Assembly: GCF_024298765.1 (NCBI RefSeq)
Contig: NZ_CP101210.1
Length of the DNA stretch: 64,000 nucleotides
Source of the DNA: Escherichia coli
Lineage (GTDB): Bacteria > Pseudomonadota > Gammaproteobacteria > Enterobacterales > Enterobacteriaceae
Direction: 5' to 3' (one strand)
The notes below the pieces were generated by a model, which was given only the letters and a program-made list of their open reading frames with translations, did not search any database and had not been told where the DNA came from. The position numbers and the translations under genes were made by a program. Positions 1-64,000 of the stretch are shown here, piece after piece. Position 1 is the stretch's first letter. The number at the start of each line of letters is the position of its first letter.

Positions 1-45
1 TAGCGCGCATTCTATGGAGACATGCGAGTTCATGCAACTAAAAAA
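1..45 (-). promoter_or_regulatory. Probable promoter of the thrU-tyrU-glyT-thrT-tufB operon; the tRNA genes lie outside the window
   Basis: Reverse complement reads TTGCAT (-35, 32-37) and TAGAAT (-10, 9-14) followed by GCGCGCTA, matching the thrU upstream region as I recall it. Transcription would run leftwards out of the window. Confidence 0.4.
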
Positions 46-355
46 TTGCATAATTTGTTTTATTGGTCACATTTTATGCGACGCGATGAAGAAACAGCCG
101 AATGGAGGGCAGATTAGCACACTTTTTCAACATCATTGTGCTCAACAATGCGCTCCTGCTAAACCATAATTCTTTTTATCAGATGGAATATCTGTCACAT
201 TGCTTTTCAACGATAGCTTCCTGGGAGAGATTTTTTCTTATTATTCCTCCCCATCTGGTGTTACCCTCCTGCCCATTAACCCATTCAACAGAACTGTGGC
301 GCGCCATGGCAAATATCGCTTTGCCGATAGAGCTATGACCGCCAGAAACATGCTT

Positions 356-1306
356 ATGAGTATAAAAGAGCAAACGTTAATGACGCCTTACCTACAGTTT
401 GACCGCAACCAGTGGGCAGCTCTGCGTGATTCCGTACCTATGACGTTATCGGAAGATGAGATCGCCCGTCTCAAAGGTATTAATGAAGATCTCTCGTTAG
501 AAGAAGTTGCCGAGATCTATTTACCTCTATCACGTTTGCTGAACTTCTATATAAGCTCGAATCTGCGCCGTCAGGCAGTTCTGGAACAGTTTCTTGGTAC
601 CAACGGGCAACGCATTCCTTACATTATCAGTATTGCTGGTAGTGTCGCGGTGGGGAAAAGTACAACCGCCCGTGTATTGCAGGCGCTATTAAGCCGTTGG
701 CCGGAACATCGTCGTGTTGAACTGATCACTACAGATGGCTTCCTTCACCCTAATCAGGTTCTGAAAGAACGTGGTCTGATGAAGAAGAAAGGCTTCCCGG
801 AATCGTATGATATGCATCGCTTGGTGAAGTTTGTTTCCGATCTCAAATCCGGCGTGCCAAACGTTACAGCACCTGTTTACTCGCATCTTATTTATGATGT
901 GATCCCGGATGGAGATAAAACGGTTGTTCAGCCTGATATTTTAATTCTTGAAGGGTTAAATGTCTTACAGAGCGGGATGGATTATCCACACGATCCACAT
1001 CATGTATTTGTTTCTGATTTTGTCGATTTTTCGATATATGTTGATGCACCGGAAGACTTACTTCAGACGTGGTATATCAACCGTTTCCTGAAATTCCGCG
1101 AAGGGGCTTTTACAGACCCGGATTCCTATTTTCATAACTACGCGAAATTAACTAAAGAAGAAGCGATTAATACTGCCATGACGTTGTGGAAAGAGATCAA
1201 CTGGCTGAACTTAAAGCAAAATATTCTACCTACTCGCGAGCGCGCCAGTTTAATCCTAACGAAAAGTGCTAATCATGCGGTAGAAGAGGTCAGACTACGC
1301 AAATAA
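356..1306 (+). CDS. coaA: Pantothenate kinase (316 aa)
   Basis: ORF 200..1306 contains [20 protein letters not shown]...; P-loop GSVAVGKST. Start moved to the ATG that gives the 316-aa K-12-length protein. Confidence 0.93.
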
Positions 1307-1308
1307 TT

Positions 1309-1343
1309 TTCAGGGGAGCTAATGCTCCCCTATCTTATTTTTC
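1309..1343. terminator. Bidirectional intrinsic terminator between convergent coaA and birA
   Basis: Perfect inverted repeat GGGGAGC-TAAT-GCTCCCC (1313-1330) followed by TATCTTATTTTT; also T/A-rich on the opposite strand. Confidence 0.6.
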
Positions 1344-2300
1344 CGCACTACGCAGGGATATTTCACCGCCCATCCAGGGTTTTATTATTCCATCCTGCTC
1401 AAGCAATAAAGCGCCCTGTTTGTCTATTCCACGTGAAATGCCAAATATTTCTTTATCACCAATGATAAGTTTCACTGGGCGATTAATAAAATTATCCAGC
1501 TTTTCCCAGCGCGAAAGATAAGGTGCCAATCCTTCTTGCTCGAAGAGTTCCAGCGCCGCGCGTAATTCACGTATGAGCATGGCCGCCAACGTATTACGAT
1601 CGAGATTGATTCCCGCTTCCTGCAGCGTGATCCACCCTTGATTAACGACACTCTCTTCAACACGACGCATTGCCATGTTGATCCCGGCTCCAATGACTAT
1701 TTGCGCCGCATCGCCGGTTTTGCCAGTTAGCTCCACAAGAATGCCTGCCAGCTTGCGATCCTGCAGATAGAGGTCATTAGGCCATTTAACACGAACTTTA
1801 TCTGCACCCAGCTTGCGTAATACTTCCGCCATCACGATACCGATAACCAGACTTAAACCAATCGCCGCCGCCGGGCCTTGTTCCAGACGCCAGAACATCG
1901 ACAAATATAAGTTTGCGCCAAAAGGCGAAAACCATTTCCGCCCCCGGCGACCACGGCCAGCCTGCTGGTATTCTGCAACACAGGCATCGCCCGATTTAAG
2001 CTCTCCGATACGATCAAGAAGGTACTGATTCGTGGAGTCAATAACGGGCAGCACAGTTACACTACCGCCATCCAGCTGACCCAATATCTGTTCAGCATTA
2101 AGTAACTGGATAGGCTCAGGCAGGCTGTATCCTTTACCCGGAACGGTAAAGACATCAACGCCCCAGTCACGCAGTGTCTGAATGTGTTTATTAATAGCCG
2201 CCCGGCTCATTCCTAACGTTTCACCCAACTGCTCACCAGAGTGAAATTCGCCATTCGCTAACAGCGCGATTAATTTCAGCGGAACGGTATTATCCTTCAT
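1335..2300 (-). CDS. birA: Biotin--[acetyl-CoA-carboxylase] ligase and bio operon repressor (321 aa)
   Basis: ORF of K-12 length; N-terminal HTH ([27 protein letters not shown]...) and GRGRRGRKW biotin-binding loop. Confidence 0.95.
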
Positions 2301-3325
2301 GAAATCGTCTCCACTGCGCTAACTTCACCTGATGCACCAATAAAGCGAACTTCAGGCTCAAGCCAGACATTAAATTTTTCACCCACTTTTTGTCTTACAT
2401 GATGTGCCAGTTGCACCACATCTTCGCTTTTTGCATTGTCTTCATTAATGAGGACTAACGCCTGTTGACGGTGCACCGCAGCACCACCCATTTGCATCCC
2501 TTTTAGCTGGCACTGATCGATAAGCCAACCTGCTGCCAGTTTTACTGAACCATCCGCCTGGGGATAATTTGGTGCTGTTGGAAATTGTGCCAGTAATGCT
2601 TTAGCCGTTTCGGCAGATACAACAGGGTTTTTGAAGAAACTACCGGCATTGCCATTCACTTTTGGATCAGGGAGTTTGGTGGTGCGCATATGACACACCG
2701 CATTAAATACTTGCTGTGGCGTTACGGTTGTAGGATCCAGACGAGTTAAGTCACCATACGTTAGTACAGGTTGCCACTCTTTTGGCAGACGCAGACCTAC
2801 GGCTACAATGGCGAAGCGGTCCTGGTATTCATGTTTAAAAATACTGTCGCGATAGCCAAAACGGCACTCTTTGGCAGTTAAGCGCACTAGCTTGCCTGTC
2901 GCCAGTTCAACACAGTCAACATAAGCGCAAACTCGCTGTAATTCTACGCCATAAGCACCAATATTCTGGATAGGTGATGAGCCGACACAACCAGGAATTA
3001 ATGCCAGATTTTCCAGACCAGGCATACCTTCCTGCAAAGTGTATTTTACCAGGCGATGCCAGTTTTCTCCGGCTCCTACATGTAAATACCACGCATCAGG
3101 TTCATCATGAATTTCGATACCTTTAATCCGGTTGATGATCACCGTGCCGCGATAGTCTTCCAGAAAAAGTACATTACTTCCTTCACCCAGAATAAGAACG
3201 GGTTGTCCTTCTGCGGTTGCATGCTGCCAGGCATTGAGTAGTTGTTGTTCGTCTTCGGCACATACAATGTGCTGAGCATTATGATCAATGCCAAATGTGT
3301 TCCAGGGTTTTAAGGAGTGGTTCAT
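2297..3325 (-). CDS. murB: UDP-N-acetylenolpyruvoylglucosamine reductase (342 aa)
   Basis: ORF of expected length ([21 protein letters not shown]...); 4-nt ATGA overlap with birA start. Confidence 0.95.
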
Positions 3326-3414
3326 AGCTGCTTTCCTGATGCAAAAACGAGGCTAGTTTACCGTATCTGCGGGGGGATGGCTTGTAGATATGATGACAGG
3401 AAGAGTTTGTAGAA

Positions 3415-3450
3415 ACGCAAAAAGGCCCAGTCTTCCGACCGAGCCTTCTG
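3415..3450 (-). terminator. rrnB T1-like terminator hairpin downstream of 5S rRNA
   Basis: Minus-strand transcript reads GGCUCGGUC-GGAA-GACUGGGCC followed by UUUUUG, a near copy of the canonical rrnB T1 stem-loop. Confidence 0.6.
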
Positions 3451-3459
3451 CTTAATTTG

Positions 3460-3579
3460 ATGCCTGGCAGTTCCCTACTCTCGCATGGGGAGACCCCACA
3501 CTACCATCAGCGCTACGGCGTTTCACTTCTGAGTTCGGCATGGGGTCAGGTGGGACCACCGCGCTAAGGCCGCCAGGCA
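3460..3579 (-). rRNA. rrfB: 5S ribosomal RNA
   Basis: 120-nt match to E. coli 5S rRNA (reverse complement ATGCCTGGCAGTTCCCTACTCTCGCATGGGGAGACCCCACACTACCATC...GCCGCCAGGCA), with a couple of single-base variants relative to my remembered sequence. Confidence 0.95.
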
Positions 3580-3677
3580 AATTCTGTTTTATCAACACGT
3601 CTCGTTATGACCTGTCGATTTAATCTGTATCAGGCTGAAAATCTTCTCTCTATCCGCCAAAACACCTTCGGCGTTGT

Positions 3678-6584
<2,907 letters not shown>

Positions 6585-6767
6585 CACAACCCGAAGATGT
6601 TTCACTTCAGAGTTGCGAAAATTTGAGAGACTCACGAACAACTTTCGTTGTTCAGTGTTTCAATTTTCAGCTTGATCCAGATTTTTAAAGAGCAAATATC
6701 TCAAACATCACCCGAAGATGAGTTTTGAGATATTAAGGCAGGTGACTTTCACTCACAAACCAGCAAG

Positions 6768-6843
6768 TGGCGTCCCCTAGGGGATTCGAACCCCTGTTAC
6801 CGCCGTGAAAGGGCGGTGTCCTGGGCCTCTAGACGAAGGGGAC
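6768..6843 (-). tRNA. gltT: tRNA-Glu (anticodon UUC) in the 16S-23S spacer
   Basis: Reverse complement is GTCCCCTTCGTCTAGAGGCCCAGGACACCGCCCTTTCACGGCGGTAACAGGGGTTCGAATCCCCTAGGGGACGCCA, 76 nt with encoded CCA. Confidence 0.95.
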
Positions 6844-6928
6844 GTATCAGTCTGCTTCGCAAGACGCCTTGCTTTTCACTTTCTATCAGACAATCTGTGT
6901 GAGCACTGCAAAGAACGCTTCTTTAAGG

Positions 6929-8470
<1,542 letters not shown>

Positions 8471-8830
8471 AAAAGTTTGATGCTCAAAGAATTAAACTTC
8501 GTAATGAATTACGTGTTCACTCTTGAGACTTGGTATTCATTTTTCGTCTTGCGACGTTAAGAATCCGTATCTTCGAGTGCCCACACAGATTGTCTGATAA
8601 ATTGTTAAAGAGCAGTGCCGCTTCGCTTTTTCTCAGCGGCGCGGGGTGTGCATGATACACTTTCCCGCTACAGAGTCAAGCATTTATTTTTGCTTTCTCT
8701 GCCGGAATTCTCAGGAGAACCCCGCTGACCCGGCGGCGTGTTTGCCGTTGTTCCGTGTCAGTGGTGGCGCATTATAGGGAGTTATTCCGGCCTGACAAGA
8801 GGAAATTTAAAATAATTTTCTGACCGCGCA
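8471..8830 (-). promoter_or_regulatory. rrnB leader (boxA antiterminator) with tandem P2 and P1 promoters and UP element
   Basis: Minus strand: P1 has UP element AAAATTATTTTAAATTTCCTC, -35 TTGTCA (8793-8798) and -10 TATAAT (8771-8776). P2 has -35 TTGACT (8674-8679) and -10 TATCAT. boxA TGCTCTTTAACAA lies at 8603-8615. Confidence 0.8.
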
Positions 8831-8843
8831 ACATTCAACCAAA

Positions 8844-9701
8844 TCAGTCTAAAACTGCCAGTTTTTCGAGCGTTTCGAAGCCGTAACGCTGTAAAACGGG
8901 CAATAATTGTTCAGCTTCTGGCGTCATTGCCATACAAAAGGCAATATTCGCATCGGCAGATTTTGCATCCGGGGCTTCATGTTCTAACAGCCAGGCCGTT
9001 CGGCGAGCAATCGCTGCGCCAGAATCCACCAGCCGGGTTCCCTCTGGCAGCACCTGTAACAGTTCTTCTTGTAGTAGAGGGAAATGGGTACACCCCAGTA
9101 CAACGGTATCTGGCGGCTCTTTCATTCTTAACCACGGACGCAAGATACGTTTTAGCGCATCCAGAGAAACATCTTCGCCATGCAGCTTCGCTTCAGCCAA
9201 CTCGACCATCTCTGCCGAGCCCAGCATTTCTATCTGGCATTCATTAGCGAAACGCGCGATCAGCTCATGAGTATAAGAACGTTTAACAGTTCCGCGGGTT
9301 GCCAGTAATCCGACAATGCCATTTGCCGTCAGACGTGCAGCAGGTTTAATCGCCGGCACGACACCAACAACCGGGAAGTCGAACTTTTCGCGTAATGCAG
9401 GAAGTGAAACGGTACTGGCGGTGTTGCAAGCGACCACAGCCAGCGCAAGGGGATAACGTTCTTGCACTGCGGTGACAATTGCCACCACTCGCTCAACAAT
9501 AAACTCTTCGCTTTTTTCGCCATACGGGAAAGCGACGTTATCGAAAGCATAAATGTAATGGAGATCCGGTAAGAGATGCCGGATCTCGTCATAGACCGAC
9601 AACCCACCGACGCCGGAGTCAAACACCAGCACGGTGGGACGTGGTTCAGAAGGTGTAGCTGCCAGACAAGGTGTATTCCCGTCCTGCAGTTTGGTAGCCA
9701 T
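8844..9701 (-). CDS. murI: Glutamate racemase (285 aa)
   Basis: ORF contains [37 protein letters not shown]...; start set at MATKLQ. Start overlaps the btuB 3' end by 56 bp. Confidence 0.92.
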
Positions 9702-11490
9702 AGACTGTCTCATAATCTTTGTCGAACAGGTTGGCTATTTTACCACGAACTGTCAGATGAGAGGTGACCGGATACGCAACCGCAAGATCCCACAAGCTCA
9801 CACCGCCCATTTTGACTGACTTATAGGGCCAGGATGAGTAATCCGAATCGTATCGCGATCCCAGATATTGATAAGTTACACCCCAGTCAAAATCGAACAC
9901 TTGCCAGTCGAGCTGATACTTTACTTGCTGTTTAGGACGACGTTCTAACGGTTTGTCAGTTAAGGCATTTCTGGCATCCGTATAATCGTAGCTAACGGTA
10001 TGCACCAGCGGTCCAGTCTCGAAGTTTGCTGTAGATTCAATACCCTTAATATGCACCTTTGCGTCGTTATAATATCTTTCGCAGTTTTGGGTACAATTAA
10101 TCATATCACTGATATCATTACGGTATCCTGAAATTCGCCAGTTCACTCCTGCTGTTAAGCCTTCAAACGCCCCTTCCCACTGTTTGCTTTTTTCTGGATC
10201 GAGATTCGGATTACCTTTGTAACCATATAACTGACCGAGATTTGGCGCTTTAAATGCAGTTCCATAGGAAGCGATAAAGCGATAGCCTTCAATAAACTCC
10301 CATCCCACACTGGATTGCCATGTTGTGTGGCGATCAAATTGCGAGTTGTCGTCATTACGCACCGCGCCTTCTAACGTAAAATCGCCAACTTTTTGTAATC
10401 CAGTCAGATAAATCCCCGTGTTACGCTGATCGTAACCTTTTGGCAAATATCCAGTTCCAGGAGTAGTGGATTGTTTTTGCCAGTCGATACCAGCTCCAAC
10501 ATCACCGTGACCGACTGTGACGCTATTTGTCCACTGGAGATTGTATTGTTTCATCTCATCCAGGTTAGCTGATGCGTCATAGCGTCCATAATGTGGATCG
10601 TAGTTGTAATCTTTACTATGGCTATAACTGGAAACAAGTTGAGATTGCAGTGTTTCGCCAGCGTAGCGAAGACCCGCATCCCAGCTTTGACTATAAAGTT
10701 TTCGTGTATCAATCAGCGGAGAACCAGGAGAGTACCAGGCGTCATATTTAGTTCGGTTATCATAGCCGTAGCCACGAACAAATCCGCTCCACGTATCAGA
10801 GAAGTTATGTTCAAGTTTGCCGTAGAGTGTTTTACTTAAAAAACCGTCTCTGTCTGACTGTGGCTGCATCCCAGTGTTGCCATAGGCAACGACATCAAAT
10901 CCCCTGGTATAGGCATAATCACCAAGAAGTGTTACTTGAGTATTTTCACCAATTTGTTGCTGAGTGGAAATATCGTAATTTTGATAACTATTACTTCCCC
11001 ATCCGGCTGAAATTTCAGTGCCAGTATTCTCACGGGAGGTAATAATATTTATCACACCGCCAATGGCATCTGAGCCATAAATCGCTGAACGTGGCCCACG
11101 GATATATTCGATACGCTGCACCAAAGCGATCGGAAACTGGCTCAGGTCAGCCGATCCGCTAACACCTGCTAAATTCAGACGTACACCATCAATTAAAACC
11201 AGTGCATGGTTAGAGTTCGTGCCTCGAATAAAAATAGTTGAGAGCTGACCTTCTCCTCCATTTTGTGCAATTGCCACACCAGGCAAACGGCGGAGAACAT
11301 CATTTACAGAGGAAACTTGCCATCGTTCAATATCCTCACGTGTCACGACAGTGACAGGAGCAAGCACGGCACTTAATGGTTCCTGAAAACGGTTAGCAGT
11401 AACAACGAGAGTATCCGGGCTGGTATCCTGTGCCCAAGCAGAAAAAGCTGTGACAGAACACGCCGTCAGCAGCGAAGCTTTTTTAATCAT
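9646..11490 (-). CDS. btuB: TonB-dependent vitamin B12 / colicin E / phage BF23 outer-membrane receptor (614 aa); a diverged allele
   Basis: ORF 9646..11535 contains [35 protein letters not shown]... (signal peptide, TonB box DTLVVTA) and the C-terminal beta-barrel ending SGSYTF. Start set at MIKKAS (ATG 11488-11490). Confidence 0.93.
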
Positions 11491-11731
11491 TGTAAAGCAT
11501 CCACAATAGAAGAAGGATGCCGCAGGTTTCATCAATATTACGCGATGATGAGAACCAGATGCGACGTTAGCCGGCAGGTCTTCGGGCTTGGAGGGGTATC
11601 TAAGATACTAAGAGATGATGACTTCCCACCGGATGGCAGTGTCCGCATAACGCAATCATCGCACCTTTCCTTACCGCTGCGCGTCAGCTCCAGATTCGCA
11701 CTGGATTCCCTATTAACTCACAGGACCGGCA
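11491..11731 (-). ncRNA. Adenosylcobalamin riboswitch (btuB 5' leader)
   Basis: Minus-strand sequence GCCGGTCCTGTGAGTTAATAGGGAATCCAGTGCGAATCTGGAGCTGACGCGCAGCGGTAAGGAAAGGTGCGATGATTGCGTTATGCGGACACTGCCATCCGGTGGGAAGTCATC... matches the well-studied btuB leader. The 5' end is approximate. Confidence 0.85.
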
Positions 11732-11858
11732 AGTGGATGCTACAGGTTGTAACAAGTTACTGTCCAGACGTAGCTCACAAATAGGAATTCATCAAGATCT
11801 GGACATCTGATGAGCAATCCCTACAATCGCCGCGTACTTTAATTTTTCAGGATACATC

Positions 11859-12959
11859 ATGACCCCCGAACACCTTCCAACAGAACAGTATGAAGCGCAG
11901 TTAGCCGAAAAAGTGGTACGTTTGCAAAGTATGATGGCACCGTTTTCTGACCTGGTTCCGGAAGTGTTTCGCTCGCCGGTCAGTCATTATCGGATGCGTG
12001 CGGAGTTCCGCATCTGGCACGATGGCGATGACCTGTACCACATCATTTTCGATCAACAAACCAAAAGTCGTATCCGTGTGGATAGCTTCCCCGCCGCCAG
12101 TGAACTTATCAACCAGTTGATGACGGCGATGATTGCGGGTGTGCGTAATAATCCCATTCTGCGCCACAAGTTGTTCCAGATTGATTACCTCACTACGCTA
12201 AGCAATCAAGCGGTTGTTTCCTTGCTGTACCATAAAAAGCTGGATGATGAGTGGCGTCAGCAGGCGGAAGCCCTGCGCGATGCACTGCGCGCGCAGAATC
12301 TGAATGTGCATCTGATTGGTCGGGCAACGAAAACCAAAATCGAGCTGGACCAGGATTACATCGATGAACGTCTGCCGGTCGCAGGGAAAGAGATGATCTA
12401 CCGTCAGGTAGAAAACAGCTTTACCCAGCCGAACGCGGCGATGAATATTCAGATGCTGGAATGGGCGCTGGACGTAACCAAAGGCTCAAAAGGCGATTTG
12501 CTGGAGCTGTACTGCGGCAACGGTAACTTTTCATTAGCACTGGCGCGCAATTTTGATCGGGTATTAGCCACCGAAATCGCTAAGCCGTCGGTCGCTGCCG
12601 CGCAATACAACATTGCCGCTAACCATATTGATAACGTACAAATTATTCGTATGGCGGCAGAAGAATTTACTCAGGCGATGAATGGCGTACGCGAGTTTAA
12701 CCGCCTGCAAGGAATCGACTTAAAGAGTTATCAGTGCGAAACCATTTTTGTCGACCCACCGCGCAGCGGTCTGGACAGTGAAACCGAGAAAATGGTGCAG
12801 GCGTATCCACGTATTCTGTATATCTCCTGCAATCCGGAAACGTTATGCAAGAATCTGGAAACATTAAGCCAGACGCACAAGGTCGAACGTCTGGCTCTGT
12901 TTGATCAGTTCCCCTACACGCACCATATGGAGTGCGGCGTATTACTGACCGCGAAGTAA
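11859..12959 (+). CDS. trmA: tRNA (uracil54-C5)-methyltransferase (366 aa)
   Basis: Full-length [26 protein letters not shown]...; SAM-dependent methyltransferase motifs ([15 protein letters not shown]; catalytic Cys in YISCNPETL). Confidence 0.95.
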
Positions 12960-12998
12960 AACCCATGCCGGATGCACCAGCATCCGGCATGATACCGA

Positions 12999-13358
12999 TT
13001 ACTCAGCAACTTCCTGCTTACGGTTACGCATCTTCGCGCCAATCCAGAACACCATAATGACGGAGAGTACTGCCGGGAAGAAGTTAGAGCCGATATCCGG
13101 ATATTCCGCACGAACTACCGTGCTGTACAGCAGTACGCCGAGAATAAAACAGGCAGCTGCCAGACCCGGCAAGCCTACCGGCATGGTGCGATTAAGATAA
13201 CGTTGATGCAGGCAGTAAACCGTCAGCAACAGGGAAATAATCGGGAATACAGAAAATGGCACAATGGAGCTAAACAGCGCTGCGAAAGTACCATTAATCG
13301 ATAAGCCAGCAACCAACGCCAGCAGCAGCGTACCTCTATCTTGATTTGCTTGTTTCAT
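12999..13358 (-). CDS. yijD: Small inner-membrane protein YijD (119 aa)
   Basis: Hydrophobic 119-aa ORF directly downstream of fabR; fabR stop and yijD start overlap in TAATG. Confidence 0.85.
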
Positions 13359-14005
13359 TACTCGTCCTTCACATTTCCCGGAATAATTGCGGTTTTCTCT
13401 TGTTCACGGCGATACCAGTAATAAGCCCCTTTAGAAATCATTCGCAGTTGCAGTACCAGTCGCTCTTCTAATTGCCGACGTTGTTCGACGCCGACATCCA
13501 ACGCCTCGGCCCCCGCACTGAAGACAATCGTCACCATTGCTTCGGCTTGCGCTTCAGTAAACGCACGCGGCATATGGTTTTCGAGTTCCAGATAGTCCGC
13601 AAGTTCCGCAATGAAGTGCTGAATTTCACGCGCAACGGCGGCACGAAACGCAGCGGAGGTGCCGGAGCGTTCCCGCAATAATAACCGGAAGGCGTTAGGA
13701 TTATTACCGATGAACTCCATAAATGTGGAGACCGAGGTGCGGATCACACTCCCGCCTTTGGCGATACGCTGACGCGCCTGACGCATGAGTTGGCGTAGCA
13801 TTAAACCGCTCTCATCAACCATGGTCAGACCCAGTTCGTCTACGTCGCGGAAATGCCGATAAAAAGAGGTGGGAGCAATGCCCGCTTCACGCGCCACTTC
13901 ACGCAAACTCAGGCTGGCGAAGCTGCGTTCAGCACTTAATTGGCTAAATGCGGCTTCCACCAGCGAACGGCGGGTTTTTTCTTTTTGTTGCGCTCTTACG
14001 CCCAT
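13358..14005 (-). CDS. fabR: TetR-family repressor of unsaturated fatty-acid biosynthesis (about 215 aa)
   Basis: ORF 13358..14101; start set at [20 protein letters not shown]... (TetR HTH: [20 protein letters not shown]). The 32-codon upstream extension in the ORF track is not supported. Confidence 0.85.
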
Positions 14006-14339
14006 CACGATGTCTGAATCCTTGCCAAAAGTACTGCTGGCACTATACCAGAGAATGAACATACTGGATTGCTCCAGTATTGTGAATGAACGGTAACGCA
14101 ATAAAACATATTTACTGCAATTCTTTGGCCGGTTCTTTTACGTACAACGGAAACCTGCCGCTTAAACGGAGAGTATCGTCGATAAAAATCCAATAAAACG
14201 TTCAGGTCAAAAGTAAGAAACAGACAAAGCAAAGGCCGCTCACGATATAGCCAGATAAATGACGGGGATCAATTGGCTTACCCGCGATAAAATGTTATCA
14301 TTCTGTTGCTTTTATGTATAAGAACAGGTAAGCCCTACC

Positions 14340-15740
14340 ATGCCACATTCCTACGATTACGATGCCATAGTAATAGGTTCCGGCCCCGGCGGCGAAGGCG
14401 CTGCAATGGGCCTGGTTAAGCAAGGTGCGCGCGTCGCAGTTATCGAGCGTTATCAAAATGTTGGCGGCGGTTGCACCCACTGGGGCACCATCCCGTCGAA
14501 AGCTCTCCGTCACGCCGTCAGCCGCATTATAGAATTTAATCAAAACCCACTTTACAGCGACCATTCGCGACTGCTCCGCTCTTCTTTTGCCGATATCCTT
14601 AACCATGCCGATAACGTGATTAATCAACAAACGCGCATGCGTCAGGGATTTTACGAACGTAATCACTGTGAAATATTGCAGGGGAACGCTCGCTTTGTTG
14701 ACGAGCACACGCTGGCGCTGGATTGCCCGGACGGCAGCGTCGAGACACTAACCGCTGAAAAATTTGTTATTGCTTGCGGCTCTCGTCCATATCATCCAAC
14801 AGATGTTGATTTCACGCATCCACGCATTTACGACAGCGACTCAATTCTTAGCATGCACCACGAACCGCGCCATGTACTTATCTATGGTGCTGGAGTGATC
14901 GGCTGTGAATATGCGTCGATCTTCCGCGGTATGGATGTAAAAGTGGATCTGATCAACACCCGCGATCGCCTGCTGGCATTTCTCGATCAAGAGATGTCAG
15001 ATTCTCTCTCCTATCACTTCTGGAACAGTGGCGTAGTGATTCGTCACAACGAAGAGTACGAGAAGATCGAAGGCTGTGACGACGGTGTGATCATGCATTT
15101 GAAGTCGGGTAAAAAACTGAAAGCTGACTGCCTGCTCTATGCCAACGGTCGCACCGGTAATACCGATTCGCTGGCGTTACAGAACATTGGGCTGGAAACT
15201 GACAGCCGCGGACAGCTGAAGGTCAACAGCATGTATCAGACCGCACAGCCGCACGTTTACGCGGTGGGCGACGTGATTGGTTATCCGAGCCTGGCGTCGG
15301 CGGCCTATGACCAGGGGCGCATTGCCGCGCAGGCGCTGGTGAAAGGTGAAGCCACCGCACATCTGATTGAAGATATCCCTACCGGTATTTACACCATCCC
15401 GGAAATCAGCTCTGTGGGCAAAACCGAACAGCAGCTGACCGCGATGAAAGTGCCATATGAAGTGGGCCGCGCCCAGTTTAAACATCTGGCACGTGCACAA
15501 ATCGTCGGCATGAACGTGGGCACGCTGAAAATTTTGTTCCATCGGGAAACAAAAGAGATTCTGGGTATTCACTGCTTTGGCGAGCGCGCTGCCGAAATTA
15601 TTCATATCGGTCAGGCGATTATGGAACAGAAAGGTGGCGGCAACACTATTGAGTACTTCGTCAACACCACCTTTAACTACCCGACGATGGCGGAAGCCTA
15701 TCGGGTAGCTGCGCTAAATGGCTTAAACCGCCTGTTTTAA
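14340..15740 (+). CDS. sthA: Soluble pyridine nucleotide transhydrogenase (466 aa)
   Basis: Full-length ORF with FAD-binding GSGPGG motif ([24 protein letters not shown]...); 3' end overlaps the convergent oxyR 3' end by 18 bp. Confidence 0.95.
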
Positions 15741-16640
15741 CACTTTATCGAAATGGCCATCCATTCTTGCGCGGATGGCCTCTGCCAGCTGCTCATAGCG
15801 GCTGCGCAGCGGTGAGCCAGGACGATAAACCAGACCAATGGTACGGCGTGGTTCCGGCTTAATACACGGCAAATAAACAACCCCATCGCGTTTGCGCTCC
15901 GGCGGCACAGCCAGCGCAGGCAGTAAAGTGATCCCGCTACCTGCCGCCACCATGTTGCGCAGAGTTTCCAGGCTGGTCGCGCGGAAGTGTGTATCTTCAT
16001 CCGCCCCGGCTTCAAAACAGAAACCCATTGCCTGATCGCGCAAACAGTGACCGTCTTCCAGCATCAGCAGTTTTTCCCCTGCCAGATCGGCCATCGGTAC
16101 GCATTCGCGGTTCGCCCACGGATGGTCTTCATAGATAGCCAGCAACATTGGCTCATCAAACAACGGCACTTCAATGAATGCTTCGCTCTCTTTCACCAGC
16201 GCGAGGATCACGCAATCGAGTTTGCCGCTGTCCAGTTGCGCCAGTAACTGGTGGGTCTGTGCTTCATGCAGATACATTTCCAGCTTTGGAAAGGTCTGGT
16301 GCAGCATCGGGATAATATGCGGTAGCAGGTACGGTCCAACCGTGGGAATCAGACCAATATGCAGCGGTCCGGACATCGTCTCGCCCTGCTGGCTTGCCAT
16401 CTCTTTAAGGACTTTCACCTCACGCAGCACGGTACGCGCCTGATCCACCAGCAGCATTCCCGCCTGGGTGAATAACACTTTACGGCTGGTCCGCTCCAGC
16501 AACATCACACCCAACTCATCTTCCAGCTTACGAATTTGCCCGCTAAGCGTCGGCTGGCTAACGTGGCAGGAATCTGCCGCACGCCGAAAATGGCGGTGTT
16601 CGGCCAATGCCACCAGGTACTCAAGATCACGAATATTCAT
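15723..16640 (-). CDS. oxyR: LysR-family oxidative-stress regulator (305 aa)
   Basis: ORF 15723..16685; start set at [40 protein letters not shown]. Redox cysteines present (GHCLRDQA for Cys199; [10 protein letters not shown] for Cys208). Confidence 0.93.
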
Positions 16641-16735
16641 TATCCATCCTCCATTGCCACGATAGTTCGCGGCGATAGGTAGCATAGCAACGAACGATTA
16701 TCCCTATCAAGCATTCTGACTGATAATTGCTCACA
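16641..16735. promoter_or_regulatory. Divergent oxyR / oxyS promoter region with OxyR operator
   Basis: Intergenic segment between the oxyR start and the oxyS +1; contains ATAG-type repeats (GATAGG...CGATTATCCCTATCAAGC) and a -10-like TGATAAT at 16721-16727. Confidence 0.55.
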
Positions 16736-16848
16736 GAAACGGAGCGGCACCTCTTTTAACCCTTGAAGTCACTGCCCGTTTCGAGAGTTTCTCAACTCGA
16801 ATAACTAAAGCCAACGTGAACTTTTGCGGATCTCCAGGATCCGCTTTT
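16736..16848 (+). ncRNA. oxyS: OxyS small regulatory RNA
   Basis: GAAACGGAGCGGCACCTCTTTTAACCCTTGAAGTCACTGCCCGTTTCGAGAGTTTCTCAACTCGAATAACTAAAGCCAACGTGAACTTTTGCGGATCTCCAGGATCCGCTTTTTTTT matches OxyS, including the terminal hairpin GCGGATC-TCCAG-GATCCGC and U-run. Confidence 0.9.
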
Positions 16849-16891
16849 TTTTATTCTACAGGCCCACAGCAAGAGAGCCTGATAGTAACGG

Positions 16892-18175
16892 TTACTCAAT
16901 CCGATCTTTGACAATAAAGAAGTAACACAGCGCCCCGGTGAACGTCACACAGGCCGCGATAACCAGCGCCAGATTAAACGAGTGTGTGGTATCCACGACC
17001 CAACCGGTTACGATCGGAGCAAAGGAAGCAAAAACAAAACTGCCAAAGTTTTGAATCCCGGCGATGGAAGCCACTTTTGTTTCTGACACCATCACCTGCA
17101 CCAGCCCCCATGCAGATGTTCCCGCGAAATGCACGCAGAACAGCGCCATTGAGATAAACGCTACCGCCTGGGCTGGCGAGGAAGATTGCACGACCAGCAA
17201 CGTGCCTAATGCCGACATCATCAAACCGCAGACAATCGCCGTTTTACGCGTCTTCGCCAGGTCATAGCCTTTTTTCGCCAGCCGATCGACAACAATACCG
17301 TTAACCCACATCCCGACCGCCGCCGCGAGGAAAGGAATTGCCGCCACCCAACCGGTTTTCGCCAGACTGAAACCTTGTTCGGCCTGCAAATAACCGGGTA
17401 ACCACGCGATGTAGAGCCAACCGGTATAATTGACGCCAGAGAAACCTAAAATCATCCCCCAGGTTGTCCGATGCTTAAACAGCGCCAGCCACTCGCTAAA
17501 TTGTAACTGTGGACGCGGTTTAACCGGCGCGGAGAGATATGTCCGTTCTTCCTCGGTCAGGACAAACTGCGCCCGGTTGCGATACCACGCGTACCAACAG
17601 ATCCCAACCAGAATCCCTGCTACGCCGATGATGACAAACATCGTCCGCCAGCCCCATGCCAGTTGCATCAATACAAGAGCAGGAGGCGCGATAGCCTGAC
17701 CGATAACGGTAGATGAGTTAAAAATCCCCAGCGCCGTGCCGCGTTCTTTTTGCGCATACCAGTCGGTGATCGACTTTACTCCCGCAGGCATAAATGGCGC
17801 TTCGCCAATACCCAGACCGATACGCATTAAAATAAAGTGGCTAAAAGAATTAACCATTCCTGTTAATGCCTGCATTAATGACCAGAATATTAAGCCTGCG
17901 CCTAACACTATTCGTGGGCCAAAGCGGTCTAGCAAAATACCGGAAGGAAGTTGTGAAAAACCATAAGACAGAGAAAATGCAGAAAGCAAAACACCAAACT
18001 CGGTAGCGGATAATCCTAACTCGCCACGAATTGCTTCACCTGCCACGCTCAATGACGAACGGTCGAGAAAATTAACGATCCCCGCCATAAATAATAAAAC
18101 CAGGGTCACTGTCTGAATACGACGAATCCGTTGCGGTTTATTACCCGCAACACTGGTTGACACATCAACGTCCAT
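16892..18175 (-). CDS. MFS transporter, anion:cation symporter-like (hexuronate/aldonate/sugar-acid type), 427 aa; accessory relative to K-12
   Basis: 12-TM-type hydrophobic ORF with MFS signature region (GILLDRFGPRIVLGAGLIFWSL...RIGLGIGEAPFMPAG); resembles GudP/DgoT/ExuT-type sugar-acid permeases. Confidence 0.8.
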   Translation of the reverse strand: MDVDVSTSVAGNKPQRIRRIQTVTLVLLFMAGIVNFLDRSSLSVAGEAIRGELGLSATEFGVLLSAFSLSYGFSQLPSGILLDRFGPRIVLGAGLIFWSLMQALTGMVNSFSHFILMRIGLGIGEAPFMPAGVKSITDWYAQKERGTALGIFNSSTVIGQAIAPPALVLMQLAWGWRTMFVIIGVAGILVGICWYAWYRNRAQFVLTEEERTYLSAPVKPRPQLQFSEWLALFKHRTTWGMILGFSGVNYTGWLYIAWLPGYLQAEQGFSLAKTGWVAAIPFLAAAVGMWVNGIVVDRLAKKGYDLAKTRKTAIVCGLMMSALGTLLVVQSSSPAQAVAFISMALFCVHFAGTSAWGLVQVMVSETKVASIAGIQNFGSFVFASFAPIVTGWVVDTTHSFNLALVIAACVTFTGALCYFFIVKDRIE

Positions 18176-18241
18176 TTTTAGCTCCTTGAGCGGAATTAAT
18201 CGATTTGATGAATATTCAGAAAATAATTAAGCGAACCGCTA

Positions 18242-19456
18242 TTACCAGTTCCACAATGTGCCATCTTCCAGTCGTGCGACGGGGAGATACGCCGGGTCAT
18301 ACGGATATTTCGCCGCCAGTTTCTCATCGAAAGAAATACCCAGCCCCGGTTCATCGCCTGGGTGCATATAACCTTCATCGAAGCGCCAGCTATGCGGGAA
18401 GACTTCAAGCATTTGTTCGGAATAGCCCATGTACTCCTGAACGCCAAAGTTTGGCACCCAGAGGTCAAAATGCAGCGCCGCCGCATGGCAAACAGGCGAT
18501 AAATCTGAAGGGCCATGCGAACCGGTACGTACCTGATAAAGCGATGCAAAATCGGCAATCCGTCGCATCCCGGTAATGCCGCCTGCATGGGTAATCGTCG
18601 TGCGAATATAGTCAATCAGCTGCTCTTCGATTAACTGCTTGCAGTCCCAGATACTGTTAAACACTTCACCGACCGCAATCGGCGTCACGGTATGCTGACG
18701 AATCAGACGAAAACATTCCTGATTCTCGGCAGGCGTCGGATCTTCCATCCAGAACAGGCGGTAATCTTCAATGCTCTTCCCAAAGCGCGCCGCTTCGATG
18801 GGGGTCAGGCGATGGTGCATGTCATGCAACAGATGTTCGTTAAAACCGAACTTATTACGCACCGCTTCAAATAACTTCGGCGTAAAATCGAGATACTTTT
18901 CTGAAGACCACAACTGCTCTTCTGGCCACAGGCCTTTGGTTGCTGGTTCATACGCCAGTCCTTTGCCCTTCGCCAGACCATAGGTGGTTTGCATACCCGG
19001 TACACCACACTGCACACGAATCGCCTTAAAGCCCATCTGCTGGTGCTTTGCATAGTCTTCAAGGACTTCATCAATCGTACGCCCGGTGGTGTGGCAATAA
19101 ACCATAACGCCTTCACGAGAAGCACCACCAAGCAGTTGATACAATGGCATATTTGCCGCTTTTGCTTTGATATCCCACAACGCCATATCAATGGCAGAAA
19201 TGGCTGACATCGTGACGGGGCCACGTCGCCAGTAAGCACCTTTATAAAAGAATTGCCAGATATCTTCGATACGGCTGGCATCGCGGCCAATTAGTTGTGG
19301 ACAAAGATGATCTTTCAGATAAGAAGCGACCGACAATTCGCGACCATTTAACGTGGCATCTCCTAATCCACAAAGTCCGCTTGCAGTGGTTATTTTAAGC
19401 GTAACGAAATTACGCCCTGGGCAAGTAACAAAAACATCTGCAGCAATAATTTTCAT
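18242..19456 (-). CDS. Enolase-superfamily dehydratase, ManD/RspA-like (about 404 aa); accessory relative to K-12
   Basis: ORF 18242..19516; start set at ATG 19454-19456 ([24 protein letters not shown]...) with an AGGAG RBS about 7 nt upstream. TIM-barrel region resembles mandelate racemase / D-mannonate dehydratase family proteins such as E. coli RspA. Confidence 0.8.
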
Positions 19457-19860
19457 TATTGCAATCTCCTGTGTTGTAAATAGACGTTTCAAACTTAATT
19501 TTGCGCCTACTACCATACAAGAGAGAAAGAGCGATTATTCAACCATGATCACATTAAAAATAAAAATTTCTACCGAGGAGAAAAAACACCCTCAAAAACC
19601 ACCTGAATAATTAGCTATCATCGTTAAAACAACACGTTAAATAATCACATAACAAACTCCATTAATCATTAAAAATGAACACAGCAATAGAAATGAATTA
19701 TATTCAATTAATTAAAGTATGTATTGGCTGATGTATTGAAAATATAATTTTTATGGGGAGAGTGAAGGTAAAGAAGACGCAAGAATAAAAAGGAATGTGA
19801 CAAATAATGGTTCTGGTTGGGCGTTAAATTTAAGGTCACCAGAATACTGACAAATTTCTG

Positions 19861-19941
19861 CCTGATGCGGCGTAAACGCCTTATCCGCCTACGAAGTGTC
19901 GCACTTTGTAGGCGTGGTAAGCTCCCCATTTTCAGGGGAGC
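19861..19941. repeat. REP-like palindromic element plus a perfect hairpin just downstream of argH
   Basis: GCCTGATGCGGCGTAAACGCCTTATCCGCCTAC is REP-like; GCTCCCC-ATTTTCA-GGGGAGC at 19921-19941 is a perfect 7-bp inverted repeat. Confidence 0.6.
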
Positions 19942-19953
19942 AATATAAACAAA

Positions 19954-21327
19954 CTACTCTAACCGAGCTTGCGCAAAAGCAATCGCCTGCGCCACCTGCT
20001 GCGGTGAGACGCCGCCTTTTGCAGCACGCTTGTCGAGGCACGATTGCAGCGACAGAATCGGATAGACATCTTCGCCAATCACCTGGCTGAATTTCTGCAA
20101 CTCACTGAGCGGCAGATCTTCCAACGCTTTGCCCTGACGAATGGCTTCCACCACAGCTTCACCCACAATATGGTGCGCCTCGCGGAACGGTACGCCTTTC
20201 GCCACCAGATAATCCGCCAGTTCAGTAGCGTTGGCGTAACCCTGCTGCGCCGCTTCCTGGCAACGCGGACGTTTCACCTGAATGCCGTCCAGCACCAGCG
20301 CCGCCATATGCAGGCAGTCCAGCCAGGTATCGAGCGCGTCGAACAGACCTTCTTTGTCTTCCTGCATATCTTTGTTGTAAGCCAGCGGCAAACCTTTCAG
20401 CGTCATCATCATGCCGGTTAACGCCCCCTGCACCCGACCGCATTTACCGCGAATCAGCTCCAGCGCATCCGGGTTTTTCTTCTGCGGCATTAATGATGAA
20501 CCGGAAGTCACACGGTCAGAAAGCTCCACAAACCCCGCTTCGCCGGTGTTAAAGAAAATCAGATCTTCAGCAAAACGCGACAGATGCACCATGCCGATAG
20601 CGGCAGCAGAAAGCAGTTCCAACACATGGTCACGGTCAGAAACGCTGTCGAGACTGTTACGGGTCGCCGAAGCAAAGCCCAGCCAGCCTGCTAACTGTTC
20701 ACGGTCGATTTCATAGGCCGTTCCTGCCAGTGCGCCACAGCCTAGCGGGCTGACATCCAGACGCTTAAGCGCGTCCTGCAAACGGCTTTCATCACGCGCC
20801 AGCATCTCAACGTAGGCCAGGCACCAGTGAGCGAACGTCACCGGCTGGGCGCGTTGCAGGTGAGTGTAACCCGGCATCACCGCGTCCTGATTGTTCTGCG
20901 CGGTCTCGACCAGAGCGGATTGTAACTGCCGGTTAGCCGTCAGCAACTCGCTAACGGTATCTTTGCACCACAGTTTCAGGTCAGTTGCTACCTGATCATT
21001 ACGGCTACGCCCGGTATGCAGTTTTTTGCCTAACTGACCCACTTTGTCGATCAGTTTGCCTTCCACCCAGCTATGGATATCTTCGGCGTCGCTTTCAAGG
21101 ATTTGTTGTGGCCTGGCGCGAACATCTTCCAGCAGCACGTTCAGCGCCTCTTCCAGTTGCGCCTGCTCTTCTGCGGTTAACACGCCGACCGTTACCAGGG
21201 CTTTGGACCAGGCCACAGAGCCAACAATATCCTGCTCCGCCAGACGGTAATCAAAGCGCAGTGAGTCGTTGAATTGTTTGAACCGTTGATCTGCTGCCTG
21301 GGTAAAACGCCCGCCCCAAAGTGCCAT
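19954..21327 (-). CDS. argH: Argininosuccinate lyase (457 aa)
   Basis: Full-length [37 protein letters not shown]...; fumarate-lyase signature [12 protein letters not shown]. Confidence 0.95.
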
Positions 21328-21387
21328 AACTCTGTTTCCTTATTTTGAAATTCAATGCCGGAAAGCTGCGCCTCCGGCCAACAAAAC

Positions 21388-22164
21388 TTAAGCTAAAATC
21401 CGCGTACCCATCGGCATACCGTTAAACAGTGCCGGAAGCTGTTCCGCATGACGCCAGGAGGCGATATCTACCGGACGGCCCAACGTGCGCGCAGCATCCA
21501 GCGCCGCGTTCACTTTCACAATCATGCCGTCAGTAATAATGCCCTGCTCAATCAGTTGTTCTGCTTTCGCGGCGGTCATTTCGGCAATACGTTGCCCTTT
21601 GCCGTCGAGAATGCCGCTGACGTCAGAGAGCAAAATCAGATCCGCGCCCAGCGTTGCCGCCAGCGCCGTCGCCGCCTGGTCGGCATTGACATTCATCAGT
21701 TGCCCTTCGTCTGTTACGCCAATGGAGCTGACCACCGGCAGATAACCGTTCTCCAGCAAACTGTTGATAAGCTTAGGCGAACCTGGCTGCGCCAGTCCAA
21801 CATGGCCTAACTCTTCATCAAGCTGGGTCACTTTGACGCTGTCGCCGTCACCGAGAAACAAACCTACGGCCGCAATCTGATGTTTCTTCGCCCATGCCAG
21901 CAGGGTTTTATTTGCCGTTCCCGCCAGTGCTCCGGTGATAATGTCTATCTGATCCGCAGGCGTCACCCGCAGGCCATTTTTCTTTTTCACCGGCAGATTC
22001 AGCCCTTTCATCAGCTCATCCACCACGCAACCGCCGCCGTGCACAATCACCAGCGGACGCTGATGTGACTCGCGATAATTCACCAGTGCGCTAAACAGAC
22101 GTTCCAGCGCCTCTTCACTATCCAGCAGTACGCCACCCAGTTTGATAATTAATGGATTCATCAT
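21388..22164 (-). CDS. argB: Acetylglutamate kinase (about 258 aa)
   Basis: ORF 21388..22197; start set at [24 protein letters not shown]... Confidence 0.92.
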
Positions 22165-22171
22165 TGCACCC

Positions 22172-23176
22172 TTAAATAAGAGACTGCGTTTCCGCATAGC
22201 CGAAACGAATATTGGCGCACTGCACCGCTTGTGCCGCCGCGCCTTTCAGTAAGTTGTCTTCGGTCGCCACAATAATCAGATGCTCGCCCTGAACGGCAAA
22301 ACCGATATCGCAGAATGGCAGTCCAACGACATTTTTCAGCGCCGGAACGCCTTTGTCATACAGCCGCACCAGTGGTTTATGGGCATACGCCTGCTGTAAC
22401 GCTTGCGCCACTTGCACCTGGCTCACACCCGGTTTCAGGCGGCAGGTAATGGTTTCGAGAATGCCGCGCGGGAAATTGCCCAGATGCGGGGTGAAGATAA
22501 CGTCAGCACCGAGGTGTGTGGCGATCTCTGGTTGATGGCGATGGGTAAAGACGCCATACGGTTGCAGGCTAACTTCACAAAAACTATTTGAAATCGCTGC
22601 CTTACGTCCTGCACCGCTCACGCCGCTGGTGGCGTTGATCACCGGCCACTGATTGAGGTCAAGAAGATCGGCATCAATCAACGGTTTCAGCGCCAGCTGT
22701 GCTGCCGTCGGATAACAGCCTGGCACGGCAATCAAGTTCGCTTCTTTTAATTTATTACCGCACCACTCCGCCAGACCGTAGGCTGCCTGTTCCAGCAGTT
22801 CCGGGTATTGATGGGTAAAGCCGTAATATTTTTCATAGAAGGCGACATCGTTAACACGAAACGCGCCGGAAAGGTCGAACACCACACAGCCTGCTTCAAG
22901 AAATTGCGGCGCTAAATCGTGGCTGACTTCATGGGCGGTGGCGAGAAACACCACGTCCACCCCTGGGCTAAACTCGCTGATATCCGACATCGGCTGCAAC
23001 GGCAGATCAACGATGCCTTTTAGCTGCGGATGCAAATCGGAGATTAACTTTCCCGCATCATTGCTTTGCGCTGAAACAGTCAAAGCGGTTATGTTCATAT
23101 GCGGATGGCGATTTACATAGGTCACTAGCTCTGCGCCAGCGTAGCCGCTGGCACCCACAATCAGCGTATTCAACAT
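22172..23176 (-). CDS. argC: N-acetyl-gamma-glutamyl-phosphate reductase (334 aa)
   Basis: Full-length [38 protein letters not shown]... Confidence 0.95.
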
Positions 23177-23254
23177 CGGGGCTATTCACCTTCTTATGTC
23201 TGGTTGCCAGGTTAAACGTAAAACATTCACCTTACGGCTGGTGGGTTTTATTAC

Positions 23255-23310
23255 GCTCAACGTTAGTGTATTTTTATTCATAAATACTGCATGAATATTG
23301 ATACTATCAT
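23255..23310. promoter_or_regulatory. Divergent argC / argE control region with tandem ARG boxes (ArgR operator)
   Basis: TTTTTATTCATAAATACTGCATGAATATTGATACT contains two adjacent TGAAT/ATTCA-type ARG-box palindromes between the divergent argC and argE starts. Confidence 0.65.
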
Positions 23311-23329
23311 GACCAGAGGTGTGTCAACA

Positions 23330-24481
23330 ATGAAAAACAAATTACCGCCATTTATCGAGATTTACCGTGCTCTGATTGCCACACCTTCAATAAGCGCCAC
23401 GGAAGAGGCACTCGATCAAAGCAATGCAGATTTAATCACTCTGCTGGCGGACTGGTTTAAGGATTTAGGCTTCAATGTGGAAGTACAGCCTGTGCCAGGA
23501 ACTCGCAACAAATTTAATATGCTGGCCAGTTGCGGACAGGGGGCTGGCGGTTTGTTGCTGGCGGGGCATACCGATACGGTGCCATTTGATGACGGACGCT
23601 GGACGCGCGATCCATTTACGTTGACGGAGCATGACGGCAAGCTTTACGGCTTAGGCACCGCCGACATGAAAGGCTTTTTTGCGTTTATCCTTGATGCGCT
23701 ACGCGATGTCGACGTCACGAAACTGAAAAAACCGCTCTACATTCTGGCGACTGCCGATGAAGAAACCAGTATGGCCGGAGCGCGTTATTTTGCCGAAACT
23801 ACCGCCCTGCGCCCGGATTGCGCCATCATTGGCGAACCGACGTCACTACAACCGGTACGCGCACATAAAGGTCATATCTCTAACGCCATCCGTATTCAGG
23901 GCCAGTCGGGGCACTCCAGCGATCCAGCACGCGGAGTTAACGCTATCGAACTAATGCACGACGCCATCGGGCATATTTTGCAATTGCGCGATAACCTGAA
24001 AGAACGTTATCACTACGAAGCGTTTACCGTGCCATACCCCACGCTCAACCTCGGGCATATTCACGGTGGCGACGCTTCTAACCGTATTTGTGCTTGCTGT
24101 GAGTTGCATATGGATATTCGTCCGCTGCCGGGCATGACACTCAATGAACTTAATGGCCTACTCAACGATGCGCTGGCTCCGGTGAGCGAACGCTGGCCGG
24201 GTCGTCTGACGGTCGACGAGCTGCATCCGCCGATCCCTGGCTATGAATGCCCGCCAAATCATCAACTGGTTGAAGTAGTTGAGAAATTGCTCGGAGCAAA
24301 GACCGAAGTGGTGAATTACTGTACCGAAGCGCCGTTTATTCAAACGTTATGCCCGACGCTGGTTCTGGGGCCTGGCTCAATTAATCAGGCTCATCAGCCT
24401 GATGAATATCTGGAGACGCGGTTTATCAAGCCCACCCGTGAGCTGATAACCCAGGTGATTCACCATTTTTGCTGGCATTAA
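23330..24481 (+). CDS. argE: Acetylornithine deacetylase (about 383 aa)
   Basis: ORF 23291..24481; start set at [26 protein letters not shown]...; M20 peptidase motifs ([16 protein letters not shown]). Confidence 0.92.
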
Positions 24482-24484
24482 AAC

Positions 24485-24545
24485 GTAGGCCAAACAATGT
24501 CGGATGCGATGCTTACGCATCTTATCCGACCTACACCTTTGGTGT
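24485..24545. repeat. REP (repetitive extragenic palindrome) element
   Basis: GTAGGCCAAACAATGTCGGATGCGATGCTTACGCATCTTATCCGACCTAC, palindromic REP-type sequence downstream of argE. Confidence 0.7.
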
Positions 24546-24782
24546 TACTCGAGGCGATTTTTTAACATTCCCATAAGTTACGCTTATTTAAAGCGTCGTG
24601 AATTTAATGGCGTAAATTCCTGCTATTTATTCGTTTGCTGAAGCGATTTCGCAGCATTTGACGTCACCGCTTTTACGTGGCTTTATAAAAGACGACGAAA
24701 AGCAAAGCCCGAGCATATTCGCGCCAATGCGACGTGAAGGATACAGGGCTATCAAACGATAAGATGGGGTGTCTGGGGTAAT

Positions 24783-27434
24783 ATGAACGAACAATATTCC
24801 GCATTGCGTAGTAATGTCAGTATGCTCGGCAAAGTGCTGGGAGAAACCATCAAGGATGCGTTAGGAGAACACATTCTTGAACGCGTAGAAACTATCCGTA
24901 AGTTGTCCAAATCTTCACGCGCTGGCAATGATGCTAACCGCCAGGAGTTGCTCACCACCTTACAAAATTTGTCGAACGACGAGCTGCTGCCCGTTGCGCG
25001 TGCGTTTAGTCAGTTTCTGAACCTGGCCAACACCGCCGAGCAATACCACAGCATTTCGCCGAAAGGCGAAGCTGCCAGCAACCCGGAAGTGATCGCCCGC
25101 ACCCTGCGTAAACTGAAAAACCAGCCGGAACTGAGCGAAGACACCATCAAAAAAGCAGTGGAATCGCTGTCGCTGGAACTGGTCCTCACGGCTCACCCAA
25201 CCGAAATTACCCGTCGTACACTGATCCACAAAATGGTGGAAGTGAACGCCTGCTTAAAACAGCTCGATAACAAAGATATCGCCGACTACGAACATAACCA
25301 GCTGATGCGCCGCCTGCGCCAGTTGATCGCCCAGTCATGGCATACAGATGAAATCCGTAAGCTGCGTCCAAGCCCGGTAGATGAAGCCAAATGGGGCTTT
25401 GCCGTAGTAGAAAACAGCCTGTGGCAAGGCGTACCGAATTACCTGCGCGAACTGAACGAACAACTGGAAGAGAACCTCGGCTACAAACTGCCCGTCGAAT
25501 TTGTTCCGGTACGTTTTACCTCGTGGATGGGCGGTGACCGCGACGGCAACCCGAACGTCACTGCCGATATCACCCGCCACGTCCTGCTACTCAGCCGCTG
25601 GAAAGCCACCGATTTGTTCCTGAAAGATATTCAGGTGCTGGTTTCTGAACTGTCGATGGTTGAAGCGACCCCTGAACTGCTGGCGCTGGTTGGCGAAGAA
25701 GGTGCCGCAGAGCCGTATCGCTATCTGATGAAAAACCTGCGCTCTCGCCTGATGGCGACACAGGCATGGCTGGAAGCGCGCCTGAAAGGCGAAGAACTGC
25801 CAAAACCAGAAGGCCTGCTGACACAAAACGAAGAACTGTGGGAACCACTCTACGCTTGCTACCAGTCACTTCAGGCGTGTGGCATGGGTATTATCGCCAA
25901 CGGCGATCTGCTCGACACCCTGCGCCGCGTGAAATGTTTCGGCGTACCGCTGGTCCGTATTGATATCCGTCAGGAGAGCACCCGCCATACCGAAGCGCTG
26001 GGCGAGCTGACCCGCTACCTCGGTATCGGCGACTACGAAAGCTGGTCAGAGGCCGACAAACAGGCGTTCCTGATCCGCGAACTGAACTCCAAACGTCCGC
26101 TTCTGCCGCGCAACTGGCAACCAAGCGCCGAAACGCGCGAAGTGCTCGATACCTGCCAGGTGATTGCCGAAGCGCCGCAAGGCTCCATTGCCGCCTACGT
26201 GATCTCGATGGCGAAAACGCCGTCCGACGTGCTGGCTGTCCACCTGCTGCTGAAAGAAGCGGGTATCGGGTTTGCGATGCCGGTTGCTCCGCTGTTTGAA
26301 ACCCTCGATGACCTGAACAACGCCAACGATGTCATGACTCAGCTACTGAATATCGACTGGTATCGCGGCCTGATTCAGGGCAAACAGATGGTGATGATTG
26401 GCTATTCCGACTCAGCAAAAGATGCGGGCGTGATGGCAGCTTCCTGGGCGCAATATCAGGCACAGGATGCATTAATCAAAACCTGCGAAAAAGCGGGTAT
26501 TGAGCTGACGTTGTTCCACGGTCGCGGCGGTTCCATTGGTCGCGGCGGCGCACCTGCTCATGCGGCGCTGCTGTCACAACCGCCAGGAAGCCTGAAAGGT
26601 GGCCTGCGCGTGACTGAACAGGGCGAGATGATCCGCTTTAAATATGGTCTGCCAGAAATCACCGTCAGCAGCCTGTCGCTGTACACCGGGGCGATTCTGG
26701 AAGCCAACCTGCTGCCACCACCTGAGCCGAAAGAGAGCTGGCGTCGCATTATGGATGAACTGTCAGTCATCTCCTGCGATCTCTACCGTGGCTACGTACG
26801 TGAAAACAAAGATTTTGTGCCTTACTTCCGCTCCGCTACGCCGGAACAAGAACTGGGCAAACTGCCGTTGGGTTCACGTCCGGCGAAACGTCGCCCAACC
26901 GGCGGCGTCGAGTCACTACGCGCCATTCCGTGGATCTTCGCCTGGACGCAAAACCGCCTGATGCTCCCCGCCTGGCTGGGTGCAGGTACGGCGCTGCAAA
27001 AAGTGGTCGAAGATGGCAAACAGAGCGAGCTGGAGGCTATGTGCCGCGATTGGCCATTCTTCTCGACGCGTCTCGGCATGCTGGAGATGGTCTTCGCCAA
27101 AGCAGACCTGTGGCTGGCGGAATACTATGATCAACGTCTGGTAGACAAAGCACTGTGGCCGTTAGGTAAAGAGTTACGCAATCTGCAAGAAGAAGACATC
27201 AAAGTGGTGCTGGCGATTGCCAACGATTCCCATCTGATGGCCGATCTGCCGTGGATTGCAGAGTCTATTCAGCTACGGAATATTTACACCGACCCGCTGA
27301 ACGTATTGCAGGCCGAGTTGCTGCACCGCTCCCGCCAGGCAGAAAAAGAAGGCCATGAGCCGGATCCTCGCGTCGAGCAGGCGTTAATGGTCACTATTGC
27401 CGGGATTGCGGCAGGTATGCGTAATACCGGCTAA
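24783..27434 (+). CDS. ppc: Phosphoenolpyruvate carboxylase (883 aa)
   Basis: Full-length [33 protein letters not shown]... ending ...GMRNTG; signature VLTAHPTE and [12 protein letters not shown]. Confidence 0.96.
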
Positions 27435-27448
27435 TCTTCCTCTCCTGC

Positions 27449-27477
27449 AAACCCTCGTGCTTTTGCGCGAGGGTTTT
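27449..27477 (+). terminator. ppc intrinsic terminator
   Basis: CCCTCGTGC-TTTT-GCGCGAGGG hairpin (one G-U pair) followed by TTTTCTG, 15 nt after the ppc stop. Confidence 0.7.
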
Positions 27478-27616
27478 CTGAAATACTTCTGTTCTAACAC
27501 CCTCGTTTTCAATATATTTCTGTCTGCATTTTATTCAAATTCTGGATATCCCTTCAGATATCCTTAAGGAATTGTCGGTACATTCGGCGATATTTTTTTC
27601 AAGACAGGTTCTTACT

Positions 27617-29350
27617 ATGCATTCCACAGAAGTCCAGGCTAAACCTCTTTTTAGCTGGAAAGCCCTGGGTTGGGCACTGCTCTACTTTTGGTTTTTCTCT
27701 ACTCTGCTACAGGCCATTATTTACATCAGTGGTTATAGTGGCACTAACGGCATTCGCGACTCGCTGTTATTCAGTTCGCTGTGGTTGATCCCGGTATTCC
27801 TCTTTCCGAAGCGGATTAAAATTATTGCCGCAGTGATCGGCGTGGTGCTATGGGCGGCCTCTCTGGCAGCGTTGTGCTACTACGTCATCTACGGTCAGGA
27901 GTTCTCGCAGAGCGTTCTGTTTGTGATGTTTGAAACCAACACCAACGAAGCCAGCGAGTATTTAAGCCAGTATTTCAGCCTGAAGATTGTGCTTATCGCG
28001 CTGGCCTATACGGCGGTGGCAGTTTTGCTGTGGACGCGCCTGCGCCCGGTCTATATTCCAAAGCCGTGGCGTTATGTTGTCTCTTTTGCCCTACTTTATG
28101 GCTTGATTCTGCATCCGATCGCCATGAATACGTTTATCAAAAACAAGCCATTTGAGAAAACGTTGGATAACCTGGCATCGCGTATGGAGCCTGCCGCACC
28201 GTGGCAATTCCTGACCGGCTATTATCAGTATCGTCAGCAACTAAACTCGCTAACAAAGCTACTGAATGAAAATAATGCCTTGCCGCCGCTGGCGAATTTC
28301 AAAGATGAATCGGGTAACGAACCGCGCACTTTAGTGCTGGTGATTGGCGAGTCGACCCAGCGTGGCCGCATGAGTCTGTACGGTTATCCGCGTGAAACCA
28401 CGCCGGAGCTGGATGCGCTGCATAAAACCGATCCGAATCTGACCGTGTTTAATAACGTGGTGACGTCTCGTCCGTACACCATTGAAATCCTGCAACAGGC
28501 GCTGACCTTTGCCAATGAAAAGAACCCGGATCTGTATCTGACGCAGCCGTCGCTGATGAACATGATGAAACAGGCGGGTTATAAAACCTTCTGGATCACC
28601 AACCAGCAGACGATGACCGCCCGCAATACCATGCTGACGGTATTTTCGCGCCAGACCGACAAGCAGTACTACATGAACCAGCAACGTACGCAGAGTGCGC
28701 GTGAATACGACACCAACGTGCTGAAGCCGTTCCAGGAAGTGCTGAATGACCCTGCGCCGAAGAAACTGATCATCGTTCATCTGCTGGGTACGCATATCAA
28801 ATACAAATACCGCTACCCGGAAAATCAGGGCAAGTTTGATGGCAATACCGATCATGTTCCGCCGGGATTAAGCGCAGAAGAACTGGAGTCATATAACGAT
28901 TATGACAACGCTAACTTGTATAACGATCACGTGGTTGCCAGCCTGATTAAAGACTTTAAAGCGACCGATCCGAACGGTTTCCTGGTTTATTTCTCTGACC
29001 ACGGTGAAGAGGTTTACGACACGCCGCCGCACAAAACTCAGGGGCGTAATGAAGACAACCCGACGCGTCATATGTACACCATTCCGTTCCTGCTGTGGAC
29101 GTCAGAAAAATGGCAAGCGACTCATCCGCGTGATTTCTCACAGGATGTTGATCGTAAATACAGCCTGGCGGAACTGATCCACACCTGGTCAGATTTAGCG
29201 GGCTTATCTTACGACGGTTACGATCCAACCCGTTCAGTGGTGAATCCGCAGTTCAAAGAAACTACCCGCTGGATTGGTAACCCGTACAAGAAAAACGCGC
29301 TGATCGATTACGACACTCTGCCGTATGGCGATCAGGTGGGTAATCAGTAA
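27617..29350 (+). CDS. eptC: Phosphoethanolamine transferase for LPS core (about 577 aa)
   Basis: ORF 27572..29350; start set at MHSTEVQAKPLFSWKALGWALLYFWFF... (N-terminal TM helices followed by a sulfatase-like periplasmic domain). Confidence 0.9.
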   Translation: MHSTEVQAKPLFSWKALGWALLYFWFFSTLLQAIIYISGYSGTNGIRDSLLFSSLWLIPVFLFPKRIKIIAAVIGVVLWAASLAALCYYVIYGQEFSQSVLFVMFETNTNEASEYLSQYFSLKIVLIALAYTAVAVLLWTRLRPVYIPKPWRYVVSFALLYGLILHPIAMNTFIKNKPFEKTLDNLASRMEPAAPWQFLTGYYQYRQQLNSLTKLLNENNALPPLANFKDESGNEPRTLVLVIGESTQRGRMSLYGYPRETTPELDALHKTDPNLTVFNNVVTSRPYTIEILQQALTFANEKNPDLYLTQPSLMNMMKQAGYKTFWITNQQTMTARNTMLTVFSRQTDKQYYMNQQRTQSAREYDTNVLKPFQEVLNDPAPKKLIIVHLLGTHIKYKYRYPENQGKFDGNTDHVPPGLSAEELESYNDYDNANLYNDHVVASLIKDFKATDPNGFLVYFSDHGEEVYDTPPHKTQGRNEDNPTRHMYTIPFLLWTSEKWQATHPRDFSQDVDRKYSLAELIHTWSDLAGLSYDGYDPTRSVVNPQFKETTRWIGNPYKKNALIDYDTLPYGDQVGNQ

Positions 29351-29354
29351 TTAT

Positions 29355-29470
<116 letters not shown>

Positions 29471-29574
29471 TGCCGCAATGTTTACATCTCACTCCCATCA
29501 GGCCACACTTTTCAGGTGGCCTTTTTTCATAATGCCAGTTACTGTTTTCCCGTCTACATACCTAAGGGAATAAC

Positions 29575-30426
29575 ATGTATCACGACGTCAGCTATCTGCT
29601 CTCCCGCCTGATCAACGGCCCGCTGTCCCTGCGCCAGATTTACTTTGCCAGCAGCAACGGCCCGGTACCCGATCTTGCGTATCAGGTCGATTTTCCACGG
29701 CTGGAAATTGTGCTGGAAGGTGAGTTTATTGATACCGGCGCTGGAGCAGCGTTAGTTCCCGGCGATGTGCTGTACGTCCCTGCTGGTGGCTGGAATTTTC
29801 CACAATGGCAAGCCCCCGCCACCACCTTTAGCGTGCTGTTTGGCAAACAGCAACTCGGCTTCAGCGTTGTGCAATGGGATGGCAAACAATATCAAAATCT
29901 GGCGAAGCAACACGTCGCCCGACGCGGCCCGCGCATTGGTTCTTTTCTGCTACAAACGCTCAATGAAATGCAAATGCAGTCGCAGGAGCAGCAAACGGCC
30001 AGACTTATCGTCGCCAGCCTGCTTAGCCACTGCCGCGATTTGCTCGGCAGCCAAATCCAGACCGCCTCACGCAGCCAGGCACTGTTCGAAGCTATTCGTG
30101 ATTATATCGACGAACGCTATGCCTCCGCGCTTACCCGCGAATCTGTCGCACAGGCATTCTATATTTCGCCAAATTACCTCTCGCACCTGTTTCAAAAAAC
30201 GGGGGCCATTGGTTTTAACGAATACCTGAATCACACGCGACTGGAGCACGCTAAGACGTTATTGAAAGGCTATGACCTGAAGGTAAAAGAAGTGGCGCAC
30301 GCCTGCGGCTTTGTCGACAGCAACTACTTCTGCCGTCTGTTTCGTAAAAATACCGAACGCTCGCCGTCGGAATATCGTCGGCAGTACCACAGCCAACTGA
30401 CAGAAAAACCGACTACTCCAGAATAA
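29575..30426 (+). CDS. yijO: AraC-family transcriptional regulator (283 aa)
   Basis: C-terminal AraC-type HTH (ISPNYLSHLFQKTGAIGFNEYLNHTRLEHAKTLL...); position between eptC and the frw cluster. Confidence 0.85.
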   Translation: MYHDVSYLLSRLINGPLSLRQIYFASSNGPVPDLAYQVDFPRLEIVLEGEFIDTGAGAALVPGDVLYVPAGGWNFPQWQAPATTFSVLFGKQQLGFSVVQWDGKQYQNLAKQHVARRGPRIGSFLLQTLNEMQMQSQEQQTARLIVASLLSHCRDLLGSQIQTASRSQALFEAIRDYIDERYASALTRESVAQAFYISPNYLSHLFQKTGAIGFNEYLNHTRLEHAKTLLKGYDLKVKEVAHACGFVDSNYFCRLFRKNTERSPSEYRRQYHSQLTEKPTTPE

Positions 30427-30754
30427 GATGGGTTTGCTGCGGCGCAGAAAGCACTTTGCGCACTGCGCTCATCACCCTCTGCGGCTCACGCAGGAAAGCG
30501 TAGATGCTGCATTGCACGTAGCGACAATGTTCAAATCGCTCAGCACCGGCAAGCTCGATATCCGTAATTAACAGCGCAACATCCGCCCGGCGGATATCCT
30601 CGTCCGCTAAACGATTCTCCGTTCCCAACGCGCCCTGAGTTTCAATGCTAACGCCCCACTTCTCTAACTGGCACAACTTTTCCAGCCGTTCCGCCGCCAT
30701 ATAAGTATGCGCCACGCCGCTTACGCAGGCGGTTACTGCCACCAGGTATGCCAT
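30413..30754 (-). CDS. frwD: PTS fructose-like IIB component 2 (113 aa)
   Basis: ORF 30413..30838; start set at MAYLVAVTACVSGVAHTYMAAERLE... (IIB phospho-Cys motif CxSGxAHT). Confidence 0.85.
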   Translation of the reverse strand: MAYLVAVTACVSGVAHTYMAAERLEKLCQLEKWGVSIETQGALGTENRLADEDIRRADVALLITDIELAGAERFEHCRYVQCSIYAFLREPQRVMSAVRKVLSAPQQTHLILE

Positions 30755-30755
30755 T

Positions 30756-31634
30756 TTAACCTCCCACGGTAACCTGAAATCCGGCCCGTTCTGCCATTTC
30801 ACGCATCGTTGCCACATCGGCTGACGACGGCGCAGCAACCTCTTTCATCGACCATGTTTTCCCCAGCAGGCGGTATTTCGGCTCGCCGTACTGATGAAAC
30901 GGTAACAGATGGATCTGCCTGATATTCAGCGGGATCAGCACGTCCAGCGCCTGCTGCATATTCTCCCGGCTGAGCGTGAAACCAGGGATCAGCGGTAAAC
31001 GCGGGATCACGTTGACACCCTCACTCACCAGCAAACGCAGATTCTCCAGCACGCGTTGCAGGTTCATCTTCACCACATCCCGCGCCTGAGCCGCATCCAT
31101 AATTTTTAAATCGAACAACACTTCATCGCACAATTTCGCCAGCGGTAACAGCTTGCTGGCTGGCGCGTCTCCGGCAGTTTCGATGGCGCATGACACACCC
31201 CATAGCCGCAGTCGCTGTAAAAAACGGGTCGCAAACTCCGCCTGCATTAACACTTCGCCGCCAGAAAGCGTGACGCCACCGCCGGACGTGCGAAAGAAAA
31301 TGTCATCTTTCATCACTTCCCGTTCCAGAGCGTCAAGACTGATATCGCGGCCAATCCGTTCAAATGCCCCGGAGGGGCATTCATCCGCATCACGCAAACA
31401 TTTCGCGCAGTGCAGACATTTCGCCTCTCTGCGCACCGTCTGGATTTTGCCGGAGATCGACTCCGGATTAGCACACCATGGGCAAAGATGCGGACAGCCT
31501 TTAAAAAAGACCACCGTACGAATGCCCTCGCCGTCATTCAGTGAATAACGCTGAATGTTGAAAATGCGCGCCACATCATCGCGGCGCGTTTCCACAACGT
31601 TACAGCTGATGCGCTGTCCGGCGGATGATGTCAT
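30756..31634 (-). CDS. pflC: Pyruvate formate-lyase 2 activating enzyme, radical SAM (about 292 aa)
   Basis: ORF 30756..31703; start set at MTSSAGQRISCNVVETRR...; radical-SAM cluster motif GCPHLCPWCANPE. Confidence 0.85.
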   Translation of the reverse strand: MTSSAGQRISCNVVETRRDDVARIFNIQRYSLNDGEGIRTVVFFKGCPHLCPWCANPESISGKIQTVRREAKCLHCAKCLRDADECPSGAFERIGRDISLDALEREVMKDDIFFRTSGGGVTLSGGEVLMQAEFATRFLQRLRLWGVSCAIETAGDAPASKLLPLAKLCDEVLFDLKIMDAAQARDVVKMNLQRVLENLRLLVSEGVNVIPRLPLIPGFTLSRENMQQALDVLIPLNIRQIHLLPFHQYGEPKYRLLGKTWSMKEVAAPSSADVATMREMAERAGFQVTVGG

Positions 31635-33897
31635 CCTGGATCTCCTTCGACAGTTCGACAAAGAAGGCGCTGTATCCGGCAACGCGCACCACCAGCCCGG
31701 CATAATCTTGTGGGCGCTGTTGCGCTTCCCGCAACGTGTCGGCGTTCACCACGTTAAACTGAATATGCTGCAACTTAAGCTGGGTAAACGCCCGTAAGAA
31801 GTCGGCCAGTTTGCGTAATCCCGCTTCACCTTCCAGGGTCGCCGGAGTGAATTTCACGTTCAGCAACGTACCGTTAGACAGCAGCGTATTATCGAGCTTA
31901 CTGACTGATTTCAGTACCGCCGTTGGCCCTTGTGCATCCTGACCCAGCATGGGTGACAAGCCACCGTCTGCCAGTTGTTCCCCGGCAAAACGACCGTCTG
32001 GCGTCGCGCCAACCACCGATCCCAACGGGACGTGGGCAGAAACGGTATACGATCCCGGCGTGAAGTAGCCGCCGCGCGGGTTCTGGTATTTTTCCACTTC
32101 TTTGCAGTAGTGGCGTAACAGTTCGGCGCTAATGTTATCCACCTCGTCGATATCGTTACCGTATTTCTCGAAGCGGTTAATTAAGCGAGCGCGGACTTTT
32201 TCGCCTTCTGGCGTGGCGAAGTTGGCTTTTAATACCGACAGCAATTCGTCAAAACTTAAACGCTGTTGATCAAAAATCATCCCTTTCAACGCATGGAGAG
32301 AATCGCTCAGGTTGGCGATACCGATCCCCTGTACGCCGGAGAAGTTATAACGCGCGCCGCCATCGGTAATATCGCGACCTTTTTCCAGACAATCGCTGAT
32401 AAAAGACGAGAGTAGCGGTACAGGAGCCCAGTCGCGATGGCCGATATCACAAATATTGCTGCCCTCAACCATCAGGGTGATGTAGTGGCTGATCTTGGCG
32501 CGGATCTGTTCCAGTAAACCTTCATAAGTCAGCGCAGCGTTGCCTTCATTTTCATGCAGGCAGATTTCCATCACTTTCAGCAGGTTAAACATCGCGATGT
32601 CATGCAAGCCGTAGGTTCTGCCGGGAATAGATAATTCCACACAGCCCACTACGGAATAGTCGCGCGCATCTTCCAGCGAAACGCCACGGTTGAGGAACGC
32701 TGGCACCACCACTTCATCGTTAAAGATTTGCGGAATACCGGTGCCGAGGCGAATGGTTTCTGCGGTTTTCATCAGGAACGGCGTGTCGATCAAGGCGTTA
32801 GTGCGCACGCCGAGGTTCGGTTGCGGTAATTGCACGCTTTGATAAGCGTCAAGGCAAAGGAACGAAAGCACGTTCACCGCGCTACGTCCGTTCTCGGTTA
32901 ACCCGCCGAGCAGTGCGGTATAGCCGGTAGGGAAACCTGCGAAATAACGCGCGCTACTGGTGGAGCGCAACAGCACGATGTCGTTGCATTTCACCCATAA
33001 AGATTCGAGCAGTTCTTTCAGGAATGCCGGATCTTCGTCCTGGGTTAATGATGCCTGATAGAACGGCAACATATACTGGTCGAAGCGCCCCAACGATAGC
33101 GAACTGGCGTTGGATTCGTATTGCAGAATGATGTTCATGTACCAGAATAACTGGCACGCCTGCCAGAACGTCTGCGGCTTATGTTCGGCGTTATGGCGGG
33201 AGATCTCCGCAATGGTCAGCAGTTCTTCGCGACGCTGGCCATCAGTGCAGCTTGCCGCCATCGTTTCCGCCAGTTCGGCGTAACGCAAAATATGTTTCTG
33301 CGAGGCTTCCAGCAGTAACAGCGCTGCCTGATAAAAGTGATTCTCCGGCTGTTGCTGACAATGTTGCTGCATCTGTGCCACCAGCTCCCCCAGCCCGTGA
33401 TTCAGCAGGCGCGGGTAATCAATAATAATGTGCCCCTGGCCTTTATCCGTCTGGTTGATGCTGAAAATCTGCGTGCTGGTCGCGGCTTTTACTTCATCCG
33501 TCATCTGCCCGTTGATGAAATCTTTCATCGAACGTTTTTCCCAGTACGGGAACAACTCTTCGCGGTAGATACGTTTATCTTCTTCGCTGATAGCAAAGCG
33601 GTCCTGCGGACGCGTCGGGAATTGATCCAGCTCTTTCAGCAGCCAGTAAGGGTCCATTTCCGGCGACATAATCCCGGCGCGCGGTTTTACGGTGCGGTTA
33701 CCGGCAATCAGTTCTTCATCACGAATCGAAATTTCAACGTGTTCAAGGATATACGCTGTTGCTTTCGCCCGACGCATTATCACCGGCTCCCCTTCGGTTT
33801 GCCGATGGCTGGCGGTATAAAGCAACGCCCGCTCCAGCGAGATTTCACGGGTATTGGCAAACAGTGCAGTTTTGAGGCGAGAGATACGATTCGTCAT
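31600..33897 (-). CDS. pflD: Formate acetyltransferase 2 / glycyl-radical enzyme (765 aa)
   Basis: Full-length ORF MTNRISRLKTALFANTREISLERALLY... with the C-terminal glycyl-radical motif VVRVAGYSAFF; overlaps the pflC start. Confidence 0.93.
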   Translation of the reverse strand: MTNRISRLKTALFANTREISLERALLYTASHRQTEGEPVIMRRAKATAYILEHVEISIRDEELIAGNRTVKPRAGIMSPEMDPYWLLKELDQFPTRPQDRFAISEEDKRIYREELFPYWEKRSMKDFINGQMTDEVKAATSTQIFSINQTDKGQGHIIIDYPRLLNHGLGELVAQMQQHCQQQPENHFYQAALLLLEASQKHILRYAELAETMAASCTDGQRREELLTIAEISRHNAEHKPQTFWQACQLFWYMNIILQYESNASSLSLGRFDQYMLPFYQASLTQDEDPAFLKELLESLWVKCNDIVLLRSTSSARYFAGFPTGYTALLGGLTENGRSAVNVLSFLCLDAYQSVQLPQPNLGVRTNALIDTPFLMKTAETIRLGTGIPQIFNDEVVVPAFLNRGVSLEDARDYSVVGCVELSIPGRTYGLHDIAMFNLLKVMEICLHENEGNAALTYEGLLEQIRAKISHYITLMVEGSNICDIGHRDWAPVPLLSSFISDCLEKGRDITDGGARYNFSGVQGIGIANLSDSLHALKGMIFDQQRLSFDELLSVLKANFATPEGEKVRARLINRFEKYGNDIDEVDNISAELLRHYCKEVEKYQNPRGGYFTPGSYTVSAHVPLGSVVGATPDGRFAGEQLADGGLSPMLGQDAQGPTAVLKSVSKLDNTLLSNGTLLNVKFTPATLEGEAGLRKLADFLRAFTQLKLQHIQFNVVNADTLREAQQRPQDYAGLVVRVAGYSAFFVELSKEIQDDIIRRTAHQL

Positions 33898-33947
33898 GAG
33901 GAACTCCTGTGGGAAAGCGAACCCGCCCTTGCGGGCGGGATAAGAAC

Positions 33948-34268
33948 TTAAGCGGTTTGTGCCAGGTGAGCTTCAATTTTGCTCATAATGGCGTCAGCAC
34001 GTTTTACTGCGTCGCTGATGTTGACACGCACGATAGTCTTGCCAGCAAAACGCTCTTCAAATTTGATGCCGATATCTTTGGTCAAAATCACCATATCGGC
34101 GCTTGCCACGTCTTCCGCAGTCAGTTCATTTTCCAGACCAATCGACCCCTGGGTTTCTACTTTCACTTCCCAGCCTTTCGCTTTCGCGGCGCTTTCCAGC
34201 GCCTCTGCCGCCATATAAGTATGGGCAACACCTGAAGGACATGCGGTTACTGCGATAATTTTCGTCAT
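33948..34268 (-). CDS. frwB: PTS fructose-like IIB component 1 (106 aa)
   Basis: MTKIIAVTACPSGVAHTYMAAEALE...; paralogous to frwD. Confidence 0.9.
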   Translation of the reverse strand: MTKIIAVTACPSGVAHTYMAAEALESAAKAKGWEVKVETQGSIGLENELTAEDVASADMVILTKDIGIKFEERFAGKTIVRVNISDAVKRADAIMSKIEAHLAQTA

Positions 34269-34282
34269 GGCTCGTTCCTCAA

Positions 34283-35362
34283 TTAATTAATTTCAAAATC
34301 CAGATCCAGGTCGTCTTCCTTCTCTTCAGTTGAAGACCCATTTTTACGCGCCAGACTTTTCAGCACGTTCACGCAGACTGCCGTCACAACCGCCCCGACA
34401 GCCACTGCCGCGATGTAACCCAACTTACCTTCAACCACCGGCAGCACAATCAGACCACCCCAGCCTGCATAGCACTGCGCACCGACCAGCGCCGCAGTTA
34501 CCGCACTACAAACTGAACCGACCATGATGGAAGGAATGACACGCAGCGGATCGGCAGCGGCGAAAGGAATCGCCCCTTCAGTAACGCCAACACAGCCCAT
34601 CACCAGTGCCGCCTTGCCGGTTTCGCGCTCTTCTGCGGAGAAATTTTTACGACCAATCAGCGTCGCCAGCCCCATCCCCAGCGGTGGAACACAAATCCCA
34701 ACAGCGGCAATAGCCACCACGGTATAAACACCCTGAGCAACGCAAATCAGCATGAAGGCATAGGCCACTTTGTTAACCGGGCCGCCCATATCGAACGCCA
34801 GCATCAGACCCATGATCACCGCCAGCATAACAATGCTGCCCTGCTGCATCCCCTGAAGCCACTGGGTCAGGCTGTTGGTCAACGCCCCCACCGGCTCGCC
34901 CAGCCCCCACATCATGACGCCAGCGGTAATCAGTGTGCCGACGATTGGAATGATGAAGATTGGCATCACCGAGCGCAGAACTTTATGCACCGGAATTTTC
35001 TTCAGGTAATGCACCACGATGCCGCCGATAATCCCGGCGATCAGCGCACCAAAGAAGCCCGCGCCAAAGCTGTTACCAACCCAGGCACCGATAGCGCATG
35101 GAGCCAGCGCAGAACGTTCTGCAATGGAATAACCGATGTAAGCGGCGAGGAAAGGCACCATCAGCGTCAAACCTGCAACGCCGATATCAAACAGTTTTTT
35201 CAGATTCGGATCGGCTACGGCATCCGGCACTGCGCCTTTGCCATACAACATGACGGAAACCGCCAGCAAAATACCGCCCGATACCACGAAGGGAATCATG
35301 TGTGAAACGCCCGTCATTAAATGCTGACGGGTATTTTTCAGGATCTGCACCAACTCATTCAT
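34283..35362 (-). CDS. frwC: PTS fructose-like IIC permease (359 aa)
   Basis: Polytopic membrane ORF MNELVQILKNTRQHLMTGVSHMIPFVVSGG... Confidence 0.9.
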   Translation of the reverse strand: MNELVQILKNTRQHLMTGVSHMIPFVVSGGILLAVSVMLYGKGAVPDAVADPNLKKLFDIGVAGLTLMVPFLAAYIGYSIAERSALAPCAIGAWVGNSFGAGFFGALIAGIIGGIVVHYLKKIPVHKVLRSVMPIFIIPIVGTLITAGVMMWGLGEPVGALTNSLTQWLQGMQQGSIVMLAVIMGLMLAFDMGGPVNKVAYAFMLICVAQGVYTVVAIAAVGICVPPLGMGLATLIGRKNFSAEERETGKAALVMGCVGVTEGAIPFAAADPLRVIPSIMVGSVCSAVTAALVGAQCYAGWGGLIVLPVVEGKLGYIAAVAVGAVVTAVCVNVLKSLARKNGSSTEEKEDDLDLDFEIN

Positions 35363-35670
35363 AAGCTGCTCCCGGGCTTGCGAAAGCCCATGTCCATATT
35401 TTTGATGGAAGAAACAATAGGCAATCGCAGGCGGAGCAAACAGTGGATAAAAAGGCCATTTACTGGACTTTTGTAATATCAGTACAAAAATGCGATCCGC
35501 CTCATAACTTGCGATAATCCGGAAGCATGCCGCAAAACGGCGTCTTGTGAGACGCGTCGCAAATTGACGGTTACATTACATTTGTCCAGCTTTTGGCAGA
35601 TTTGTCACATGGCAGGCCGTTACCGTGCGCTCTTATCCTGTAAACAGAAAACCGTACCGGGAGAAAGGCA

Positions 35671-38172
35671 ATGGCCCTGATTGTGGAATTTATTTGTGAG
35701 CTACCTAACGGCGTCCATGCGCGTCCGGCAAGCCACGTTGAAACGCTGTGTAATACTTTTTCATCACAAATTGAGTGGCATAACCTGCGCACTGACCGCA
35801 AGGGCAACGCCAAAAGCGCCCTTGCGCTGATTGGCACCGATACGCTGGTGGGCGATAACTGCCAGTTACTGATTTCCGGGGCCGACGAACAGGAAGCGCA
35901 CCAGCGTTTAAGCCAGTGGCTGCGCGATGAATTCCCCCACTGCGACGCACCGCTGGCGGAAGTAAAATCTGACGAACTGGAACCACTGCCGATTTCACTG
36001 ACCAATCTGAATCCGCAAATTATCCGTGCTCGCATCGTGTGCAGCGGTAGCGCAGGCGGCATTCTGACGCCGATCTCTTCTTTAGATCTCAATGCGCTGG
36101 GTAATCTTCCCGCAGCCAAAGGCGTTGACGCCGAACAATCCGCACTGGAAAACGGTCTGACGCTGGTACTGAAAAACATAGAGTTTCGTCTGCTGGATAG
36201 CGACGGTGCTACCAGCGCGATTCTGGAAGCGCACCGATCCCTGGCTGGCGATACTTCCCTGCGCGAACATTTACTGGCAGGTGTCAGCGCCGGATTAAGC
36301 TGCGCCGAAGCGATTGTTGCCAGTGCGAATCACTTTTGCGAAGAGTTCGCCCGTTCCAGCAGCAGCTACCTGCAAGAACGTGCCCTGGACGTACGCGACG
36401 TCTGCTTCCAGTTACTCCAGCAAATCTACGGTGAGCAACGCTTCCCGGCACCGGGCAAACTGACGCAGCCCGCCATTTGTATGGCTGATGAACTGACCCC
36501 CAGCCAGTTCCTCGAACTGGATAAAAATCACCTCAAAGGTCTATTACTGAAAAGTGGCGGCACCACCTCACATACGGTGATCCTTGCCCGTTCGTTCAAC
36601 ATTCCGACGCTGGTAGGTGTGGATATTGATGCCCTTACTCCGTGGCAGCATCAAACGATTTATATCGACGGCAACGCAGGGGCGATTGTGGTTGAGCCAG
36701 GGGAAGCCGTGGCCCGTTATTATCAGCAAGAAGCCCGCGTACAGGACGCCCTGCGTGAGCAACAGCGTGTCTGGCTGACCCAACAAGCCCGTACCGCTGA
36801 CGGTATCCGCATTGAAATTGCCGCTAACATCGCTCACTCCGTGGAAGCGCAGGCCGCATTCGGCAATGGTGCGGAAGGCGTTGGTTTATTCCGCACTGAA
36901 ATGCTCTATATGGATCGCACCAGTGCACCGGGCGAAAGCGAGCTGTACAACATTTTTTGTCAGGCGCTGGAGTCCGCCAACGGACGCAGCATTATTGTGC
37001 GCACTATGGATATTGGCGGTGACAAACCCGTTGATTATCTGAATATTCCCGCAGAGGCAAACCCGTTCCTCGGTTATCGCGCGGTGCGTATTTATGAAGA
37101 ATACGCGTCGTTGTTTACCACACAACTACGGTCGATCCTGCGCGCCTCTGCTCACGGCAGCCTGAAAATCATGATCCCGATGATCTCCTCAATGGAAGAG
37201 ATCTTATGGGTGAAAGAAAAACTGGCGGAAGCCAAACAGCAACTGCGTAACGAACACATTCCGTTTGATGAGAAGATTCCACTCGGCATCATGCTGGAAG
37301 TGCCGTCGGTGATGTTCATCATCGATCAATGCTGCGAAGAGATTGATTTCTTTAGTATTGGTAGTAATGACCTGACGCAATATCTACTGGCAGTGGATCG
37401 CGATAACGCTAAGGTGACTCGTCACTACAACAGCCTGAATCCAGCATTCTTGCGGGCGCTCGATTACGCCGTGCAGGCGGTGCATCGCCAGGGCAAATGG
37501 ATTGGTCTGTGCGGTGAACTGGGAGCGAAAGGTTCCGTGCTGCCGTTGCTGGTCGGTTTAGGGCTGGATGAACTCAGCATGAGCGCACCATCAATTCCGG
37601 CGGCGAAAGCGCGGATGGCGCAACTTGATAGCCGTGAGTGCCGCAAGTTGCTCAACCAGGCAATGGCCTGCCGTACTTCGCTGGAAGTGGAACACCTGCT
37701 GGCGCAATTCCGCATGACCCAACAAGACGCACCGCTGGTCACCGCCGAGTGCATCACACTGGAAAGCGACTGGCGCAGCAAAGAAGAAGTGCTCAAAGGC
37801 ATGACCGATAACCTGCTGCTGGCGGGCCGCTGTCGCTATCCGCGTAAACTGGAAGCCGACTTGTGGGCGCGCGAGGCCGTTTTCTCTACCGGTCTGGGCT
37901 TTAGTTTTGCCATTCCCCACAGCAAATCAGAACACATTGAGCAATCCACCATCAGCGTGGCGCGTCTGGCAGCGCCGGTGCGCTGGGGCGATGATGAAGC
38001 GCAATTCATCATTATGTTAACCCTGAACAAACATGCTGCGGGCGATCAGCACATGCGCATTTTCTCGCGCCTCGCTCGTCGCATCATGCACGAAGAATTC
38101 CGTAACGCGCTGGTTAACGCCGCCTCTGCCGACGCTATCGCCAGCCTGCTGCAACATGAACTGGAACTGTAA
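35671..38172 (+). CDS. ptsA: Multiphosphoryl transfer protein: HPr-like, enzyme I-like and EIIA-like domains fused (833 aa)
   Basis: N-terminal HPr-like domain (GVHARPA), central PEP-utilising enzyme I domain, C-terminal IIA-type domain. Confidence 0.9.
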
Positions 38173-38183
38173 AAGGAAACATC

Positions 38184-38846
38184 ATGGAACTGTATCTGGA
38201 CACCGCTAACGTCGCAGAAGTCGAACGTCTGGCACGCATATTCCCGATTGCCGGGGTGACAACTAACCCGAGCATTATCGCTGCCAGCAAGGAGTCCATC
38301 TGGGAAGTGCTGCCGCGCCTTCAAAAAGCGATCGGTGATGAGGGAATTCTGTTTGCTCAGACCATGAGCCGCGACGCGCAGGGTATGGTGAAAGAAGCGA
38401 AACGCCTGCGCGACGCTATTCCGGGCATTGTGGTTAAAATTCCGGTAACCTCTGAAGGTCTGGCAGCAATTAAAATGCTGAAGAAAGAAGGCATTACTAC
38501 GCTGGGAACCGCAGTGTACAGCGCAGCGCAAGGATTACTGGCGGCGCTGGCTGGAGCCAAATACGTTGCTCCATACGTTAACCGCGTAGATGCCCAGGGC
38601 GGTGACGGCATTCGTACTGTACAGGAGCTGCAAGCGCTGTTGGAAATGCATGCGCCAGAAAGCATGGTGCTGGCTGCCAGCTTTAAAACACCACGTCAGG
38701 CGCTGGACTGTTTACTGGCAGGATGTGAATCCATCACCCTGCCCTTAGATGTAGCGCAACAAATGCTCAACACCCCTGCGGTAGAGTCAGCTATAGAGAA
38801 GTTCGAACACGACTGGAATGCCGCATTTGGCACTACTCATCTCTAA
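38184..38846 (+). CDS. fsaB: Fructose-6-phosphate aldolase 2 (220 aa)
   Basis: [33 protein letters not shown]..., transaldolase-like fold of K-12 length. Confidence 0.93.
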
Positions 38847-38856
38847 AGGAGCAATT

Positions 38857-39960
38857 ATGGACCGCATTATTCAATCACCGGGTAAATACATCCAGGGCGC
38901 TGATGTGATTAATCGTCTGGGCGAATACCTGAAGCCGCTGGCAGAACGCTGGTTAGTGGTGGGTGACAAATTTGTTTTAGGTTTTGCTCAATCCACTGTC
39001 GAGAAAAGCTTTAAAGATGCTGGACTGGTAGTAGAAATTGCGCCGTTTGGCGGTGAATGTTCGCAAAATGAGATCGACCGTCTGCGTGGCATCGCGGAGA
39101 CTGCGCAGTGTGGCGCAATTCTCGGTATCGGTGGCGGAAAAACTCTCGATACTGCCAAAGCACTGGCACATTTCATGGGTGTTCCGGTAGCGATCGCACC
39201 GACTATCGCCTCTACCGACGCACCGTGCAGCGCATTGTCTGTTATCTACACCGATGATGGTGAATTTGACCGCTATCTGATGTTGCCAAATAACCCGAAT
39301 ATGGTCATTGTCGACACCAAAATCGTCGCTGGCGCACCTGCACGTCTGTTAGCGGCGGGTATCGGCGATGCGCTGGCAACCTGGTTTGAAGCGCGTGCTT
39401 GCTCTCGTAGCGGCGCGACCACCATGGCGGGCGGCAAGTGCACCCAGGCGGCGCTGGCACTGGCTGAACTGTGCTACAACACCCTGCTGGAAGAAGGCGA
39501 AAAAGCGATGCTTGCCGCCGAGCAGCATGTAGTAACCCCGGCGCTGGAGCGCGTGATTGAAGCGAACACCTATTTGAGCGGCGTTGGTTTTGAAAGCGGC
39601 GGGCTGGCGGCGGCTCACGCGGTGCATAACGGCCTGACCGCTATCCCGGACGCGCATCACTATTACCACGGTGAAAAAGTGGCATTTGGTACGCTGACGC
39701 AGCTGGTTCTGGAAAACGCGCCGGTGGAGGAAATCGAAACCGTAGCTGCACTTAGCCATGCGGTAGGTTTGCCAATAACTCTCGCTCAACTGGATATTAA
39801 AGAAGATGTCCCGGCGAAAATGCGAATTGTGGCAGAAGCGGCATGTGCAGAAGGTGAAACCATCCACAACATGCCTGGCGGCGCGACGCCAGATCAGGTT
39901 TACGCCGCACTGCTGGTAGCCGACCAGTATGGTCAGCGTTTCCTGCAAGAGTGGGAATAA
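38857..39960 (+). CDS. gldA: Glycerol dehydrogenase (about 367 aa)
   Basis: ORF 38818..39960; start set at [24 protein letters not shown]...; iron-containing ADH family GGGKTLD motif. Confidence 0.93.
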
Positions 39961-39974
39961 CCTACTCCAAACTC

Positions 39975-40125
39975 CCGGCTTGTCCGGGAGTTTGAACGCA
40001 AAATTGCCTGATGCGCTACGCTTATCAGGCCTACGCAATCTCTGCAATATAGTAAATTTACGTACTTTTGTAGGCCGGATAAGGCGTTCACGCCGCATCC
40101 GGCACGCTGTGCCAGTAATCTGAAA
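39975..40125. repeat. BIME / REP cluster
   Basis: GCCTGATGCGCTACGCTTATCAGGCCTAC ... GTAGGCCGGATAAGGCGTTCACGCCGCATCCGGCAC. Confidence 0.8.
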
Positions 40126-40235
40126 CTTCCACCTTGTTCGGGTGTTTTTTTATCCGCTTCTGGACATTTTCTCCACAGAACAATCGTTAGCCCGGAAGGT
40201 CGAATCTGTGACTCTTATTTTCACGGACGAAACAG

Positions 40236-40853
40236 ATGAAAGCTTCACTGGCGTTATTCAGTCTTCTGACGGTATTTACCAGTTACTCCTTAAAATCTCC
40301 CGCCGTTCCACCAACCGTGGTACAAATCCAGGCCAACACCAATCTTGCCATCGCAGACGGCGCCAGACAGCAAATCGGCAGCACGCTATTTTACGATCCG
40401 GCGTATGTGCAGCTTACCTATCCTGGCGGTGATGTCCTGCAAGAACGCGGCGTATGTTCCGATGTGGTGATCCGTGCATTGCGCAGCCAGAAGGTCGATT
40501 TGCAGAAACTGGTGCACGAAGATATGGCGAAGAATTTTGCTGCGTACCCGCAAAAATGGCAGTTAAAGCGCCCGGACAGCAACATCGATCACCGCCGGGT
40601 GCCTAATCTGGAAACCTGGTTTACCCGCCACGATAAAACACGCCCCACCAGCAAGAACCCCAGTGACTATCAAGCGGGCGATATTGTCTCCTGGCGATTA
40701 GATAACGGGCTGGCACATATTGGGGTGGTGTCAGATGGCTTCGCCCGCGACGGTACGCCGCTGGTGATACATAACATTGGCGCAGGCGCGCAGGAAGAAG
40801 ATGTACTGTTTAGCTGGCGGATGGTGGGGCACTATCGGTATTTTGCTAAATAA
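40236..40853 (+). CDS. yijF: DUF1287-family exported protein (205 aa)
   Basis: ORF with N-terminal signal peptide MKASLALFSLLTVFTSYSL...; position between gldA and yijE. Confidence 0.85.
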   Translation: MKASLALFSLLTVFTSYSLKSPAVPPTVVQIQANTNLAIADGARQQIGSTLFYDPAYVQLTYPGGDVLQERGVCSDVVIRALRSQKVDLQKLVHEDMAKNFAAYPQKWQLKRPDSNIDHRRVPNLETWFTRHDKTRPTSKNPSDYQAGDIVSWRLDNGLAHIGVVSDGFARDGTPLVIHNIGAGAQEEDVLFSWRMVGHYRYFAK

Positions 40854-40879
40854 GAGATCTCCCCACATGAAGAAAAAAT

Positions 40880-41785
40880 TCAGATCCTTTTTACACTGAC
40901 GGCTTCTTTTTTCTTACGGCTCACCAGCGCCAGTGCCAGTACAATCAGCACAATACCGCTACCTTCAACTGCCCCCGGATTCTCACCGAGCAGCCACCAG
41001 GAAAAGAGTACGCCGCAAACGGGAACGGCCAGTGTGCTTAAGCTGGCAATACTGGCAGGCAAGTTTTTCAATACAAACAACCATAAGCTCCACGCCAGCG
41101 CTGTCGCCAGAATCGCACTGTAGGCCAGCGCCCAGAACACGGTGGGTTGCCAGTCAATTTCACGTTGCGGCACCAGTAAAGCGACCACGCTCATCACCAG
41201 CGCCGCATACAGCATCTGCCAGGATGTTAGCGACAATAAATCCACGCGCGGATGGCGGGCATACAGACGTTTAGCAACAATCGCGCTCGCCCCCCAACTC
41301 ACACCGGAGAGGATTGCCAGCATGGCGCTTTTCATCGAAGAGAAATCGAGTTGCCACGGCTGCAACACCAAAAATAAGCCGAAAGCGGCAATCAGAATCG
41401 CGAAATATTGTCCGCGTCGCAGGCGTTCACCGAGAAACAACGCGGCGAAAATTACCACCCAGAACGGCATGGTATAGCTCAGGATTGCCACCTTCCCCGC
41501 TCCTCCGCTGACCAGCGCCCACTGCGCCAGGCCGACCATCCCGCAGGTTTGTAACAGGGCAATGGCTAAGGTGTATTTAAACGGTGTCGGGCGCATTCCG
41601 CGACCACGTAATAAAAGGACGATGAATAAAACGAGAGCGCCGAAAATGCAGCGTAAGGCGGTAAAGTCGAAGGCACCGATGTAGCTGGTGACTTGCTTCA
41701 TGAAAATCCAGCTATAACTCCAGATAAGTGTGAGCACAACCAGGCCACTGATTGCCAGTGGGTTGCTCTTTCCTGCGGCAGACAT
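40880..41785 (-). CDS. yijE: EamA/DMT-family inner-membrane transporter (about 301 aa)
   Basis: ORF 40880..41818; start set at [26 protein letters not shown]...; duplicated EamA domains. Confidence 0.85.
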
Positions 41786-41878
41786 GAGAGATCCAGTGTG
41801 TAGTTTTCCTGTGGACACTATACGCCGGTAAAGAAACTTCAGCGACTGCCTGAAAGGCAGTCGCTGAAGAAGGTCAGA

Positions 41879-44113
<2,235 letters not shown>

Positions 44114-44344
44114 TTATAATTGAATTAATCCACGGATGCGATAGTTGAGATCTTACATATTGTTGGTTAAAGAGATGTAGATCAAATTGATCGTAATTAA
44201 GACTTTTTGATTATGTCCGATTTAGGATAAATGCTTTATAAAAAAGGGTTTTAGATTTGTATCCTTCAAGTAATGAGGGAGAAAACAAGGCTGATAACCT
44301 TATTTTCCCGCCCTCATTTCGAGGCAGCATTTTGTGCTCTGTTT

Positions 44345-44378
44345 AAAATTTGTGATCACTGTGTGATTTTCACAAAAG
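44345..44378 (-). terminator. Candidate metF 3' hairpin / weak terminator
   Basis: Minus-strand transcript just after the metF stop: UUUGUGA...UCACAAA arms enclosing a smaller UGUGA-AAA-UCACA repeat and a GTGATCAC palindrome, followed by UUUUAAAC. Confidence 0.3.
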
Positions 44379-44387
44379 GCACACTAT

Positions 44388-45281
<894 letters not shown>

Positions 45282-45314
45282 TTACCTCATCAATCGCTTA
45301 TCGTTATATGTTGT

Positions 45315-45348
45315 GTTGTGCACATCTATCCGTTTAGACGTCCAGATG
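45315..45348 (-). promoter_or_regulatory. metF operator: tandem MetJ boxes
   Basis: Minus strand reads ACATCTGGACGTCTAAACGGATAGATGT, tandem 8-bp repeats resembling the AGACGTCT met-box consensus, 40-70 nt upstream of the metF start. Confidence 0.6.
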
Positions 45349-45659
45349 TAAAGATGAAGGAAAAGCCGAAGGGCGTCAACCGAAAAATAACCAATGATGG
45401 TGAGGAAAAATCAGGGAAGATGAAAAAAACTCATCTTAATTAGAGGCGATAAAAGATTTCTCTATAGCACAATCCACCTCGCACGTTTTGACTCATATTC
45501 TGACAACACAGCGACACCTGGGCTAATTCGAAAAACAACGTCCTGCCACCGGATGGTGATGCTAAGGCATCTGATTCGGCCTGCGCCCTCGCGTAGGCCG
45601 AATACAGGATCTGCGCAATCAACGGGTAACAAACAGTTGAGTCAATTCAGTGCGCACTT

Positions 45660-47213
45660 TTATTTGATATCCTTCACGCGCATACCGTTGAGCTGTTCAT
45701 CCGTAATGGTGTTGCCCGCTTTGAAGTAATCAACCACCGCGTGATAAACGTAATAACCGCCCGTTGTGTTACGCGCTTTCCCTTCGGTAAAGGCGGTAAA
45801 ACCATCTCCACCATCAGCAAGGAAACTCTGAGTAGCAATGTGATAAACCGTCGCATCTTCAATGGGTTTGCCATTCAGAGCCAGTGTGATTACCCGCTGA
45901 CCAACCGGCTTGCTGCTGTCGTACTTCATTTCCAGGCCTTTCGATACCTGTAAAACGCCATTGCTTAAACTTGCGCCGTGTTCCATCAGACTGCGTAATT
46001 GTTTACCCGTGAGTTCCATCGTCACCAGTTCGTTGGGGAACGGGAACGTACTGATGACGCCGCCCATCGTGATCGCCCCTGCGGGGATCTCATTGCGAAT
46101 GCCGCCAGAGTTGGTTAACGCCAATTGGGTGTTTTTACCCGCCGCTACCAGTAAAGCGTCAGCCGCCAGGTTCCCGAGGGAAGCCGATTCACCATAGGCA
46201 CGTTTTAATTCAACCGGCGATTGCGCCACCGTTTGTTGCACCACTTCATCAAGCTTTTTATTCCAGCCGTCGATCACCTGTTTCGTTTGTGGATCGGGCT
46301 TCCACTCGTCAGCGTAAATGGTTTTAAGCTCGAAGTTTTTCACCGTAAAATTATGCGGCTTCTCTTTGTAGTCGAGAACCAGTTTGCCCACATCAATCCC
46401 GCCGCTGTCAGTGGAGAGGATGAGCGTATTGCCGACTTTAATCGGTTCCGGCGTACCCACATGTGCATGTCCGGTGATCAAAATATCCAGCCCTTTCACC
46501 TGACTTGCCGTCTGAATATCTTTATCCAGCGCGCGACGCACATCTGTGCCTCCCATACTGGACTGGCGGGCCGGAACACCTTCATGGATCAGGGCGACGG
46601 TCAAATCAACCTTGCCTTTAAGTTCATCGATATAACGTTGTAGCCATTTAATTTCATCACGCGCCTCAATACCCACTCGCGTGGCAGCAGATACTGTGTC
46701 ATTAAAGGCAAATACACCGTGCAAACCTATAACGCCTATTTTCACACCGTCTTTTTCGATGATGGTATAGGGCTTATCCCAGAATGATTTACTGCTGTTC
46801 TGATAAAAAACATTGCCCTGCACAATCGGGAATTTTGCCTGACTCAACTGTAATAATGTGTTGTCCCAGCCGTGGTCAAATTCATGGTTGCCTATCGTGA
46901 CGGCATCAAACGGCATAGTATTCATAATATCGATAATAGCCTTACCTTTGGTCAGGCTGCTGATATATGGCCCGGTAAAATAGTCGCCCGCATCAAAAAA
47001 CCATGTCGCTTTATTTTTTGCTTTTTCTTGCTTAACCAGCGTAGTGATATTTGCCCAGCCGCCAATATCCCGTTTACCGTCAGCGATCCACGGCACTTTA
47101 TAAGGTTCTACATGCGCATGGAGGTCGTTGGTATAAATAATAGTGACATCTTTAGCGCAAGCCCAGAACGGCAGTGTTAATGCGATACCCGCAGCAAGTA
47201 TTTTAATTTTCAT
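45660..47213 (-). CDS. Secreted bifunctional metallophosphatase / 5'-nucleotidase, UshA/YfkN-like (paralog 1, about 517 aa); accessory
   Basis: ORF 45660..47219 starts on TTG; first ATG is at 47211-47213. Signal peptide [20 protein letters not shown]|KD. Calcineurin-like motifs [27 protein letters not shown], plus a C-terminal 5'-nucleotidase substrate-binding domain. Confidence 0.85.
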
Positions 47214-47345
47214 AAACAATCCCTTTCAGTGAGATAAAGGATTGCTACATTACGTTCTGAAAGACTTATTTATGTGAGAGTAATCACATCTGCAGGGGAT
47301 AGTTGCCGGACAAAATCAACGACCTTGTGAAATCGTTGGTGATAT

Positions 47346-48470
47346 ATGTCGACTCTGTTTACGATTAATGCCTGTAAAACGTTCGGTTGCCGAAATTTGG
47401 GATTGGCCTCATCGGAAGATTACAGTTGGCCAGACTATAAACTGGGTTATCCGGCACTGCACTGTCGGGCATGTGGCAGTTACCCGCCGTTGTTTGACGA
47501 GCAACAATTTCGTGACTGGTTGTCAGTTCACTTATCTACGTGGGCCTCGGAGAAGGGTCATTTCTGCCCGGTATGTTATGGCACAGACATGATTTGTTAT
47601 GGTCACAATCCACAGGGTTCGCAACGCATTCAATGCCGTAACTGCAAAAAAGTCTGGACGCCTAAACAGTATCAGAAAGAAATTACGCATCCCCAGGCCA
47701 TTGAAACCGTTCAACTGTTCATACCCTTTCAAGGGGCCAGCGCAGTACAAAAACTGTATGTTTTAGTCAGTCTTGACGCCACTCGTGGCAACATTCTTCA
47801 TCTCTCCACGAATTATACGCAACATCAGACAGGAGACAGTCTGCGGTACAGTTACAAGGGCAACACAGAACCAACTATGCACCATCGCGATATCGTGCAG
47901 AAGGTAGATATGCGTGAAGCGCAATTCTTGCGCCGGAGCCAGTTCGATGAAATTCAGTATGGCAGTGCTGTACTCAAGCGCAACGGTAAGGGAGCCATAC
48001 TACGCCCGGTTATCACGGCACACGGGCATTTCAGAATACTGAAAATCCGCTATCCAGATGTCAAAACGCATATTATTTCACACGAATGTTTTCTAAGAGG
48101 CGCAATTATTACAGCCTGGGCAGATCAGTTCCGCCAACAACAAGGTGAACTTTGGTTCGTAGAAGAAGAAATCAGTGACAGTAACGCTGATACGCCCTGG
48201 CATTTTAAGGGAACGACATACCATGGTTGGTGGCAAAATCAGTGGCAGCGCTGGGAGCAGGGGAATAACTGCAAGATGGTCTGCCTACTCACGGGAGCCA
48301 GCTTAGAAAGGGGCGCAAATGTTTCTCTGGCAACCAGTCGTTGTTTTATCACATGGCTGACAGACCAACACGACTTTACCCAAAGCGCGTTATTATCCGC
48401 AGGTCGCGTAACGCAAATGCTGACCTCACTGGCGTTAAAATACAATGAATCGCTCACTCCATCTTGTTAG
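47346..48470 (+). CDS. Cysteine-rich hypothetical protein with two N-terminal zinc ribbons (374 aa), the second InsA/IS1-like; function unknown
   Basis: CxxxxC...CxxC (C10, C15, C40, C43) and CPVC-x19-QRIQCRNCKKVW (C74, C77, C97, C100). The second fits the IS1 InsA pattern CPxC...QRYxCxxCRKxW. No recognisable domain in the C-terminal 260 aa. Divergent from paralog 1. Confidence 0.6.
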   Translation: MSTLFTINACKTFGCRNLGLASSEDYSWPDYKLGYPALHCRACGSYPPLFDEQQFRDWLSVHLSTWASEKGHFCPVCYGTDMICYGHNPQGSQRIQCRNCKKVWTPKQYQKEITHPQAIETVQLFIPFQGASAVQKLYVLVSLDATRGNILHLSTNYTQHQTGDSLRYSYKGNTEPTMHHRDIVQKVDMREAQFLRRSQFDEIQYGSAVLKRNGKGAILRPVITAHGHFRILKIRYPDVKTHIISHECFLRGAIITAWADQFRQQQGELWFVEEEISDSNADTPWHFKGTTYHGWWQNQWQRWEQGNNCKMVCLLTGASLERGANVSLATSRCFITWLTDQHDFTQSALLSAGRVTQMLTSLALKYNESLTPSC

Positions 48471-48699
48471 TCAATACACTCGACAAACGACCATAAATTA
48501 AGAGAGATCACTACCTTTCATTTAATTAAATATATAAATGTATGACCGTGAAATATAATCATGGTCAATGTTTAATTAATAACATTATTTGTTACTAAGA
48601 TCACATAATACTTTTCTGAACTATGCTTACATAAAATAAGACACGATGTGCCTTTTATTTAAATAATTCAACAAATGTAACACACCCTATCCAGGAGGG

Positions 48700-50253
48700 A
48701 TGATGAAAACTGTATTTACAACATTATCAGTCATATTCGGCGTGATATTTTCTCACAGTGTTCTAGCTCAGGACGTTACTATTTATTATACGAATGACAT
48801 TCACGCACATGTCAATCCGGCAAAAATCCTCGCTGTTGATAAGAACAGACTTATAGGTGGTATGGCTAATATTGCAGGCATCGTTAATGAAGCGAAGAAA
48901 AAAAGCAAAGATGTGTTTTTCTTTGATGCAGGCGACTATTTTACCGGGCCGTATATCAGCACCCTGACCAAAGGTGAAGCTATTATTGATATCATGAACA
49001 CTATGCCCTTTGATGCGGTGTCTGTTGGTAATCACGAGTTCGATCACGGTGTGCCCAATATGGTGTCTCAGTTATCAAAAGCAAAATTTCCCATTCTGCT
49101 GGGAAATATCTACTACACCGATACGAATAAACCAGTTTGGGATCATCCGTGGACCATTATCGAAAAAGATGGTTTAAAGATTGGTGTGATTGGATTGCAT
49201 GGCGCATTCGCTTTCTATGATACAGTCGCGGCAAAAGCACGTGAAGGCGTAGAAGCCAGAGACGAAATTAAATATTTAAATAAAGCACTTGCAGAATTAA
49301 AAGGCAAAGTCGACATTACCGTTTTGCTAATTCACGAAGGTGTCCCGGCGCGTCAATCAAGCTTTGGTAGTAAAGATGTGGAGCGGCTACTACAGGCAGA
49401 TATTGAGACAGCTAAAAAAGTGAATGGTGTTGATGTCTTAATTACCGGTCACGCACATGTCGGAACACCGCAACCAATAAAAGTTAATAACACATTAATT
49501 GTATCTACCGATGCATACGGCACCAACATCGGAAAACTTGTGCTTGATTACAATCCGAAAACGAAGAAAATTGATAGTTATAATGGTGAGTTAATCACCA
49601 TCTTTGCAGATCAATTTAAACCTGACACCATCGTTCAAAATACTATTGATAAATGGAGTGCAAAGCTTAACAAAATAACACAGGAAGTTGTCGGCCATTC
49701 TCCCGTAGTTTTAACACGTGAGTATGGTAGTTCCTCTTCTACCGGCAACCTTATTCTTGATGCAATGATGGAAAAAACACCTGATGCCGTTGCCGGATTT
49801 CAAAATAGCGGTGGGATTCGAGCTGATTTTCCTAAAGGCGATATCACACTGGGAGATGTTATTAGCACATTCCCCTTTAATAATGACCTCATCGAGATGG
49901 ATTTGACGGGCCGCGATCTCAAATCATTGATGACGCATGCAACCAATCTAACTAACGGTGTGTTACAAGTTTCTAAAAGTGTTGCGGTTGTCTATGACAG
50001 CAAAAAACCCCTCAACCAACGGTTAATCTCTTTCACCATTAACGGCAAACCTGTGGAAGATAATCAAACATATCGTATTGCCACGCACTCCTTTTGTGCC
50101 AGTGGTGGTGACGGTTTTGAAGCATTTTTGAATGGAAAAAATGTGAAGACGATACCGGGAACAACCTCGGCGGAATCTATCATCGATTATTTCAAAAATC
50201 ATAAACCTGTCACCCCAGACTTAACTAAACGAGTCATGGACGTCGCCAAATAA
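48700..50253 (+). CDS. Secreted metallophosphatase / 5'-nucleotidase, UshA-like (paralog 2, 517 aa); accessory
   Basis: AGGAGG RBS at 48693-48698; signal peptide MMKTVFTTLSVIFGVIFSHSVLA|QD; same motif set ([27 protein letters not shown]). The most divergent of the three paralogs, with visibly AT-richer codon usage. Confidence 0.85.
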   Translation: MMKTVFTTLSVIFGVIFSHSVLAQDVTIYYTNDIHAHVNPAKILAVDKNRLIGGMANIAGIVNEAKKKSKDVFFFDAGDYFTGPYISTLTKGEAIIDIMNTMPFDAVSVGNHEFDHGVPNMVSQLSKAKFPILLGNIYYTDTNKPVWDHPWTIIEKDGLKIGVIGLHGAFAFYDTVAAKAREGVEARDEIKYLNKALAELKGKVDITVLLIHEGVPARQSSFGSKDVERLLQADIETAKKVNGVDVLITGHAHVGTPQPIKVNNTLIVSTDAYGTNIGKLVLDYNPKTKKIDSYNGELITIFADQFKPDTIVQNTIDKWSAKLNKITQEVVGHSPVVLTREYGSSSSTGNLILDAMMEKTPDAVAGFQNSGGIRADFPKGDITLGDVISTFPFNNDLIEMDLTGRDLKSLMTHATNLTNGVLQVSKSVAVVYDSKKPLNQRLISFTINGKPVEDNQTYRIATHSFCASGGDGFEAFLNGKNVKTIPGTTSAESIIDYFKNHKPVTPDLTKRVMDVAK

Positions 50254-50293
50254 AATCTCATTTATCAGTCAATTTATTTAACAAGGAATGCGA

Positions 50294-61871: not shown

Positions 61872-62831
61872 GTGGCACAACGAGATTATGTACGCCGCAG
61901 CCAACCGGCACCTTCGCGGCGAAAAAAGAGCACCTCACGGAAAAAGCAACGAAATTTGCCTGCGGTTTCTCCCGCTATGGTCGCTATTGCTGCCGCCGTT
62001 CTTGTGACCTTTATCGGTGGTCTGTACTTCATTACGCATCACAAGAAAGAAGAGTCCGAGACGCTGCAAGGCCAGAAAGTGACCGGAAACGGACTACCAC
62101 CAAAACCAGAAGAACGCTGGCGCTACATTAAAGAGCTGGAAAGTCGCCAGCCGGGTGTGCGTGCGCCCACAGAACCTTCTGCCGGTGGTGAAGTGAAAAC
62201 GCCGGAGCAGCTGACACCAGAACAACGTCAGCTTCTTGAACAAATGCAGGCCGATATGCGCCAGCAGCCAACGCAGCTGGTTGAAGTTCCGTGGAATGAG
62301 CAGACGCCGGAACAGCGTCAGCAAACGCTACAGCGCCAGCGTCAGGCACAGCAATTAGCGGAGCAGCAACGCCTGGCTCAGCAGTCGCGTACGACTGAAC
62401 AAAGCTGGCAGCAGCAGACGCGTACGTCGCAAGCCGCACCGGTACAGGCGCAACCGCGCCAGTCTAAACCGGCTTCTACTCAGCAGCCGTACCAGGATCT
62501 GCTGCAAACCCCTGCGCACACGACCGCGCAGTCGAAGCCGCAGCAAGCTGCGCCGGTTGCTCGTGCCGCTGACGCGCCAAAACCGACGGCGGAGAAAAAA
62601 GACGAACGCCGCTGGATGGTGCAGTGCGGTTCGTTCAGAGGCGCGGAACAGGCAGAGACGGTACGTGCTCAGCTGGCGTTTGAAGGCTTTGACTCGAAAA
62701 TCACCACCAACAATGGCTGGAATCGTGTGGTCATTGGCCCGGTGAAAGGCAAAGAGAACGCAGACAGCACCCTCAATCGCTTGAAGATGGCGGGTCATAC
62801 AAACTGCATTCGGCTCGCCGCCGGGGGTTGA
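61872..62831 (+). CDS. ftsN: Cell-division protein FtsN (319 aa)
   Basis: GTG start; single TM segment, Gln/Pro-rich linker, C-terminal SPOR domain (WMVQCGSFRGAEQAETVRAQLAFEGF). Confidence 0.93.
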   Translation: MAQRDYVRRSQPAPSRRKKSTSRKKQRNLPAVSPAMVAIAAAVLVTFIGGLYFITHHKKEESETLQGQKVTGNGLPPKPEERWRYIKELESRQPGVRAPTEPSAGGEVKTPEQLTPEQRQLLEQMQADMRQQPTQLVEVPWNEQTPEQRQQTLQRQRQAQQLAEQQRLAQQSRTTEQSWQQQTRTSQAAPVQAQPRQSKPASTQQPYQDLLQTPAHTTAQSKPQQAAPVARAADAPKPTAEKKDERRWMVQCGSFRGAEQAETVRAQLAFEGFDSKITTNNGWNRVVIGPVKGKENADSTLNRLKMAGHTNCIRLAAGG

Positions 62832-62888
62832 AACCCTCAAAATCCCCCCCATCTATAATTGCATTATGCCCCGTACTTTTGTACGGGG
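62828..62888 (+). promoter_or_regulatory. hslVU sigma-32 heat-shock promoter with 5' leader hairpin
   Basis: TTGAAA (62828-62833), 13-nt spacer, CCCCATCT (62847-62854); then perfect hairpin CCCCGTAC-TTTT-GTACGGGG at 62869-62888. Confidence 0.7.
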
Positions 62889-62923
62889 TTTGTACTCTGT
62901 ATTCGTAACCAAGGGGTCAGCTC

Positions 62924-63454
62924 GTGACAACTATAGTAAGCGTACGCCGTAACGGCCATGTGGTCATCGCTGGTGATGGTCAGGCCACGTTGGGCAATAC
63001 CGTAATGAAAGGCAACGTGAAAAAGGTCCGCCGTCTGTACAACGACAAAGTCATCGCGGGCTTTGCGGGCGGTACTGCGGATGCTTTTACGCTGTTCGAA
63101 CTGTTTGAACGTAAACTGGAAATGCATCAGGGCCATCTGGTCAAAGCCGCCGTTGAGCTGGCAAAAGACTGGCGTACCGATCGCATGCTGCGCAAACTTG
63201 AAGCACTGCTGGCAGTCGCGGATGAAACCGCTTCGCTTATCATCACCGGTAACGGTGACGTGGTGCAGCCAGAAAACGATCTTATTGCTATCGGCTCCGG
63301 CGGCCCTTACGCCCAGGCTGCGGCGCGCGCGCTGTTAGAAAACACTGAACTTAGCGCCCGTGAAATTGCTGAAAAGGCGTTGGATATTGCAGGCGACATT
63401 TGCATCTATACCAACCATTTCCACACCATCGAAGAATTAAGCTACAAAGCGTAA
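62924..63454 (+). CDS. hslV: ATP-dependent protease subunit HslV (176 aa)
   Basis: [39 protein letters not shown]..., N-terminal Thr nucleophile after Met. Confidence 0.96.
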
Positions 63455-63463
63455 GGATCTCCC

Positions 63464-64000
63464 ATGTCTGAAATGACCCCACGCGAAATCGTCAGCGAAC
63501 TGGATAAGCACATCATCGGCCAGGACAACGCCAAGCGTTCCGTGGCGATTGCTCTGCGTAACCGCTGGCGTCGCATGCAGCTCAACGAAGAGCTGCGCCA
63601 TGAAGTGACCCCGAAAAATATCCTGATGATCGGCCCGACCGGTGTCGGTAAAACTGAAATCGCCCGTCGTCTGGCTAAGCTGGCGAATGCGCCGTTCATC
63701 AAAGTTGAAGCGACCAAATTCACCGAAGTGGGCTATGTCGGTAAGGAAGTGGATTCTATTATTCGCGATCTGACCGATGCCGCCGTGAAAATGGTACGTG
63801 TCCAGGCTATCGAGAAAAACCGTTATCGCGCTGAAGAACTGGCAGAAGAACGTATTCTCGACGTACTGATCCCACCGGCTAAAAACAACTGGGGACAGAC
63901 CGAACAGCAGCAGGAACCGTCCGCTGCTCGTCAGGCATTCCGCAAAAAACTGCGTGAAGGCCAGCTTGATGACAAAGAAATCGAGATCGATCTTGCCGCA
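63464..64000 (+). CDS. hslU: ATP-dependent protease ATPase subunit HslU (5' part only; continues beyond the window)
   Basis: ATG 63464; [40 protein letters not shown]...; Walker A GPTGVGKT. No stop within the window. Confidence 0.93.

Follow-up and report, generated by a model that had tools for sequence, protein, structure and literature searches.

The 3' end of rrnB in the Escherichia coli chromosome analysed here is very probably a frequent natural allele of this locus, one that lacks the sRNA-bearing cassette of K-12, carries a single Rho-independent terminator and probably represents the ancestral state. The locus is well known and the allele ordinary and widespread, with nothing about it that is new in kind. 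The window, meaning the whole 64,000-nucleotide stretch of DNA that was analysed, covers the E. coli rrnB-murB-birA region, with murB and the rrn operon both encoded on the minus strand, and contains the following features.

2297-3325, minus strand: murB (UDP-N-acetylenolpyruvoylglucosamine reductase), 342 aa, from the list of open reading frames, with its ATG at 3325
3326-3412, minus strand: murB upstream region, collinear with K-12 without gaps and with 2 substitutions between the terminator and the ATG
3330-3348, minus strand: conserved block GTTTTTGCATCAGGAAAGC, from 54 Enterobacteriaceae loci
3334-3337, minus strand: Shine-Dalgarno sequence AGGA, inside block GTTTTTGCATCAGGAAAGC
3352-3367, minus strand: conserved block GATACGGTAAACTAGC, from the 54 loci
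3379-3385, minus strand: conserved block ACAAGCC, from the 54 loci
3413-3423, minus strand: U-tract, UUUUU (3419-3423) and then GCGUUU, by direct reading
3424-3445, minus strand: core of the terminator hairpin, GGCUCGGUC-GGAA-GACUGGGCC, from sequence and fold, made up of the 5' arm GGCUCGGUC (3437-3445), the GNRA loop GGAA (3433-3436) and the 3' arm GACUGGGCC (3424-3432)
3455-3472, minus strand: the 18-nt sequence AACTGCCAGGCATCAAAT (3' end of 5S plus 5 nt), in single copy, with one match in the window
3460-3579, minus strand: 5S rRNA gene (rrfB), 120 nt, by direct reading of the sequence
3678-8470, minus strand: rest of the rrnB operon upstream of 5S (Rfam and ARAGORN)
3678-6583, minus strand: 23S rRNA (Rfam)
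6768-6843, minus strand: tRNA-Glu (ARAGORN)
6929-8470, minus strand: 16S rRNA (Rfam)

The 5S gene is matched by the Rfam family RF00001 at 3462-3577 (minus strand) with 90.5 bits. Several complete E. coli chromosomes share 99.8% identity with the 401 nt around the spacer and have them annotated as rrf and murB, and this region is matched at 99% identity or more in 74 complete E. coli genomes; the murB annotation is likewise shared with the 99.8%-identical genomes. The gene order in the closest genome, MDR_56, is identical and continues with birA and coaA. Elsewhere in the window, Rfam places the OxyS sRNA at 16736-16845 (plus strand), a cobalamin riboswitch at 11556-11745 (minus strand), an L31 ribosomal-protein leader at 58205-58257 (minus strand), a ClpQY promoter element at 62869-62926 (plus strand) and StyR-44 at 6591-6690 (minus strand), in the rrn spacer upstream of 23S. 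None of the five is unexpected in the part of the chromosome concerned.

The spacer between 5S and murB, which the initial annotation put at about 135 bp, measures 134 nt (3326-3459, minus strand). It shares neither length nor full sequence with K-12 rrnB: the K-12 MG1655 spacer, between the rrfB end at 4171756 and the murB start at 4172057, is 300 nt long, and a pairwise alignment of the two places one clean 166-nt gap in the window, with near identity otherwise. The 166 nt missing from the window correspond to K-12 T1, the rrB sRNA gene and a second, 18-nt repeat of the 5S 3' end. The K-12 spacer thus reads from the 5S 3' end through T1 (AAAACGAAAGGCUCAGUCGAAAGACUGGGCCUUUCGUUUU), about 120 nt, the 18-nt repeat (AACUGCCAGGCAUCAAAU), T2 (UUAAGCAGAAGGCCAUCCUGACGGAUGGCCUUUUUGCG) and 98 nt to murB. 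In the window, the order is the 5S 3' end, UUAAGCAGAAGG-CUCGGUC-GGAA-GACUGGG-CCUUUUUGCG, 98 nt as in K-12, and murB. K-12 rrnB holds two exact copies of AACTGCCAGGCATCAAAT, 168 nt apart, which flank the T1-rrB cassette; a second copy of this 18-mer is absent from the 64-kb window, which has only one match, and so is the body of rrB when up to 3 mismatches are allowed.

The segment absent from the window is a described sRNA gene, a point that the earlier reading of this DNA had missed. In K-12, the sequences between T1 and T2 of rrnA, rrnB and rrnD are tRNA-linked-repeat sRNA genes, named rrA, rrB and rrF (Stenum et al. 2021, PMC8144298). The hallmark of this class is a 3' end whose last 18-19 nt exactly repeat the 3' end of the gene upstream, only three of the seven K-12 rrn operons carry dual terminators, and rrA, rrB and rrF are transcribed by read-through of T1 (PMC8144298). 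Binding of the RrA/B/F RNAs to Hfq and CsrA has been shown in vitro, and deletion of their genes leads to modest phenotypes only (PMC8144298). The window shares the locus with these sRNAs, namely the rrnB 3' end bounded by the 18-nt sequence from the end of 5S, but it does not have a body of about 150 nt closed by 18-19 nt copied from the 3' end of the gene upstream; the sRNA gene is missing, and the spacer is an empty site for the element. As T1, rrB and the second repeat are all missing, the RrB sRNA cannot come from rrnB of this strain.

What the spacer does contain is one hairpin, present as quoted in the initial annotation at 3424-3445 (minus strand) and followed by UUUUU. It starts 15 nt beyond the mature 3' end of 5S, and its stem has 9 pairs, 6 of them G-C and two of them wobbles (G.U/U.G). 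A G+C-rich stem-loop, a U-run directly 3' of the stem and a structure conserved over sequence are what is expected of a Rho-independent terminator, and we regard the hairpin as a predicted intrinsic terminator, from which we infer termination in vivo. The initial annotation could find no second terminator of the T2 type, and none emerged here: a T2-type stem-loop is absent from the spacer, and in a fold of 3320-3480 the terminator stem is the sole stable element, with no second hairpin or structured RNA in the remaining spacer. The fold of the whole spacer is no better than that of shuffled sequences (z = -1.4), and Rfam, run on 3300-3620 at E <= 1, returned 5S only and no known sRNA or cis-element family in the spacer. 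A promoter/terminator consensus scan of 3100-3700 on both strands flagged no terminator either. The scanner most likely missed it through extension of the stem into the A/U pairs, by which the T-run is consumed. We therefore did not take this silence as evidence against a terminator, the hairpin and U-run being plain at 3413-3445 (minus strand).

The initial annotation had called this hairpin a variant of rrnB T1, which is correct for the stem-loop and incorrect for the site. The stem-loop matches that of K-12 rrnB T1 at 20 of 22 bases and that of K-12 rrnA T1 (GGCUCAGUCGGAAGACUGGGCC) at 21 of 22, the latter differing by a single A-to-G transition. Compared with the rrnB T1 stem-loop, GGCUCAGUC-GAAA-GACUGGGCC, there are two A-to-G changes, one in the stem (giving a G.U pair) and one in the loop (which is still GNRA), so that the structure is kept. 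The position, the flanks and the distance to murB, however, are those of T2. From the hairpin to the murB ATG the alignment with K-12 is free of gaps, and the 5' leader UUAAGCAGAAGG and the 3' trailer CCUUUUUGCGUUUCUACAAACUCUUCCUGUC of K-12 rrnB T2 are identical in the window, where the 3' flank begins with CCUUUUUGCGUUUCUACAAAC. As judged from these comparisons, the terminator of the window is T2 by position and flanks, with a stem-loop of the CAGUCGRAAGACUG family that K-12 uses for T1.

Neither of the K-12 rrnB terminators is thus a full counterpart. K-12 T2 is likewise the last terminator of its operon and has similar stability, but its stem-loop, GGCCAUCC-UGAC-GGAUGGCC (8 bp), is unrelated to GGCUCGGUC-GGAA-GACUGGGCC (9 bp), and it follows the 18-nt repeat of the 5S end that closes rrB, whereas the terminator of the window follows the genuine 5S 3' end. 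The T1 hairpins of K-12 rrnB and rrnA share with the window the stem-loop family, the GNRA tetraloop and the place as first hairpin after 5S. Unlike the window hairpin, though, K-12 T1 has a perfectly symmetrical A/U extension (AAAACGAAAGG...CCUUUCGUUUU; -32.6 kcal/mol), lacks one of the G.U wobbles, and precedes rrB and a second terminator. The flanks of rrnB T1, AAAUAAAACGAAAGG and CCUUUCGUUUUAUCUG, followed by rrB and T2, do not occur at the hairpin of the window, whose flanks are of the T2 type. A further comparison is offered by rrn ends with a single terminator, such as K-12 rrnG and rrnB of O157:H7 Sakai and ST131, in which 5S is directly followed by one intrinsic terminator, as in the window. 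The rrnB hairpins of Sakai and ST131 are 1 and 2 transitions away from that of the window, respectively, and these restore Watson-Crick pairs; the window has two wobble pairs, Sakai one and ST131 none, with point differences only.

The hairpin is as stable as the terminators with which it can be compared. The energy of its core is -15.1 kcal/mol, against -15.8 for K-12 T1 and -14.7 for K-12 T2. With the A/U extension (3417-3451) it reaches -23.1 kcal/mol (z = -5.3, none of 200 shuffles being as good), against -22.7 kcal/mol for the extended fold of K-12 T2. The structure is also maintained over evolutionary time. For this, the murB-proximal terminator was aligned from 40 distinct sequences of E. 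coli and other Enterobacteriaceae, and compensatory changes were found at 8 of the 13 pairs of this alignment, where 98.1% of the cells are paired, compared with 83.6% in shuffles. Cells with changes on both sides numbered 65 where 14.6 were expected, a value that none of 500 shuffles attained, and the covariation signal collapsed when the 3' partners were slid. The T-run is invariant across the 40 sequences, and the sequence of the stem is highly variable yet paired (GGCCAUCC, GCCCAUCC, CCUCAUGC, CCCUGUAC, CCCCGACC and others). Within E. coli, the alleles of the T1-family hairpin differ by transitions only, all of which swap Watson-Crick and wobble pairs, with 5' arms of GGCCCAGUC in ST131, GGCCCGGUC in Sakai and GGCUCGGUC in the window.

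The short spacer is common among the 5426 complete E. coli genomes that we sampled. To recognize the long form, we used a K-12 probe that runs from the end of rrB through T2 into the murB upstream region; with at least 80% of the probe covered, the long form was found next to murB in 2521 of the 5426 genomes (46%). In the remaining ~54%, among them O157:H7 Sakai and ST131, the rrfB-murB spacer is short and the probe is matched only from the 5S end onward, and the suggestion that the short spacer is specific to a lineage does not hold at such a frequency. Two classes of short spacer can be distinguished, with counts that were read from identity bands rather than from alignments of each genome. 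In the first, a T2-type hairpin directly follows 5S (~684 records at 99% identity or more, for example WCHEC115106); in the second, which has a T1-family hairpin, there are ~2170 records (~40%) at 80-95% identity, for example O157:H7 Sakai, ST131 and BEN2908. A sample of 40 rows taken at even steps agrees with these figures (19 long, 4 short with T2 and 15 short with a T1-family hairpin). The exact 65-nt allele of the window occurs in ~84 genomes.

The cassette itself varies well beyond rrnB. The K-12 T1-T2 segment, which stands for the rrA/rrB/rrF family, ranges from 0 to 10 copies per genome, with 1451 of the 5426 genomes (27%) having none at all. In strain SB0258h1 it is found at rrnE, where K-12 is without it, and it is missing at rrnA of SC480 and of MDR_56, where K-12 has it. 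Within-species variation of rrA, rrB and rrF is not discussed in the paper that described them (PMC8144298).

For the direction of change we turned to related species, in which a degenerate pattern for the N-terminus of murB, run over species-representative genomes, yielded 55 Enterobacteriaceae loci whose upstream regions were then read. The usual arrangement among these is 5S, a single terminator and murB. The loci with this arrangement include E. whittamii, Escherichia sp. E1V33 and 'E. coli' E69. A T1-family hairpin within T2-type flanks, the combination seen in the window, is present in E. whittamii (GGCUCAGUC-GAAA-GACUGAGCC, with flanks as in the window), in Kosakonia oryzendophytica, whose hairpin is of the ST131 type, and in a Pluralibacter MAG. 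E. albertii (GGCCCGGUC-GAAA-GACCGGGCC) and Phytobacter massiliensis have a T1-family hairpin and T2-type flanks as well, on contigs that start inside the terminator leader, so that the 5S junction is not visible in either. The long cassette form is sporadic, occurring in Kluyvera genomosp. 3, Klebsiella indica, Enterobacter sp. CC120223-11 and Salmonella diarizonae. A further junction of the enterobacterial 5S-terminator-murB kind, almost the same as in Phytobacter ursingii, was seen on QFQM01000754.1, a 1.2-kb contig labelled as a Flavobacterium psychrophilum MAG, which is evidently a mis-binned contig.

Since the single terminator is found in the Escherichia relatives and in most other genera, the short T1-family form is probably the old, ancestral arrangement rather than a lineage-specific deletion, and the long form of K-12 is probably derived; this direction is drawn by outgroup parsimony. 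The distribution within the species fits it: of the strains sampled, the long-form K-12, SE11, W and O111:H8 belong to phylogroups A/B1, and the short-form Sakai, ST131 and BEN2908 to the early-branching phylogroups E/B2. The cassette is nevertheless old and scattered over other genera (Kluyvera, Klebsiella indica, Salmonella diarizonae), and repeated gain and loss of it is therefore likely.

Taken together, these observations suggest a simple model of the locus. Transcription of the operon would pass through 5S and stop at the one Rho-independent terminator, with its 9-bp G+C-rich stem, GGAA loop and five U residues. murB, with its own conserved upstream region, begins 98 nt past the hairpin (93 nt past the U-run), a distance identical to that in K-12. 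The long form of K-12 would have been gained through an insertion or conversion that placed the cassette between copies of the 18-nt repeat.

The opposite direction is a lineage-specific deletion, as raised in the initial annotation. Here, a K-12-like T1-rrB-T2 ancestor would have lost the cassette by recombination between the two 18-nt direct repeats, and the hairpin would have diverged afterwards. The repeats that bracket the cassette in K-12, exact and 168 nt apart, are an obvious substrate for such an event, and the product expected from it exists, since genomes such as WCHEC115106 have 5S directly followed by a hairpin 100% identical to K-12 T2. A single deletion between the repeats would leave T2, however, and the hairpin of the window belongs to a different stem family. 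E. whittamii and Kosakonia also have the T1-family hairpin with the same flanks at this position (as does E. albertii, whose 5S junction is not visible), and short forms make up ~54% of the E. coli genomes, Sakai and ST131 included. With a single terminator in the relatives and a hairpin that is not T2, loss of the cassette is the less likely direction, and we consider this explanation improbable for the window.

A second proposal of the initial annotation, gene conversion among rrn operons, would make the terminator a chimera, in which a short tract brought the T1 hairpin of another operon into a T2-type terminator at rrnB. The hairpin is indeed one transition from K-12 rrnA T1 while both of its flanks are of the T2 type, and conversion between rrn 3' ends clearly occurs. 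In MDR_56, the 3' ends of rrnA and rrnE (L071:20384-20486 and L072:13572-13697) are identical in the terminator and the sequence downstream of it: both are single terminators without the T1-rrB cassette, with the same hairpin, GGCUAUCC-GUCA-GGAUGGCC, followed by REP-like sequence, as would fit a conversion event between rrnA and rrnE. The T1-rrB cassette at rrnE of SB0258h1, which K-12 does not have there, points the same way. The tract required here, though, would have to be no longer than ~22 nt, with shared flanks of only 4-5 nt. rrnA and rrnE of MDR_56, the two operons checked, offer no T1 donor, their hairpin being a different, T2-like one, and conversion from another operon is thus unsupported at these two. 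As the combination of hairpin and flanks is found in other species, an origin within E. coli is not needed, and we think it quite improbable that the terminator arose in this way. In MDR_56, it was also seen that yjaA is absent between rrnE and yjaB.

An assembly artefact, in which the 18-nt/5S repeat collapsed and the cassette was lost, might be imagined for a cassette that lies between repeats and adjoins a multi-copy rRNA operon, where assemblies often fail, but it has hardly any probability at all, as independent complete genomes show the junction by the thousand, 74 at 99% identity or more over 401 nt, and a collapse cannot yield a hairpin that differs, like this one, from both hairpins of K-12.

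The most probable reading therefore remains that of a frequent natural allele without the cassette, and the 5S gene next to it shows allelic variation of its own. The initial annotation had remarked on base differences from K-12 rrfB, and there are in fact three, A12C, G13U and C71U, as established by comparison with 14 other 5S copies. C12 and U13 are common alleles, found in rrfB of Sakai, ST131, MDR_56 and others, at positions where the K-12 copies themselves vary. C71U, at position 71 of 5S (3509 of the window, minus strand), turns the C71-G105 pair of the Rfam alignment into a U.G wobble. It was found in rrfB of none of the 5426 complete E. coli genomes, where the best match to the 401-nt region is 99.8% identical and the lone mismatch to MDR_56 is the C71U base. 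The exact 5S allele of the window was seen in one other record of 5463, in a different operon (rrnE of strain 05-3629), by which we ruled out that it is a common allele. C71U could be a conservative private variant or a base-call error.

On the other side of the terminator, the blocks within 3326-3390 (minus strand) are strongly conserved across 54 Enterobacteriaceae loci. Presumably, 3326-3412 (minus strand) contains a putative murB promoter together with the 5' UTR, a location that we infer from this conservation. A consensus scan of 3100-3700 detected no sigma-70 consensus or recognisable -35/-10 pair upstream of murB, and a search of the literature for a mapped murB promoter found no mapping. 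For the purpose of annotation, the region is fully explained as one intrinsic terminator between the 5S gene and the conserved sequence upstream of murB.

The rrnB T1-T2 tandem terminator has been used in countless vectors. Our findings indicate that this textbook arrangement is the K-12-type allele and not the norm of the species. More than half of complete E. coli genomes have no rrB at rrnB, about a quarter of all complete genomes lack its whole family, and this absence bears on any conserved function assigned to RrA/B/F. With this in mind, one may speculate, albeit as an unlikely extension of the present data, that rrn ends carry the T1-rrB cassette as an accessory module of variable copy number, and that the allele could alter the titration of CsrA or the growth-rate coupling of murB and birA; the basis of this speculation is the pattern of presence and absence of the cassette, not a phenotype. 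According to it, strains of this kind would be without the RrA/B/F sRNAs, which are coupled to growth rate and bind Hfq and CsrA, or would have them at a reduced dose, and a single moderate terminator would insulate murB-birA from the most heavily transcribed class of operons.

Follow-up and report, generated by a model that had tools for sequence, protein, structure and literature searches.

In the window, i.e. the whole stretch of 64,000 nucleotides of Escherichia coli DNA that was analysed, the chromosomal btuB gene is on balance probably a functional-looking two-layer mosaic. Its product would still transport cobalamin, the tip of its extracellular loop L8 would probably be stapled by a disulfide and its recognition by phages and colicins would be altered; this functional part is deduced from the sequence. 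As the first layer, homologous recombination would have swapped codons 36–559, i.e. almost all of the mature plug and barrel, for DNA of a lineage termed class II, while the promoter, the riboswitch, the signal peptide and the btuB-murI overlap were left native. As the second layer, a patch of 241–275 bp from a further btuB lineage would have replaced the hairpin of L8. The positions of the features are listed in Table 1.

Table 1. Features of the btuB locus in the window, with positions, strand and the basis of each assignment
Feature	Position (nt)	Strand	Basis
murI (glutamate racemase), native downstream neighbour overlapping the end of btuB	8844–9701	-	ORF; annotation of the identical locus L002; 98–100% identity
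btuB CDS, 614 aa, intact, ATG start	9646–11490	-	ORF; full-length match to PDB 1NQE and NCBIfam models
Native btuB 3′ end, last 168 nt (56 codons; last 56 nt overlap the murI start)	9646–9813	-	1 mismatch to K-12 type
Replaced class II tract, gene nt 106–1677, codons 36–559	9814–11385	-	Identity drop to ~75%, low GC
Nested recombination patch with the Cys loop, gene nt 1233–1473 (241 nt)	10018–10258	-	Clustered differences from sister allele L003
Extracellular loop L8, mature 442–458, between strands 15 and 16	10057–10107	-	Loop range from PMC7360065
Tip of L8, C446-T-Q-N-C450, replacing K-12 Y446-D447-D448-H449-T450	10081–10095	-	Read from the sequence
Smaller second mosaic block, plug domain, gene nt 222–337	11154–11269	-	12 clustered differences; informative-site table
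Native btuB 5′ end, signal peptide and first 15 mature residues	11386–11490	-	5 scattered mismatches to a K-12-type strain
Cobalamin riboswitch, btuB leader, native E. coli sequence	11556–11745	-	Rfam RF00174, 87.8 bits, E = 1.4e-21
trmA, native upstream neighbour, divergent	11859–12959	+	ORF; annotation of the identical locus L002

The encoded protein was aligned end to end and without gaps to K-12 BtuB (PDB 1NQE) with about 83% identity, residues 21–614 corresponding to residues 1–594 of chain A. It exceeded both BtuB equivalog cut-offs of NCBIfam, namely, that of NF007926 with 1078.4 bits (cut-off 836) and that of TIGR01779 with 874.3 bits (cut-off 599.7). The architecture of plug and barrel is present with an N-terminal plug carrying the Ton box and a C-terminus ...SGSYTF that ends on an aromatic residue; the cluster representative P0001, which is near-identical, is annotated with Pfam PF07715 and PF00593. 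The gene stands in the synteny trmA-btuB-murI behind its cobalamin riboswitch leader, and its neighbours match annotated E. coli loci exactly. A pseudogene was rejected as explanation given the intact reading frame.

The strong divergence of the allele reported by the first-pass annotation was borne out with 104 amino acid substitutions compared to a K-12-type allele. At the nucleotide level, the divergence from K-12 btuB is ~22% over the whole gene and ~25% within gene nt 106–1677. Sliding identity to K-12-type btuB was 0.69–0.81 inside window positions 9814–11385 and 0.98–1.0 outside, dense mismatches beginning at 11385 and ending at 9814. Synonymous sites are saturated (pS = 0.77 vs K-12-type btuB), and the dN/dS of about 0.065 indicates purifying selection. 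The GC content of the tract is 44.7% with a GC3 of 37.6%, compared to 50.2% and 51.0% in K-12. As these properties are found inside the tract and the riboswitch, the signal peptide, the last 168 nt, murI and trmA are 98–100% native, gene nt 106–1677 is, judged from its sequence, a sharply bounded recombinational replacement and not the product of point-mutation diversification of loops. Mosaic breakpoints, which the annotation had proposed to look for, were thus found as sharp junctions at gene nt 106 and 1677, common to all class II chromosomal alleles examined, and in addition as the limits of the nested patch.

The 5′ junction lies at approx. window 11386–11403 and the 3′ junction at approx. 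9758–9813. The Ton box DTLVVTA (window 11395–11415) is part of the native 5′ end and identical to the one of K-12. The identity of this end is not mere conservation, because a btuB copy located on an island (L005) is only 75–77% identical over the same stretch; over the native 3′ end, the island copy is 85–90% identical. A concentration of changes in the external loops, as had been supposed, was not observed, since nucleotide identity is uniform (69–81%) across gene nt 106–1677. Amino acid changes amounted to 17% in the plug, 15% in barrel strands and turns and 28% in loops, with a loop excess (p = 0.01) that is mostly due to L8. The riboswitch is indeed almost unchanged (99–100% identity to a K-12-type strain), but this cannot be taken as evidence for selection on the receptor surface over selection on regulation. 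It is unchanged because it lies outside the recombination tract, and the same holds for the signal peptide, mature residues 1–15 and the 56 codons at the 3′ end.

The incoming tract appears to represent a deeply divergent, low-GC btuB lineage of foreign origin. On protein identities, this class II lineage is about as distant from K-12 BtuB as Salmonella BtuB, with 82.5% between class II and K-12, 84.1% between class II and Salmonella and 87.1% between K-12 and Salmonella. In a neighbour-joining protein tree, the window protein, P0002 and the island copy formed their own clade apart from the K-12 type and Salmonella. The island copy is a second, class II-related btuB that was found beside iha with its own riboswitch in 69 E. 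coli genomes; the context of such a second btuB in STEC is the LAA island (Locus of Adhesion and Autoaggregation, PMC6920203). Among sequences other than the chromosomal class II alleles, it comes closest to the tract with 88.9% nucleotide and 90.5% amino acid identity. The LAA/LPA island btuB shares the class II clade, the low GC and the cobalamin riboswitch with the window gene. However, it is an extra paralogue next to iha that has a divergent signal peptide and C-terminus of its own, and its L8 reads EMINYNPHTLRYYNDGK without cysteines, whereas the window copy occupies the native locus between trmA and murI, keeps both native ends and is not on an island.

No island btuB copy closer than 90% to the tract was seen, and a nucleotide divergence of ~10% means that the tract did not come directly from the sampled island copy. 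Protein searches and searches of species-representative genomes, JGI metagenomes and a plasmid collection yielded no donor for either layer. A protein search with the 101-aa L8 segment gave 19 candidates comprising just the same allele and ordinary BtuB fragments. The distant search of the plasmid collection returned only ordinary btuB at 66–75% identity and no plasmid donor. Two further matches were uninformative, namely, a 633-nt class II fragment amid jumbled pseudogene fragments in strain IH5 (H90) and an ordinary chromosomal btuB (H89).

The nested patch became apparent by comparison with chromosomal class II alleles without the Cys patch (WP_115724188.1 from strain ws5-3 and WP_047625314.1 from ECNB21-M121). 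These have the same junctions at nt 106 and 1677 and are 97–100% identical to the window allele outside the patches, but their L8 is EMINYDPHTLRYYNDGK, and they differ from it at 50 sites in the 241-nt patch and at 12 in the plug-domain block. Between the window allele and its sister L003, 50 out of 80 differences fall inside gene nt 1233–1473 (54 if extended to nt 1487), many of them synonymous. The outer limits of the patch are gene nt 1207 and 1481 (window 10010–10284), which gives a size of 241–275 bp. The dS between both alleles was 0.96 in codons 411–496 and 0.68 there without the loop, compared to 0.059 elsewhere, and 20 synonymous differences surround the loop in alleles that are otherwise 99% identical. 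The patch would have come from yet another btuB lineage; as its donor was not found, the term import rests on parsimony against two sister lineages. The same Cys patch was also detected on an L003-like backbone with different flanks (haplotype L023/L024) and has therefore moved by recombination at least once. The plug-domain block is common to the window allele and haplotype L023, and is found in neither L003 nor L004.

Compared to K-12, 11 of the 17 residues of L8 are changed. K-12 has DLIDYDDHTLKYYNEGKAR at the position of the loop, exactly as the first-pass annotation had given it. The 19-aa peptide given there for the window allele is present as well and is encoded by 10051–10107, so that the assigned range of 10045–10107, which translates to 21 aa, was two codons too long. 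Its prediction of a surface location also held, the rewritten stretch being the extracellular loop L8. The cysteines are encoded by TGT at window 10093–10095 (mature C446) and TGC at 10081–10083 (mature C450). That such a pair is very unusual for BtuB was corroborated, as it occurred only in the allele's own cluster among the 120 listed Enterobacteriaceae cluster representatives: 117 have no cysteine after precursor residue 25, and apart from the own cluster, the remaining representatives are two with a single cysteine at the extreme C-terminus. A search with the degenerate DNA pattern for CxxxCxxYYNx5IKG found no BtuB in 100,044 species-representative (GTDB) genomes and the JGI metagenomes. 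The four matches in the species representatives and ten in the metagenomes were due to chance, with stop codons or in unrelated proteins.

Both cysteines are located in one extracellular loop at i and i+4 and flank a 3-residue β-turn, and for this reason C446 and C450 probably form a disulfide. It would be introduced by the periplasmic Dsb system and would staple the tip of L8. An AF2 model computed from an alignment of 32 sequences was poor overall, with a mean pLDDT of 48.6, and was used only for the local strand boundaries around L8, where the pLDDT was ~74–78; according to DSSP, strands 449–466 and 473–492 flank the turn of L8. Among 32 enterobacterial BtuBs, the most variable 7-residue window is mature 446–452, i.e. 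the tip of L8. The exchange of the K-12 tip for C446-T-Q-N-C450 also removes two acidic residues and one aromatic residue at the most variable spot of the surface. The earlier proposal of selection on the receptor surface agrees with this variability, but the route was a replacement with a nested patch and not loop-focused mutation.

Concerning cobalamin uptake, all six residues D179, Q191, D193, D195, D230 and D241 are conserved, which are reported to form the Ca2+ aspartate cage (Chimento et al. 2003), and so is the C-terminal YTF. High-affinity binding of cobalamin requires this cage. The existence of a Ca2+ aspartate cage in BtuB is documented (PMC7360065). The residues of L4, L7, L9, L10 and L11 that contact cobalamin in molecular dynamics (MD) simulations are unchanged except for F404Y, and among the contact residues of L2 only Y178F is substituted. 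With the Ton box, the Ca2+ cage, the other cobalamin contacts and the C-terminal signal intact and with strong purifying selection, the window BtuB presumably still transports cobalamin. MD simulations show L8 as one of the most mobile loops, with its K-12 residues Y446, D447, D448 and H449 in contact with cobalamin (PMC7360065). Their replacement could lower the affinity for B12, and the L8 change might shift the affinity or the loop-closing dynamics somewhat. A partial deletion of L8 lowered cobalamin binding and transport and did not abolish them, as far as this is related in PMC7360065 citing Fuller-Schaefer & Kadner 2005.

The expected effect of the L8 change is an altered recognition by BtuB-dependent phages (T5-like relatives of BF23), possibly accompanied by an altered recognition by E-group colicins. 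E-group colicins and phage BF23 use BtuB as their receptor. In Yersinia enterocolitica, sensitivity to a T5-like phage correlates with variation in one of the BtuB loops (PMC8624392). This loop with the motif DY..D..T looks like the equivalent of L8 according to a motif reading rather than an alignment.

A search of 5,426 complete E. coli genomes found the Cys patch (241 nt) with 100% identity in 78 of them (~1.4%), on two allele backbones. No matches at 90–99% identity were found in these 5,426 genomes, and with this band empty, no intermediates between NYDPHTL and NCTQNCE without the linked synonymous changes were seen. A sequencing artefact as source of the cysteine pair was rejected because 78 independent complete genomes carry the identical patch. 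The carriers are mostly poultry-associated, with human isolates included. About 68 of the 78–79 carriers have the same flanking alleles of trmA (WP_001696384.1), murI (WP_001696387.1) and murB (WP_001016655.1), with 0–1 mismatches over the flanking stretches compared; the backgrounds were told apart by the downstream flank and protein accessions only. The identical flanks in most carriers indicate one expanding clone, and hitch-hiking with this successful poultry-associated clone, not selection on BtuB, may account for the allele frequency.

Several other explanations were weighed against the two-layer mosaic. A vertically inherited, fast-evolving btuB in which point mutations under positive selection by phages or colicins reshaped the loop in situ would be consistent with the L8 tip being the most variable site of the family, with a pN of 0.29 within the loop between the window allele and L003, and with ~1.9-fold more substitutions in loops than in the rest of the protein. 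It is nevertheless largely refuted already and has next to no probability left: the divergence from K-12 is uniform over 1.57 kb and mostly synonymous (pS 0.77, dN/dS 0.065), the junctions to the 98–100% identical flanks are sharp and GC3 is shifted by 13 points. Near the loop, the 20 synonymous differences from the sister allele (dS 0.68 vs 0.059) and the occurrence of the patch on two backbones speak against in-place mutation as well. A crippled receptor, kept for resistance to phages and colicins where B12 uptake is dispensable, is very unlikely in view of the intact reading frame without gaps against 1NQE, the dN/dS of 0.065, the conserved Ton box, Ca2+ cage, other contacts and C-terminal YTF, the native riboswitch and a sequence that is identical in 78 genomes without decay. 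These observations outweigh the facts that none of the four cobalamin-contacting residues of L8 known from simulations is kept and that btuB is non-essential, null mutants being the classical route to resistance against colicin E and BF23.

The foreign segment could also be a neutral passenger that was fixed by chance in a mainly poultry-associated clone, the cysteine pair remaining without consequence because it is unpaired or paired without effect. The shared flanking alleles of ~68 out of 78–79 carriers with their 0–1 flank mismatches, i.e. one expanding clone, would agree with this. Still, such a passenger is rather unlikely, as the patch also resides on another backbone (L023, L024), whose flanks differ, and falls exactly on the most variable surface site of the family, and as two cysteines in a Cys-free outer-membrane protein would hardly be neutral for folding unless paired. 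Less probably than not, the class II DNA could derive from intragenomic gene conversion by an LAA/LPA-type island btuB in an ancestor instead of a direct import across species. The 69 E. coli genomes with a second class II-related btuB and riboswitch beside iha, the closeness of the island copy to the tract (88.9% nt, 90.5% aa), surpassed only by the chromosomal class II alleles, and the low GC, which fits a long residence on island DNA, point in this direction, while the ~10% nucleotide divergence and the lack of any island copy closer than 90% point away from it. Gene conversion is compatible with the two-layer mosaic as a sub-mechanism.

Going beyond the mosaic itself, it is conceivable, although doubtful, that the L8 patch is a circulating 'loop cassette'. 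Its stapled, de-acidified tip would escape BtuB phages and/or E colicins while B12 uptake is kept, and short-tract recombination would carry it from one backbone to another, starting from an enterobacterial lineage that has yet to be sampled. If so, several btuB alleles would be kept in balance at this receptor locus, with paralogues on pathogenicity islands as one of their sources. Among TonB-dependent transporters, BtuB serves as a model, and it is the entry for E-group colicins, colicin-based antimicrobials and B12-conjugate delivery as well as for many T5-like phages considered for therapy. A BtuB with a Cys loop that is 104 positions off the laboratory protein could explain host-range gaps of BtuB-dependent phages and bacteriocins, and it provides a natural experiment on the part of L8 in ligand capture. 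The cysteines also matter for biophysics, since spin-labelling work relies on the Cys-free wild type. Moreover, a lineage whose usual vehicle is virulence islands appears able to overwrite a core receptor gene.

The window BtuB resembles the one of K-12 (PDB 1NQE, 1NQH, 2GSK; UniProt P06129) in its length of 614 aa, its locus, the Ton box, the Ca2+ aspartate cage and the plug with a 22-strand barrel, but differs in the tip of L8 (CTQNC instead of YDDHT) and in the number of cysteines in the mature protein (two instead of none). Disulfides inside extracellular loops are known from other TonB-dependent transporters, namely, FepA (L7, C487-C494) and FhuA (L4, C318-C329, and L11, C692-C698), where these loops form part of the phage and colicin recognition surfaces. 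The likeness is that one surface loop of a 22-strand TonB-dependent barrel contains a pair of cysteines separated by a few residues; however, it is another protein and another loop with a different spacing (CxxxC here), and the disulfide of the window BtuB is a predicted one. Recombination-driven allelic replacement is a feature of E. coli outer membrane proteins that serve as phage receptors (ompC, ompA, fhuA and similar). BtuB has been viewed among 'segmentally variable genes' (PMC387263), and a full-text literature search found no description of an allele dimorphism of btuB in E. coli. With the ompC/ompA/fhuA type of replacement, btuB shares divergent allele classes at a core locus, sharp junctions, native flanks and a variability that peaks in loops, but at btuB a short, loop-sized patch moves between backbones.

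The btuB gene of the window lies in the standard E. coli order of trmA, cobalamin riboswitch, btuB and murI. Its product aligned without gaps to K-12 BtuB (PDB 1NQE), and passed both NCBIfam BtuB equivalog models; RefSeq already lists it as WP_001318168.1, named generically BtuB. Neither the Ton box nor any of the six calcium-cage residues is changed, and dN/dS is 0.065 over the whole gene. The predicted protein is an intact orthologue under purifying selection and has all BtuB hallmarks tested. A mechanical ORF call set the start further upstream at a TTG; the RefSeq start is the ATG at 11490 (MIKKASLL...), in agreement with the signal peptide.

Coordinates of the btuB locus, neighbouring features and related copies
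Feature	Sequence	Position	Strand	Remark
btuB	window	9646-11490	minus	intact ORF, 614 codons
Cobalamin riboswitch	window	11556-11745		upstream of btuB; Rfam RF00174, 87.8 bits
trmA	window	11859-12959		divergent from btuB
murI	window	8844-9701		overlaps btuB 3' end
Mechanical ORF extension	window	11491-11535		15 codons, TTG at 11535
Divergent btuB tract	window	11385 to 9814		gene nt 106-1677
Rewritten loop	window	10045-10107	minus	
Plug-domain block of btuB	window	11154-11269		
16S-23S spacer block	window	~6763-6876		rRNA operon downstream of murI
MFS transporter gene and manD	window	~16877-17490 and beyond		upstream of oxyR
Second btuB	L005 (NZ_CP075665.1, STEC2018-553)	1148-3245		full-length
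btuB fragment	L026 (NZ_CP168949.1, strain IH5)	2988-3632		633 nt

In a sliding comparison (100-nt windows) across 14 kb, the DNA was 98-100% identical to a K-12-type strain, save for one block and a few differences at accessory insertions and an rRNA spacer. The block shows 69-81% identity and its edges are abrupt, with 99-100% identity regained on either side. The riboswitch, signal peptide, Ton box, last 168 nt of btuB and murI are native, that is, K-12-type. The tract is saturated at synonymous sites (pS 0.77; dN 0.12), and its composition is 44.7% GC and 37.6% GC3 compared to 50.2% and 51.0% in K-12 btuB and 50-52% GC in the flanks. Judging by this profile, btuB of the window is a recombination mosaic. 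A fast-evolving allele was rejected as explanation on account of the single, sharply edged block between nearly identical flanks and the saturated pS. The first-pass annotation had read the unchanged riboswitch as selection on the receptor surface rather than on regulation; the leader is unchanged merely because it lies beyond the crossover point. Likewise, its mechanism of loop diversification has to give way to recombinational replacement with a nested patch, as the sharp junctions and the synonymous divergence indicate.

The 16S-23S spacer differs in length from that of the K-12-type strain (24-81% identity) and contains either tRNA-Glu or tRNA-Ile and tRNA-Ala among otherwise identical carriers (loci L020 vs L021). 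The MFS transporter gene and manD also occur in strain 104. In the K-12-type strain CAR, argH is directly adjacent there and identity falls to 25-46%; on sequence comparison, the stretch was inserted between argH and oxyR as accessory DNA.

In a set of 5,426 complete E. coli genomes, the core tract was found at ≥99% identity in 79, at 95-99% in five, at 90-95% in seven and at ~89.7% in 69. The two intermediate classes are chromosomal too, with junctions identical to those of the window, and the remaining genomes have K-12-type btuB (~78% identity to the window over the whole gene). Rather than an allele, the 89.7% class represents an additional btuB, which has a separate riboswitch and adjoins iha, mostly in non-O157 STEC; such a setting has been reported on the LAA island of LEE-negative STEC (PMC6920203). 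One such copy, on an LAA-type island (L005), shows ~75% nucleotide identity to the resident btuB and a signal peptide of divergent sequence (MIKKYWFLMVYSVTAFSVWA). The window allele groups with its Cys-free sisters and the island copy in a single clade of the protein tree. The window protein is 82.5% identical to K-12 BtuB and 84.1% to Salmonella BtuB, which share 87.1% with each other. No relative closer than this clade was found among 5.8 billion proteins or on plasmids, so the donor is either an unsampled lineage of roughly Escherichia-Salmonella depth or one with a long history on islands. The tract may plausibly have come by gene conversion from an island copy. A full-text literature search retrieved no paper describing an E. 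coli btuB dimorphism of this kind.

Two further btuB-like proteins, P0008 and P0012 (one named E. coli by source), have 74-77% identity to the window protein and quite unlike signal peptides (MKTQILILLTISATIFTAKA and MKKKALIFLMASTAIFPAKA); in the tree they group with K-12-type BtuB and are presumably additional paralogues. The fragment in strain IH5 is 99.1% identical to the tract and lies among pieces of tssH, gspD/E, IS66 and integrase pseudogenes, either as a scrambled island remnant or as an assembly chimera.

The window allele differs from the Cys-free sister allele L003 at 80 sites, of which 50, many of them synonymous, cluster in gene nt 1233-1473, or 54 up to nt 1487. Here dS is 0.96 (codons 411-496), or 0.68 minus the loop codons, vs 0.059 in the remainder of the tract. 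A second haplotype (WP_032218895.1; L023, L024) has exactly the same patch on an L003-like backbone with other flanking alleles, which places the patch limits at nt 1207-1232 and nt 1474-1481. The 241-nt patch was 100% identical in 78 complete E. coli genomes, with no matches there at 90-99%. It encodes NCTQNCE in place of the NYDPHTL or NYNPHTL of the sister alleles and the island copy. When species-representative genomes and metagenomes were scanned for CxxxCxxYYNx5IKG, only chance matches appeared. These patterns identify the Cys loop as a second import, nested in the tract by short-tract recombination. Most carriers, chiefly poultry, APEC and related isolates, share the same flanks, so clonal expansion may account for much of the allele frequency. 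The plug-domain block, with 12 clustered differences from the sisters L003 and L004, is common to the window and L023, which indicates repeated intragenic recombination among these alleles.

Translation of the minus strand recovered the loop peptide quoted in the first-pass annotation, and K-12 reads DLIDYDDHTLKYYNEGKAR there, as that annotation had stated. With the long-loop ranges of PMC7360065, the rewritten loop is indeed on the surface, namely extracellular loop L8. The 104 substitutions relative to K-12-type BtuB affect 28% of the long extracellular loops, 17% of the plug and 15% of the remaining barrel (odds ratio ~1.9, Fisher p = 0.01), and the excess is due mostly to L8 (11/17 residues changed). 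The supposed concentration in external loops was not supported, plug and barrel being changed too. L11 is unchanged, F404Y is the only change among the reported cobalamin contacts of L4, L7, L9, L10 and L11, and Y178F the only one among those of L2. K-12 Y446, D447, D448 and H449, cobalamin contacts of L8 in simulation (PMC7360065), are replaced together with T450 by C-T-Q-N-C. Across 32 enterobacterial BtuBs, no 7-residue stretch of the whole protein varies more than 446-452. The cysteine pair is unusual as claimed: among 120 BtuB cluster representatives listed, only the allele's own cluster has cysteines at the L8 tip; the mature protein is free of cysteine in 117, and two have a single one at the extreme C-terminus. 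Selection on the receptor surface is plausible, but the mechanism and riboswitch argument offered for it fail.

In the predicted model (AF2, overall mean pLDDT 48.6), strands 449-466 and 473-492 flank the L8 turn with a local pLDDT of ~75. The cysteines would lie at i and i+4 around this hairpin turn and would probably form a disulfide at the L8 tip on oxidation in the periplasm. FepA and FhuA have such disulfides within loops. L8, normally among the most mobile loops and closing over the ligand (PMC7360065), would be stiffened, and the surface would lose three side chains, two acidic and one aromatic. B12 transport is probably retained, since partial deletion of L8 reduced but did not abolish binding and transport (Fuller-Schaefer & Kadner 2005, as cited in PMC7360065). 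In Yersinia BtuB, variation in the apparently corresponding loop correlates with sensitivity to a T5-like phage (PMC8624392). BtuB-dependent phages, and perhaps E colicins, would therefore most likely recognise the altered L8 tip differently.

Follow-up and report, generated by a model that had tools for sequence, protein, structure and literature searches.

A classical example of a translationally coupled gene overlap is trpB-trpA, in which the two genes meet at an ATGA or TAATG junction. In classical coupled pairs of this kind, the stop codon of the upstream gene lies at the downstream start codon or within a few nucleotides of it. The overlap of btuB and murI in Escherichia coli resembles these pairs in that the two genes are same-strand neighbours in one transcription unit, and the Shine-Dalgarno sequence of the downstream gene is weak. 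It differs from them in that the btuB stop codon lies 56 nt past the murI start codon, no hairpin masks the start, and a separate promoter-like element and a separate 5' end are found before murI.

In E. coli K-12 MG1655 (b3966/b3967), btuB is annotated at 4163639..4165483 and murI at 4165428..4166285, so that 56 nt are shared. The overlap has been termed "well-characterized" in the literature, and it is the reason given for the absence of a btuB knockout from the Keio collection, since murI is essential (bioRxiv 10.1101/2025.12.01.691526). In the same study, cells survived the loss of the first ~1000 bp of btuB together with its ATG, and Tn5 insertions were obtained even within the overlap, with one orientation favoured 10-fold. 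In btuB promoter-up mutants, the "btuB-murI" transcript was raised about 300-fold.

A 5' end of murI at -28 from the start codon, represented by two 454 reads, was listed by Mendoza-Vargas 2009 (Table S1; PMC2760140) together with a sigma-70 -10 box printed as "tcgtGGTAAAATagcc" (PATSER 4.9; TG extension present). The -10 box given there for the -28 end was GGTAAAAT with a TG extension; 5' triphosphates were not proven by the authors, and the -28 end could therefore be a processing site (PMC2760140). A second btuB gene, carried by the LAA pathogenicity island of LEE-negative STEC and located next to iha, has also been described in the literature.

Overlap of btuB and murI

The locus was analysed in a stretch of 64,000 nucleotides of E. 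coli DNA (contig NZ_CP101210.1, assembly GCF_024298765.1), which is called the window below. The main features were as follows:

6929 to 8470: 16S rRNA
8844 to 9701, minus strand: murI CDS, glutamate racemase, 285 aa (ORF, match to PDB 2JFN, RefSeq start)
9646 to 9648, minus strand: btuB stop codon TGA, read from the sequence
9646 to 9701, minus strand: btuB/murI overlap, 56 nt, 100% identical to K-12
9646 to 11490, minus strand: btuB CDS, chimeric allele, TonB-dependent cobalamin receptor (ORF, translation, 83% aa identity to K-12 BtuB)
9699 to 9701, minus strand: murI start codon ATG (in 17 of 17 other loci; best anti-SD match of four candidate starts)
11556 to 11745, minus strand: cobalamin riboswitch in the btuB leader (Rfam RF00174, 87.8 bits, E = 3.3e-21)

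The btuB gene (minus strand, 11490..9646) started with the ATG at 11490, stopped with TGA at 9648..9646 and encoded 614 aa; a TTG at 11535, which gave the longest ORF and nothing more, was rejected as the start. The protein was 100% identical to an E. coli protein cluster named BtuB and carried the Pfam domains PF07715 and PF00593. MurI matched chain A of PDB 2JFN (285 aa, beginning with MATK) with E = 3e-186 and 2 substitutions in 284 aligned residues, and a third difference from K-12 MurI was its C-terminal residue, outside the 2JFN alignment. The riboswitch at 11556..11745 represents the upstream control of the btuB-murI transcript. Downstream of murI, a consensus promoter scan picked up two rRNA promoter-like sites.

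The frame of murI was +1 relative to btuB, and the murI ATG took its A and T from the second and third positions of a BtuB Tyr codon (TAT) and its G from the Gly codon that follows. The overlap encoded BtuB residues 597-614 and the stop codon as well as MurI residues 1-19; the C-terminal 18 residues of BtuB, of which the last is Phe, thus fall inside it.

Comparison with K-12 MG1655 showed the same strand, length of 56 nt, start, stop and frame, and the identity continued for 55 nt upstream of the murI ATG; the difference lay in the btuB body only, where a cassette designated type W had 74% nt identity to K-12, and the overlap itself was unchanged. The earlier note had described a 56-bp btuB/murI overlap as in K-12, and this description was correct in coordinates, length and sequence. 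RefSeq annotated the 56-nt overlap in every native E. coli btuB-murI locus that was fetched, whatever the btuB allele type. As in the canonical enterobacterial arrangement, both genes were on the same strand with the murI ATG 56 nt before the btuB stop, and the order of the neighbourhood was riboswitch-BtuB, MurI and then an rRNA operon. The feature is the canonical same-strand btuB/murI overlap of the Enterobacteriaceae and is already known. In itself it is nothing new, being annotated in K-12 and RefSeq and cited as a bar to clean btuB deletion.

Chimeric Structure of btuB

Alignment with K-12 divided the btuB allele into a diverged core and conserved flanks, and two further features were placed:

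9814 to 11404, minus strand: diverged btuB core, type W cassette (74.2% identity to K-12, 89.7% to the LAA island btuB)
9796 to 9814, minus strand: interval assigned to the 3' recombination junction of the btuB cassette (last K-12 mismatch at 9814, departure of the LAA copy at 9796)

In an ungapped alignment, the core (11404..9814) had 411 mismatches to K-12 in 1591 nt (74.2% identity), and the flanks of the core were 99-100% identical to K-12. At the protein level, 511 of 614 aa (83%) were identical to K-12 BtuB and there were no indels. The divergence of btuB, which the earlier note had asserted, was therefore confirmed. On the 5' side, the riboswitch leader and the first ~100 coding nt were close to K-12, with 7 isolated mismatches. 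On the 3' side, the last allele-specific mismatch, at 9814, preceded the murI ATG by 113 nt; the following 308 nt (9813..9506), which include the overlap, had a single mismatch to K-12 at 9757, and this difference was common to the other E. coli alleles compared.

A relative of the core, of the same allele family, was the LAA island btuB (locus L026, strain RM10466). It shared 89.7% nt and 90% aa identity with the window core, had its own cobalamin riboswitch and showed the same ATG-in-TAT-GGC arrangement. It differed in being a second copy in an island and in having a donor-type 3' end; in addition, an IS256-like transposase fragment truncated its murI after 70 nt, and the -10 extension had lost its TG. 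The pattern of differences between the window and K-12 was shared by the LAA copy up to -113. Beyond this point, the LAA copy differed from both the window and K-12 at 22 sites, 13 in -112..-1 and 9 in the overlap, the first such site being -95 (9796). Many sites in its first ~75 coding nt also differed from both.

Because the LAA copy diverges 3' of -113, the 3' junction in the window represents a true crossover and not mere local conservation. The sequence comparison shows that btuB of the window is a chimera, in which a foreign 1.6-kb type W core is inserted between native flanks with a 3' crossover at 9814-9796. The type W core and the LAA island btuB may come from one lineage that is otherwise unsampled. 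For the donor of the core, the best aa identity among GTDB species representatives was 84%, and a search of 5.8 billion proteins returned only E. coli clusters above 84%.

The overlap has stayed K-12-like because the foreign btuB DNA ends ~100 bases upstream of the murI start. Judged from the alignment, the overlap and the murI expression signals are ordinary E. coli DNA that was never within the replaced segment. The statement that the overlap was retained despite btuB divergence is thus literally true, but the selective retention that it implied does not follow: the divergence ends at 9814, which makes the retention trivial.

Distribution of btuB Alleles in E. coli

Among 5426 complete E. 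coli genomes, the type W core was present at >=99% identity in 79. A W-related form (~89.8%) was found in 69 of the 5426 genomes, and the one example that was fetched was the LAA island copy, not a native locus. Another allele, type S (627 aa, 57% aa identity to K-12 BtuB), belonged to an unrelated family and occupied the native locus in 284 of the 5426 genomes. In the other aligning genomes, the type S core query matched only over its final ~70 nt or less, which is consistent with the K-12 type.

Dense mismatches to K-12 ended at -107 in type S and at -113 in type W, nearly the same position. A 120-nt stretch that includes the overlap (9642-9761) was present with full coverage and >=95% identity in 5425 of the 5426 genomes (>=99% in 4685, 95-99% in 740). 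Comparison of the overlap across btuB allele types, which the earlier note had proposed as a check, thus gave the same overlap in all types. No description of cassette alleles at the native locus, or of their shared 3' boundary, was found in the searchable literature.

Constraint on the Overlap and the Upstream Block

Synonymous divergence was calculated from codon alignments of 16 taxa as the fraction of pairs with the same amino acid that used different codons. The gene means of the pairwise synonymous difference were 0.476 for btuB and 0.496 for murI. The values around the murI start were as follows:

Overlap in the btuB frame, codons 596-614: synonymous difference 0.085, rank 2 of 609 windows
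Overlap in the murI frame, codons 1-19: synonymous difference 0.038, rank 1 of 275 windows
btuB codons 577-595, the single-coding 57 nt before the murI ATG: synonymous difference 0.18, rank 20 of 609 windows
9646 to 9750, minus strand: near-invariant block of ~105 nt in the cross-genus alignment (promoter-like motif, leader, start, overlap)

The 12 lowest btuB windows listed all extended into the overlap, and the first btuB window (codons 1-19) had a value of 0.21. The low synonymous divergence in the overlap is what dual coding leads one to expect, and, together with the presence of the murI ATG in all 17 other loci, it shows that the arrangement is not accidental.

Codon invariance was also compared in columns that were amino-acid-invariant and degenerate, using the Fisher test. 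The codon-invariant columns numbered 8 of 224 in btuB codons 20-575, 7 of 13 in the 19 codons before the murI ATG (p = 1.2e-6) and 7 of 13 in the overlap (p = 1.2e-6). By this measure, the 57 nt before the ATG were as constrained as the overlap. The synonymous constraint upstream of the murI ATG could reflect a translation-initiation region and not a promoter.

Candidate murI Promoter within btuB

Two features were assigned to the constrained stretch before murI:

9737 to 9745, minus strand: extended -10 promoter-like motif TGGTAAAAT, in btuB codons Arg-Gly-Lys-Ile (sequence and conservation)
9729, minus strand: putative murI transcription start, placed to within a few nt at -28 from the ATG (5' end in K-12; sequence identical to K-12)

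The motif TGGTAAAAT has TGn directly before TAnnnT, as in extended -10 sigma-70 promoters. It further resembles these promoters in that a reported 5' end lies 8 nt downstream and no usable -35 element was seen upstream of it. It differs from them in that it lies wholly in the CDS of the upstream gene, every base being part of a BtuB codon, and in that the 5' end is not proven to be a primary start. All 24 native loci in the comparison had TGnTAnnnT; Tenebrionibacter and Pantoea showed variants of the hexamer. Only the LAA island copy, where murI is truncated, had lost the TG of the extended -10; this copy represents a single natural control.

The -28 position was predicted from the motif before it was matched to the table of Mendoza-Vargas. 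The reported end falls 8 nt after the hexamer, within the spacing of 6-8 nt expected for a primary start. The consensus promoter scan, which requires a -35 hexamer, found nothing before murI. In Goodall 2018, there was no mention of btuB or murI.

A rival reading does without a promoter in the block. In it, all murI mRNA would come from the btuB promoter, the -28 end would be a product of processing, and the upstream constraint would mark only the region where ribosomes load to initiate de novo on the long mRNA. The absence of a -35 element, the origin of the -28 end in two reads whose 5' ends were not shown to be triphosphorylated, and the strong Tn5 orientation bias, which suggests that murI needs transcription from upstream, agree with this reading. 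The pattern of conservation speaks against it: the invariant run GTT CGT GGT AAA AT coincides with TGGTAAAAT at 9745..9737, and its codons GTT CGT GGT AAA, which are 4-, 6-, 4- and 2-fold degenerate, match TGnTAAAAT and not a Shine-Dalgarno sequence. This run lies 36-49 nt upstream of the ATG, beyond the normal ribosome footprint. The spacing of 8 nt between the hexamer and the reported end is as expected for a promoter, and the one copy that lacks the TG has no murI to express. We consider this reading unlikely.

Translational Coupling of murI to btuB

The earlier note had called the overlap consistent with translational coupling of an essential gene to the btuB transcript. Under such coupling, murI would be translated mainly or only through ribosomes that translate btuB, and the overlap would be kept for this purpose. 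Several properties of the locus are compatible with this. The two genes are on the same strand and have been assigned to one operon; the btuB-murI transcript rises in btuB promoter-up mutants; the Shine-Dalgarno sequence of murI is weak (-2.7 kcal/mol), so that help from upstream ribosomes is conceivable; and the overlap is invariant across genera. Its invariance is, however, accounted for by dual coding.

The geometry of the locus does not fit coupling by termination and reinitiation. Where such coupling places the stop at the start codon or within a few nt of it, the murI start here precedes the btuB stop by 56 nt, and a terminating ribosome would need a long backward search. The btuB/murI overlap does not qualify as a termination-reinitiation pair. 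Coupling by unmasking, which needs a structure that occludes the ribosome binding site or the AUG, has as little to act on, since there is no stable structure at the murI start: compared with shuffled sequences, no stable RNA fold was found around the start in either a 200-nt (z = 0.55) or an 88-nt segment (z = -0.26).

Mutants speak against coupling indirectly, as the 5' deletion of btuB and the Tn5 and IS3 mutants keep murI function. The IS3 case is a natural insertion in a type W btuB, in strain GPEC1258, with murI intact. Promoters in the inserted cassettes that read outward may account for the survival of the btuB deletion and the tolerated insertions, and the 10-fold orientation bias of Tn5 points to such rescue. 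Further, a separate 5' end at -28 has been reported behind the conserved extended -10 motif. Finally, the riboswitch turns off btuB translation and murI is essential; strict coupling would be expected to make vitamin B12 toxic.

The coupling proposed in the earlier note was therefore not supported, given a stop codon 56 nt past the start, the lack of a masking structure, the viability of btuB-null mutants and the reported 5' end at -28; we regard it as quite improbable. Read-through from the btuB promoter is real, and it could be the main source of murI mRNA.

Start Codon of murI

The murI ORF (9713..8844, minus strand) had two in-frame ATGs, at 9713 and 9701. The ATG at 9701..9699 (MATK..., 285 aa) gives an overlap with btuB of exactly 56 nt (9646..9701), and the ATG at 9713..9711 (MRQSMATK..., 289 aa) would give 68 nt. 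The elements considered were as follows:

9708 to 9711, minus strand: weak Shine-Dalgarno-like GAGA, 6 nt before the murI ATG (anti-SD duplex -2.7 kcal/mol)
9711 to 9713, minus strand: upstream in-frame ATG (68-nt overlap, 289 aa), not the conserved start (anti-SD -0.9 kcal/mol)
9624 to 9632, minus strand: downstream in-frame GTGs at 9632..9630 and 9626..9624, rejected starts without anti-SD complementarity

The start was compared in 17 non-K-12 loci, from E. albertii, E. whittamii, two other Escherichia, Salmonella, Citrobacter, Enterobacter, Leclercia, Lelliottia, Pseudenterobacter, Superficieibacter, Tenebrionibacter, Pluralibacter, one further member of the Enterobacteriaceae, and Pantoea. 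All 17 had the ATG that yields the 56-nt overlap, and GAGAC was invariant in 25 of the 25 sequences compared. The anti-SD duplex energies were -2.7 kcal/mol for ATG 9701, -0.9 for ATG 9713, +0.4 for GTG 9632 and +0.6 for GTG 9626.

For two Gram-positive MurI structures found in the PDB search, the alignment began no earlier than residue 28 of the 289-aa ORF (residue 24 in the numbering of the 285-aa protein). The overlap was thereby shown to encode a 19-residue N-terminal extension of MurI that is absent from these two matched structures. In a mutagenesis paper, the N-terminal extension of MurI was reportedly tied to regulation by UDP-MurNAc-L-Ala.

If the overlap were an annotation artefact, murI would start at GTG 9632 or GTG 9626, past the btuB stop, and the extension beginning with MATK would not be made. 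Such a start would agree with the position near which the Gram-positive MurI proteins begin and with the viability of Tn5 insertions in the overlap, for which an alternative start and an N-terminally truncated functional MurI have been proposed (bioRxiv 10.1101/2025.12.01.691526). Against it, neither GTG has a Shine-Dalgarno match, and both are Val codons of the conserved MurI core. ATG 9701 is kept in all taxa even though it spans a synonymous TAT/TAC site of BtuB, and the neighbouring Tyr codon varies. The third positions of btuB in the overlap, which are second positions of murI, are constrained (0.085 vs 0.48), which would be unexpected if the extension were untranslated; in addition, both ORFs were called translated by most ribosome-profiling tools. 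A start at either GTG is thus very improbable. A downstream murI start with better conservation and a better ribosome binding site, which the earlier note had named as a refutation, was looked for and not found, the GTGs lacking an anti-SD match and ATG 9701 being present in all loci.

A start at ATG 9713 (68-nt overlap, 289 aa) is hardly credible, although this is the first ATG of the longest ORF in the window and in K-12. Within Escherichia, the codon reads ACG in E. albertii, in E. whittamii and in some E. coli; outside it, ACG stands in Salmonella and in every other genus but Pantoea. The poor conservation arises because the codon lies across a TAT/TAC site that is synonymous for a Tyr of BtuB. 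In addition, its anti-SD match is poorer (-0.9 kcal/mol), its leader would be just 16 nt if the transcript starts at -28, and RefSeq and PDB carry the 285-aa form.

Discussion

We consider it probable that the explanation as a whole is correct, namely that the window carries the canonical overlap with the murI start at ATG 9701, next to a chimeric btuB, and that murI expression is independent of btuB translation. In this explanation, murI would have two sources of mRNA: the btuB transcript under riboswitch control, and transcription from an extended -10 sigma-70 promoter of its own, TGGTAAAAT, embedded in btuB codons. Transcripts from its own promoter would have a leader of ~28 nt with the weak GAGA Shine-Dalgarno sequence and no masking structure, and ribosomes would start on murI independently of btuB translation. 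Such a dual supply would keep the essential MurI made when vitamin B12 shuts btuB down.

The putative promoter, the leader, the start codon and the dual-coding overlap would together make up the nearly invariant block of ~105 nt. This block probably also serves as a homology anchor for the swap of btuB cassettes, and the conserved riboswitch and signal-peptide region would provide the 5' homology for replacing the receptor-coding core. Selection by phages and colicins could plausibly act on the btuB core.

More tentatively, the near-invariant ~105 nt, which hold the BtuB C-terminus, the candidate murI promoter and leader, and the MurI extension, may fix the 3' edge of cassette exchange. It is conceivable, though we would not favour it outright, that the cores are exchanged in E. 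coli as phage and colicin receptor cassettes, and that the W and S cores never replace the murI signals. In this reading, at least two unrelated deep btuB families, W (79 genomes) and S (284 genomes), would be chimeras with foreign cores that stop a few nt apart. As far as the literature was searched, several side findings have not been described for the native locus, namely the two deep btuB families there, the 3' boundary that they share, the relation of type W to the LAA island gene, and the constraint at the promoter motif.

In btuB engineering or typing, as in receptor work on phage BF23/T5-like phages and colicin E, at least the last ~110 nt of btuB should be kept, as they hold the murI start and probably the murI promoter too. 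The natural replacement alleles of btuB stop at the same boundary, and the signals of an essential neighbour that are embedded in the receptor gene limit its swapping.

Type W btuB core

The btuB core of the window was highly diverged from the K-12 allele and is a foreign cassette (type W).

9814..11404 (-), btuB core, type W cassette, 74.2% DNA identity to K-12

At an identity of at least 99%, the type W core was carried by only 79 of the 5426 complete E. coli genomes, many of which came from poultry. Outside E. coli, no BtuB with more than 84% amino acid identity to the type W protein was found among the species representatives and protein clusters searched; the donor lineage of type W is therefore considered unsampled. 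A 633-nt fragment with 99.1% identity to the type W core was present in E. coli IH5 (NZ_CP168949.1, 5137357..5137989), off the native locus and adjoining the type VI secretion gene tssH.

Synonymous divergence was also low at btuB codons 1–19 (11434..11490, minus strand), at 0.21 vs. a mean of 0.48. These codons mark the homology flank on the 5' side of the type W cassette, and their low divergence is consistent with riboswitch-linked control extending into the coding region.

Type S btuB family

A third btuB family, type S, occupied the native locus in 284 of the complete genomes, two of which are listed with locus-internal coordinates.

L022 420..2303, type S btuB, E. coli SCU-171, native locus
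L023 290..2173, type S btuB, E. coli JMF1, native locus

The type S protein consisted of 627 aa and shared about 57% amino acid identity with K-12 BtuB, being further from it than Pantoea BtuB is. Divergence of type S from K-12 stopped at -107 from the murI ATG, nearly the same boundary as in type W, and early 5' variants of btuB were common to both types.

LAA island btuB copy

E. coli RM10466 carried a second btuB copy in the LAA pathogenicity island.

L026 851..3164, second btuB copy, E. coli RM10466, LAA island beside iha

This copy had its own cobalamin riboswitch, and its identity to the type W core of the window was 89.7%. It was followed by a murI stub comprising the first 70 nt of the gene, after which an IS256-like transposase fragment truncated murI. 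In all, 69 genomes had a core with about 89.8% identity, with the locus context examined in one of them, RM10466. The island btuB gene is already known from the literature; in the literature searched, no description of its kinship with a native-locus allele was found.

The btuB/murI overlap and downstream region

The region's strongest anti-Shine-Dalgarno match, CAGGACGGG (-7.0 kcal/mol; 9681..9689, minus strand), lay within the btuB/murI overlap, 3' of the murI ATG. It was followed by no start codon in the frames inspected, and might be a site of ribosome pausing.

Two strong sigma-70 consensus matches in the interval that separates murI from the 16S rRNA gene are probably tandem promoters of the rRNA operon located 3' of murI (5000..8470, minus strand).

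8771..8798 (-), TTGTCA-16-TATAAT, 11/12
8652..8679 (-), TTGACT-16-TATCAT, 10/12
6929..8470 (-), 16S
6771..6843 (-), tRNA
6591..6690 (-), StyR-44 match in the spacer
6583 down to at least 5000 (-), 23S; 5000 is the edge of the stretch searched

In E. coli GPEC1258 (L002, 2546..5726), an IS3-family element had inserted close to the 5' end of a type W btuB and disrupted the gene, and murI and the 56-nt overlap were intact despite the insertion. GPEC1258 is a natural btuB-null strain.

Follow-up and report, generated by a model that had tools for sequence, protein, structure and literature searches.

Introduction

The closest described pathway to the locus analyzed here is the degradation of L-gulonate through D-fructuronate and D-mannonate to KDG, which has been established experimentally in H. 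influenzae (PMC5788505). Its enzymes are GulD/RspB, UxuB/YdfI, UxuA/ManD, KdgK and KdgA/Eda, and the dehydration step predicted below, as well as the enzymes downstream of it, match this scheme (PMC5788505). UxuA and ManD are unrelated proteins, ManD being an enolase-superfamily analogue, and in contrast to the UxuA-dependent pathway our two-gene module supplies uptake and dehydration only. The L-gulonate pathway is said to have been proposed also, by Wichelecki and co-workers in 2014, for the rsp genes of E. coli CFT073, where it would be cryptic; RspA-type ManDs were reported by these authors in 2014 to be of low efficiency and without a physiological role that could be demonstrated. On the uptake side, members of the ACS family (DgoT, LgoT, ExuT, GarP, GudP) are proton-coupled sugar-acid importers (2026 preprint).

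In E. coli, rspA lies at ynfA-rspA-rspB, followed by the gene for the Zn-dependent dehydrogenase RspB. The locus analyzed here is a second copy, situated between argH and oxyS, in which manD is followed by a transporter gene. It lies in a 64-kb stretch of E. coli DNA, hereafter the window, to which all coordinates refer. The module is already known insofar as RefSeq annotates the exact proteins, as 'D-mannonate dehydratase ManD' (manD, for the orthologue WP_000691039.1) and as 'MFS transporter' (WP_000382186.1, in Nissle and CFT073), and both families are well characterized. In main texts searched by gene name with phylogroup and by the candidate CFT073 locus tags c4919-c4921, of which c4919 is ArgH, we found no mention of the two genes. 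On balance, we lean towards reading the module as a chromosomal two-gene operon, manD then the MFS gene, that is a second, anciently diverged partial copy of the rsp sugar-acid locus and that would serve hexonate uptake and dehydration under an rspA-type promoter.

Results

Borders and gene content

Alignment with K-12 delimits a segment of ~3.1 kb (16853-19954) that separates the oxyS terminator from the argH stop codon. K-12 homology ends at 16852, directly 3' of the T-run of the oxyS terminator, and picks up again at ~19955, ~13 nt beyond the argH stop. These borders lie within 2 nt of those given in a preliminary description of this DNA (16855-19953), which had also stated correctly that argH adjoins oxyS/oxyR in K-12 with no such module between them. 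At this site the window holds ~3102 bases, compared with 55 unrelated bases in K-12. The 55-bp filler includes K-12's own argH terminator, and local alignment on both strands found no convincing remnant of the module in it beyond ~13 nt beside the argH stop. The K-12 allele may be either a secondary deletion or a primordial empty site that was retained. The arrangement is as follows:

15723-16640, minus strand: oxyR
16736-16845, plus strand: oxyS sRNA gene (Rfam RF00035, 139.5 bits), the left boundary, outside the module
16892-18175, minus strand: MFS transporter gene encoding 427 aa, second in the operon (Pfam MFS_1, NCBIfam, DgoT alignment)
18176-18241, minus strand: manD-MFS intergenic spacer, 66 nt, with the transporter Shine-Dalgarno AAGGAG inside
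18242-19456, minus strand: manD, first in the operon, encoding a 404-aa enolase-superfamily dehydratase of the ManD/RspA subgroup (NCBIfam, Pfam and PDB matches)
19466-19470, minus strand: manD Shine-Dalgarno AGGAG, read from the sequence
19561-19857, minus strand: AT-rich spacer specific to the argH-linked copy, containing the conserved block TTAACGTGTTGTTTTAACGAT
19860-19918, plus strand: REP element, fitting the REP consensus
19921-19941, minus strand: argH terminator-like hairpin GCTCCCC-TGAAAAT-GGGGAGC (predicted fold)
19954-21327, minus strand: argH

The MFS gene and oxyS are convergent. Two ORFs in the segment, and no others, have database support; ORFs and annotation alike show no regulator, kinase or aldolase gene there, in keeping with the preliminary description, which had seen no regulator or downstream enzyme beside the two genes. 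An Rfam scan of the segment gave no match except oxyS at its edge. The intergenic region upstream of manD (19457-19953) has a G+C content of 35%, and its AT-rich spacer is homologous over ~400 nt in E. whittamii, Escherichia sp. E1V33 and Citrobacter sp. R56. The argH terminator of K-12 differs from the hairpin in the window, in a comparison that also took in Nissle, E. whittamii and Citrobacter. Further REP copies occur in the window at 29371, 29451 and 40103.

The dehydratase

We placed the manD start at MKIIAAD, the RefSeq 404-aa start; the ORF lister runs on to 19516. The protein scores 731.5 bits over its full length (1-404) against the NCBIfam equivalog NF043051 (cutoff 550) and 806 bits against NF011654, and it has the two-domain architecture of the enolase superfamily (MR_MLE_N capping domain, PF02746, E 1.5e-33; MR_MLE_C barrel, PF13378, E 1.3e-45). 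In the PDB it matches 4IL2, RspA of E. coli CFT073 (E 5e-270), a crystal structure of 91% identity. The equivalog cutoff, the Pfam domains and 4IL2 together bear out the ManD/RspA assignment that had been made from the letters alone.

The active site is complete: R147, Y159, D212, H214, E238 and E264 are all kept. The Mg2+-ligand carboxylates are D212 (LLHDMHH), E238 (WMEDP) and E264 (AVGEVF), the same as in 4IL2 and 4E4F. In the N. aromaticivorans enzyme the ligands are reportedly Asp210, Glu236 and Glu262, at the ends of barrel strands 3-5 (numbering of Rakus et al. 2007); we related the two numberings through the motifs and an offset of +2 rather than through a direct alignment to 2QJJ. The general-base dyad Tyr159-Arg147 is present as Y159 and R147, and the equivalent of the general acid His212 is H214. 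Thus the loss of catalytic residues that would have marked a pseudoenzyme is not seen in the sequence.

Compared with E. coli RspA, ManD has 91.6% amino acid identity over 404 aa with zero indels, and 34 differences, none of them at R147, Y159 or H214. At the nucleotide level manD and rspA are 80.2% identical; this identity of 80%, with dS ~2, indicates an ancient divergence, and CFT073 carries both RspA and the argH-linked ManD. The argH-linked ManDs form a separate clade with 10 fixed substitutions, all conservative and none at a catalytic residue. Two of them, Q156 and L161, lie on either side of the general base Y159 within the 150-180s loop.

The transporter

The second gene encodes a protein that matches Pfam MFS_1 (E 5e-53) and whose best NCBIfam family, by a wide margin, is the TIGR00893 'D-galactonate transporter' subfamily. 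Because its score of 276.6 bits falls below the TIGR00893 cutoff of 395, we file it as ACS-like and not as a member of that subfamily. Among solved structures, DgoT of E. coli is the nearest (6E9N, E 2e-57), and D38, R39 and E125 align with DgoT D46, R47 and E133; in DgoT, Asp46 and Glu133 serve proton coupling and Arg47 carboxylate binding (PMC6532931). The MFS fold is common to the transporter and DgoT (6E9N/6E9O), with an alignment spanning residues 13-424 (412 residues), but DgoT is only a distant paralogue (198 bits), and the transporter is absent from the five K-12 ACS transporters characterized in the 2026 preprint. The earlier assignment to a sugar-acid type of MFS permease therefore stands, and can be narrowed to the ACS (SLC17-like) family with DgoT as closest solved relative.

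Origin from the rsp locus

The rsp locus of 15 genomes, spanning nine or more other enterobacterial genera, contains an orthologous transporter (82-89% amino acid identity). The order there is rspA-MFS-rspB or MFS-rspA-rspB, followed by ydfJ-ydfI-ydfH-ydfG-dcp, and the rsp-linked transporters enclose the argH-linked clade, which is nested among them. Since the transporter sits within the rspA-rspB operon of other Enterobacteriaceae, the argH-linked pair derives from the rsp locus. Close counterparts are the rspA-MFS-rspB operons of Lelliottia, Siccibacter, Kluyvera and Enterobacter sp. kpr-6, which match the pair in order and orientation, with 82-88% amino acid identity for the transporter, 93-94% for ManD and the same promoter core. 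Those operons embed the pair among rspB, ydfJ, ydfI, ydfH, ydfG and dcp, whereas the pair in the window is isolated from them.

Promoter and operator

Upstream of manD we found a promoter of the rspA type:

19492-19553, minus strand: rspA-type promoter, by column-for-column alignment with rspA promoters
19553-19547, minus strand: TGTGATC motif
19520-19515, minus strand: -35-like element TTGTAT
19509-19521, minus strand: RspR-operator core CTTGTATGGTAGT, overlapping the -35 element
19497-19492, minus strand: -10-like element TAAGTT

This region aligns with the rspA promoters of E. coli, Kluyvera, Raoultella and Cedecea, and the spacings match among rspA promoters (33 nt from TGTGATC to TTGTAT, and 64-68 nt to the ATG). 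The architecture is homologous to that of E. coli rspAB, including an identical 14-nt core, TTGTATGGTAGTAG, at an equal distance from the ATG, and the mapped E. coli rspA transcription start sets TTGTAT at -35 (PMC8249747). The predicted hexamers are weak, and a generic sigma-70 scan called no minus-strand promoter upstream of manD; we base the assignment on homology to rspA, whose promoter has been mapped, and not on consensus strength.

The core CTTGTATGGTAGT has one exact match in the 64-kb window, at the homologous position, compared with 0.03 expected by chance. In 13 other genomes it occurs upstream of rspA, of transporters with their own promoter, of ydfI and, once, of ydfH, and it falls within the 31-bp RspR footprint (PMC8249747). 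In the published RspR box, ATACnnGTAT, the left half is replaced by TCTC in the window, where the sequence reads TCTCTTGTAT, and the exact box ATACNNGTAT has no match in the whole window. We considered, from the missing ATACNNGTAT, that the operator had been lost, and dropped this idea: in other genera, too, the promoters of the MFS gene and ydfI have a left flank other than ATAC (CTTC, ATTC or GTTC) and keep CTTGTATGGTAGT. The manD promoter is probably under repression by RspR (YdfH), whose gene lies elsewhere, although the TCTC half means that this control is not assured; it is also probably cAMP-CRP dependent. The absence of a regulator noted earlier thus holds for the segment itself; the rspA-type promoter and CTTGTATGGTAGT point to RspR/YdfH as a likely regulator located elsewhere.

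The 66-nt spacer between manD and the transporter gene is 100% identical in Nissle. It shows neither a promoter core nor a terminator, so the two genes are probably co-transcribed, and it has no CTTGTATGGTAGT, in contrast to genera whose transporter has its own promoter.

Distribution, age and selection

The whole segment is present at the argH-oxyS site in 1860 of 5426 complete E. coli genomes, and the transporter gene in 1869. Carriers include CFT073, Nissle 1917, UM146 and the ATCC 25922 lineage, while K-12 and O157:H7 lack the module. At least two sequence classes, ≥99% and ~97-97.7% identical, can be told apart among carriers sampled by strain name, and the distribution is not confined to one E. 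coli lineage. In some carriers the module contains an IS1 insertion or has lost an internal stretch.

The site is also occupied in E. whittamii, Escherichia sp. E1V33 and Escherichia sp. MOD1-EC7003. Between the window and E. whittamii, dS is 0.37 for manD and 0.28 for the MFS gene, compared with 0.31 for both argH and oxyR, and across the other Escherichia the nucleotide identity and dS of the module match those of the argH, oxyR and sthA flanks; the module is neither younger than its surroundings nor discordant with them. Citrobacter sp. R56 has a decayed locus at the equivalent site, where manD is down to its two ends and the spacer is homologous. The module is therefore no recent island but a presence/absence polymorphism of long standing, carried by about a third of E. 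coli. The description of this segment as an insertion was right in that K-12 is without the genes, but a recent acquisition does not follow from it.

Both genes have dN/dS values of 0.01-0.03 in three Escherichia species (0.012-0.026 for ManD and 0.010-0.026 for the transporter), at dS ~0.17-0.37, indicating long-term purifying selection on both proteins. In addition, the promoter/operator core is kept base for base. The absence of the module from about two thirds of E. coli, together with the decayed manD of Citrobacter sp. R56, shows that it is dispensable.

Discussion

The preliminary description took the pair for an uptake-plus-dehydration module acting on an acid sugar it did not name, and expected reliance on enzymes encoded elsewhere. 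Our reading keeps the type of module and that reliance, and the rsp link suggests a likely substrate. In the mechanism we propose, transcription would start at the rspA-type promoter, by our prediction ~30 nt upstream of the manD ATG, with the promoter probably RspR-repressed and probably cAMP-CRP dependent, and the transporter would take up D-mannonate, or L-gulonate, by proton coupling. L-gulonate would be converted to D-mannonate by RspB and YdfI/UxuB, ManD would dehydrate D-mannonate (possibly also D-gluconate) to 2-keto-3-deoxy-D-gluconate, and the core enzymes KdgK and Eda would pass this product into central metabolism. RspB, YdfI/UxuB, KdgK and Eda are all identifiable and encoded outside the segment. 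We infer that the transporter imports a C6 aldonate by proton coupling, and the association with rspA and rspB in other genera suggests D-mannonate or L-gulonate as the likeliest candidates.

It is rather unlikely that the genes, intact as they are, are cryptic, with a low-efficiency ManD that has no catabolic role and is a leftover, or a reservoir for new function, now being lost from E. coli. Such a history would agree with the two thirds of complete E. coli genomes that lack the module, with the damaged copies in some carriers and with the remaining two ends of manD in Citrobacter sp. R56. Native rspAB is already present in 4909 of the 5426 genomes, as is UxuA in these E. coli, and Wichelecki and co-workers reportedly found no physiological role for low-efficiency ManDs. 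The low dN/dS of both genes in three Escherichia species and the unchanged promoter/operator core argue against decay. We regard as similarly unlikely a mechanism of the same kind acting on another acid sugar, be it D-gluconate, L-idonate-derived gluconate or an uncharacterized hexonate or heptonate. Members of the ManD subgroup differ in their specificity for mannonate and gluconate, the argH-linked clade has its 10 fixed substitutions with Q156 and L161 beside Y159, and the transporter lies under the D-galactonate-subfamily cutoff; however, the substitutions are conservative and leave the catalytic residues untouched, ManD lies well over its equivalog cutoff, and elsewhere the transporter shares an operon with ordinary rspA and rspB.

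We consider it quite improbable that the module is a recently acquired genomic islet, transferred horizontally and specific to certain pathogenic E. coli lineages. Its absence from K-12 and O157:H7, its patchiness within E. coli, the G+C content of the spacer and a GC3 of 0.50-0.54 compared with 0.61 in the flanks (overall GC is near-normal) would be expected of one. On the other hand, the borders of the segment show no integrase, transposase, tRNA/att site, direct repeats or target-site duplication, we found no donor outside the argH-linked group closer than ~89% amino acid identity, three other Escherichia hold the site with flank-like identity and dS, and the orthologous decayed locus of Citrobacter sp. 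R56 has a homologous spacer. Least probable of all, and very improbable in our judgment, is a role in signaling, in which the enzyme would modulate RpoS by breaking down a starvation signal, for example homoserine lactone, instead of serving carbon catabolism. Degradation of a starvation signal is said to have been the original proposal for RspA, by Huisman and Kolter in 1994. Only the historical rsp phenotype, a lowering of RpoS upon rspAB overexpression, speaks for it (PMC8249747; bioRxiv paper). The active-site residues are nevertheless of the acid-sugar dehydratase type, and the partner gene is a sugar-acid symporter, accompanied in other genera by sugar-acid dehydrogenases.

A bolder extension of the hexonate-operon reading is possible but doubtful, namely that the operon is a second, so far unrecognized RspR target that enables hexonate import and a use of hexonates that K-12 cannot achieve efficiently. 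If so, carriers would have a real, selectable ability to take up and burn a hexonate of host or dietary origin (D-mannonate, L-gulonate or another acid related to them), and the long-puzzling low-efficiency ManDs of the RspA type would gain a physiological role. Genomic SELEX for RspR was done with DNA of K-12, which lacks the module (PMC8249747), and the 'single-target' label that RspR received from K-12 DNA probably fails for strains with a second rspA-type promoter. The presence of two ManD paralogues in CFT073, Nissle and other strains should be considered when rspA knock-outs, or L-gulonate and D-mannonate phenotypes, are read. For the family at large, the association with the rsp operon across Enterobacteriaceae provides a concrete substrate hypothesis for an uncharacterized ACS-family transporter.

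The segment between oxyS and argH

To define the borders of the segment, we aligned the window with the K-12 genome. Homology stops at 16852, just past the T-run of the oxyS terminator, and returns ∼13 nt past the argH stop codon. The oxyS-argH gap comprises ∼3102 bases in the window versus 55 unrelated bases in K-12, which are K-12's own argH terminator. The features concerned are:

15723-16640, -, oxyR (ORF list)
16736-16845, +, oxyS (Rfam scan, 139.5 bits)
16892-18175, -, MFS transporter ORF, 427 aa (ORF list)
18242-19456, -, enolase-superfamily ORF (manD), 404 aa (ORF list)
19954-21327, -, argH (ORF list)

The ORF list, the Rfam scan and the alignment thus confirm the two-gene segment that the preliminary description had placed at 16855-19953; the alignment also bears out those coordinates and the K-12 gene order given there, in which manD and the MFS gene are missing. 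The observation therefore holds, while its interpretation is supported only in part. Because no direct repeats were found at the borders in the window/K-12 alignment, the difference is a replacement-type indel. The argH end itself differs among alleles: the last codon and stop (19954-19959) read ...RLE-TAG in the window, ...RLE-TAA in Escherichia sp. E1V33, and ...RLG-TAA in K-12, Nissle, E. whittamii and Citrobacter R56, and thus junction variation extends into the last argH codon.

The MFS gene shows no obvious intrinsic terminator on its 3' side (16815-16895, -). This gene is convergent with oxyS, and what lies downstream is only the oxyS terminator hairpin read in reverse, without a U-tract on that strand. 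A transcript running past the MFS gene would cover oxyS in antisense and oxyR in sense. A proper terminator stands at this position in K-12, where it belongs to argH. Elsewhere in the window, the cobalamin riboswitch of the btuB leader (RF00174, 87.8 bits; 11556-11745, -) is an expected, ordinary feature.

Distribution in E. coli

A megablast search of 5426 complete E. coli genomes with window 16600-20100, the pangenome comparison proposed in the preliminary description, showed the segment to be common: it is complete at the same site in 1860 genomes, and 1869 carry the transporter gene when that gene alone is searched. The empty allele is found in K-12, B-derived strains and O157:H7. Carriers split into at least two sequence classes, one with ≥99% identity (553 genomes) and one with ∼97-97.7%; the distribution is therefore patchy, not that of one clone. 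The transporter gene of UM146 is 100% identical to the window's. In Nissle 1917 and CFT073, RefSeq names the pair 'manD: D-mannonate dehydratase ManD' and 'MFS transporter'.

Mobile elements strike both ManD loci in some strains. Strain HCM-28C-2 (NZ_AP038246.1), otherwise 100% identical to the window, has an IS1 inside or beside the manD module; IS1 also lies within rspB in other E. coli strains, and in O157:H7 RIMD 0509939 rspA is reduced to an 86-bp remnant adjoining a site-specific integrase. A further presence/absence polymorphism lies only ∼2.5 kb from the module: the sthA-fabR interval of CFT073 and Nissle 1917 (fetched loci L001, 1-1411, and L030, 35897-38422) holds two extra genes, encoding an M20 aminoacylase family protein and a citrate-proton symporter, which are absent from K-12 and from the window (fabR-sthA intergenic, 14102-14339). 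Since the window has manD-MFS without this pair, the two polymorphisms are not linked.

The dehydratase and the transporter

ManD scores 731.5 bits against the NCBIfam ManD equivalog (cutoff 550), contains the MR_MLE_N and MR_MLE_C domains, and aligns end to end with crystal structure 4IL2, the RspA of E. coli CFT073 (E 5e-270). All subgroup-defining residues are present, with positions assigned after the N. aromaticivorans enzyme: the general-base dyad R147/Y159, the general acid H214, and the metal ligands D212, E238 and E264. The 34 positions at which ManD differs from RspA include no catalytic residue or metal ligand, so that ManD is, judged by its sequence, not a pseudoenzyme, the possibility raised in the preliminary description.

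ManD shares 91.6% protein identity with native E. coli RspA, with only 80.2% identity at the DNA level (dS ∼2, saturated). Native rspAB occurs in 4909 of the 5426 genomes, making the argH-linked protein a second ManD in most carriers; CFT073, for example, holds both. The argH-linked ManDs form their own clade, with 10 fixed, conservative substitutions.

The transporter is an MFS_1 protein and scores best against TIGR00893, the ACS-type 'D-galactonate transporter' subfamily (276.6 bits, under the 395 cutoff). Its nearest solved structure is DgoT (E 2e-57), in which Asp46 and Glu133 are essential for proton coupling and Arg47 for binding the substrate carboxylate (PMC6532931); all three are kept, as D38, E125 and R39. 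Those E. coli ACS members that have been characterised import sugar acids by proton coupling.

Origin and age of the locus

Transporter orthologues with 82-89% amino acid identity occur in Raoultella, Cedecea, Kluyvera, Klebsiella, Pluralibacter, Atlantibacter, Lelliottia, Siccibacter and Enterobacter, and 15/15 genomes of these genera carry the gene within the rsp locus. Lelliottia and Siccibacter have the arrangement ynfA-rspA-MFS-rspB-ydfJ-ydfI-usp-ydfH-ydfG-dcp, and Raoultella, Pluralibacter and others ynfA-MFS-rspA-rspB-...; in Kluyvera and Enterobacter sp. kpr-6 the MFS gene directly follows rspA, as in the window. No rsp marker genes were found near two more distant homologues, those of Shimwellia and Rouxiella, and the native rsp locus of E. 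coli has no such transporter. The argH-linked transporters are one clade in a neighbour-joining tree, nested among the rsp-linked ones. Taken with the rsp context and the separate ManD clade, this shows that the module derives from an rsp locus, as a copied rspA-MFS pair set beside argH.

Could the segment be a recent island? We reject this reading: the order argH-manD-MFS-oxyS-oxyR recurs in E. whittamii, Escherichia sp. E1V33 and Escherichia sp. MOD1-EC7003, and the G+C content of the genes (50-51%; spacer, 35%) is near the window average. Divergence of the module tracks that of its flanks: between the window and E. whittamii, nucleotide identity is 93.7% for MFS, 93.2% for manD and 93.1-93.6% for sthA, oxyR and argH, with dS of 0.28 and 0.37 for MFS and manD and 0.31 for both argH and oxyR. 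dN/dS is 0.010-0.026 for both genes, which shows purifying selection. At the same site, Citrobacter sp. R56 has a homologous AT-rich spacer, the same promoter and an intact transporter (92% amino acid identity); of its manD (L025, 7695-7884) only the first ∼30 and last ∼14 codons are left. With transporter and promoter core intact, the transporter has been retained there without its dehydratase. The shared site, flank-like divergence, low dN/dS and R56 remnant therefore make the locus old: it is vertically inherited within Escherichia, kept by selection in the genomes that have it, and has been lost or replaced repeatedly.

Promoter and putative RspR operator

The promoter came along with the module: the 110 nt upstream of manD align with rspA promoters from four genera. 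Shared elements are a TGTGATC motif and, 33 nt on, TTGTATGGTAGTAG, which in the manD promoter equals that of E. coli rspA over 14 nt; a -10-like hexamer, TAAGTT, follows 17 nt past TTGTAT, whose start is 64 nt from the manD ATG. The E. coli rspA transcription start has been mapped 30 nt upstream of the ATG (Shimada et al., PMC8249747), so that TTGTAT falls at -35 and the TGTGA motif close to -61, where a class I CRP site would lie, making it a candidate CRP site.

At E. coli rspA, which is derepressed in an rspR mutant, the 31-bp footprint of RspR (YdfH) is centred on ATACnnGTAT (PMC8249747). The window has TCTCTTGTAT, so the published palindrome is incomplete there. A scan across all fetched loci puts this in another light. 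The recurrent motif is CTTGTATGGTAGT: it sits upstream of rspA, of ydfI, of the transporter where that has its own promoter, and once of ydfH, and the left flank at MFS and ydfI promoters is CTTC, ATTC or GTTC, not ATAC. The 64-kb window contains a single copy of this core, in the homologous place (0.03 expected by chance). In other genera the transporter thus falls within the putative RspR regulon, and the window operon is probably under RspR control, which SELEX could not reveal because it used K-12.

The core CTTGTATGGTAG also lies upstream of ydfI, a gene of the mannitol-dehydrogenase family (fetched loci L014, 14533; L019, 13193; L020, 11820), and in one genome upstream of the regulator gene ydfH (L012, 10064). 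The RspR regulon outside K-12 therefore looks multi-operon rather than confined to a single target. Within the AT-rich spacer, the block TTAACGTGTTGTTTTAACGAT (∼19620-19640, -) is near-invariant in E. coli, E. whittamii and Escherichia sp. E1V33 and can still be recognised in Citrobacter sp. R56, amid a spacer that otherwise diverges; it matched no known motif and may be a binding site.

Proposed function

The layout is operon-like: the 66-nt manD-MFS spacer includes a Shine-Dalgarno sequence and lacks a promoter core of its own. We propose that the transporter would import a C6 aldonate together with protons, that ManD would turn D-mannonate into 2-keto-3-deoxy-D-gluconate, and that KdgK and Eda, encoded elsewhere, would complete its breakdown. 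Should the imported acid be L-gulonate, it could first be turned into D-mannonate via D-fructuronate by RspB and YdfI/UxuB, whose genes likewise lie elsewhere. Wichelecki et al. reportedly proposed an L-gulonate route for the CFT073 rsp genes in 2014. In H. influenzae, the L-gulonate to D-fructuronate to D-mannonate route has been shown experimentally (PMC5788505). The main rival to such a catabolic role is a cryptic module with a low-efficiency enzyme that is often lost; the very low dN/dS speaks against a mere relic.

The manD-MFS pair is an ordinary, widespread and already annotated accessory operon of known families; what the present analysis adds is its origin in the rsp locus, its probable control by RspR, and its age.

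Follow-up and report, generated by a model that had tools for sequence, protein, structure and literature searches.

The question raised by this locus is what an unusually long, AT-rich stretch of DNA is doing between argH and a dehydratase gene lying in the same orientation, and whether it represents, as the original prediction proposed, a long leader of that gene embedded in an H-NS-type silenced region. In the window (that is, the whole 64,000-nt stretch of Escherichia coli DNA analyzed, from contig NZ_CP101210.1), the RefSeq annotation places argH at 19954-21327 on the minus strand, as it does argC and argB, and manD, coding for a "D-mannonate dehydratase ManD", at 18242-19456 on the same strand. 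The non-coding gap of about 500 bp that had been claimed between the two genes does exist: it runs from the stop codon of argH (19956-19954) to the ATG of manD (19456-19454) and measures exactly 497 bp (19457-19953). Beyond manD lie an MFS transporter gene (16892-18175, minus strand), the small RNA OxyS (16736-16845, plus strand; Rfam, 139.5 bits) and, further on, oxyR. A cobalamin riboswitch is also present in the window (11556-11745, minus strand, 87.8 bits). The gap is 100% identical to that of E. coli strain 104, in which argH, manD, the MFS transporter gene and oxyR are all annotated, and it was found in 1872 of the 5426 complete E. coli genomes (1713 times over its full length); all of these copies are chromosomal, and none is annotated. 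We found no paper on the argH-manD locus in the literature.

The comparison with K-12 revealed a different organization of this region. In that strain argH and oxyS are separated by a spacer of 54 bp, which contains a canonical terminator unrelated to the hairpin present in the window, and the 3.1-kb module formed by manD and the MFS gene is absent; approximately one third of the complete E. coli genomes carry it. Similarity between the window and K-12 ends directly after the argH stop codon on one side and directly after the oxyS terminator on the other; divergence begins right at these two points, so that a 3.1-kb segment (approximately 16849-19953) replaces the K-12 spacer. The same argH-manD-MFS arrangement occurs in E. 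whittamii. At the protein level, ManD shares 91-94% identity with proteins of many Enterobacterales, most of which are RspA orthologues (92% in the case of RspA of the K-12 type), and manD is, in this sense, a 92%-identical paralogue of rspA. Signs of decay were observed in some lineages, manD being frameshifted in strain JNEC-KY179 and the MFS gene being annotated as shorter in strain Ecol_881.

The relationship with rspA extends to the DNA upstream of the gene, as the last 110 bp or so before manD align with the K-12 rspA promoter. The transcription start of the latter has been mapped 30 bp before the ATG, and RspR (YdfH) protects 31 bp centred on the palindrome ATACnnGTAT, overlapping the promoter, and represses rspA by overlap with RNA polymerase (Shimada et al., PMC8249747). 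In nearly all of the 80 Enterobacterales rspA/manD loci compared, belonging to many genera, the motif CTTGTATGGTAGT (the right half of the published RspR box, which overlaps the -35) is invariant and lies 52-86 nt before the ATG, with a TGTGA 34-35 nt further upstream. The window possesses this same architecture, with TGTGATC located 34 nt upstream of CTTGTATGGTAGT and both elements at the conserved spacing from the ATG of a ManD/RspA gene, and the arrangement is invariant in eight aligned loci. More precisely, and reading the minus strand, the TGTGATC element, which resembles a CRP half-site, belongs to the 16-mer TGTGATCATGGTTGAA (19538-19553), whose centre falls some 60 bp before the predicted start; it is followed by the RspR-box-like motif TCTCTTGTATGGTAGTA (19508-19524), containing the predicted -35 TTGTAT (19515-19520), and then, after a spacer of 17 nt, by the predicted -10 TAAGTT (19492-19497). 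By homology to the K-12 rspA start, transcription of manD would begin at about 19485-19487, that is, approximately 30 nt before the ATG. The Shine-Dalgarno sequence AGGAGA (19465-19470) and the start codon (19454-19456), which together occupy 19454-19470, follow the RefSeq annotation and are identical in sequence in strain 104.

The two promoters are, however, far from identical. Where the palindrome ATACnnGTAT would be expected the window has TCTCTTGTAT, in which the left half ATAC reads TCTC; this left half is replaced in all the Escherichia manD alleles, the right half and the adjacent GGTAGT being intact, and because of its loss the control of manD by RspR is uncertain. The second half-site of the TGTGA element, whose centre falls at about -60, reads TTGAA and matches TCACA at only two of five positions, and the papers on rspA that we consulted gave no evidence for CRP. 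Unlike K-12 rspA, manD has TAAGTT instead of TAGATT as its -10, an unrelated 5' UTR with a stronger ribosome-binding site (AGGAGA), about 390 bp of Escherichia-specific DNA upstream in place of the ynfA terminator, and an MFS transporter gene rather than rspB as its downstream partner. The predicted manD promoter, with its weak -10, ranked only ninth in a simple sigma-70 PWM scan of the gap, all of whose candidates were weak; a consensus promoter scan did not call it, and returned a single weak site on the plus strand, fewer than expected from shuffled sequences. In rspA loci, the stretch of about 100 bp that separates the ynfA terminator from the ATG accommodates the whole promoter, which suggests that the remaining 390 bp or so of the gap are not needed for basic promoter function. 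With transcription beginning some 30 nt ahead of the ATG, the greater part of the 497 bp would lie upstream of the promoter. Hence, the gap is probably not a long leader, and the term chosen in the original prediction is not supported, since only the last 110 bp or so are homologous to a mapped promoter, that of K-12 rspA (PMC8249747).

What, then, is the rest of the gap? Its upstream 390 bp or so are common only to E. coli and E. whittamii, and no homologue exists upstream of rspA/manD in other genera. We analyzed the divergence along an alignment of seven diverse E. coli alleles, the E. whittamii allele and two alleles from genomes with a larger island at this site ("big-island" alleles), using the third codon positions of argH and manD as the neutral yardstick (0.04-0.065 within E. 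coli, 0.17-0.18 to E. whittamii). The proximal 110 bp (19457-19566) are constrained, with a divergence to E. whittamii of 0.045; moving toward argH, the values are 0.23 at 19567-19622, 0.026 at 19623-19660 (hereinafter block B), 0.18 at 19661-19760, 0.12 at 19761-19860 and 0.22 in the REP element (19861-19915). The AT-rich, Escherichia-only spacer (19661-19859) shows pairwise values of 0.04-0.06 within E. coli and of 0.12-0.18 to E. whittamii, so that about 200 bp evolve at approximately the synonymous rate and can be regarded as filler.

The 38-bp block B, which in the manD sense reads GGAGTTTGTTATGTGATTATTTAACGTGTTGTTTTAAC, is near-invariant between flanks that have diverged by 20-45%. Over the 30 positions from 19624 to 19653 there is no difference either to E. 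whittamii or to the big-island variant (5-7/30 and 14/30 in the flanking windows), and 35 of the 38 columns of the block are invariant in the 10 sequences, a density matched by none of 20,000 column shuffles. The possibility that the block is a repeat or the end of a mobile element was discarded: it is single-copy in E. coli, in a constant context, it does not occur on plasmids, apart from two mislabelled chromosomes, and all of its 19 exact metagenome matches correspond to the same locus. Five of its six frames contain stop codons, it holds no conserved ORF, and Rfam returned no match to it. A by-eye check against the consensuses of CRP, IHF, Fis, ArgR, OxyR, NagC, KdgR, GlpR, DeoR, MarA, boxA and dif gave nothing convincing either. 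Our best guess is that block B is an operator, or protein-binding site, for some further factor. A wider proposal, doubtful and offered only tentatively, is that it constitutes an Escherichia-specific functional element coupling manD-MFS to a signal other than RspR, whether as an operator, as the heart of a second promoter or as the place where a divergent transcript begins. On this proposal, block B and the conditional sequestration of the manD ribosome-binding site would together make up a small module for insulation and control, assembled at the time when the genes were captured beside oxyS.

At the argH side of the gap, the perfect hairpin that had been claimed at 19921-19941 was confirmed as a perfect 7-bp stem, located 12 nt past the argH stop codon. 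On the minus strand it reads GCUCCCC-UGAAAAU-GGGGAGC (GCTCCCC-ATTTTCA-GGGGAGC on the plus strand), with six G-C pairs and one A-U pair; it is kept in E. whittamii, and in JNEC-KY179 it carries two stem-breaking changes. Its stem is a good one, but it does not qualify as an intrinsic terminator, as it is followed by UUACCACG, with no U tract, and the terminator scan did not call it; it is likely to act as a stabilizer of the argH mRNA 3' end or as a weak terminator. The adjacent REP-like element, originally placed at 19861-19900, turned out to be a genuine, multi-copy REP occupying 19860-19892, to which a palindromic extension (19886-19914) is attached. It reads GCCTGATGCGGCGTAAACGCCTTATCCGCCTAC, which folds as a hairpin and belongs to the imperfect palindromes of about 35 bp of the type GCC(G/T)GATGCG...CTTATC(C/A)GGCCTAC; it lacks the GG of GGCCTAC, and a search with the strict consensus allowing up to three mismatches overlooked it. 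The segment 19855-19921 occurs at no fewer than 6-55 places per genome (median 36, among the matches listed) in 5425 of the 5426 complete E. coli genomes, and the REP-derived family naRNA4 reaches 27.6 bits here, below its gathering score of 59.5.

Like the REP/BIME elements found at the 3' ends of operons, the REP of the gap belongs to the same high-copy sequence family of E. coli and lies just past a stop codon. It differs from them in form, since one REP carrying a short palindromic extension takes the place of a full BIME, and in having been partly deleted in one lineage (Ecol_881) and duplicated, by insertion of a second REP, in E. whittamii, from which it follows that its exact form is not constrained. 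Given that the hairpin has no U tract and was not called, and that the REP varies among lineages, neither of them is a convincing stand-alone terminator. Insulation by REP and hairpin is plausible, although weak in the form in which it was first stated, and insulation of manD from argH read-through is likewise plausible. Other parts of the gap could contribute to insulation, namely a tract of the argH-sense strand that is rich in C and poor in G (19700-19819; 19-22 C vs 3-4 G per 80 nt), which, judging from this composition, could be rut-like and offer a loading site to Rho, a small hairpin with a T-rich run at 19550-19596, and a further hairpin that might sequester the manD ribosome-binding site. 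As a separate observation, the argH 3' flank exists in three unrelated versions: the canonical terminator of K-12 (L004, 4225-4278), the hairpin plus REP of the window (19916-19956) and a bidirectional hairpin shared with araD (L091, 13579-13627); each arrangement of this hotspot carries its own argH 3' end.

The two hairpins closer to manD and the invariance of block B lead to the first of the alternatives to be weighed, according to which part of the gap would be a true long 5' leader after all, with a second promoter at block B, a 5' UTR of about 180 nt and hairpins regulating translation or attenuating transcription. Within the block, TGtGATTAT (19641-19649, minus strand) fits the extended -10 format; nevertheless, the block is not one of the leading sigma-70 candidates nor among the best PWM matches, and its -35 region is not conserved. 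Downstream of it, on the minus strand, a small conserved hairpin, UUGAGGR-N9-YCCUCGG (19573-19596), precedes a T-rich run (19550-19570); it sits immediately before the manD promoter, in the position that the ynfA terminator occupies in rspA loci. Its arms are invariant and its loop varies, and a G-U pair has become A-U by a change on one side only; the terminator scan did not call the hairpin. A second potential hairpin (19465-19524, minus strand), with a predicted energy of -20.7 kcal/mol, would pair UCUCUUGU (19524-19517) with ACAGGAGA (19472-19465), and the fold z-score of the region 19440-19640 is -3.2. A structured leader was, however, rejected on the basis of RNAalifold, which predicted 60 pairs over eight alleles with no compensatory change in any of them; the pairs of the second hairpin are themselves invariant across the variants, so covariation is uninformative for or against it. 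In addition, no Rfam riboswitch or leader matched, and the rspA homologues function with a UTR of about 30 nt (PMC8249747). Taken together, these data make a long leader quite improbable. Some of the same features are loosely reminiscent of a seed followed by a terminator, since the conserved hairpin and the U-rich run come about 30 nt after block B, and might point to an unannotated small RNA or small protein encoded in the gap. Yet the 58-nt segment holding that hairpin (19605-19548) has a predicted energy of only -6 to -10 kcal/mol, the U run is not adjacent to the stem, no terminator was called inside the gap on either strand, and the Rfam scans (over 14 kb, and over the gap alone with E up to 10) returned no family at its gathering score in the gap, only the sub-threshold naRNA4 match and noise. 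As for proteins, we checked all ORFs of at least 20 codons plus three mini-ORFs across eight alleles. A 73-codon minus-strand ORF is interrupted, by a stop or a frameshift, in E. whittamii as well as in three lineages of E. coli, and shorter ORFs have lost their start codon or have accumulated mainly non-synonymous changes at the neutral rate. The exception is a 43-codon ORF on the plus strand (19817-19948), which remains open in all eight alleles even though indels of -12 and +21 nt, lengths divisible by three, have occurred in it; it crosses the REP, begins with TTG, has no ribosome-binding site and shows mostly non-synonymous changes, and it has probably stayed open by chance. The claim that no convincing ORF exists here holds, and neither a conserved small protein nor an sRNA, the finding that the original prediction had named as able to overturn it, emerged from the ORFs of the eight alleles or from Rfam; an unannotated product of either kind thus appears very improbable. 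Remnants of a decayed gene or regulator were likewise discarded, as blastn against 84 loci detected no homologue of the gap outside Escherichia.

A different alternative assigns the whole AT-rich gap to an extended silencer bound by H-NS, which would keep the horizontally acquired manD-MFS genes off while REP and hairpin insulate them from argH. The claim that the gap is very AT-rich is fully borne out: its GC content is 34.6% (29.9% at 19560-19860) against a mean of 51.2% in the 64-kb window, and the 300 nt at 19455-19754 are the lowest in GC of the entire window (28%). An AT-rich tract beside acquired genes is a feature of H-NS-silenced regions, and the gap shows one, with 28-30% GC over 300 bp vs 51% in the window. 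The nucleation-type motif of H-NS has the consensus tCG(t/a)T(a/t)AATT, and the window holds 30 near-matches to this motif. Eight of them fall within the 3.1-kb island (between 16972 and 19830); two of these eight lie inside the gap, and one, a perfect match, is located between manD and the MFS gene (18194-18203). The accessory nature of the module and the weak promoter hexamers of manD also agree with silencing. The resemblance to regions such as the proU and bgl silencers thus concerns the 70% or so of AT over about 300 bp beside an accessory operon and the clustered motif near-matches; unlike in those systems, the flanking genes have a normal G+C content and most of the AT-rich DNA is unconstrained. 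As this DNA drifts freely, any H-NS binding would act through base composition rather than through conserved sequence, and the conserved parts are better accounted for by specific factors; on the insulation side, strain Ecol_881 does without part of the REP, and the hairpin is devoid of a U tract. The composition of the gap fits silencing, and a silencer of this kind is possible, if somewhat less than probable, as the full explanation; it is compatible with the explanation that we prefer, to which it would add a layer. The oxyS side of the locus offers still another interpretation, in which the distal half of the spacer (about 19780-19860) is what decay has left of an oxyS promoter and 5' region that had been duplicated, the spacer being recombination debris left when manD-MFS was placed beside oxyS. 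Some 150 genomes with a larger island carry a decayed oxyS in direct orientation at the point where homology to the spacer of the window ends, and at the expected place the AAGGAATGTGACAAATAATGGTTC of the window shares 17 of 24 positions with AAGCATTCTGACTGATAATTGCTC, the true oxyS promoter. Against this, local alignment does no better than shuffled sequences (z = 0.3-1.0), MAFFT favours another register, and a search of the gap with the OxyS covariance model comes up empty even at E = 10. A pseudo-oxyS inside the gap of the window was accordingly rejected, and we consider the remnant unlikely. Two further stretches of very low GC were noticed in the window, at 48437-48736 (28.7%) and 51817-52116 (32%), and they may be additional acquired DNA.

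The explanation that we prefer, and that we regard as probable though by no means assured, is that the gap is an ordinary composite upstream junction of the accessory manD-MFS module and not a leader of about 500 nt. According to this model, the argH transcript would end with a G+C-rich hairpin without a U tract and then the REP, which would stabilize or attenuate it; a C-rich, G-poor tract, possibly a Rho loading site, would come next, followed by about 200 bp of AT-rich filler in which no sequence constraint is detectable and by the 38-bp block B, most likely a protein-binding site. The last 110 bp or so would form a compact promoter homologous to that of rspA, with TGTGATC about 60 bp upstream of the start, TTGTAT within a half-degenerate RspR box, the weak -10 TAAGTT, a start approximately 30 nt before the ATG and the strong ribosome-binding site AGGAGA. 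On the basis of this layout, manD is expected to be weakly expressed, activator-dependent and regulated by sugar acids, with a short 5' UTR. The limits of the gap, the nature of its REP, the pattern of conservation and the homology of the promoter are established directly by these comparisons; the start site, the identity of the bound factors and any silencing or insulation are deduced from them. As to the original prediction as a whole, its description of a non-coding, very AT-rich region with a REP and a hairpin beside an accessory module stands, and its notion of a leader is not supported.

In this promoter, the potential hairpin at 19465-19524 might have a role that does not require a leader. 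As modelled, it would hide the manD ribosome-binding site only in RNAs begun upstream of the promoter, whereas transcripts from the predicted start would leave the site free. The transposase of IS10 is protected from outside transcription by fold-back inhibition, and the manD hairpin is similar in that it spans the promoter, so that only read-through RNA could pair the upstream pyrimidine run with the ribosome-binding site. The two differ in that the predicted manD hairpin shows no covariation, and in that its 5' arm doubles as the -35/RspR-box sequence, which already explains the conservation of this arm.

A remaining question concerns the route by which the module reached its place. In those 150 or so E. 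coli genomes (e.g., WP8-S17-ESBL-08), an additional sugar-utilization island of about 9 kb lies between argH and the AT-rich spacer; it comprises (L091 4512-13578, NZ_AP022221.1) an araD-like epimerase, a DeoR/GlpR regulator, a sugar ABC transporter, an L-ribulose-5-phosphate 3-epimerase and an FGGY kinase. The decayed second oxyS is located, in WP8-S17-ESBL-08 and E400634, between the stop codon of the FGGY kinase gene and the spacer; against the Rfam OxyS model, the copy at L003 6356-6478 scores 35.5 bits (E = 4e-4) and the copy at L090 3203-3325 scores 26.8 bits. Its presence at the island junction means that in those genomes manD-MFS and the spacer are bracketed by oxyS and a pseudo-oxyS, and this suggests recombination at oxyS as the assembly route, with the oxyS 3' region being a hotspot for island capture. 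Concerning the genes themselves, the order at the rspA locus of Lelliottia is ynfA-rspA-MFS-rspB, and in several other genera an orthologous MFS gene directly precedes rspA and has a promoter motif copy to itself (window 18242-19456; L041; L024 3563-7588). Arrangements of these two kinds are a plausible, and likely, source of the manD-MFS pair captured by E. coli.

These findings leave the general understanding of gene regulation unchanged; what they add is a previously undescribed promoter paralogous to that of rspA and the conserved block B. For annotation, the manD-MFS genes beside argH can be described as a paralogue of the rspA system, with a recognizable rspA-type promoter, present in about one third of E. 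coli genomes, whose carriers include many extraintestinal pathogenic strains. Because this promoter is recognizable, the control of manD is directly testable with RspR, CRP and sugar acids (L-gulonate, D-mannonate), and no 500-nt leader need be assumed. Finally, the conservation map indicates that little of a long AT-rich gap needs a function, and it singles out one 38-bp element.

What the first reader, a model, noticed from the sequence alone, without database searches (positions are those of the whole stretch)
45346..45659. Left junction of the island: about 310 bp of non-coding DNA between the metF operator and nucleotidase 1
This stretch holds a partial REP-like palindrome (CGGCCTGCGCCCTCGCGTAGGCCG around 45568-45591) and A-rich tracts, but no ORF with a plausible RBS. 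It is where the backbone-island boundary must lie. REP fragments at island borders often mark recombination scars.
Basis: inference. Interest (0 to 1): 0.3.

Follow-up and report, generated by a model that had tools for sequence, protein, structure and literature searches.

The report
Gene spacer with decayed REP repeat
This stretch is ordinary non-coding DNA between a nucleotidase gene and the methionine gene metF: it holds metF's control sites and a worn-out copy of a common bacterial repeat, and it is where E. coli K-12 stops matching because K-12-type strains lost the neighbouring genes, not because this strain gained them here.

Summary
The palindrome is real but sits at 45577-45600, 9 nt right of the stated position. 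The A-tracts are real, and no credible ORF exists. K-12 collinearity does end inside the segment, at 45433/45434, and resumes at the metL stop codon (53068/53069).

- **REP element.** The palindrome is a degenerate REP-family element: a full unit at 45547-45586 plus an inverted truncated tail at 45591-45608. It lies about 115-175 bp inside the non-K-12 DNA. The same element follows the nucleotidase gene (nuc1) in Pseudocitrobacter and E. whittamii, so it is an old 3' flank element, not an insertion scar.
- **Breakpoint.** It abuts a conserved MetR-type palindrome (45417-45437), the distal edge of the metF control region shared by 13 genera or lineages.
- **Polarity.** metL-znr-nuc1-metF is syntenic across Enterobacteriaceae. 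The K-12 state (3578 of 5426 genomes, a 198-bp filler carrying a canonical REP) is therefore a loss.
- **Acquired block.** In this strain it starts at about 47.3-47.4 kb, not here.
- **Mobile-element signs.** There are no flanking repeats, tRNA or integrase-like ORF.

The island is already published as GR 31 of APEC strain BEN2908. Low interest.

The parts
44388..45278 (-). metF coding sequence (methylenetetrahydrofolate reductase)
   Evidence: ORF list; RefSeq annotation of matching records.
45320..45359 (-). MetJ operator: five tandem 8-bp met boxes. On the metF strand they read CTTCATCT TTACATCT GGACGTCT AAACGGAT AGATGTGC.
   Evidence: Read directly from the sequence and seen as palindrome I1. 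Nearly invariant across 13 genera or lineages. Five met boxes at metF are stated in PMC3274233. The box register is my own reading.
45351..45378 (-). Putative metF promoter: -35 TTGACG (45373-45378) and -10-like CATCTT (45351-45356), 16-nt spacer
   Evidence: Inference from the sequence and its cross-genus conservation. The consensus scan did not call it. No transcription start site was checked.
45401..45413 (.). Second, weaker MetR-like site. It reads TGATTTTTCCTCA on the metF strand and TGAATATTCCTCA in most other genera.
   Evidence: Conserved block in the multi-genus alignment. The motif assignment is inference.
45417..45437 (.). MetR-type palindrome AAGATGA-N7-TCATCTT (core TGAA-N5-CTCA at 45421-45433). 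It is the distal edge of the conserved metF control region.
   Evidence: the motif is present in 12 of 13 non-E. coli lineages, and conservation stops immediately beyond it. GATGA-N7-TCATC occurs twice in the window against 0.08 expected. The MetR consensus is TGAANNNNNTTCA (PMC13393422) or ATGAA-N5-TTCAT, with metF a conserved regulon member (PMC4239095).
45433..45434 (.). Point where collinearity with K-12-type strains ends (left endpoint of the K-12-lineage deletion or replacement)
   Evidence: K-12 reads AAGATGAAAAAACTTCA|GGATGG and the window reads AAGATGAAAAAAACTCA|TCTTAA. BLAST identity stops at 45428, and the core TCA aligns through 45433.
45438..45546 (-). Proximal spacer, evolving about neutrally. 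It may be a decayed 3' remnant of the LysR-family gene that occupies this position in Citrobacter, Klebsiella and Pseudocitrobacter.
   Evidence: It is 75% identical between the window and the SCPM allele, against 82.7% at nuc1 third codon positions. An nhmmer DNA profile of the LysR 3' ends gives a collinear hit at E=0.0017, with none of 300 shuffles reported. tblastn, BLASTP and a protein profile are not significant.
45547..45608 (+). Degenerate REP-family element. A full unit lies at 45547-45586 (ACCGGATGGTGATGCTAAGGCATCTGATTCGGCCTGCG), and an inverted truncated tail lies at 45591-45608.
   Evidence: Homologous copies lie after nuc1 in L007:11582-11637 and L033, and between metL and znr in L018:8690-8744 and L028. 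The SCPM allele carries a compensatory C-G to U-A change and repairs the one mismatch.
45609..45659 (-). Distal spacer directly after the nuc1 stop codon. The first ~15 nt (AAAGTGCGCACTGAA) are shared with other Escherichia and Pseudocitrobacter.
45660..47219 (-). nuc1: UshA-like metallophosphatase/5'-nucleotidase. It is ancestral at this locus.
   Evidence: Pfam Metallophos + 5_nucleotid_C. Synteny in at least 9 genera. 96-100% DNA identity to E. coli strains that have only nuc1+znr. GC about 0.50.
47292..47378 (.). Actual left edge of the block that differs between this 'full island' strain and the ancestral-type (nuc1+znr only) allele
   Evidence: Mismatch density against p11B jumps at 47378. 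Identity falls from 96-100% to 88, 80, 74 and finally 59%. GC drops to 0.29-0.47 from about 48500.
53068..53069 (.). Right boundary: all three alleles become collinear again at the metL stop codon

Best explanation
The 381-bp nuc1-metF intergenic region is made of two parts.

**metF-proximal part, 45279-45437.** This is the metF control region: five MetJ boxes, the likely promoter, and two MetR-type sites. Its outermost element is a palindrome, AAGATGA-N7-TCATCTT. It is conserved from Escherichia to Klebsiella.

**Distal part, 45438-45659.** This is the fast-evolving 3' flank of the nucleotidase gene nuc1.
- It carries a decayed REP-family element: one full unit plus an inverted truncated tail.
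- Its most likely role is the usual one for REPs downstream of a gene. It would form a stable stem-loop at the end of the nuc1 transcript that protects it from 3' exonucleases. It may also help stop read-through into the co-oriented metF promoter. This role is inferred and was not shown here.
- The 109 nt between the REP and the MetR site may be what remains of a LysR-family regulator gene. Relatives carry a decarboxylase-LysR gene pair at this position. This point is weakly supported.

**Why K-12 stops matching.** K-12 diverges at 45433/45434 because K-12-type strains lost znr and nuc1. A deletion or allelic replacement removed everything between the MetR core and the metL stop codon. It left a 198-bp filler with its own canonical REP. 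Both endpoints sit exactly at the limits of selected sequence.

**What this strain gained.** The extra genes (a divergent znr allele, nuc2, nuc3, tsx-like) replaced the region from about 47.3-47.4 kb to 53068. The finding's segment is therefore ancestral backbone, not an island edge.
For: Shown by tool results:
- **Breakpoints.**
- **Allele counts.** K-12 filler in 3578 genomes; spacer in 1832, once each; full-island right junction in 660-663.
- **Synteny.** metB-metL-znr-nuc1-(0.2-5.6 kb)-metF-katG holds in at least 9 genera and 2 other Escherichia lineages.
- **Limit of conservation.** Cross-genus similarity upstream of metF always ends at 45424-45438. A different cargo begins there in each lineage: CMD+LysR in Citrobacter, Klebsiella and Pseudocitrobacter; LacI+PTS in E. 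whittamii; 5.4 kb in MOD1-EC7003; almost nothing in C. youngae and S. arizonae.
- **REP identity.**
- **Orthologous REP after nuc1 in other genera.**
- **Hairpins elsewhere.** A GC-rich hairpin follows the nuc1 stop in most of the other loci examined, including every locus where nuc1 lies beside metF.
- **Folding.** z is about -5, and the most divergent E. coli allele carries a compensatory change.
- **Evolutionary rate.** The spacer diverges about as fast as synonymous sites, while the control region is constrained.
- **Identity and GC profiles.** They place the acquired block at about 47.3 kb or beyond.
- **No mobile-element signatures.** No tRNA gene and no flanking repeats.

From the literature:
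- The MetR consensus, and metF as a member of the MetR regulon (PMC13393422, PMC4239095).
Against: - No U-tract directly follows the hairpin, and no simple terminator is called. Only a U-rich run, GUUGUUUUUCG, lies 3 nt after a predicted branched structure. The 163-nt context does not fold better than shuffles (z -0.74). The terminator or stabiliser role is therefore unproven.
- This copy matches the canonical Y-type REP consensus only weakly. Its score of 11 is reached by 3.8-6.5% of random 101-nt windows. It has no near-identical second copy in E. coli.
- The published MetR footprint at metF (Cowan et al. 1993) could not be read. The site assignment rests on consensus and conservation only.
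- The window core has one mismatch (CTCA for TTCA).
- The LysR-remnant idea fails at protein level. The SCPM allele also aligns to the DNA profile at a different offset.
- The origin of the K-12 filler is unknown. It has no homology to any outgroup interval.
- E. fergusonii, E. albertii and S. enterica subsp. enterica could not be examined at this locus. The timing of the loss is therefore not fixed.
Confidence: 0.75

Rival explanations
1. A 7.6-kb island (45434-53067) was inserted into a K-12-like metL-metF intergenic region. The segment is the insertion junction, and the REP fragment is the recombination scar.
For: K-12 collinearity does end here and resumes at metL. The block is absent from 3578 of 5426 genomes. 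A REP-related sequence lies within 175 bp. The region is listed as strain-variable 'GR 31 metL..metF' (PMC12928451).
Against: - znr-nuc1 lies between metL and metF in at least 9 other genera.
- nuc1 and the spacer are 96-100% identical to strains that lack nuc2, nuc3 and tsx, and nuc1 has backbone-like GC.
- The same REP element follows nuc1 in other genera.
- K-12 has 198 bp of unrelated filler rather than an empty site.
- There are no flanking direct or inverted repeats, no tRNA gene and no integrase-like ORF.
Confidence: 0.06
2. The REP-like hairpin is a functionless, decaying selfish repeat. The spacer has no role beyond separating nuc1 from the metF promoter.
For: The copy is degenerate. 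The spacer diverges at about the synonymous rate. There is no adjacent U-tract. Other genera have different, unrelated hairpins or almost no spacer at all.
Against: Stem pairing is kept, and even improved, in the allele that is 18-25% diverged, through a two-sided change. Most of the other loci examined keep some strong hairpin right after the nuc1 stop, which suggests that a 3' structure is selected even though its sequence is not.
Confidence: 0.3
3. The spacer encodes a small RNA or small protein. One candidate is the 29-aa remnant of the ORF that PGAP annotates as a 44-aa hypothetical protein in K-12-type strains.
For: PGAP annotates WP_000660586.1 across the K-12 breakpoint. Structured RNA is possible.
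Against: The ORF runs antisense through the metF promoter and operator, and it changes length and C-terminus between alleles. Nothing is annotated in the listed records of strains that carry the spacer. There is no Rfam match, no promoter-like site, and the divergence is neutral.
Confidence: 0.03

Closest known systems
REP / palindromic units (PU) and BIMEs of Enterobacteriaceae
   Same: The element is a ~38-nt imperfect palindrome with a GCCGGATG-type head and a CTTATYCGGCCTAC-type tail. It is extragenic, lies 3' of a gene, and is paired tail-to-tail with a second (truncated) unit as in a BIME. It belongs to a subtype with about 19 detectable copies per E. coli genome. Canonical copies lie elsewhere in the window, at 40070-40103 and 29418-29451.
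   Different: The copy is degenerate: head ACCGGATG, tail TGATTCGGCCTGC. The second unit is only a 13-18-nt tail. No near-identical copy exists elsewhere. It is inherited with nuc1 across genera rather than being a recent insertion.
MetR (LysR-family) operator, consensus TGAA-N5-TTCA / ATGAA-N5-TTCAT
   Same: The palindrome at 45417-45437 contains TGAA-N5-CTCA (TGAA-N5-TTCA in K-12 and most genera). It lies upstream of metF, which is a documented MetR regulon member.
   Different: Binding at this exact position was not verified here. The window copy has one core mismatch but a longer 7+7 perfect outer palindrome. K-12 keeps the core and has lost the 4 outer nucleotides of the distal arm.
GR 31 (metL..metF) of APEC BEN2908, shared with UTI89, RS218 and other ExPEC (PMC12928451)
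   Same: It is the same locus with the same gene set: three UshA-like nucleotidases and a Tsx-like channel, about 7.8 kb between metL and metF. The window's island-specific junction segments are 100% identical to chicken isolates, and its right-junction segment is 100% identical to UTI89.
   Different: That paper treats the whole interval as one strain-specific genomic region. The comparison here splits it into an ancestral part (nuc1, the spacer, and the resident znr position) and a later-acquired part (from about 47.3 kb to 53068).
tRNA- or integrase-associated genomic islands
   Same: The region has variable presence among strains, and part of it has lower GC.
   Different: It has no tRNA gene, no integrase-like ORF and no flanking direct repeats. 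Its boundaries coincide with the ends of selected sequence rather than with attachment sites.

Membership tests
REP / PU (BIME) repeats | ~35-40-nt imperfect palindrome with conserved head (GCCGGATG) and tail (CTTATCCGGCCTAC) | tested here: met
   The element aligns over the full length of the unit to the REP consensus. It also aligns to four cross-genus copies and three canonical REPs. The head has one mismatch. The tail is degenerate (CTGATTCGGCCTGC). The similarity score alone is only marginal against random windows (3.8-6.5%).
REP / PU (BIME) repeats | Dispersed, multi-copy and extragenic in the genome | tested here: met
   The subtype consensus GCCGGATGGCGATGCTTACGCATCTTATCCGGCCTACG finds 4-33 places per E. 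coli genome, median 19. The window holds 2 further members against 0 expected. This particular copy is too diverged to retrieve the others by BLAST.
REP / PU (BIME) repeats | Forms a stable stem-loop in the transcript | tested here: met
   Minimum free energy is -35 to -39 kcal/mol for 73 nt, with z about -5 on both strands.
REP / PU (BIME) repeats | Bound or mobilised by host factors (RAYT transposase, IHF, gyrase, Pol I) | not testable with these tools
   This needs biochemistry. No RAYT gene was looked for.
Rho-independent terminator | GC-rich hairpin followed immediately by a U-tract | tested here: not met
   No site is called in 45200-45800 on either strand. Only GUUGUUUUUCG lies 3 nt after a predicted branched structure.
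MetR operator | 13-bp dyad TGAA-N5-TTCA upstream of a met-regulon gene | tested here: met
   Window 45421-45433 reads TGAAAAAAACTCA (one mismatch). K-12 reads TGAAAAAACTTCA (perfect). The site is conserved in 12 of 13 other lineages. The consensus comes from PMC13393422 and PMC4239095.
MetR operator | Demonstrated MetR binding and a regulatory effect at this site | not testable with these tools
   Cowan et al. 1993 (PMC206665) is not held. No binding data are available here.
Integrative genomic island border | Flanking direct repeats (att sites or target duplication) | tested here: not met
   The longest word shared between 45346-45659 and 52851-53100 is 8 nt direct and 7 nt inverted. Both are at or below the shuffle mean. 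Within +-40 nt of the junctions the longest is 5 nt.
Integrative genomic island border | Adjacent tRNA/tmRNA gene or integrase/recombinase gene | tested here: not met
   No tRNA gene lies in 41000-57000. The ORFs are nucleotidases, a Tsx-like porin and a Zn-ribbon protein.
Integrative genomic island border | The empty site in strains lacking the island equals the junction sequences joined | tested here: not met
   K-12-type strains carry 198 bp of unrelated filler instead.

The most novel reading that the evidence does not exclude
The few nucleotides just beyond the MetR operator of metF may be a recurrently used gene-exchange hotspot across Enterobacteriaceae. At least seven different contents start at the same point:
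- almost nothing in C. youngae and S. arizonae;
- about 110 nt in Kosakonia and Phytobacter;
- the 226-nt REP spacer in E. coli;
- a decarboxylase+LysR pair in Citrobacter, Klebsiella and Pseudocitrobacter;
- LacI+PTS in E. whittamii;
- 4.3-5.4 kb blocks in K. spallanzanii and MOD1-EC7003;
- the REP-bearing filler in K-12-type strains.

REP-family elements are present in several of these, possibly as the recombination substrate. On this reading the locus would be a natural example of REP-associated cassette turnover bounded by a transcription-factor site.
Probability: 0.25. Interest if true: 0.35.

Novelty: new member of a known kind. Interest (0 to 1): 0.15.

Why it matters
The practical value is in annotation and interpretation.
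- The metL..metF 'genomic region' of ExPEC and APEC strains should not be read as a single acquired island. Its metF-side third (nuc1 and this spacer) is ancestral enterobacterial backbone that K-12, O157 and most other E. coli have lost.
- The boundary also marks the outer limit of the metF control region. It shows that K-12-type strains kept the MetR core site but lost the outer 4 nt of its distal arm. That small difference could be tested for an effect on metF regulation.

Nothing here challenges current understanding.

Tried and rejected
None beyond chance.
- **REP-REP recombination as the cause of the K-12 deletion.** Rejected. The K-12 sequence between its REP and the MetR site has no similarity to window 45434-45546. 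E. coli partial alleles have no REP between metL and znr, because znr overlaps metL.
- **K-12 filler derived from some part of the ancestral interval.** No alignment above shuffles in 13 outgroup loci.
- **Spacer as a remnant of cargo genes.** tblastn with the Citrobacter LysR and CMD proteins, BLASTP of the 56-aa ORF, tblastx against all loci, and a protein profile of the LysR C-termini are all at noise level. Only a DNA profile gives a weak collinear hit, so this is kept as a minority sub-hypothesis.
- **Known RNA families.** None at E<=1.
- **Promoter and terminator scans of 45200-45800.** Nothing found.
- **A fourth allele in strain HS-02 at 81% identity.** It turned out to be C/T-rich low-complexity sequence with a 43-nt T run, which is an assembly artefact.
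- **A fuzzy-regex REP scan.** It timed out and was replaced by blastn-short and local alignment.
- **The primary papers on the metF control region and MetR** (PMC326410, PMC206665). Not available.

Full report
**Layout and source**

The window is E. coli. The query 45200-53100 is 100% identical to chicken isolate CS18F, apart from an IS1 in that strain. The 217-bp right-junction segment (52851-53067) is 100% identical to UTI89.

The local gene order is as follows:

| Gene | Strand | Coordinates |
|---|---|---|
| katG | - | 41879-44098 |
| metF | - | 44388-45278 |
| nuc1 (UshA-like nucleotidase) | - | 45660-47219 |
| znr (Cys-rich Zn-ribbon protein) | + | 47346-48470 |
| nuc2 | + | 48700-50253 |
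| nuc3 | + | 50288-51913 |
| tsx-like porin | + | 51990-52850 |
| metL | - | 53068-55500 |

The same interval is published as 'GR 31 metL..metF' of APEC strain BEN2908 (PMC12928451).

**Checking the observation**

- The quoted palindrome exists once, at 45577-45600, which is 9 nt right of the stated position.
- The complete inverted repeat is 45574-45586 / 45591-45603: 13-nt arms, one mismatch, 4-nt loop.
- The A-tracts lie at 45382-45429.
- No credible ORF is present, and no gene is annotated under the spacer in the listed example records. There is no Rfam match and no consensus promoter or simple terminator.

The observation therefore stands.

**Where K-12 stops matching**

The K-12 derivative J53 is 98% identical from metF up to 45428 and again from 53069, which is the metL stop codon. 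Aligning the conserved dyad core moves the left limit to 45433/45434.

Between these points K-12 has 198 bp that match nothing in the window. That filler contains a canonical REP, GCCGGATTCGTCGTAAACGCTTAATCCGGCCTA, whose surroundings recur elsewhere in the same genomes.

Among 5426 complete genomes:
- 3578 carry the K-12 filler.
- 1832 carry the spacer 45429-45659, always once.
- 660-663 of those 1832 also carry the right-hand junction of the full island.
- About 1170 therefore have a 'partial' allele with only nuc1 and znr. In the three partial alleles examined, znr overlaps the 3' end of metL by 37 nt.

**Polarity**

A scan of one genome per species with the nuc1 protein returned loci from many Enterobacteriaceae. 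The order metB-metL-znr-nuc1-(0.2-5.6 kb)-metF-katG holds in:
- eight Citrobacter representatives;
- K. pneumoniae, K. oxytoca and K. spallanzanii;
- Kosakonia, two Phytobacter species, Kluyvera, Pseudocitrobacter and Superficieibacter;
- Salmonella enterica subsp. arizonae;
- E. whittamii and Escherichia sp. MOD1-EC7003.

In all of these znr abuts metL, as in the E. coli partial allele. The partial allele is therefore the ancestral arrangement. The K-12 type is a loss, and the full island is a later gain.

Three results agree with this.
- The window is 96-100% identical to partial-allele strains from metF through nuc1 up to about 47291. Mismatches then become dense from 47378, and identity decays to 59% by the end of znr.
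- GC is about 0.50 in nuc1 but 0.29-0.47 from about 48500 to 53000.
- There are no shared repeats at the two K-12 boundaries, no tRNA gene and no integrase-like ORF.

**What sits at the breakpoint**

I aligned the 262 nt upstream of the metF ATG from 15 sequences. They share:
- the ribosome-binding region;
- five MetJ boxes (45320-45359);
- a TTGACG -35-like hexamer;
- a TGAW-N5-CTCA motif (45401-45413);
- a palindrome AGATGAA-N5/7-TTCATCT (45417-45437).

All similarity stops beyond that palindrome. Its core fits the MetR consensus TGAA-N5-TTCA (PMC13393422) or ATGAA-N5-TTCAT, and metF is a conserved MetR regulon member (PMC4239095).

K-12 keeps a perfect core (TGAAAAAACTTCA) but has lost the outer four nucleotides of the distal arm.

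Each lineage has different content immediately distal to this site:
- In C. youngae and S. arizonae, only the nuc1 terminator hairpin.
- In Kosakonia and Phytobacter, about 110 nt.
- In Citrobacter, Klebsiella and Pseudocitrobacter, a carboxymuconolactone-decarboxylase-family gene plus a LysR-family gene.
- In E. whittamii, LacI+PTS EIIBC.
- In K. spallanzanii and MOD1-EC7003, larger blocks.

The K-12 breakpoint thus coincides with the edge of selected sequence on the left (the MetR site) and on the right (the metL stop).

**What the palindrome is**

On the + strand, 45547-45586 (ACCGGATGGTGATGCTAAGGCATCTGATTCGGCCTGCG) aligns over the full length of a REP unit. It is followed by an inverted truncated tail (GCGTAGGCCGAATACAGG, 45591-45608).

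- **Same architecture elsewhere.** It occurs just after nuc1 in Pseudocitrobacter (73% over 56 nt) and in E. whittamii. It also occurs between metL and znr in Citrobacter sp. FP75 (79% over 56 nt) and Superficieibacter.
- **Family size.** A consensus of these copies hits a median of 19 places per E. coli genome. A degenerate pattern finds two more copies in the window against none expected.
- **Degree of decay.** The copy is degenerate. Its score against the canonical consensus is reached by 4-7% of random windows, and BLAST finds no second near-identical copy.
- **Folding.** The element folds strongly on either strand, with z about -5. The most divergent E. coli allele (SCPM-O-B-8794) has a two-sided C-G to U-A change and repairs the single mismatch.
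- **Hairpins after nuc1.** A GC-rich hairpin follows the nuc1 stop in most of the other loci examined, including every locus where nuc1 lies beside metF. The sequences are often unrelated.

The rest of the spacer diverges at about the rate of nuc1 third-codon positions (75-82% against 82.7%). The metF control region is 94% conserved in the same comparison.

**Mechanism**

I infer that the element acts as REPs downstream of genes usually do. It would be a 3' stem-loop that stabilises the nuc1 message and helps to end transcription before the co-oriented metF promoter.

This is not demonstrated.
- No U-tract abuts the stem.
- Only a U-rich run follows a predicted branched structure.
- The wider 163-nt context is not unusually stable.

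**Origin of the spacer**

MOD1-EC7003 retains about 70 nt of the decarboxylase gene's 3' end right after the REP hairpin, as in Pseudocitrobacter. The decarboxylase-LysR pair was therefore present in an Escherichia ancestor.

In E. coli the sequences diverge right after ...CCATCCGG (about 45547). A DNA profile of LysR 3' ends aligns collinearly to 45449-45555 (E=0.0017, no shuffle reported). Protein-level tests are at noise, and the SCPM allele aligns at another offset. I give the LysR-remnant idea a probability of about 0.4.

**Verdict**

- The element is not a junction scar.
- The segment is ancestral DNA rather than an island edge.
- The event that created the K-12 difference was a loss in the K-12-type lineage.
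- The finding is ordinary and largely explained by known element types.

Noticed in passing
window 47346-48470: 'znr' is a 374-aa Cys-rich protein with only a sub-threshold IS1/IS1595-type Zn-ribbon match. It is the divergently transcribed partner of nuc1 in nearly all of the enterobacterial loci recovered. In the 'partial' E. coli alleles examined its 3' end overlaps the metL 3' end by 37 nt. It may be a regulator of the nucleotidase genes or a domesticated transposase fragment.
   Followed up: partly
L011, L032, L042, L008 (Enterobacter, Citrobacter, E. coli SCPM-O-B-8794, Escherichia sp. MOD1-EC7003): A second, paralogous cluster znr-nuc1-nuc2-tsx-nuc3 lies away from the met genes. Its gene order differs from the window's nuc2-nuc3-tsx, and identity is only 57-87%. 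It is a possible type of source for the block acquired in this strain.
   Followed up: no
window 48500-53000: GC is 0.29-0.47 across nuc2, nuc3 and the tsx-like gene, against about 0.50 in nuc1 and 0.56-0.59 in metL. This fits a foreign origin for only the right-hand two-thirds of the 'island'.
   Followed up: partly
L082:6029-6990 (E. coli HS-02, NZ_CP172818.1): About 1 kb of C/T-rich low-complexity sequence and a 43-nt T run replace nuc1-znr. This is almost certainly a long-read assembly artefact, not a real allele.
   Followed up: yes
L001:1655-1789; window 45354-45443: PGAP annotates a 44-aa hypothetical protein (WP_000660586.1) in K-12-type strains. It runs antisense over the metF promoter and across the breakpoint. 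In the window the same frame stops after 29 aa. It is probably a spurious gene call.
   Followed up: partly
L007 (Pseudocitrobacter vendiensis) 10001-11561: nuc1 is 97% identical in protein to E. coli, while the flanking metL and metF are 93% and katG 89%. This hints at exchange of nuc1 between the two genera. This assembly also has a frameshift near the nuc1 3' end.
   Followed up: no
L006:9298-9699 (Escherichia sp. MOD1-EC7003): A fragment resembling the N-terminus of serine hydroxymethyltransferase (glyA) lies among the cargo between nuc1 and metF.
   Followed up: no
window 53032-53055 and 52948-52967: A perfect 11+2+11 palindrome (AAAAGCTGGCA AC TGCCAGCTTTT) lies 13 nt after the metL stop. 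A terminator-like hairpin with a T-run lies on the - strand about 100 nt after the stop. Both belong to the island-specific right junction.
   Followed up: partly
window 19860-19887, 24508-24534, 29371-29451, 40006-40103: Canonical REP/BIME clusters occur here, including a 34/34 match to the Y-type consensus at 40070-40103. They served as internal positive controls.
   Followed up: partly
(E. coli genomes): Two of the places matching this chromosomal locus are on records labelled as plasmids. The 100% match in strain CS18F is interrupted by an IS1A copy.
   Followed up: no

Follow-up and report, generated by a model that had tools for sequence, protein, structure and literature searches.

The 132-bp spacer that separates two divergently oriented Escherichia coli genes, coding for a 5'-nucleotidase (nucleotidase 1, nuc1) and a zinc-ribbon protein, is probably a compact bidirectional promoter under catabolite control arranged around one CRP site, in which the complementarity of two 7-bp arms would be coincidental. 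The predicted CRP site at 47273-47288 is a better candidate for a shared element than any other palindrome here; it was absent from the sequence-only reading of this DNA, where the two arms had been put forward as a shared operator.

Genomic setting and conservation of the spacer

The window, which is the whole stretch of 64,000 nucleotides analyzed here, comes from the E. coli chromosome and carries between metF and metL an accessory island composed of nucleotidase 1, the zinc-ribbon gene, nucleotidases 2 and 3, and a Tsx-like channel. The genes concerned are the following:

41879-44098, minus strand: katG
44388-45278, minus strand: metF
45660-47213, minus strand: nucleotidase 1, with metallophosphatase and 5'-nucleotidase C-terminal domains
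47346-48470, plus strand: zinc-ribbon gene, 374 aa, annotated as a hypothetical/cytoplasmic protein
48700-50253, plus strand: nucleotidase 2 (nuc2)
50288-51913, plus strand: nucleotidase 3 (nuc3)
51990-52850, plus strand: Tsx-like nucleoside channel (tsx)

The spacer (47214-47345) extends over 132 bp from the ATG of nucleotidase 1 (47213, minus strand) to that of the zinc-ribbon gene (47346), and nucleotidase 1 presents a hydrophobic, signal-peptide-like N-terminus. Among 5426 complete E. coli genomes, the full island was found in 658 and the nucleotidase 1/zinc-ribbon core in 1841, about a third of the total and always in single copy; the carriers of this core include the uropathogenic strain CFT073, as well as Klebsiella, Citrobacter and Enterobacter. 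An APEC genome paper named the island "GR 31, metL..metF", covered its gene content and proposed a role in nucleoside processing (PMC12928451). A literature search by protein accession retrieved no match, and the sole paper mentioning the island lists its genes and does not deal with regulation (PMC12928451). The island genes are accessory and absent from K-12, and are therefore missing from CRP regulon lists. In the avian E. coli strain CT30 (H21, NZ_CP032078.1), an IS1A copy was found inserted within the region matching window positions 46900-47700, at the nucleotidase 1/zinc-ribbon junction, a natural disruption that could be used as a ready-made mutant.

Homologs of the zinc-ribbon protein were found throughout the Enterobacteriaceae, and a species-level scan comprising 37 loci revealed that the gene was divergently paired with a nucleotidase 1 ortholog in about 30 of them, with a spacer of 132-138 bp in all these cases. 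The paired loci were distributed among Escherichia, Citrobacter, Klebsiella, Enterobacter, Kosakonia, Phytobacter, Kluyvera, Pluralibacter, Silvania, Rahnella and other genera, and nucleotidase 1, which was 88-99% identical across about 30 species, was the conserved divergent partner of the zinc-ribbon gene. The elements of the spacer considered in the comparison, some of them putative, are given below:

47223-47229: left arm of the 7-bp repeat, CTTTCAG, which on the minus strand reads CTGAAAG followed by GGA and overlaps the Shine-Dalgarno sequence AAAGGGA of nucleotidase 1
47252-47247, minus strand: putative –10 hexamer of nucleotidase 1, TAATGT, its centre 31 bp from the CRP centre, with a predicted start near 47240
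47257-47263: right arm of the repeat, CTGAAAG, ending the 14-bp, nearly invariant block TTACGTTCTGAAAG (47250-47263), of which it makes up the 3' half
47273-47288: CRP core TGTGAGAGTAATCACA, TGTGA-N6-TCACA, centred at 47280.5, matching 10/10 core positions
47311-47316, plus strand: putative –10 hexamer of the zinc-ribbon gene, CAAAAT, its centre 33 bp from the CRP centre, with a predicted start near 47323
47317-47338: second dyad, CAACGA-N10-TCGTTG, at about –6 to +16 of the putative zinc-ribbon promoter and overlapping its predicted start

The comparative footprint was obtained by aligning 33 spacers from more than 10 genera and scoring each position by its majority fraction, and the neutral baseline was taken from 182 four-fold degenerate sites of the adjacent nucleotidase 1 gene (mean 0.60, with 7% of the sites at 0.9 or above). 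Spacer DNA outside the motifs (47289-47310) scored 0.62, and the elements CCTTTCAG, TTACGTTCTGAAAG, TGTGA, TCACA, CAAAAT, CAACGA and TCGTTG scored 0.90-1.00. In the deepest homologous modules, L034 and L044, whose zinc-ribbon proteins present 38% and 43% identity, respectively, the CRP half-sites, both –10-like elements, TCTG, CGA and GTTGG were kept. Judged by this footprint, the two divergent genes share the spacer as a control region under strong constraint.

Other features of these loci were observed. Between E. coli variants (L003 and L004 against the window), nucleotidase 1 was 98% identical and the zinc-ribbon protein only 77-78% identical, which would reflect either a much faster evolution of the zinc-ribbon gene than of its partner or a recombination breakpoint within the spacer or within the zinc-ribbon gene. 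Two module architectures were recognized: in the window, nuc2-nuc3-tsx lies downstream of the zinc-ribbon gene, whereas in Enterobacter and in second copies of some Escherichia and Citrobacter (L010, L011, L012, L030 and L033) a co-directional nuc1-nuc2-tsx-nuc3 cluster is divergent from it; the metF-linked pair and the operon-type module occurred together in three genomes. In Salmonella enterica subsp. arizonae (L035) the zinc-ribbon match was limited to residues 126-367, in L030 it was partial, and in a Kluyvera locus (L031) nucleotidase 1 was frameshifted, which suggests that the module is decaying in some hosts.

A predicted CRP site and two putative divergent promoters

TGTGAGAGTAATCACA is the sole perfect CRP core in the 64-kb window, and two of the three window sites with at least 9/10 core matches are located in the two spacers of this island. 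Its arms presented conservation scores of 0.94 and 1.00, and its 6-bp spacer was at the neutral level (0.61) among the 33 loci. When the left half varied (TGCGA and TGTGC), the right half never changed to match, a pattern indicating binding by a protein rather than pairing within RNA. The nucleotidase 1/zinc-ribbon spacer contains no other CRP-like site with at least 7/10 matches. Moreover, CRP-like sites were observed upstream of distant family members, with 9/10 matches in L034, L039/L040, L041 and L044, and a perfect core in L046.

Concerning the putative –10 elements, positions 1, 2, 3 and 6 of TAATGT (T19, A20, A21 and T24) were invariant in 26 loci and positions 4 and 5 varied, and the resulting TAAnnT pattern is the signature to be expected if this hexamer is a –10 element. 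On the other side, CAAAAT presented a conservation of 0.97, was replaced by CAATAT in L034 and L044, and did not vary at A111 and A113 when the deep homologs were aligned. Relative to the consensus, both assignments are weak (3/6 and 4/6). In class II CRP promoters the site is placed at –41.5, corresponding to 32 bp from the CRP centre to the –10 centre, and the hexamers found here at 31 and 33 bp would imply a CRP site at –40.5 and –42.5. A scan for canonical σ70 promoters revealed no –35/–10 pair in the spacer, as expected of activator-dependent promoters, and its sole match was an irrelevant one inside the coding start of nucleotidase 1.

In the arrangement proposed here, a CRP-cAMP dimer at TGTGAGAGTAATCACA would activate two back-to-back class II-type promoters, a minus-strand promoter (–10 TAATGT, start near 47240) driving nucleotidase 1, and a plus-strand promoter (–10 CAAAAT, start near 47323) driving the zinc-ribbon gene. 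The left arm of the repeat would be placed in the short 5' leader of nucleotidase 1, and the right arm would end the block between the CRP site and the –10. Both TTACGTTCTGAAAG and the CAACGA dyad would fall outside CRP, RNA polymerase and ribosome binding and would probably serve a further factor, for which the zinc-ribbon protein is the obvious candidate. CRP binding, the start sites, the class II geometry and the role of the zinc-ribbon protein are all inferred from the sequence rather than shown, and the evidence for simultaneous two-way class II activation by a single site comes mainly from model constructs. Such an arrangement amounts to a specific and testable map of the promoters of an accessory locus for nucleotide scavenging, and predicts that the nucleotidase 1/zinc-ribbon locus belongs to the CRP regulon.

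Besides the CRP site and the –10 elements, the spacer contains conserved DNA that they do not account for, such as CGTTCTGAAAG, at about –13 to –23 of the putative nucleotidase 1 promoter. The second dyad had arms at 0.90 and 1.00 and a spacer at 0.78, with the right arm running into the GGTGA ribosome-binding site. Its right arm was invariant and the changes in its left arm were uncompensated, which is not how an RNA stem behaves; a minus-strand terminator-like prediction at 47338-47317 was discarded, being the CAACGA/TCGTTG dyad itself. The positions of CGTTCTGAAAG and of the second dyad relative to the putative promoters are typical of repressor sites, and the dyad is a candidate repressor/autoregulation site. 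The comparison of the conserved block by eye with the consensus sequences of PurR, Cra, DeoR, σ32, σE and σ54 gave no convincing match. The CytR consensus octamers GTTGCATT/AATGCAAC were matched in this spacer with two mismatches only, three times against about one expected, which is chance level. A classical CytR/CRP promoter was rejected for the nucleotidase 1/zinc-ribbon spacer, which has no tandem CRP site and CytR octamers at chance level.

The spacer upstream of nucleotidase 2 carries the other CRP-like site of the island:

48590-48605: second CRP-like site TGTTACTAAGATCACA, upstream of nucleotidase 2, matching 9/10 core positions

Its spacing to either candidate –10 corresponds to –37.5 or –46.5, which does not fit class II geometry. 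In 30 other loci the region following the zinc-ribbon gene had no such site, which ties the site to the E. coli-specific nuc2-nuc3-tsx block. Within 48590-48628, CTTTTCTGAAC comes after TGTTACTAAGATCACA and is similar to CTTTCAGAAC on the nucleotidase 1 side, and CTTTTCTGAAC with TATGCT near nuc2 mirrors CTTTCAGAACG with TAATGT on the nucleotidase 1 side; a TTCnGAAC resemblance between the two promoter regions was also noticed. The idea that the promoter regions of nuc1 and nuc2 are homologous was rejected, as the local alignment was marginal (4.4% of shuffles reached its score) and brought non-equivalent parts together. In the same spacer, AATTCAACAAATGTAAC (48665-48681), 19-35 bp upstream of the nucleotidase 2 ATG, comprises two direct octamers 1 bp apart, each one mismatch from the CytR half-site AATGCAAC, with about 0.17 one-mismatch matches expected by chance in that spacer; AATTCAACAAATGTAAC may serve the nuc2-nuc3-tsx block as a CytR operator. 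In L046, upstream of a distant operon of a nucleotidase and a zinc-ribbon homolog, a near-perfect PurR-box-like palindrome, ACGTAAACGTTTGCGT, abuts the perfect CRP core TGTGACTCGCATCACA (L046 positions 3309-3347).

The 7-bp inverted repeat and RNA pairing

The inverted repeat formed by CTTTCAG (47223-47229) and CTGAAAG (47257-47263), 27 bp apart inside the 132-bp divergent spacer, lies where the sequence-only reading had placed it. That reading had considered it a candidate shared operator, a proposal that is supported insofar as the spacer is a shared constrained control region (blocks at 0.90-1.00 against the neutral 0.60) next to the gene of a plausible DNA-binding protein, and unsupported insofar as the two arms are taken as one operator, given a repeat at chance level, without any compensated change and absent in L034 and L044. 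In fact, when the spacer was shuffled 5000 times with its dinucleotides preserved, 36% of the shuffles contained a perfect 7-bp inverted repeat (mean of 0.59 per shuffle), as did 37% of the 132-bp tiles across the window. The heptamer CTGAAAG/CTTTCAG itself is common: its 21 occurrences in the window are 2.7-fold the heptamer mean and place it 417th among 16384. Fifteen inverted pairs 6-9 nt long were present in a 271-bp stretch around the spacer, including ATGTGA/TCACAT and CAACGA/TCGTTG, which are functionally more telling than the 7-bp repeat. As an operator, this repeat is ordinary and unsupported.

The arms were conserved at majority fractions of 0.96 (left) and 0.97 (right) among the 33 loci. 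An arm was altered in nine of these loci, and in every one of them complementarity was reduced, with compensation in none. When evaluated as an RNA helix on the nucleotidase 1 strand, the arms were 97% "paired", since their columns barely vary, and gave no double-sided changes and a score equal to that of shuffled controls. In L034 and L044 the repeat is gone, the right arm reading CTGCTTG or CTGATAA and the left arm CTTAAAG or CCTGGAA.

Each arm coincides with another constrained element. The left arm overlaps the Shine-Dalgarno sequence of nucleotidase 1, placed 7 nt upstream of the ATG, of which the AGGA core alone persists in L034 and L044; the CTG preceding the AAAGG core also reaches at least 90% conservation. 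The right arm, at about –17 to –23 of the putative nucleotidase 1 promoter, was conserved at 0.97-0.98, and TCTG alone survives in L034 and L044. Being upstream of the predicted start, the right arm would not be transcribed from that promoter, although the nucleotidase 1 start might be elsewhere, in which case the arm might be transcribed. The repeat is best read from these alignments as the coincidental complementarity of two separately constrained elements. Conservation in both arms exceeds what ribosome binding or promoter spacing would strictly require, so that a function of the exact bases is possible.

Besides the arm pairing, an alternative fold was predicted for the nucleotidase 1 leader:

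47217-47244, minus strand: alternative hairpin CAAUCCUUU ... AAGGGAUUG, with 47244-47236 paired with 47225-47217

This hairpin had a centroid fold of –12.4 kcal/mol (z = –2.2 against shuffles), carries the Shine-Dalgarno sequence inside its 9-bp stem, and is more stable than the pairing of the two arms, with which it competes. Its covariation support is modest as judged from the alignment: 81% of the cells were paired, with three double-sided pairs and a score reached by none of 500 shuffles. Its outer pairs were broken in about 45% of the loci, and only the inner five pairs fall within the transcript if this starts near 47240. No known RNA family was retrieved from Rfam for positions 46900-48800, at E values up to 1.

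Two explanations of the arms were weighed against this background. It is very unlikely that they are half-sites of one operator through which a dimeric zinc-ribbon protein regulates itself and nucleotidase 1, a version of the sequence-only proposal. The conservation of the arms across genera, far above the neutral 0.60, their position bracketing the putative –10 and start of nucleotidase 1, suited to repression, and the InsA-like zinc ribbon of the protein are consistent with such an operator; nevertheless, the chance level of the repeat, the nine loci with uncompensated arm changes, and its loss in L034 and L044 while the remaining architecture was kept argue against it, as do the 34 bp from centre to centre, atypical for a dimeric operator, and the distance of the arms from the putative zinc-ribbon promoter, which makes autoregulation awkward.

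Control at the RNA level, in which the nucleotidase 1 leader would fold and mask the ribosome-binding site by means of either the arm pairing or the alternative hairpin, is improbable as well. The minus-strand RNA folds better than its shuffles, the hairpin presents the double-sided pairs mentioned above, and G-U pairs are still possible for 6 of the 11 arm changes in the arm pairing. On the other hand, the 5' arm of that pairing lies upstream of the putative –10 and would be untranscribed, and RNA pairing of the two arms was rejected, as it showed no covariation, equalled the shuffled controls and was out-competed by the alternative hairpin, which in turn fails in its outer pairs in many loci, keeps only five pairs in the predicted transcript and, as the rest of the region, matched no Rfam family. 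The reading preferred here remains that of a CRP-centred bidirectional promoter with coincidentally complementary arms.

The zinc-ribbon protein and comparison with known systems

The zinc-ribbon protein contains two N-terminal Cys4 ribbons (C10/C15/C40/C43 and C74/C77/C97/C100). The second one resembles the IS1/IS1595 and InsA models with scores below their cut-offs (23.2 bits against 28 for NF050000, and 16.5 against 26.1 for PF03811), and of the 61 family members 16 matched PF03811, the best E value being 4e-8. The structure predicted from 61 diverse sequences (13 close homologs gave a pLDDT of 34) presents a C-terminal RNase H-like domain with the DDE transposase/integrase fold, whose top structural matches were DDE integrases/transposases. 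At the sequence level, no match to DDE transposase families was obtained, and a search of PDB sequences gave generic zinc-finger matches only. The strict DDE triad was not observed: position 144 was D/E in 69% of the distant members, no conserved Asp follows strand 4, where P221 and H228 are the conserved residues, and E247 alone was 98% acidic. The Enterobacteriaceae proteins are devoid of a segment of about 60 residues between the ribbons and the core, which in the longer relatives gave weak helix-turn-helix hints.

The gene is single-copy in the 1841 E. coli genomes that carry it and is syntenic with nucleotidase 1 and metF across genera. No terminal inverted repeats were found flanking it, the sole flanking inverted pair being the two CRP-like palindromes, and the interpretation of these palindromes as relic transposon ends was rejected by the absence of the second site in the 30 other loci. 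Since the zinc ribbon of the type it resembles binds DNA in InsA, the zinc-ribbon protein is plausibly a DNA-binding protein. As modelled, it is possibly a transposase-derived and perhaps domesticated protein tied to nucleoside catabolism.

Relatives of the protein at 20-43% identity adjoined nucleoside/nucleotide genes, L045 being uninformative, and for relatives at 20-27% identity such neighbors were counted in seven of the eight lineages sampled:

L034, L044, L046 and L047: 5'-nucleotidase beside the zinc-ribbon relative
L039: NupC-type transporter and nucleoside phosphorylase beside the relative
L041: operon of porin, class B acid phosphatase and phosphodiesterase beside the relative
L037: deoD- and deoB-like genes, Tsx and adenosine deaminase beside the relative

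This linkage makes a local regulator of scavenging plausible, by guilt by association only, and the protein may tentatively be regarded as a transposase-derived local regulator binding TTACGTTCTGAAAG (47250-47263) and/or CAACGA-N10-TCGTTG (47317-47338). In such a role it might, with a similarly low degree of confidence, modulate the CRP-dependent nucleotidase 1 and itself, as CytR does with CRP. In favor of a regulatory function, TTACGTTCTGAAAG and the dyad are near-invariant and are explained neither by CRP nor by –10 or ribosome-binding sites alone; these blocks diverge in L034 and L044, in which the protein is 38-43% identical and the CRP half-sites are unchanged. The divergent pairing with nucleotidase 1 in about 30 species, the neighborhoods listed above, and a single-copy gene coding for a transposase-like fold and domains without a strict DDE triad point in the same direction. 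Conversely, the Enterobacteriaceae proteins are those without the segment bearing the helix-turn-helix hints, no extra copy of the conserved blocks was found elsewhere in the island, including upstream of nuc2 or tsx, the gene linkage would also fit an enzymatic role on nucleic acids, and the conservation of TCGTTGGTG partly reflects the ribosome-binding site.

Taken further, the family could conceivably represent a domesticated IS1/IS1595-like transposase with a degenerate core, exapted as a regulator or sensor of scavenging genes across the Gammaproteobacteria and binding TTACGTTCTGAAAG and/or the dyad together with CRP, a scenario that is rather doubtful on the sequences compared here. This uncharacterized, transposase-descended protein family, whose sole consistent feature is its linkage to nucleoside/nucleotide catabolism genes, is a more interesting lead than the repeat or the promoter region. 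If the family were indeed a regulator, it would be an instance, rare in bacteria, of a transcription factor domesticated from a DDE-type transposase, and a CytR-like role would be played by a protein of transposon origin.

Precedents for the exaptation of transposon proteins as bacterial transcription regulators are found in TldR, which are TnpB-derived, nuclease-dead repressors. Similarly to TldR, the zinc-ribbon protein presents a transposon-derived RNase H-like fold, apparently catalytically degenerate, and is stably linked to particular host genes; unlike TldR, its top structural matches were not TnpB or Cas12, no guide-RNA-like element was found, and its regulatory role is a predicted one. 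Another parallel is offered by InsA, a zinc-ribbon repressor whose targets, the IS1 ends, overlap the promoter of its own gene, as the conserved dyad overlaps the predicted start of the zinc-ribbon gene. As in InsA of IS1 and the IS1/IS1595 transposases, a Cys4 ribbon resembling the InsA/IS1595 type is followed by an RNase H-like fold. In contrast to the IS1/IS1595 transposases, the scores were below threshold, no DDE family was matched, the triad is not strict, terminal inverted repeats are absent, and a single-copy gene keeps its position across genera.

Regarding the CytR/CRP-regulated promoters of nucleoside catabolism in E. coli, such as deoP2, tsx-p2, cdd, udp and nupG, the island shares with them the presence of nucleoside/nucleotide scavenging genes, including a Tsx paralog, a putative CRP dependence, and extra conserved DNA beside the CRP site, suggesting a co-regulator. 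It differs from them by the single CRP site in the nucleotidase 1/zinc-ribbon spacer and by an adjacent candidate regulator that does not belong to the LacI family.

A further comparison is with divergent promoters served by a single CRP site, of which 11 natural E. coli cases are reported, besides the model system of El-Robh and Busby 2002 (PMC3105977). As in araBAD-araC, xylAB-xylFGHR and glpEGR-glpD, one consensus-like CRP palindrome lies in a short spacer between divergent carbon-source scavenging genes (PMC3105977), and, in common with single-CRP divergent pairs, no –35 is evident and –10-like hexamers are placed about 32 bp on each side of the site centre. Unlike those pairs, the geometry here would be a symmetric double class II arrangement, with about 83 bp between the predicted starts, as deduced from the sequence. 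Among known promoter classes, the region would best be placed with the CRP-dependent divergent ones, as a new member carrying extra conserved sites for a further factor.
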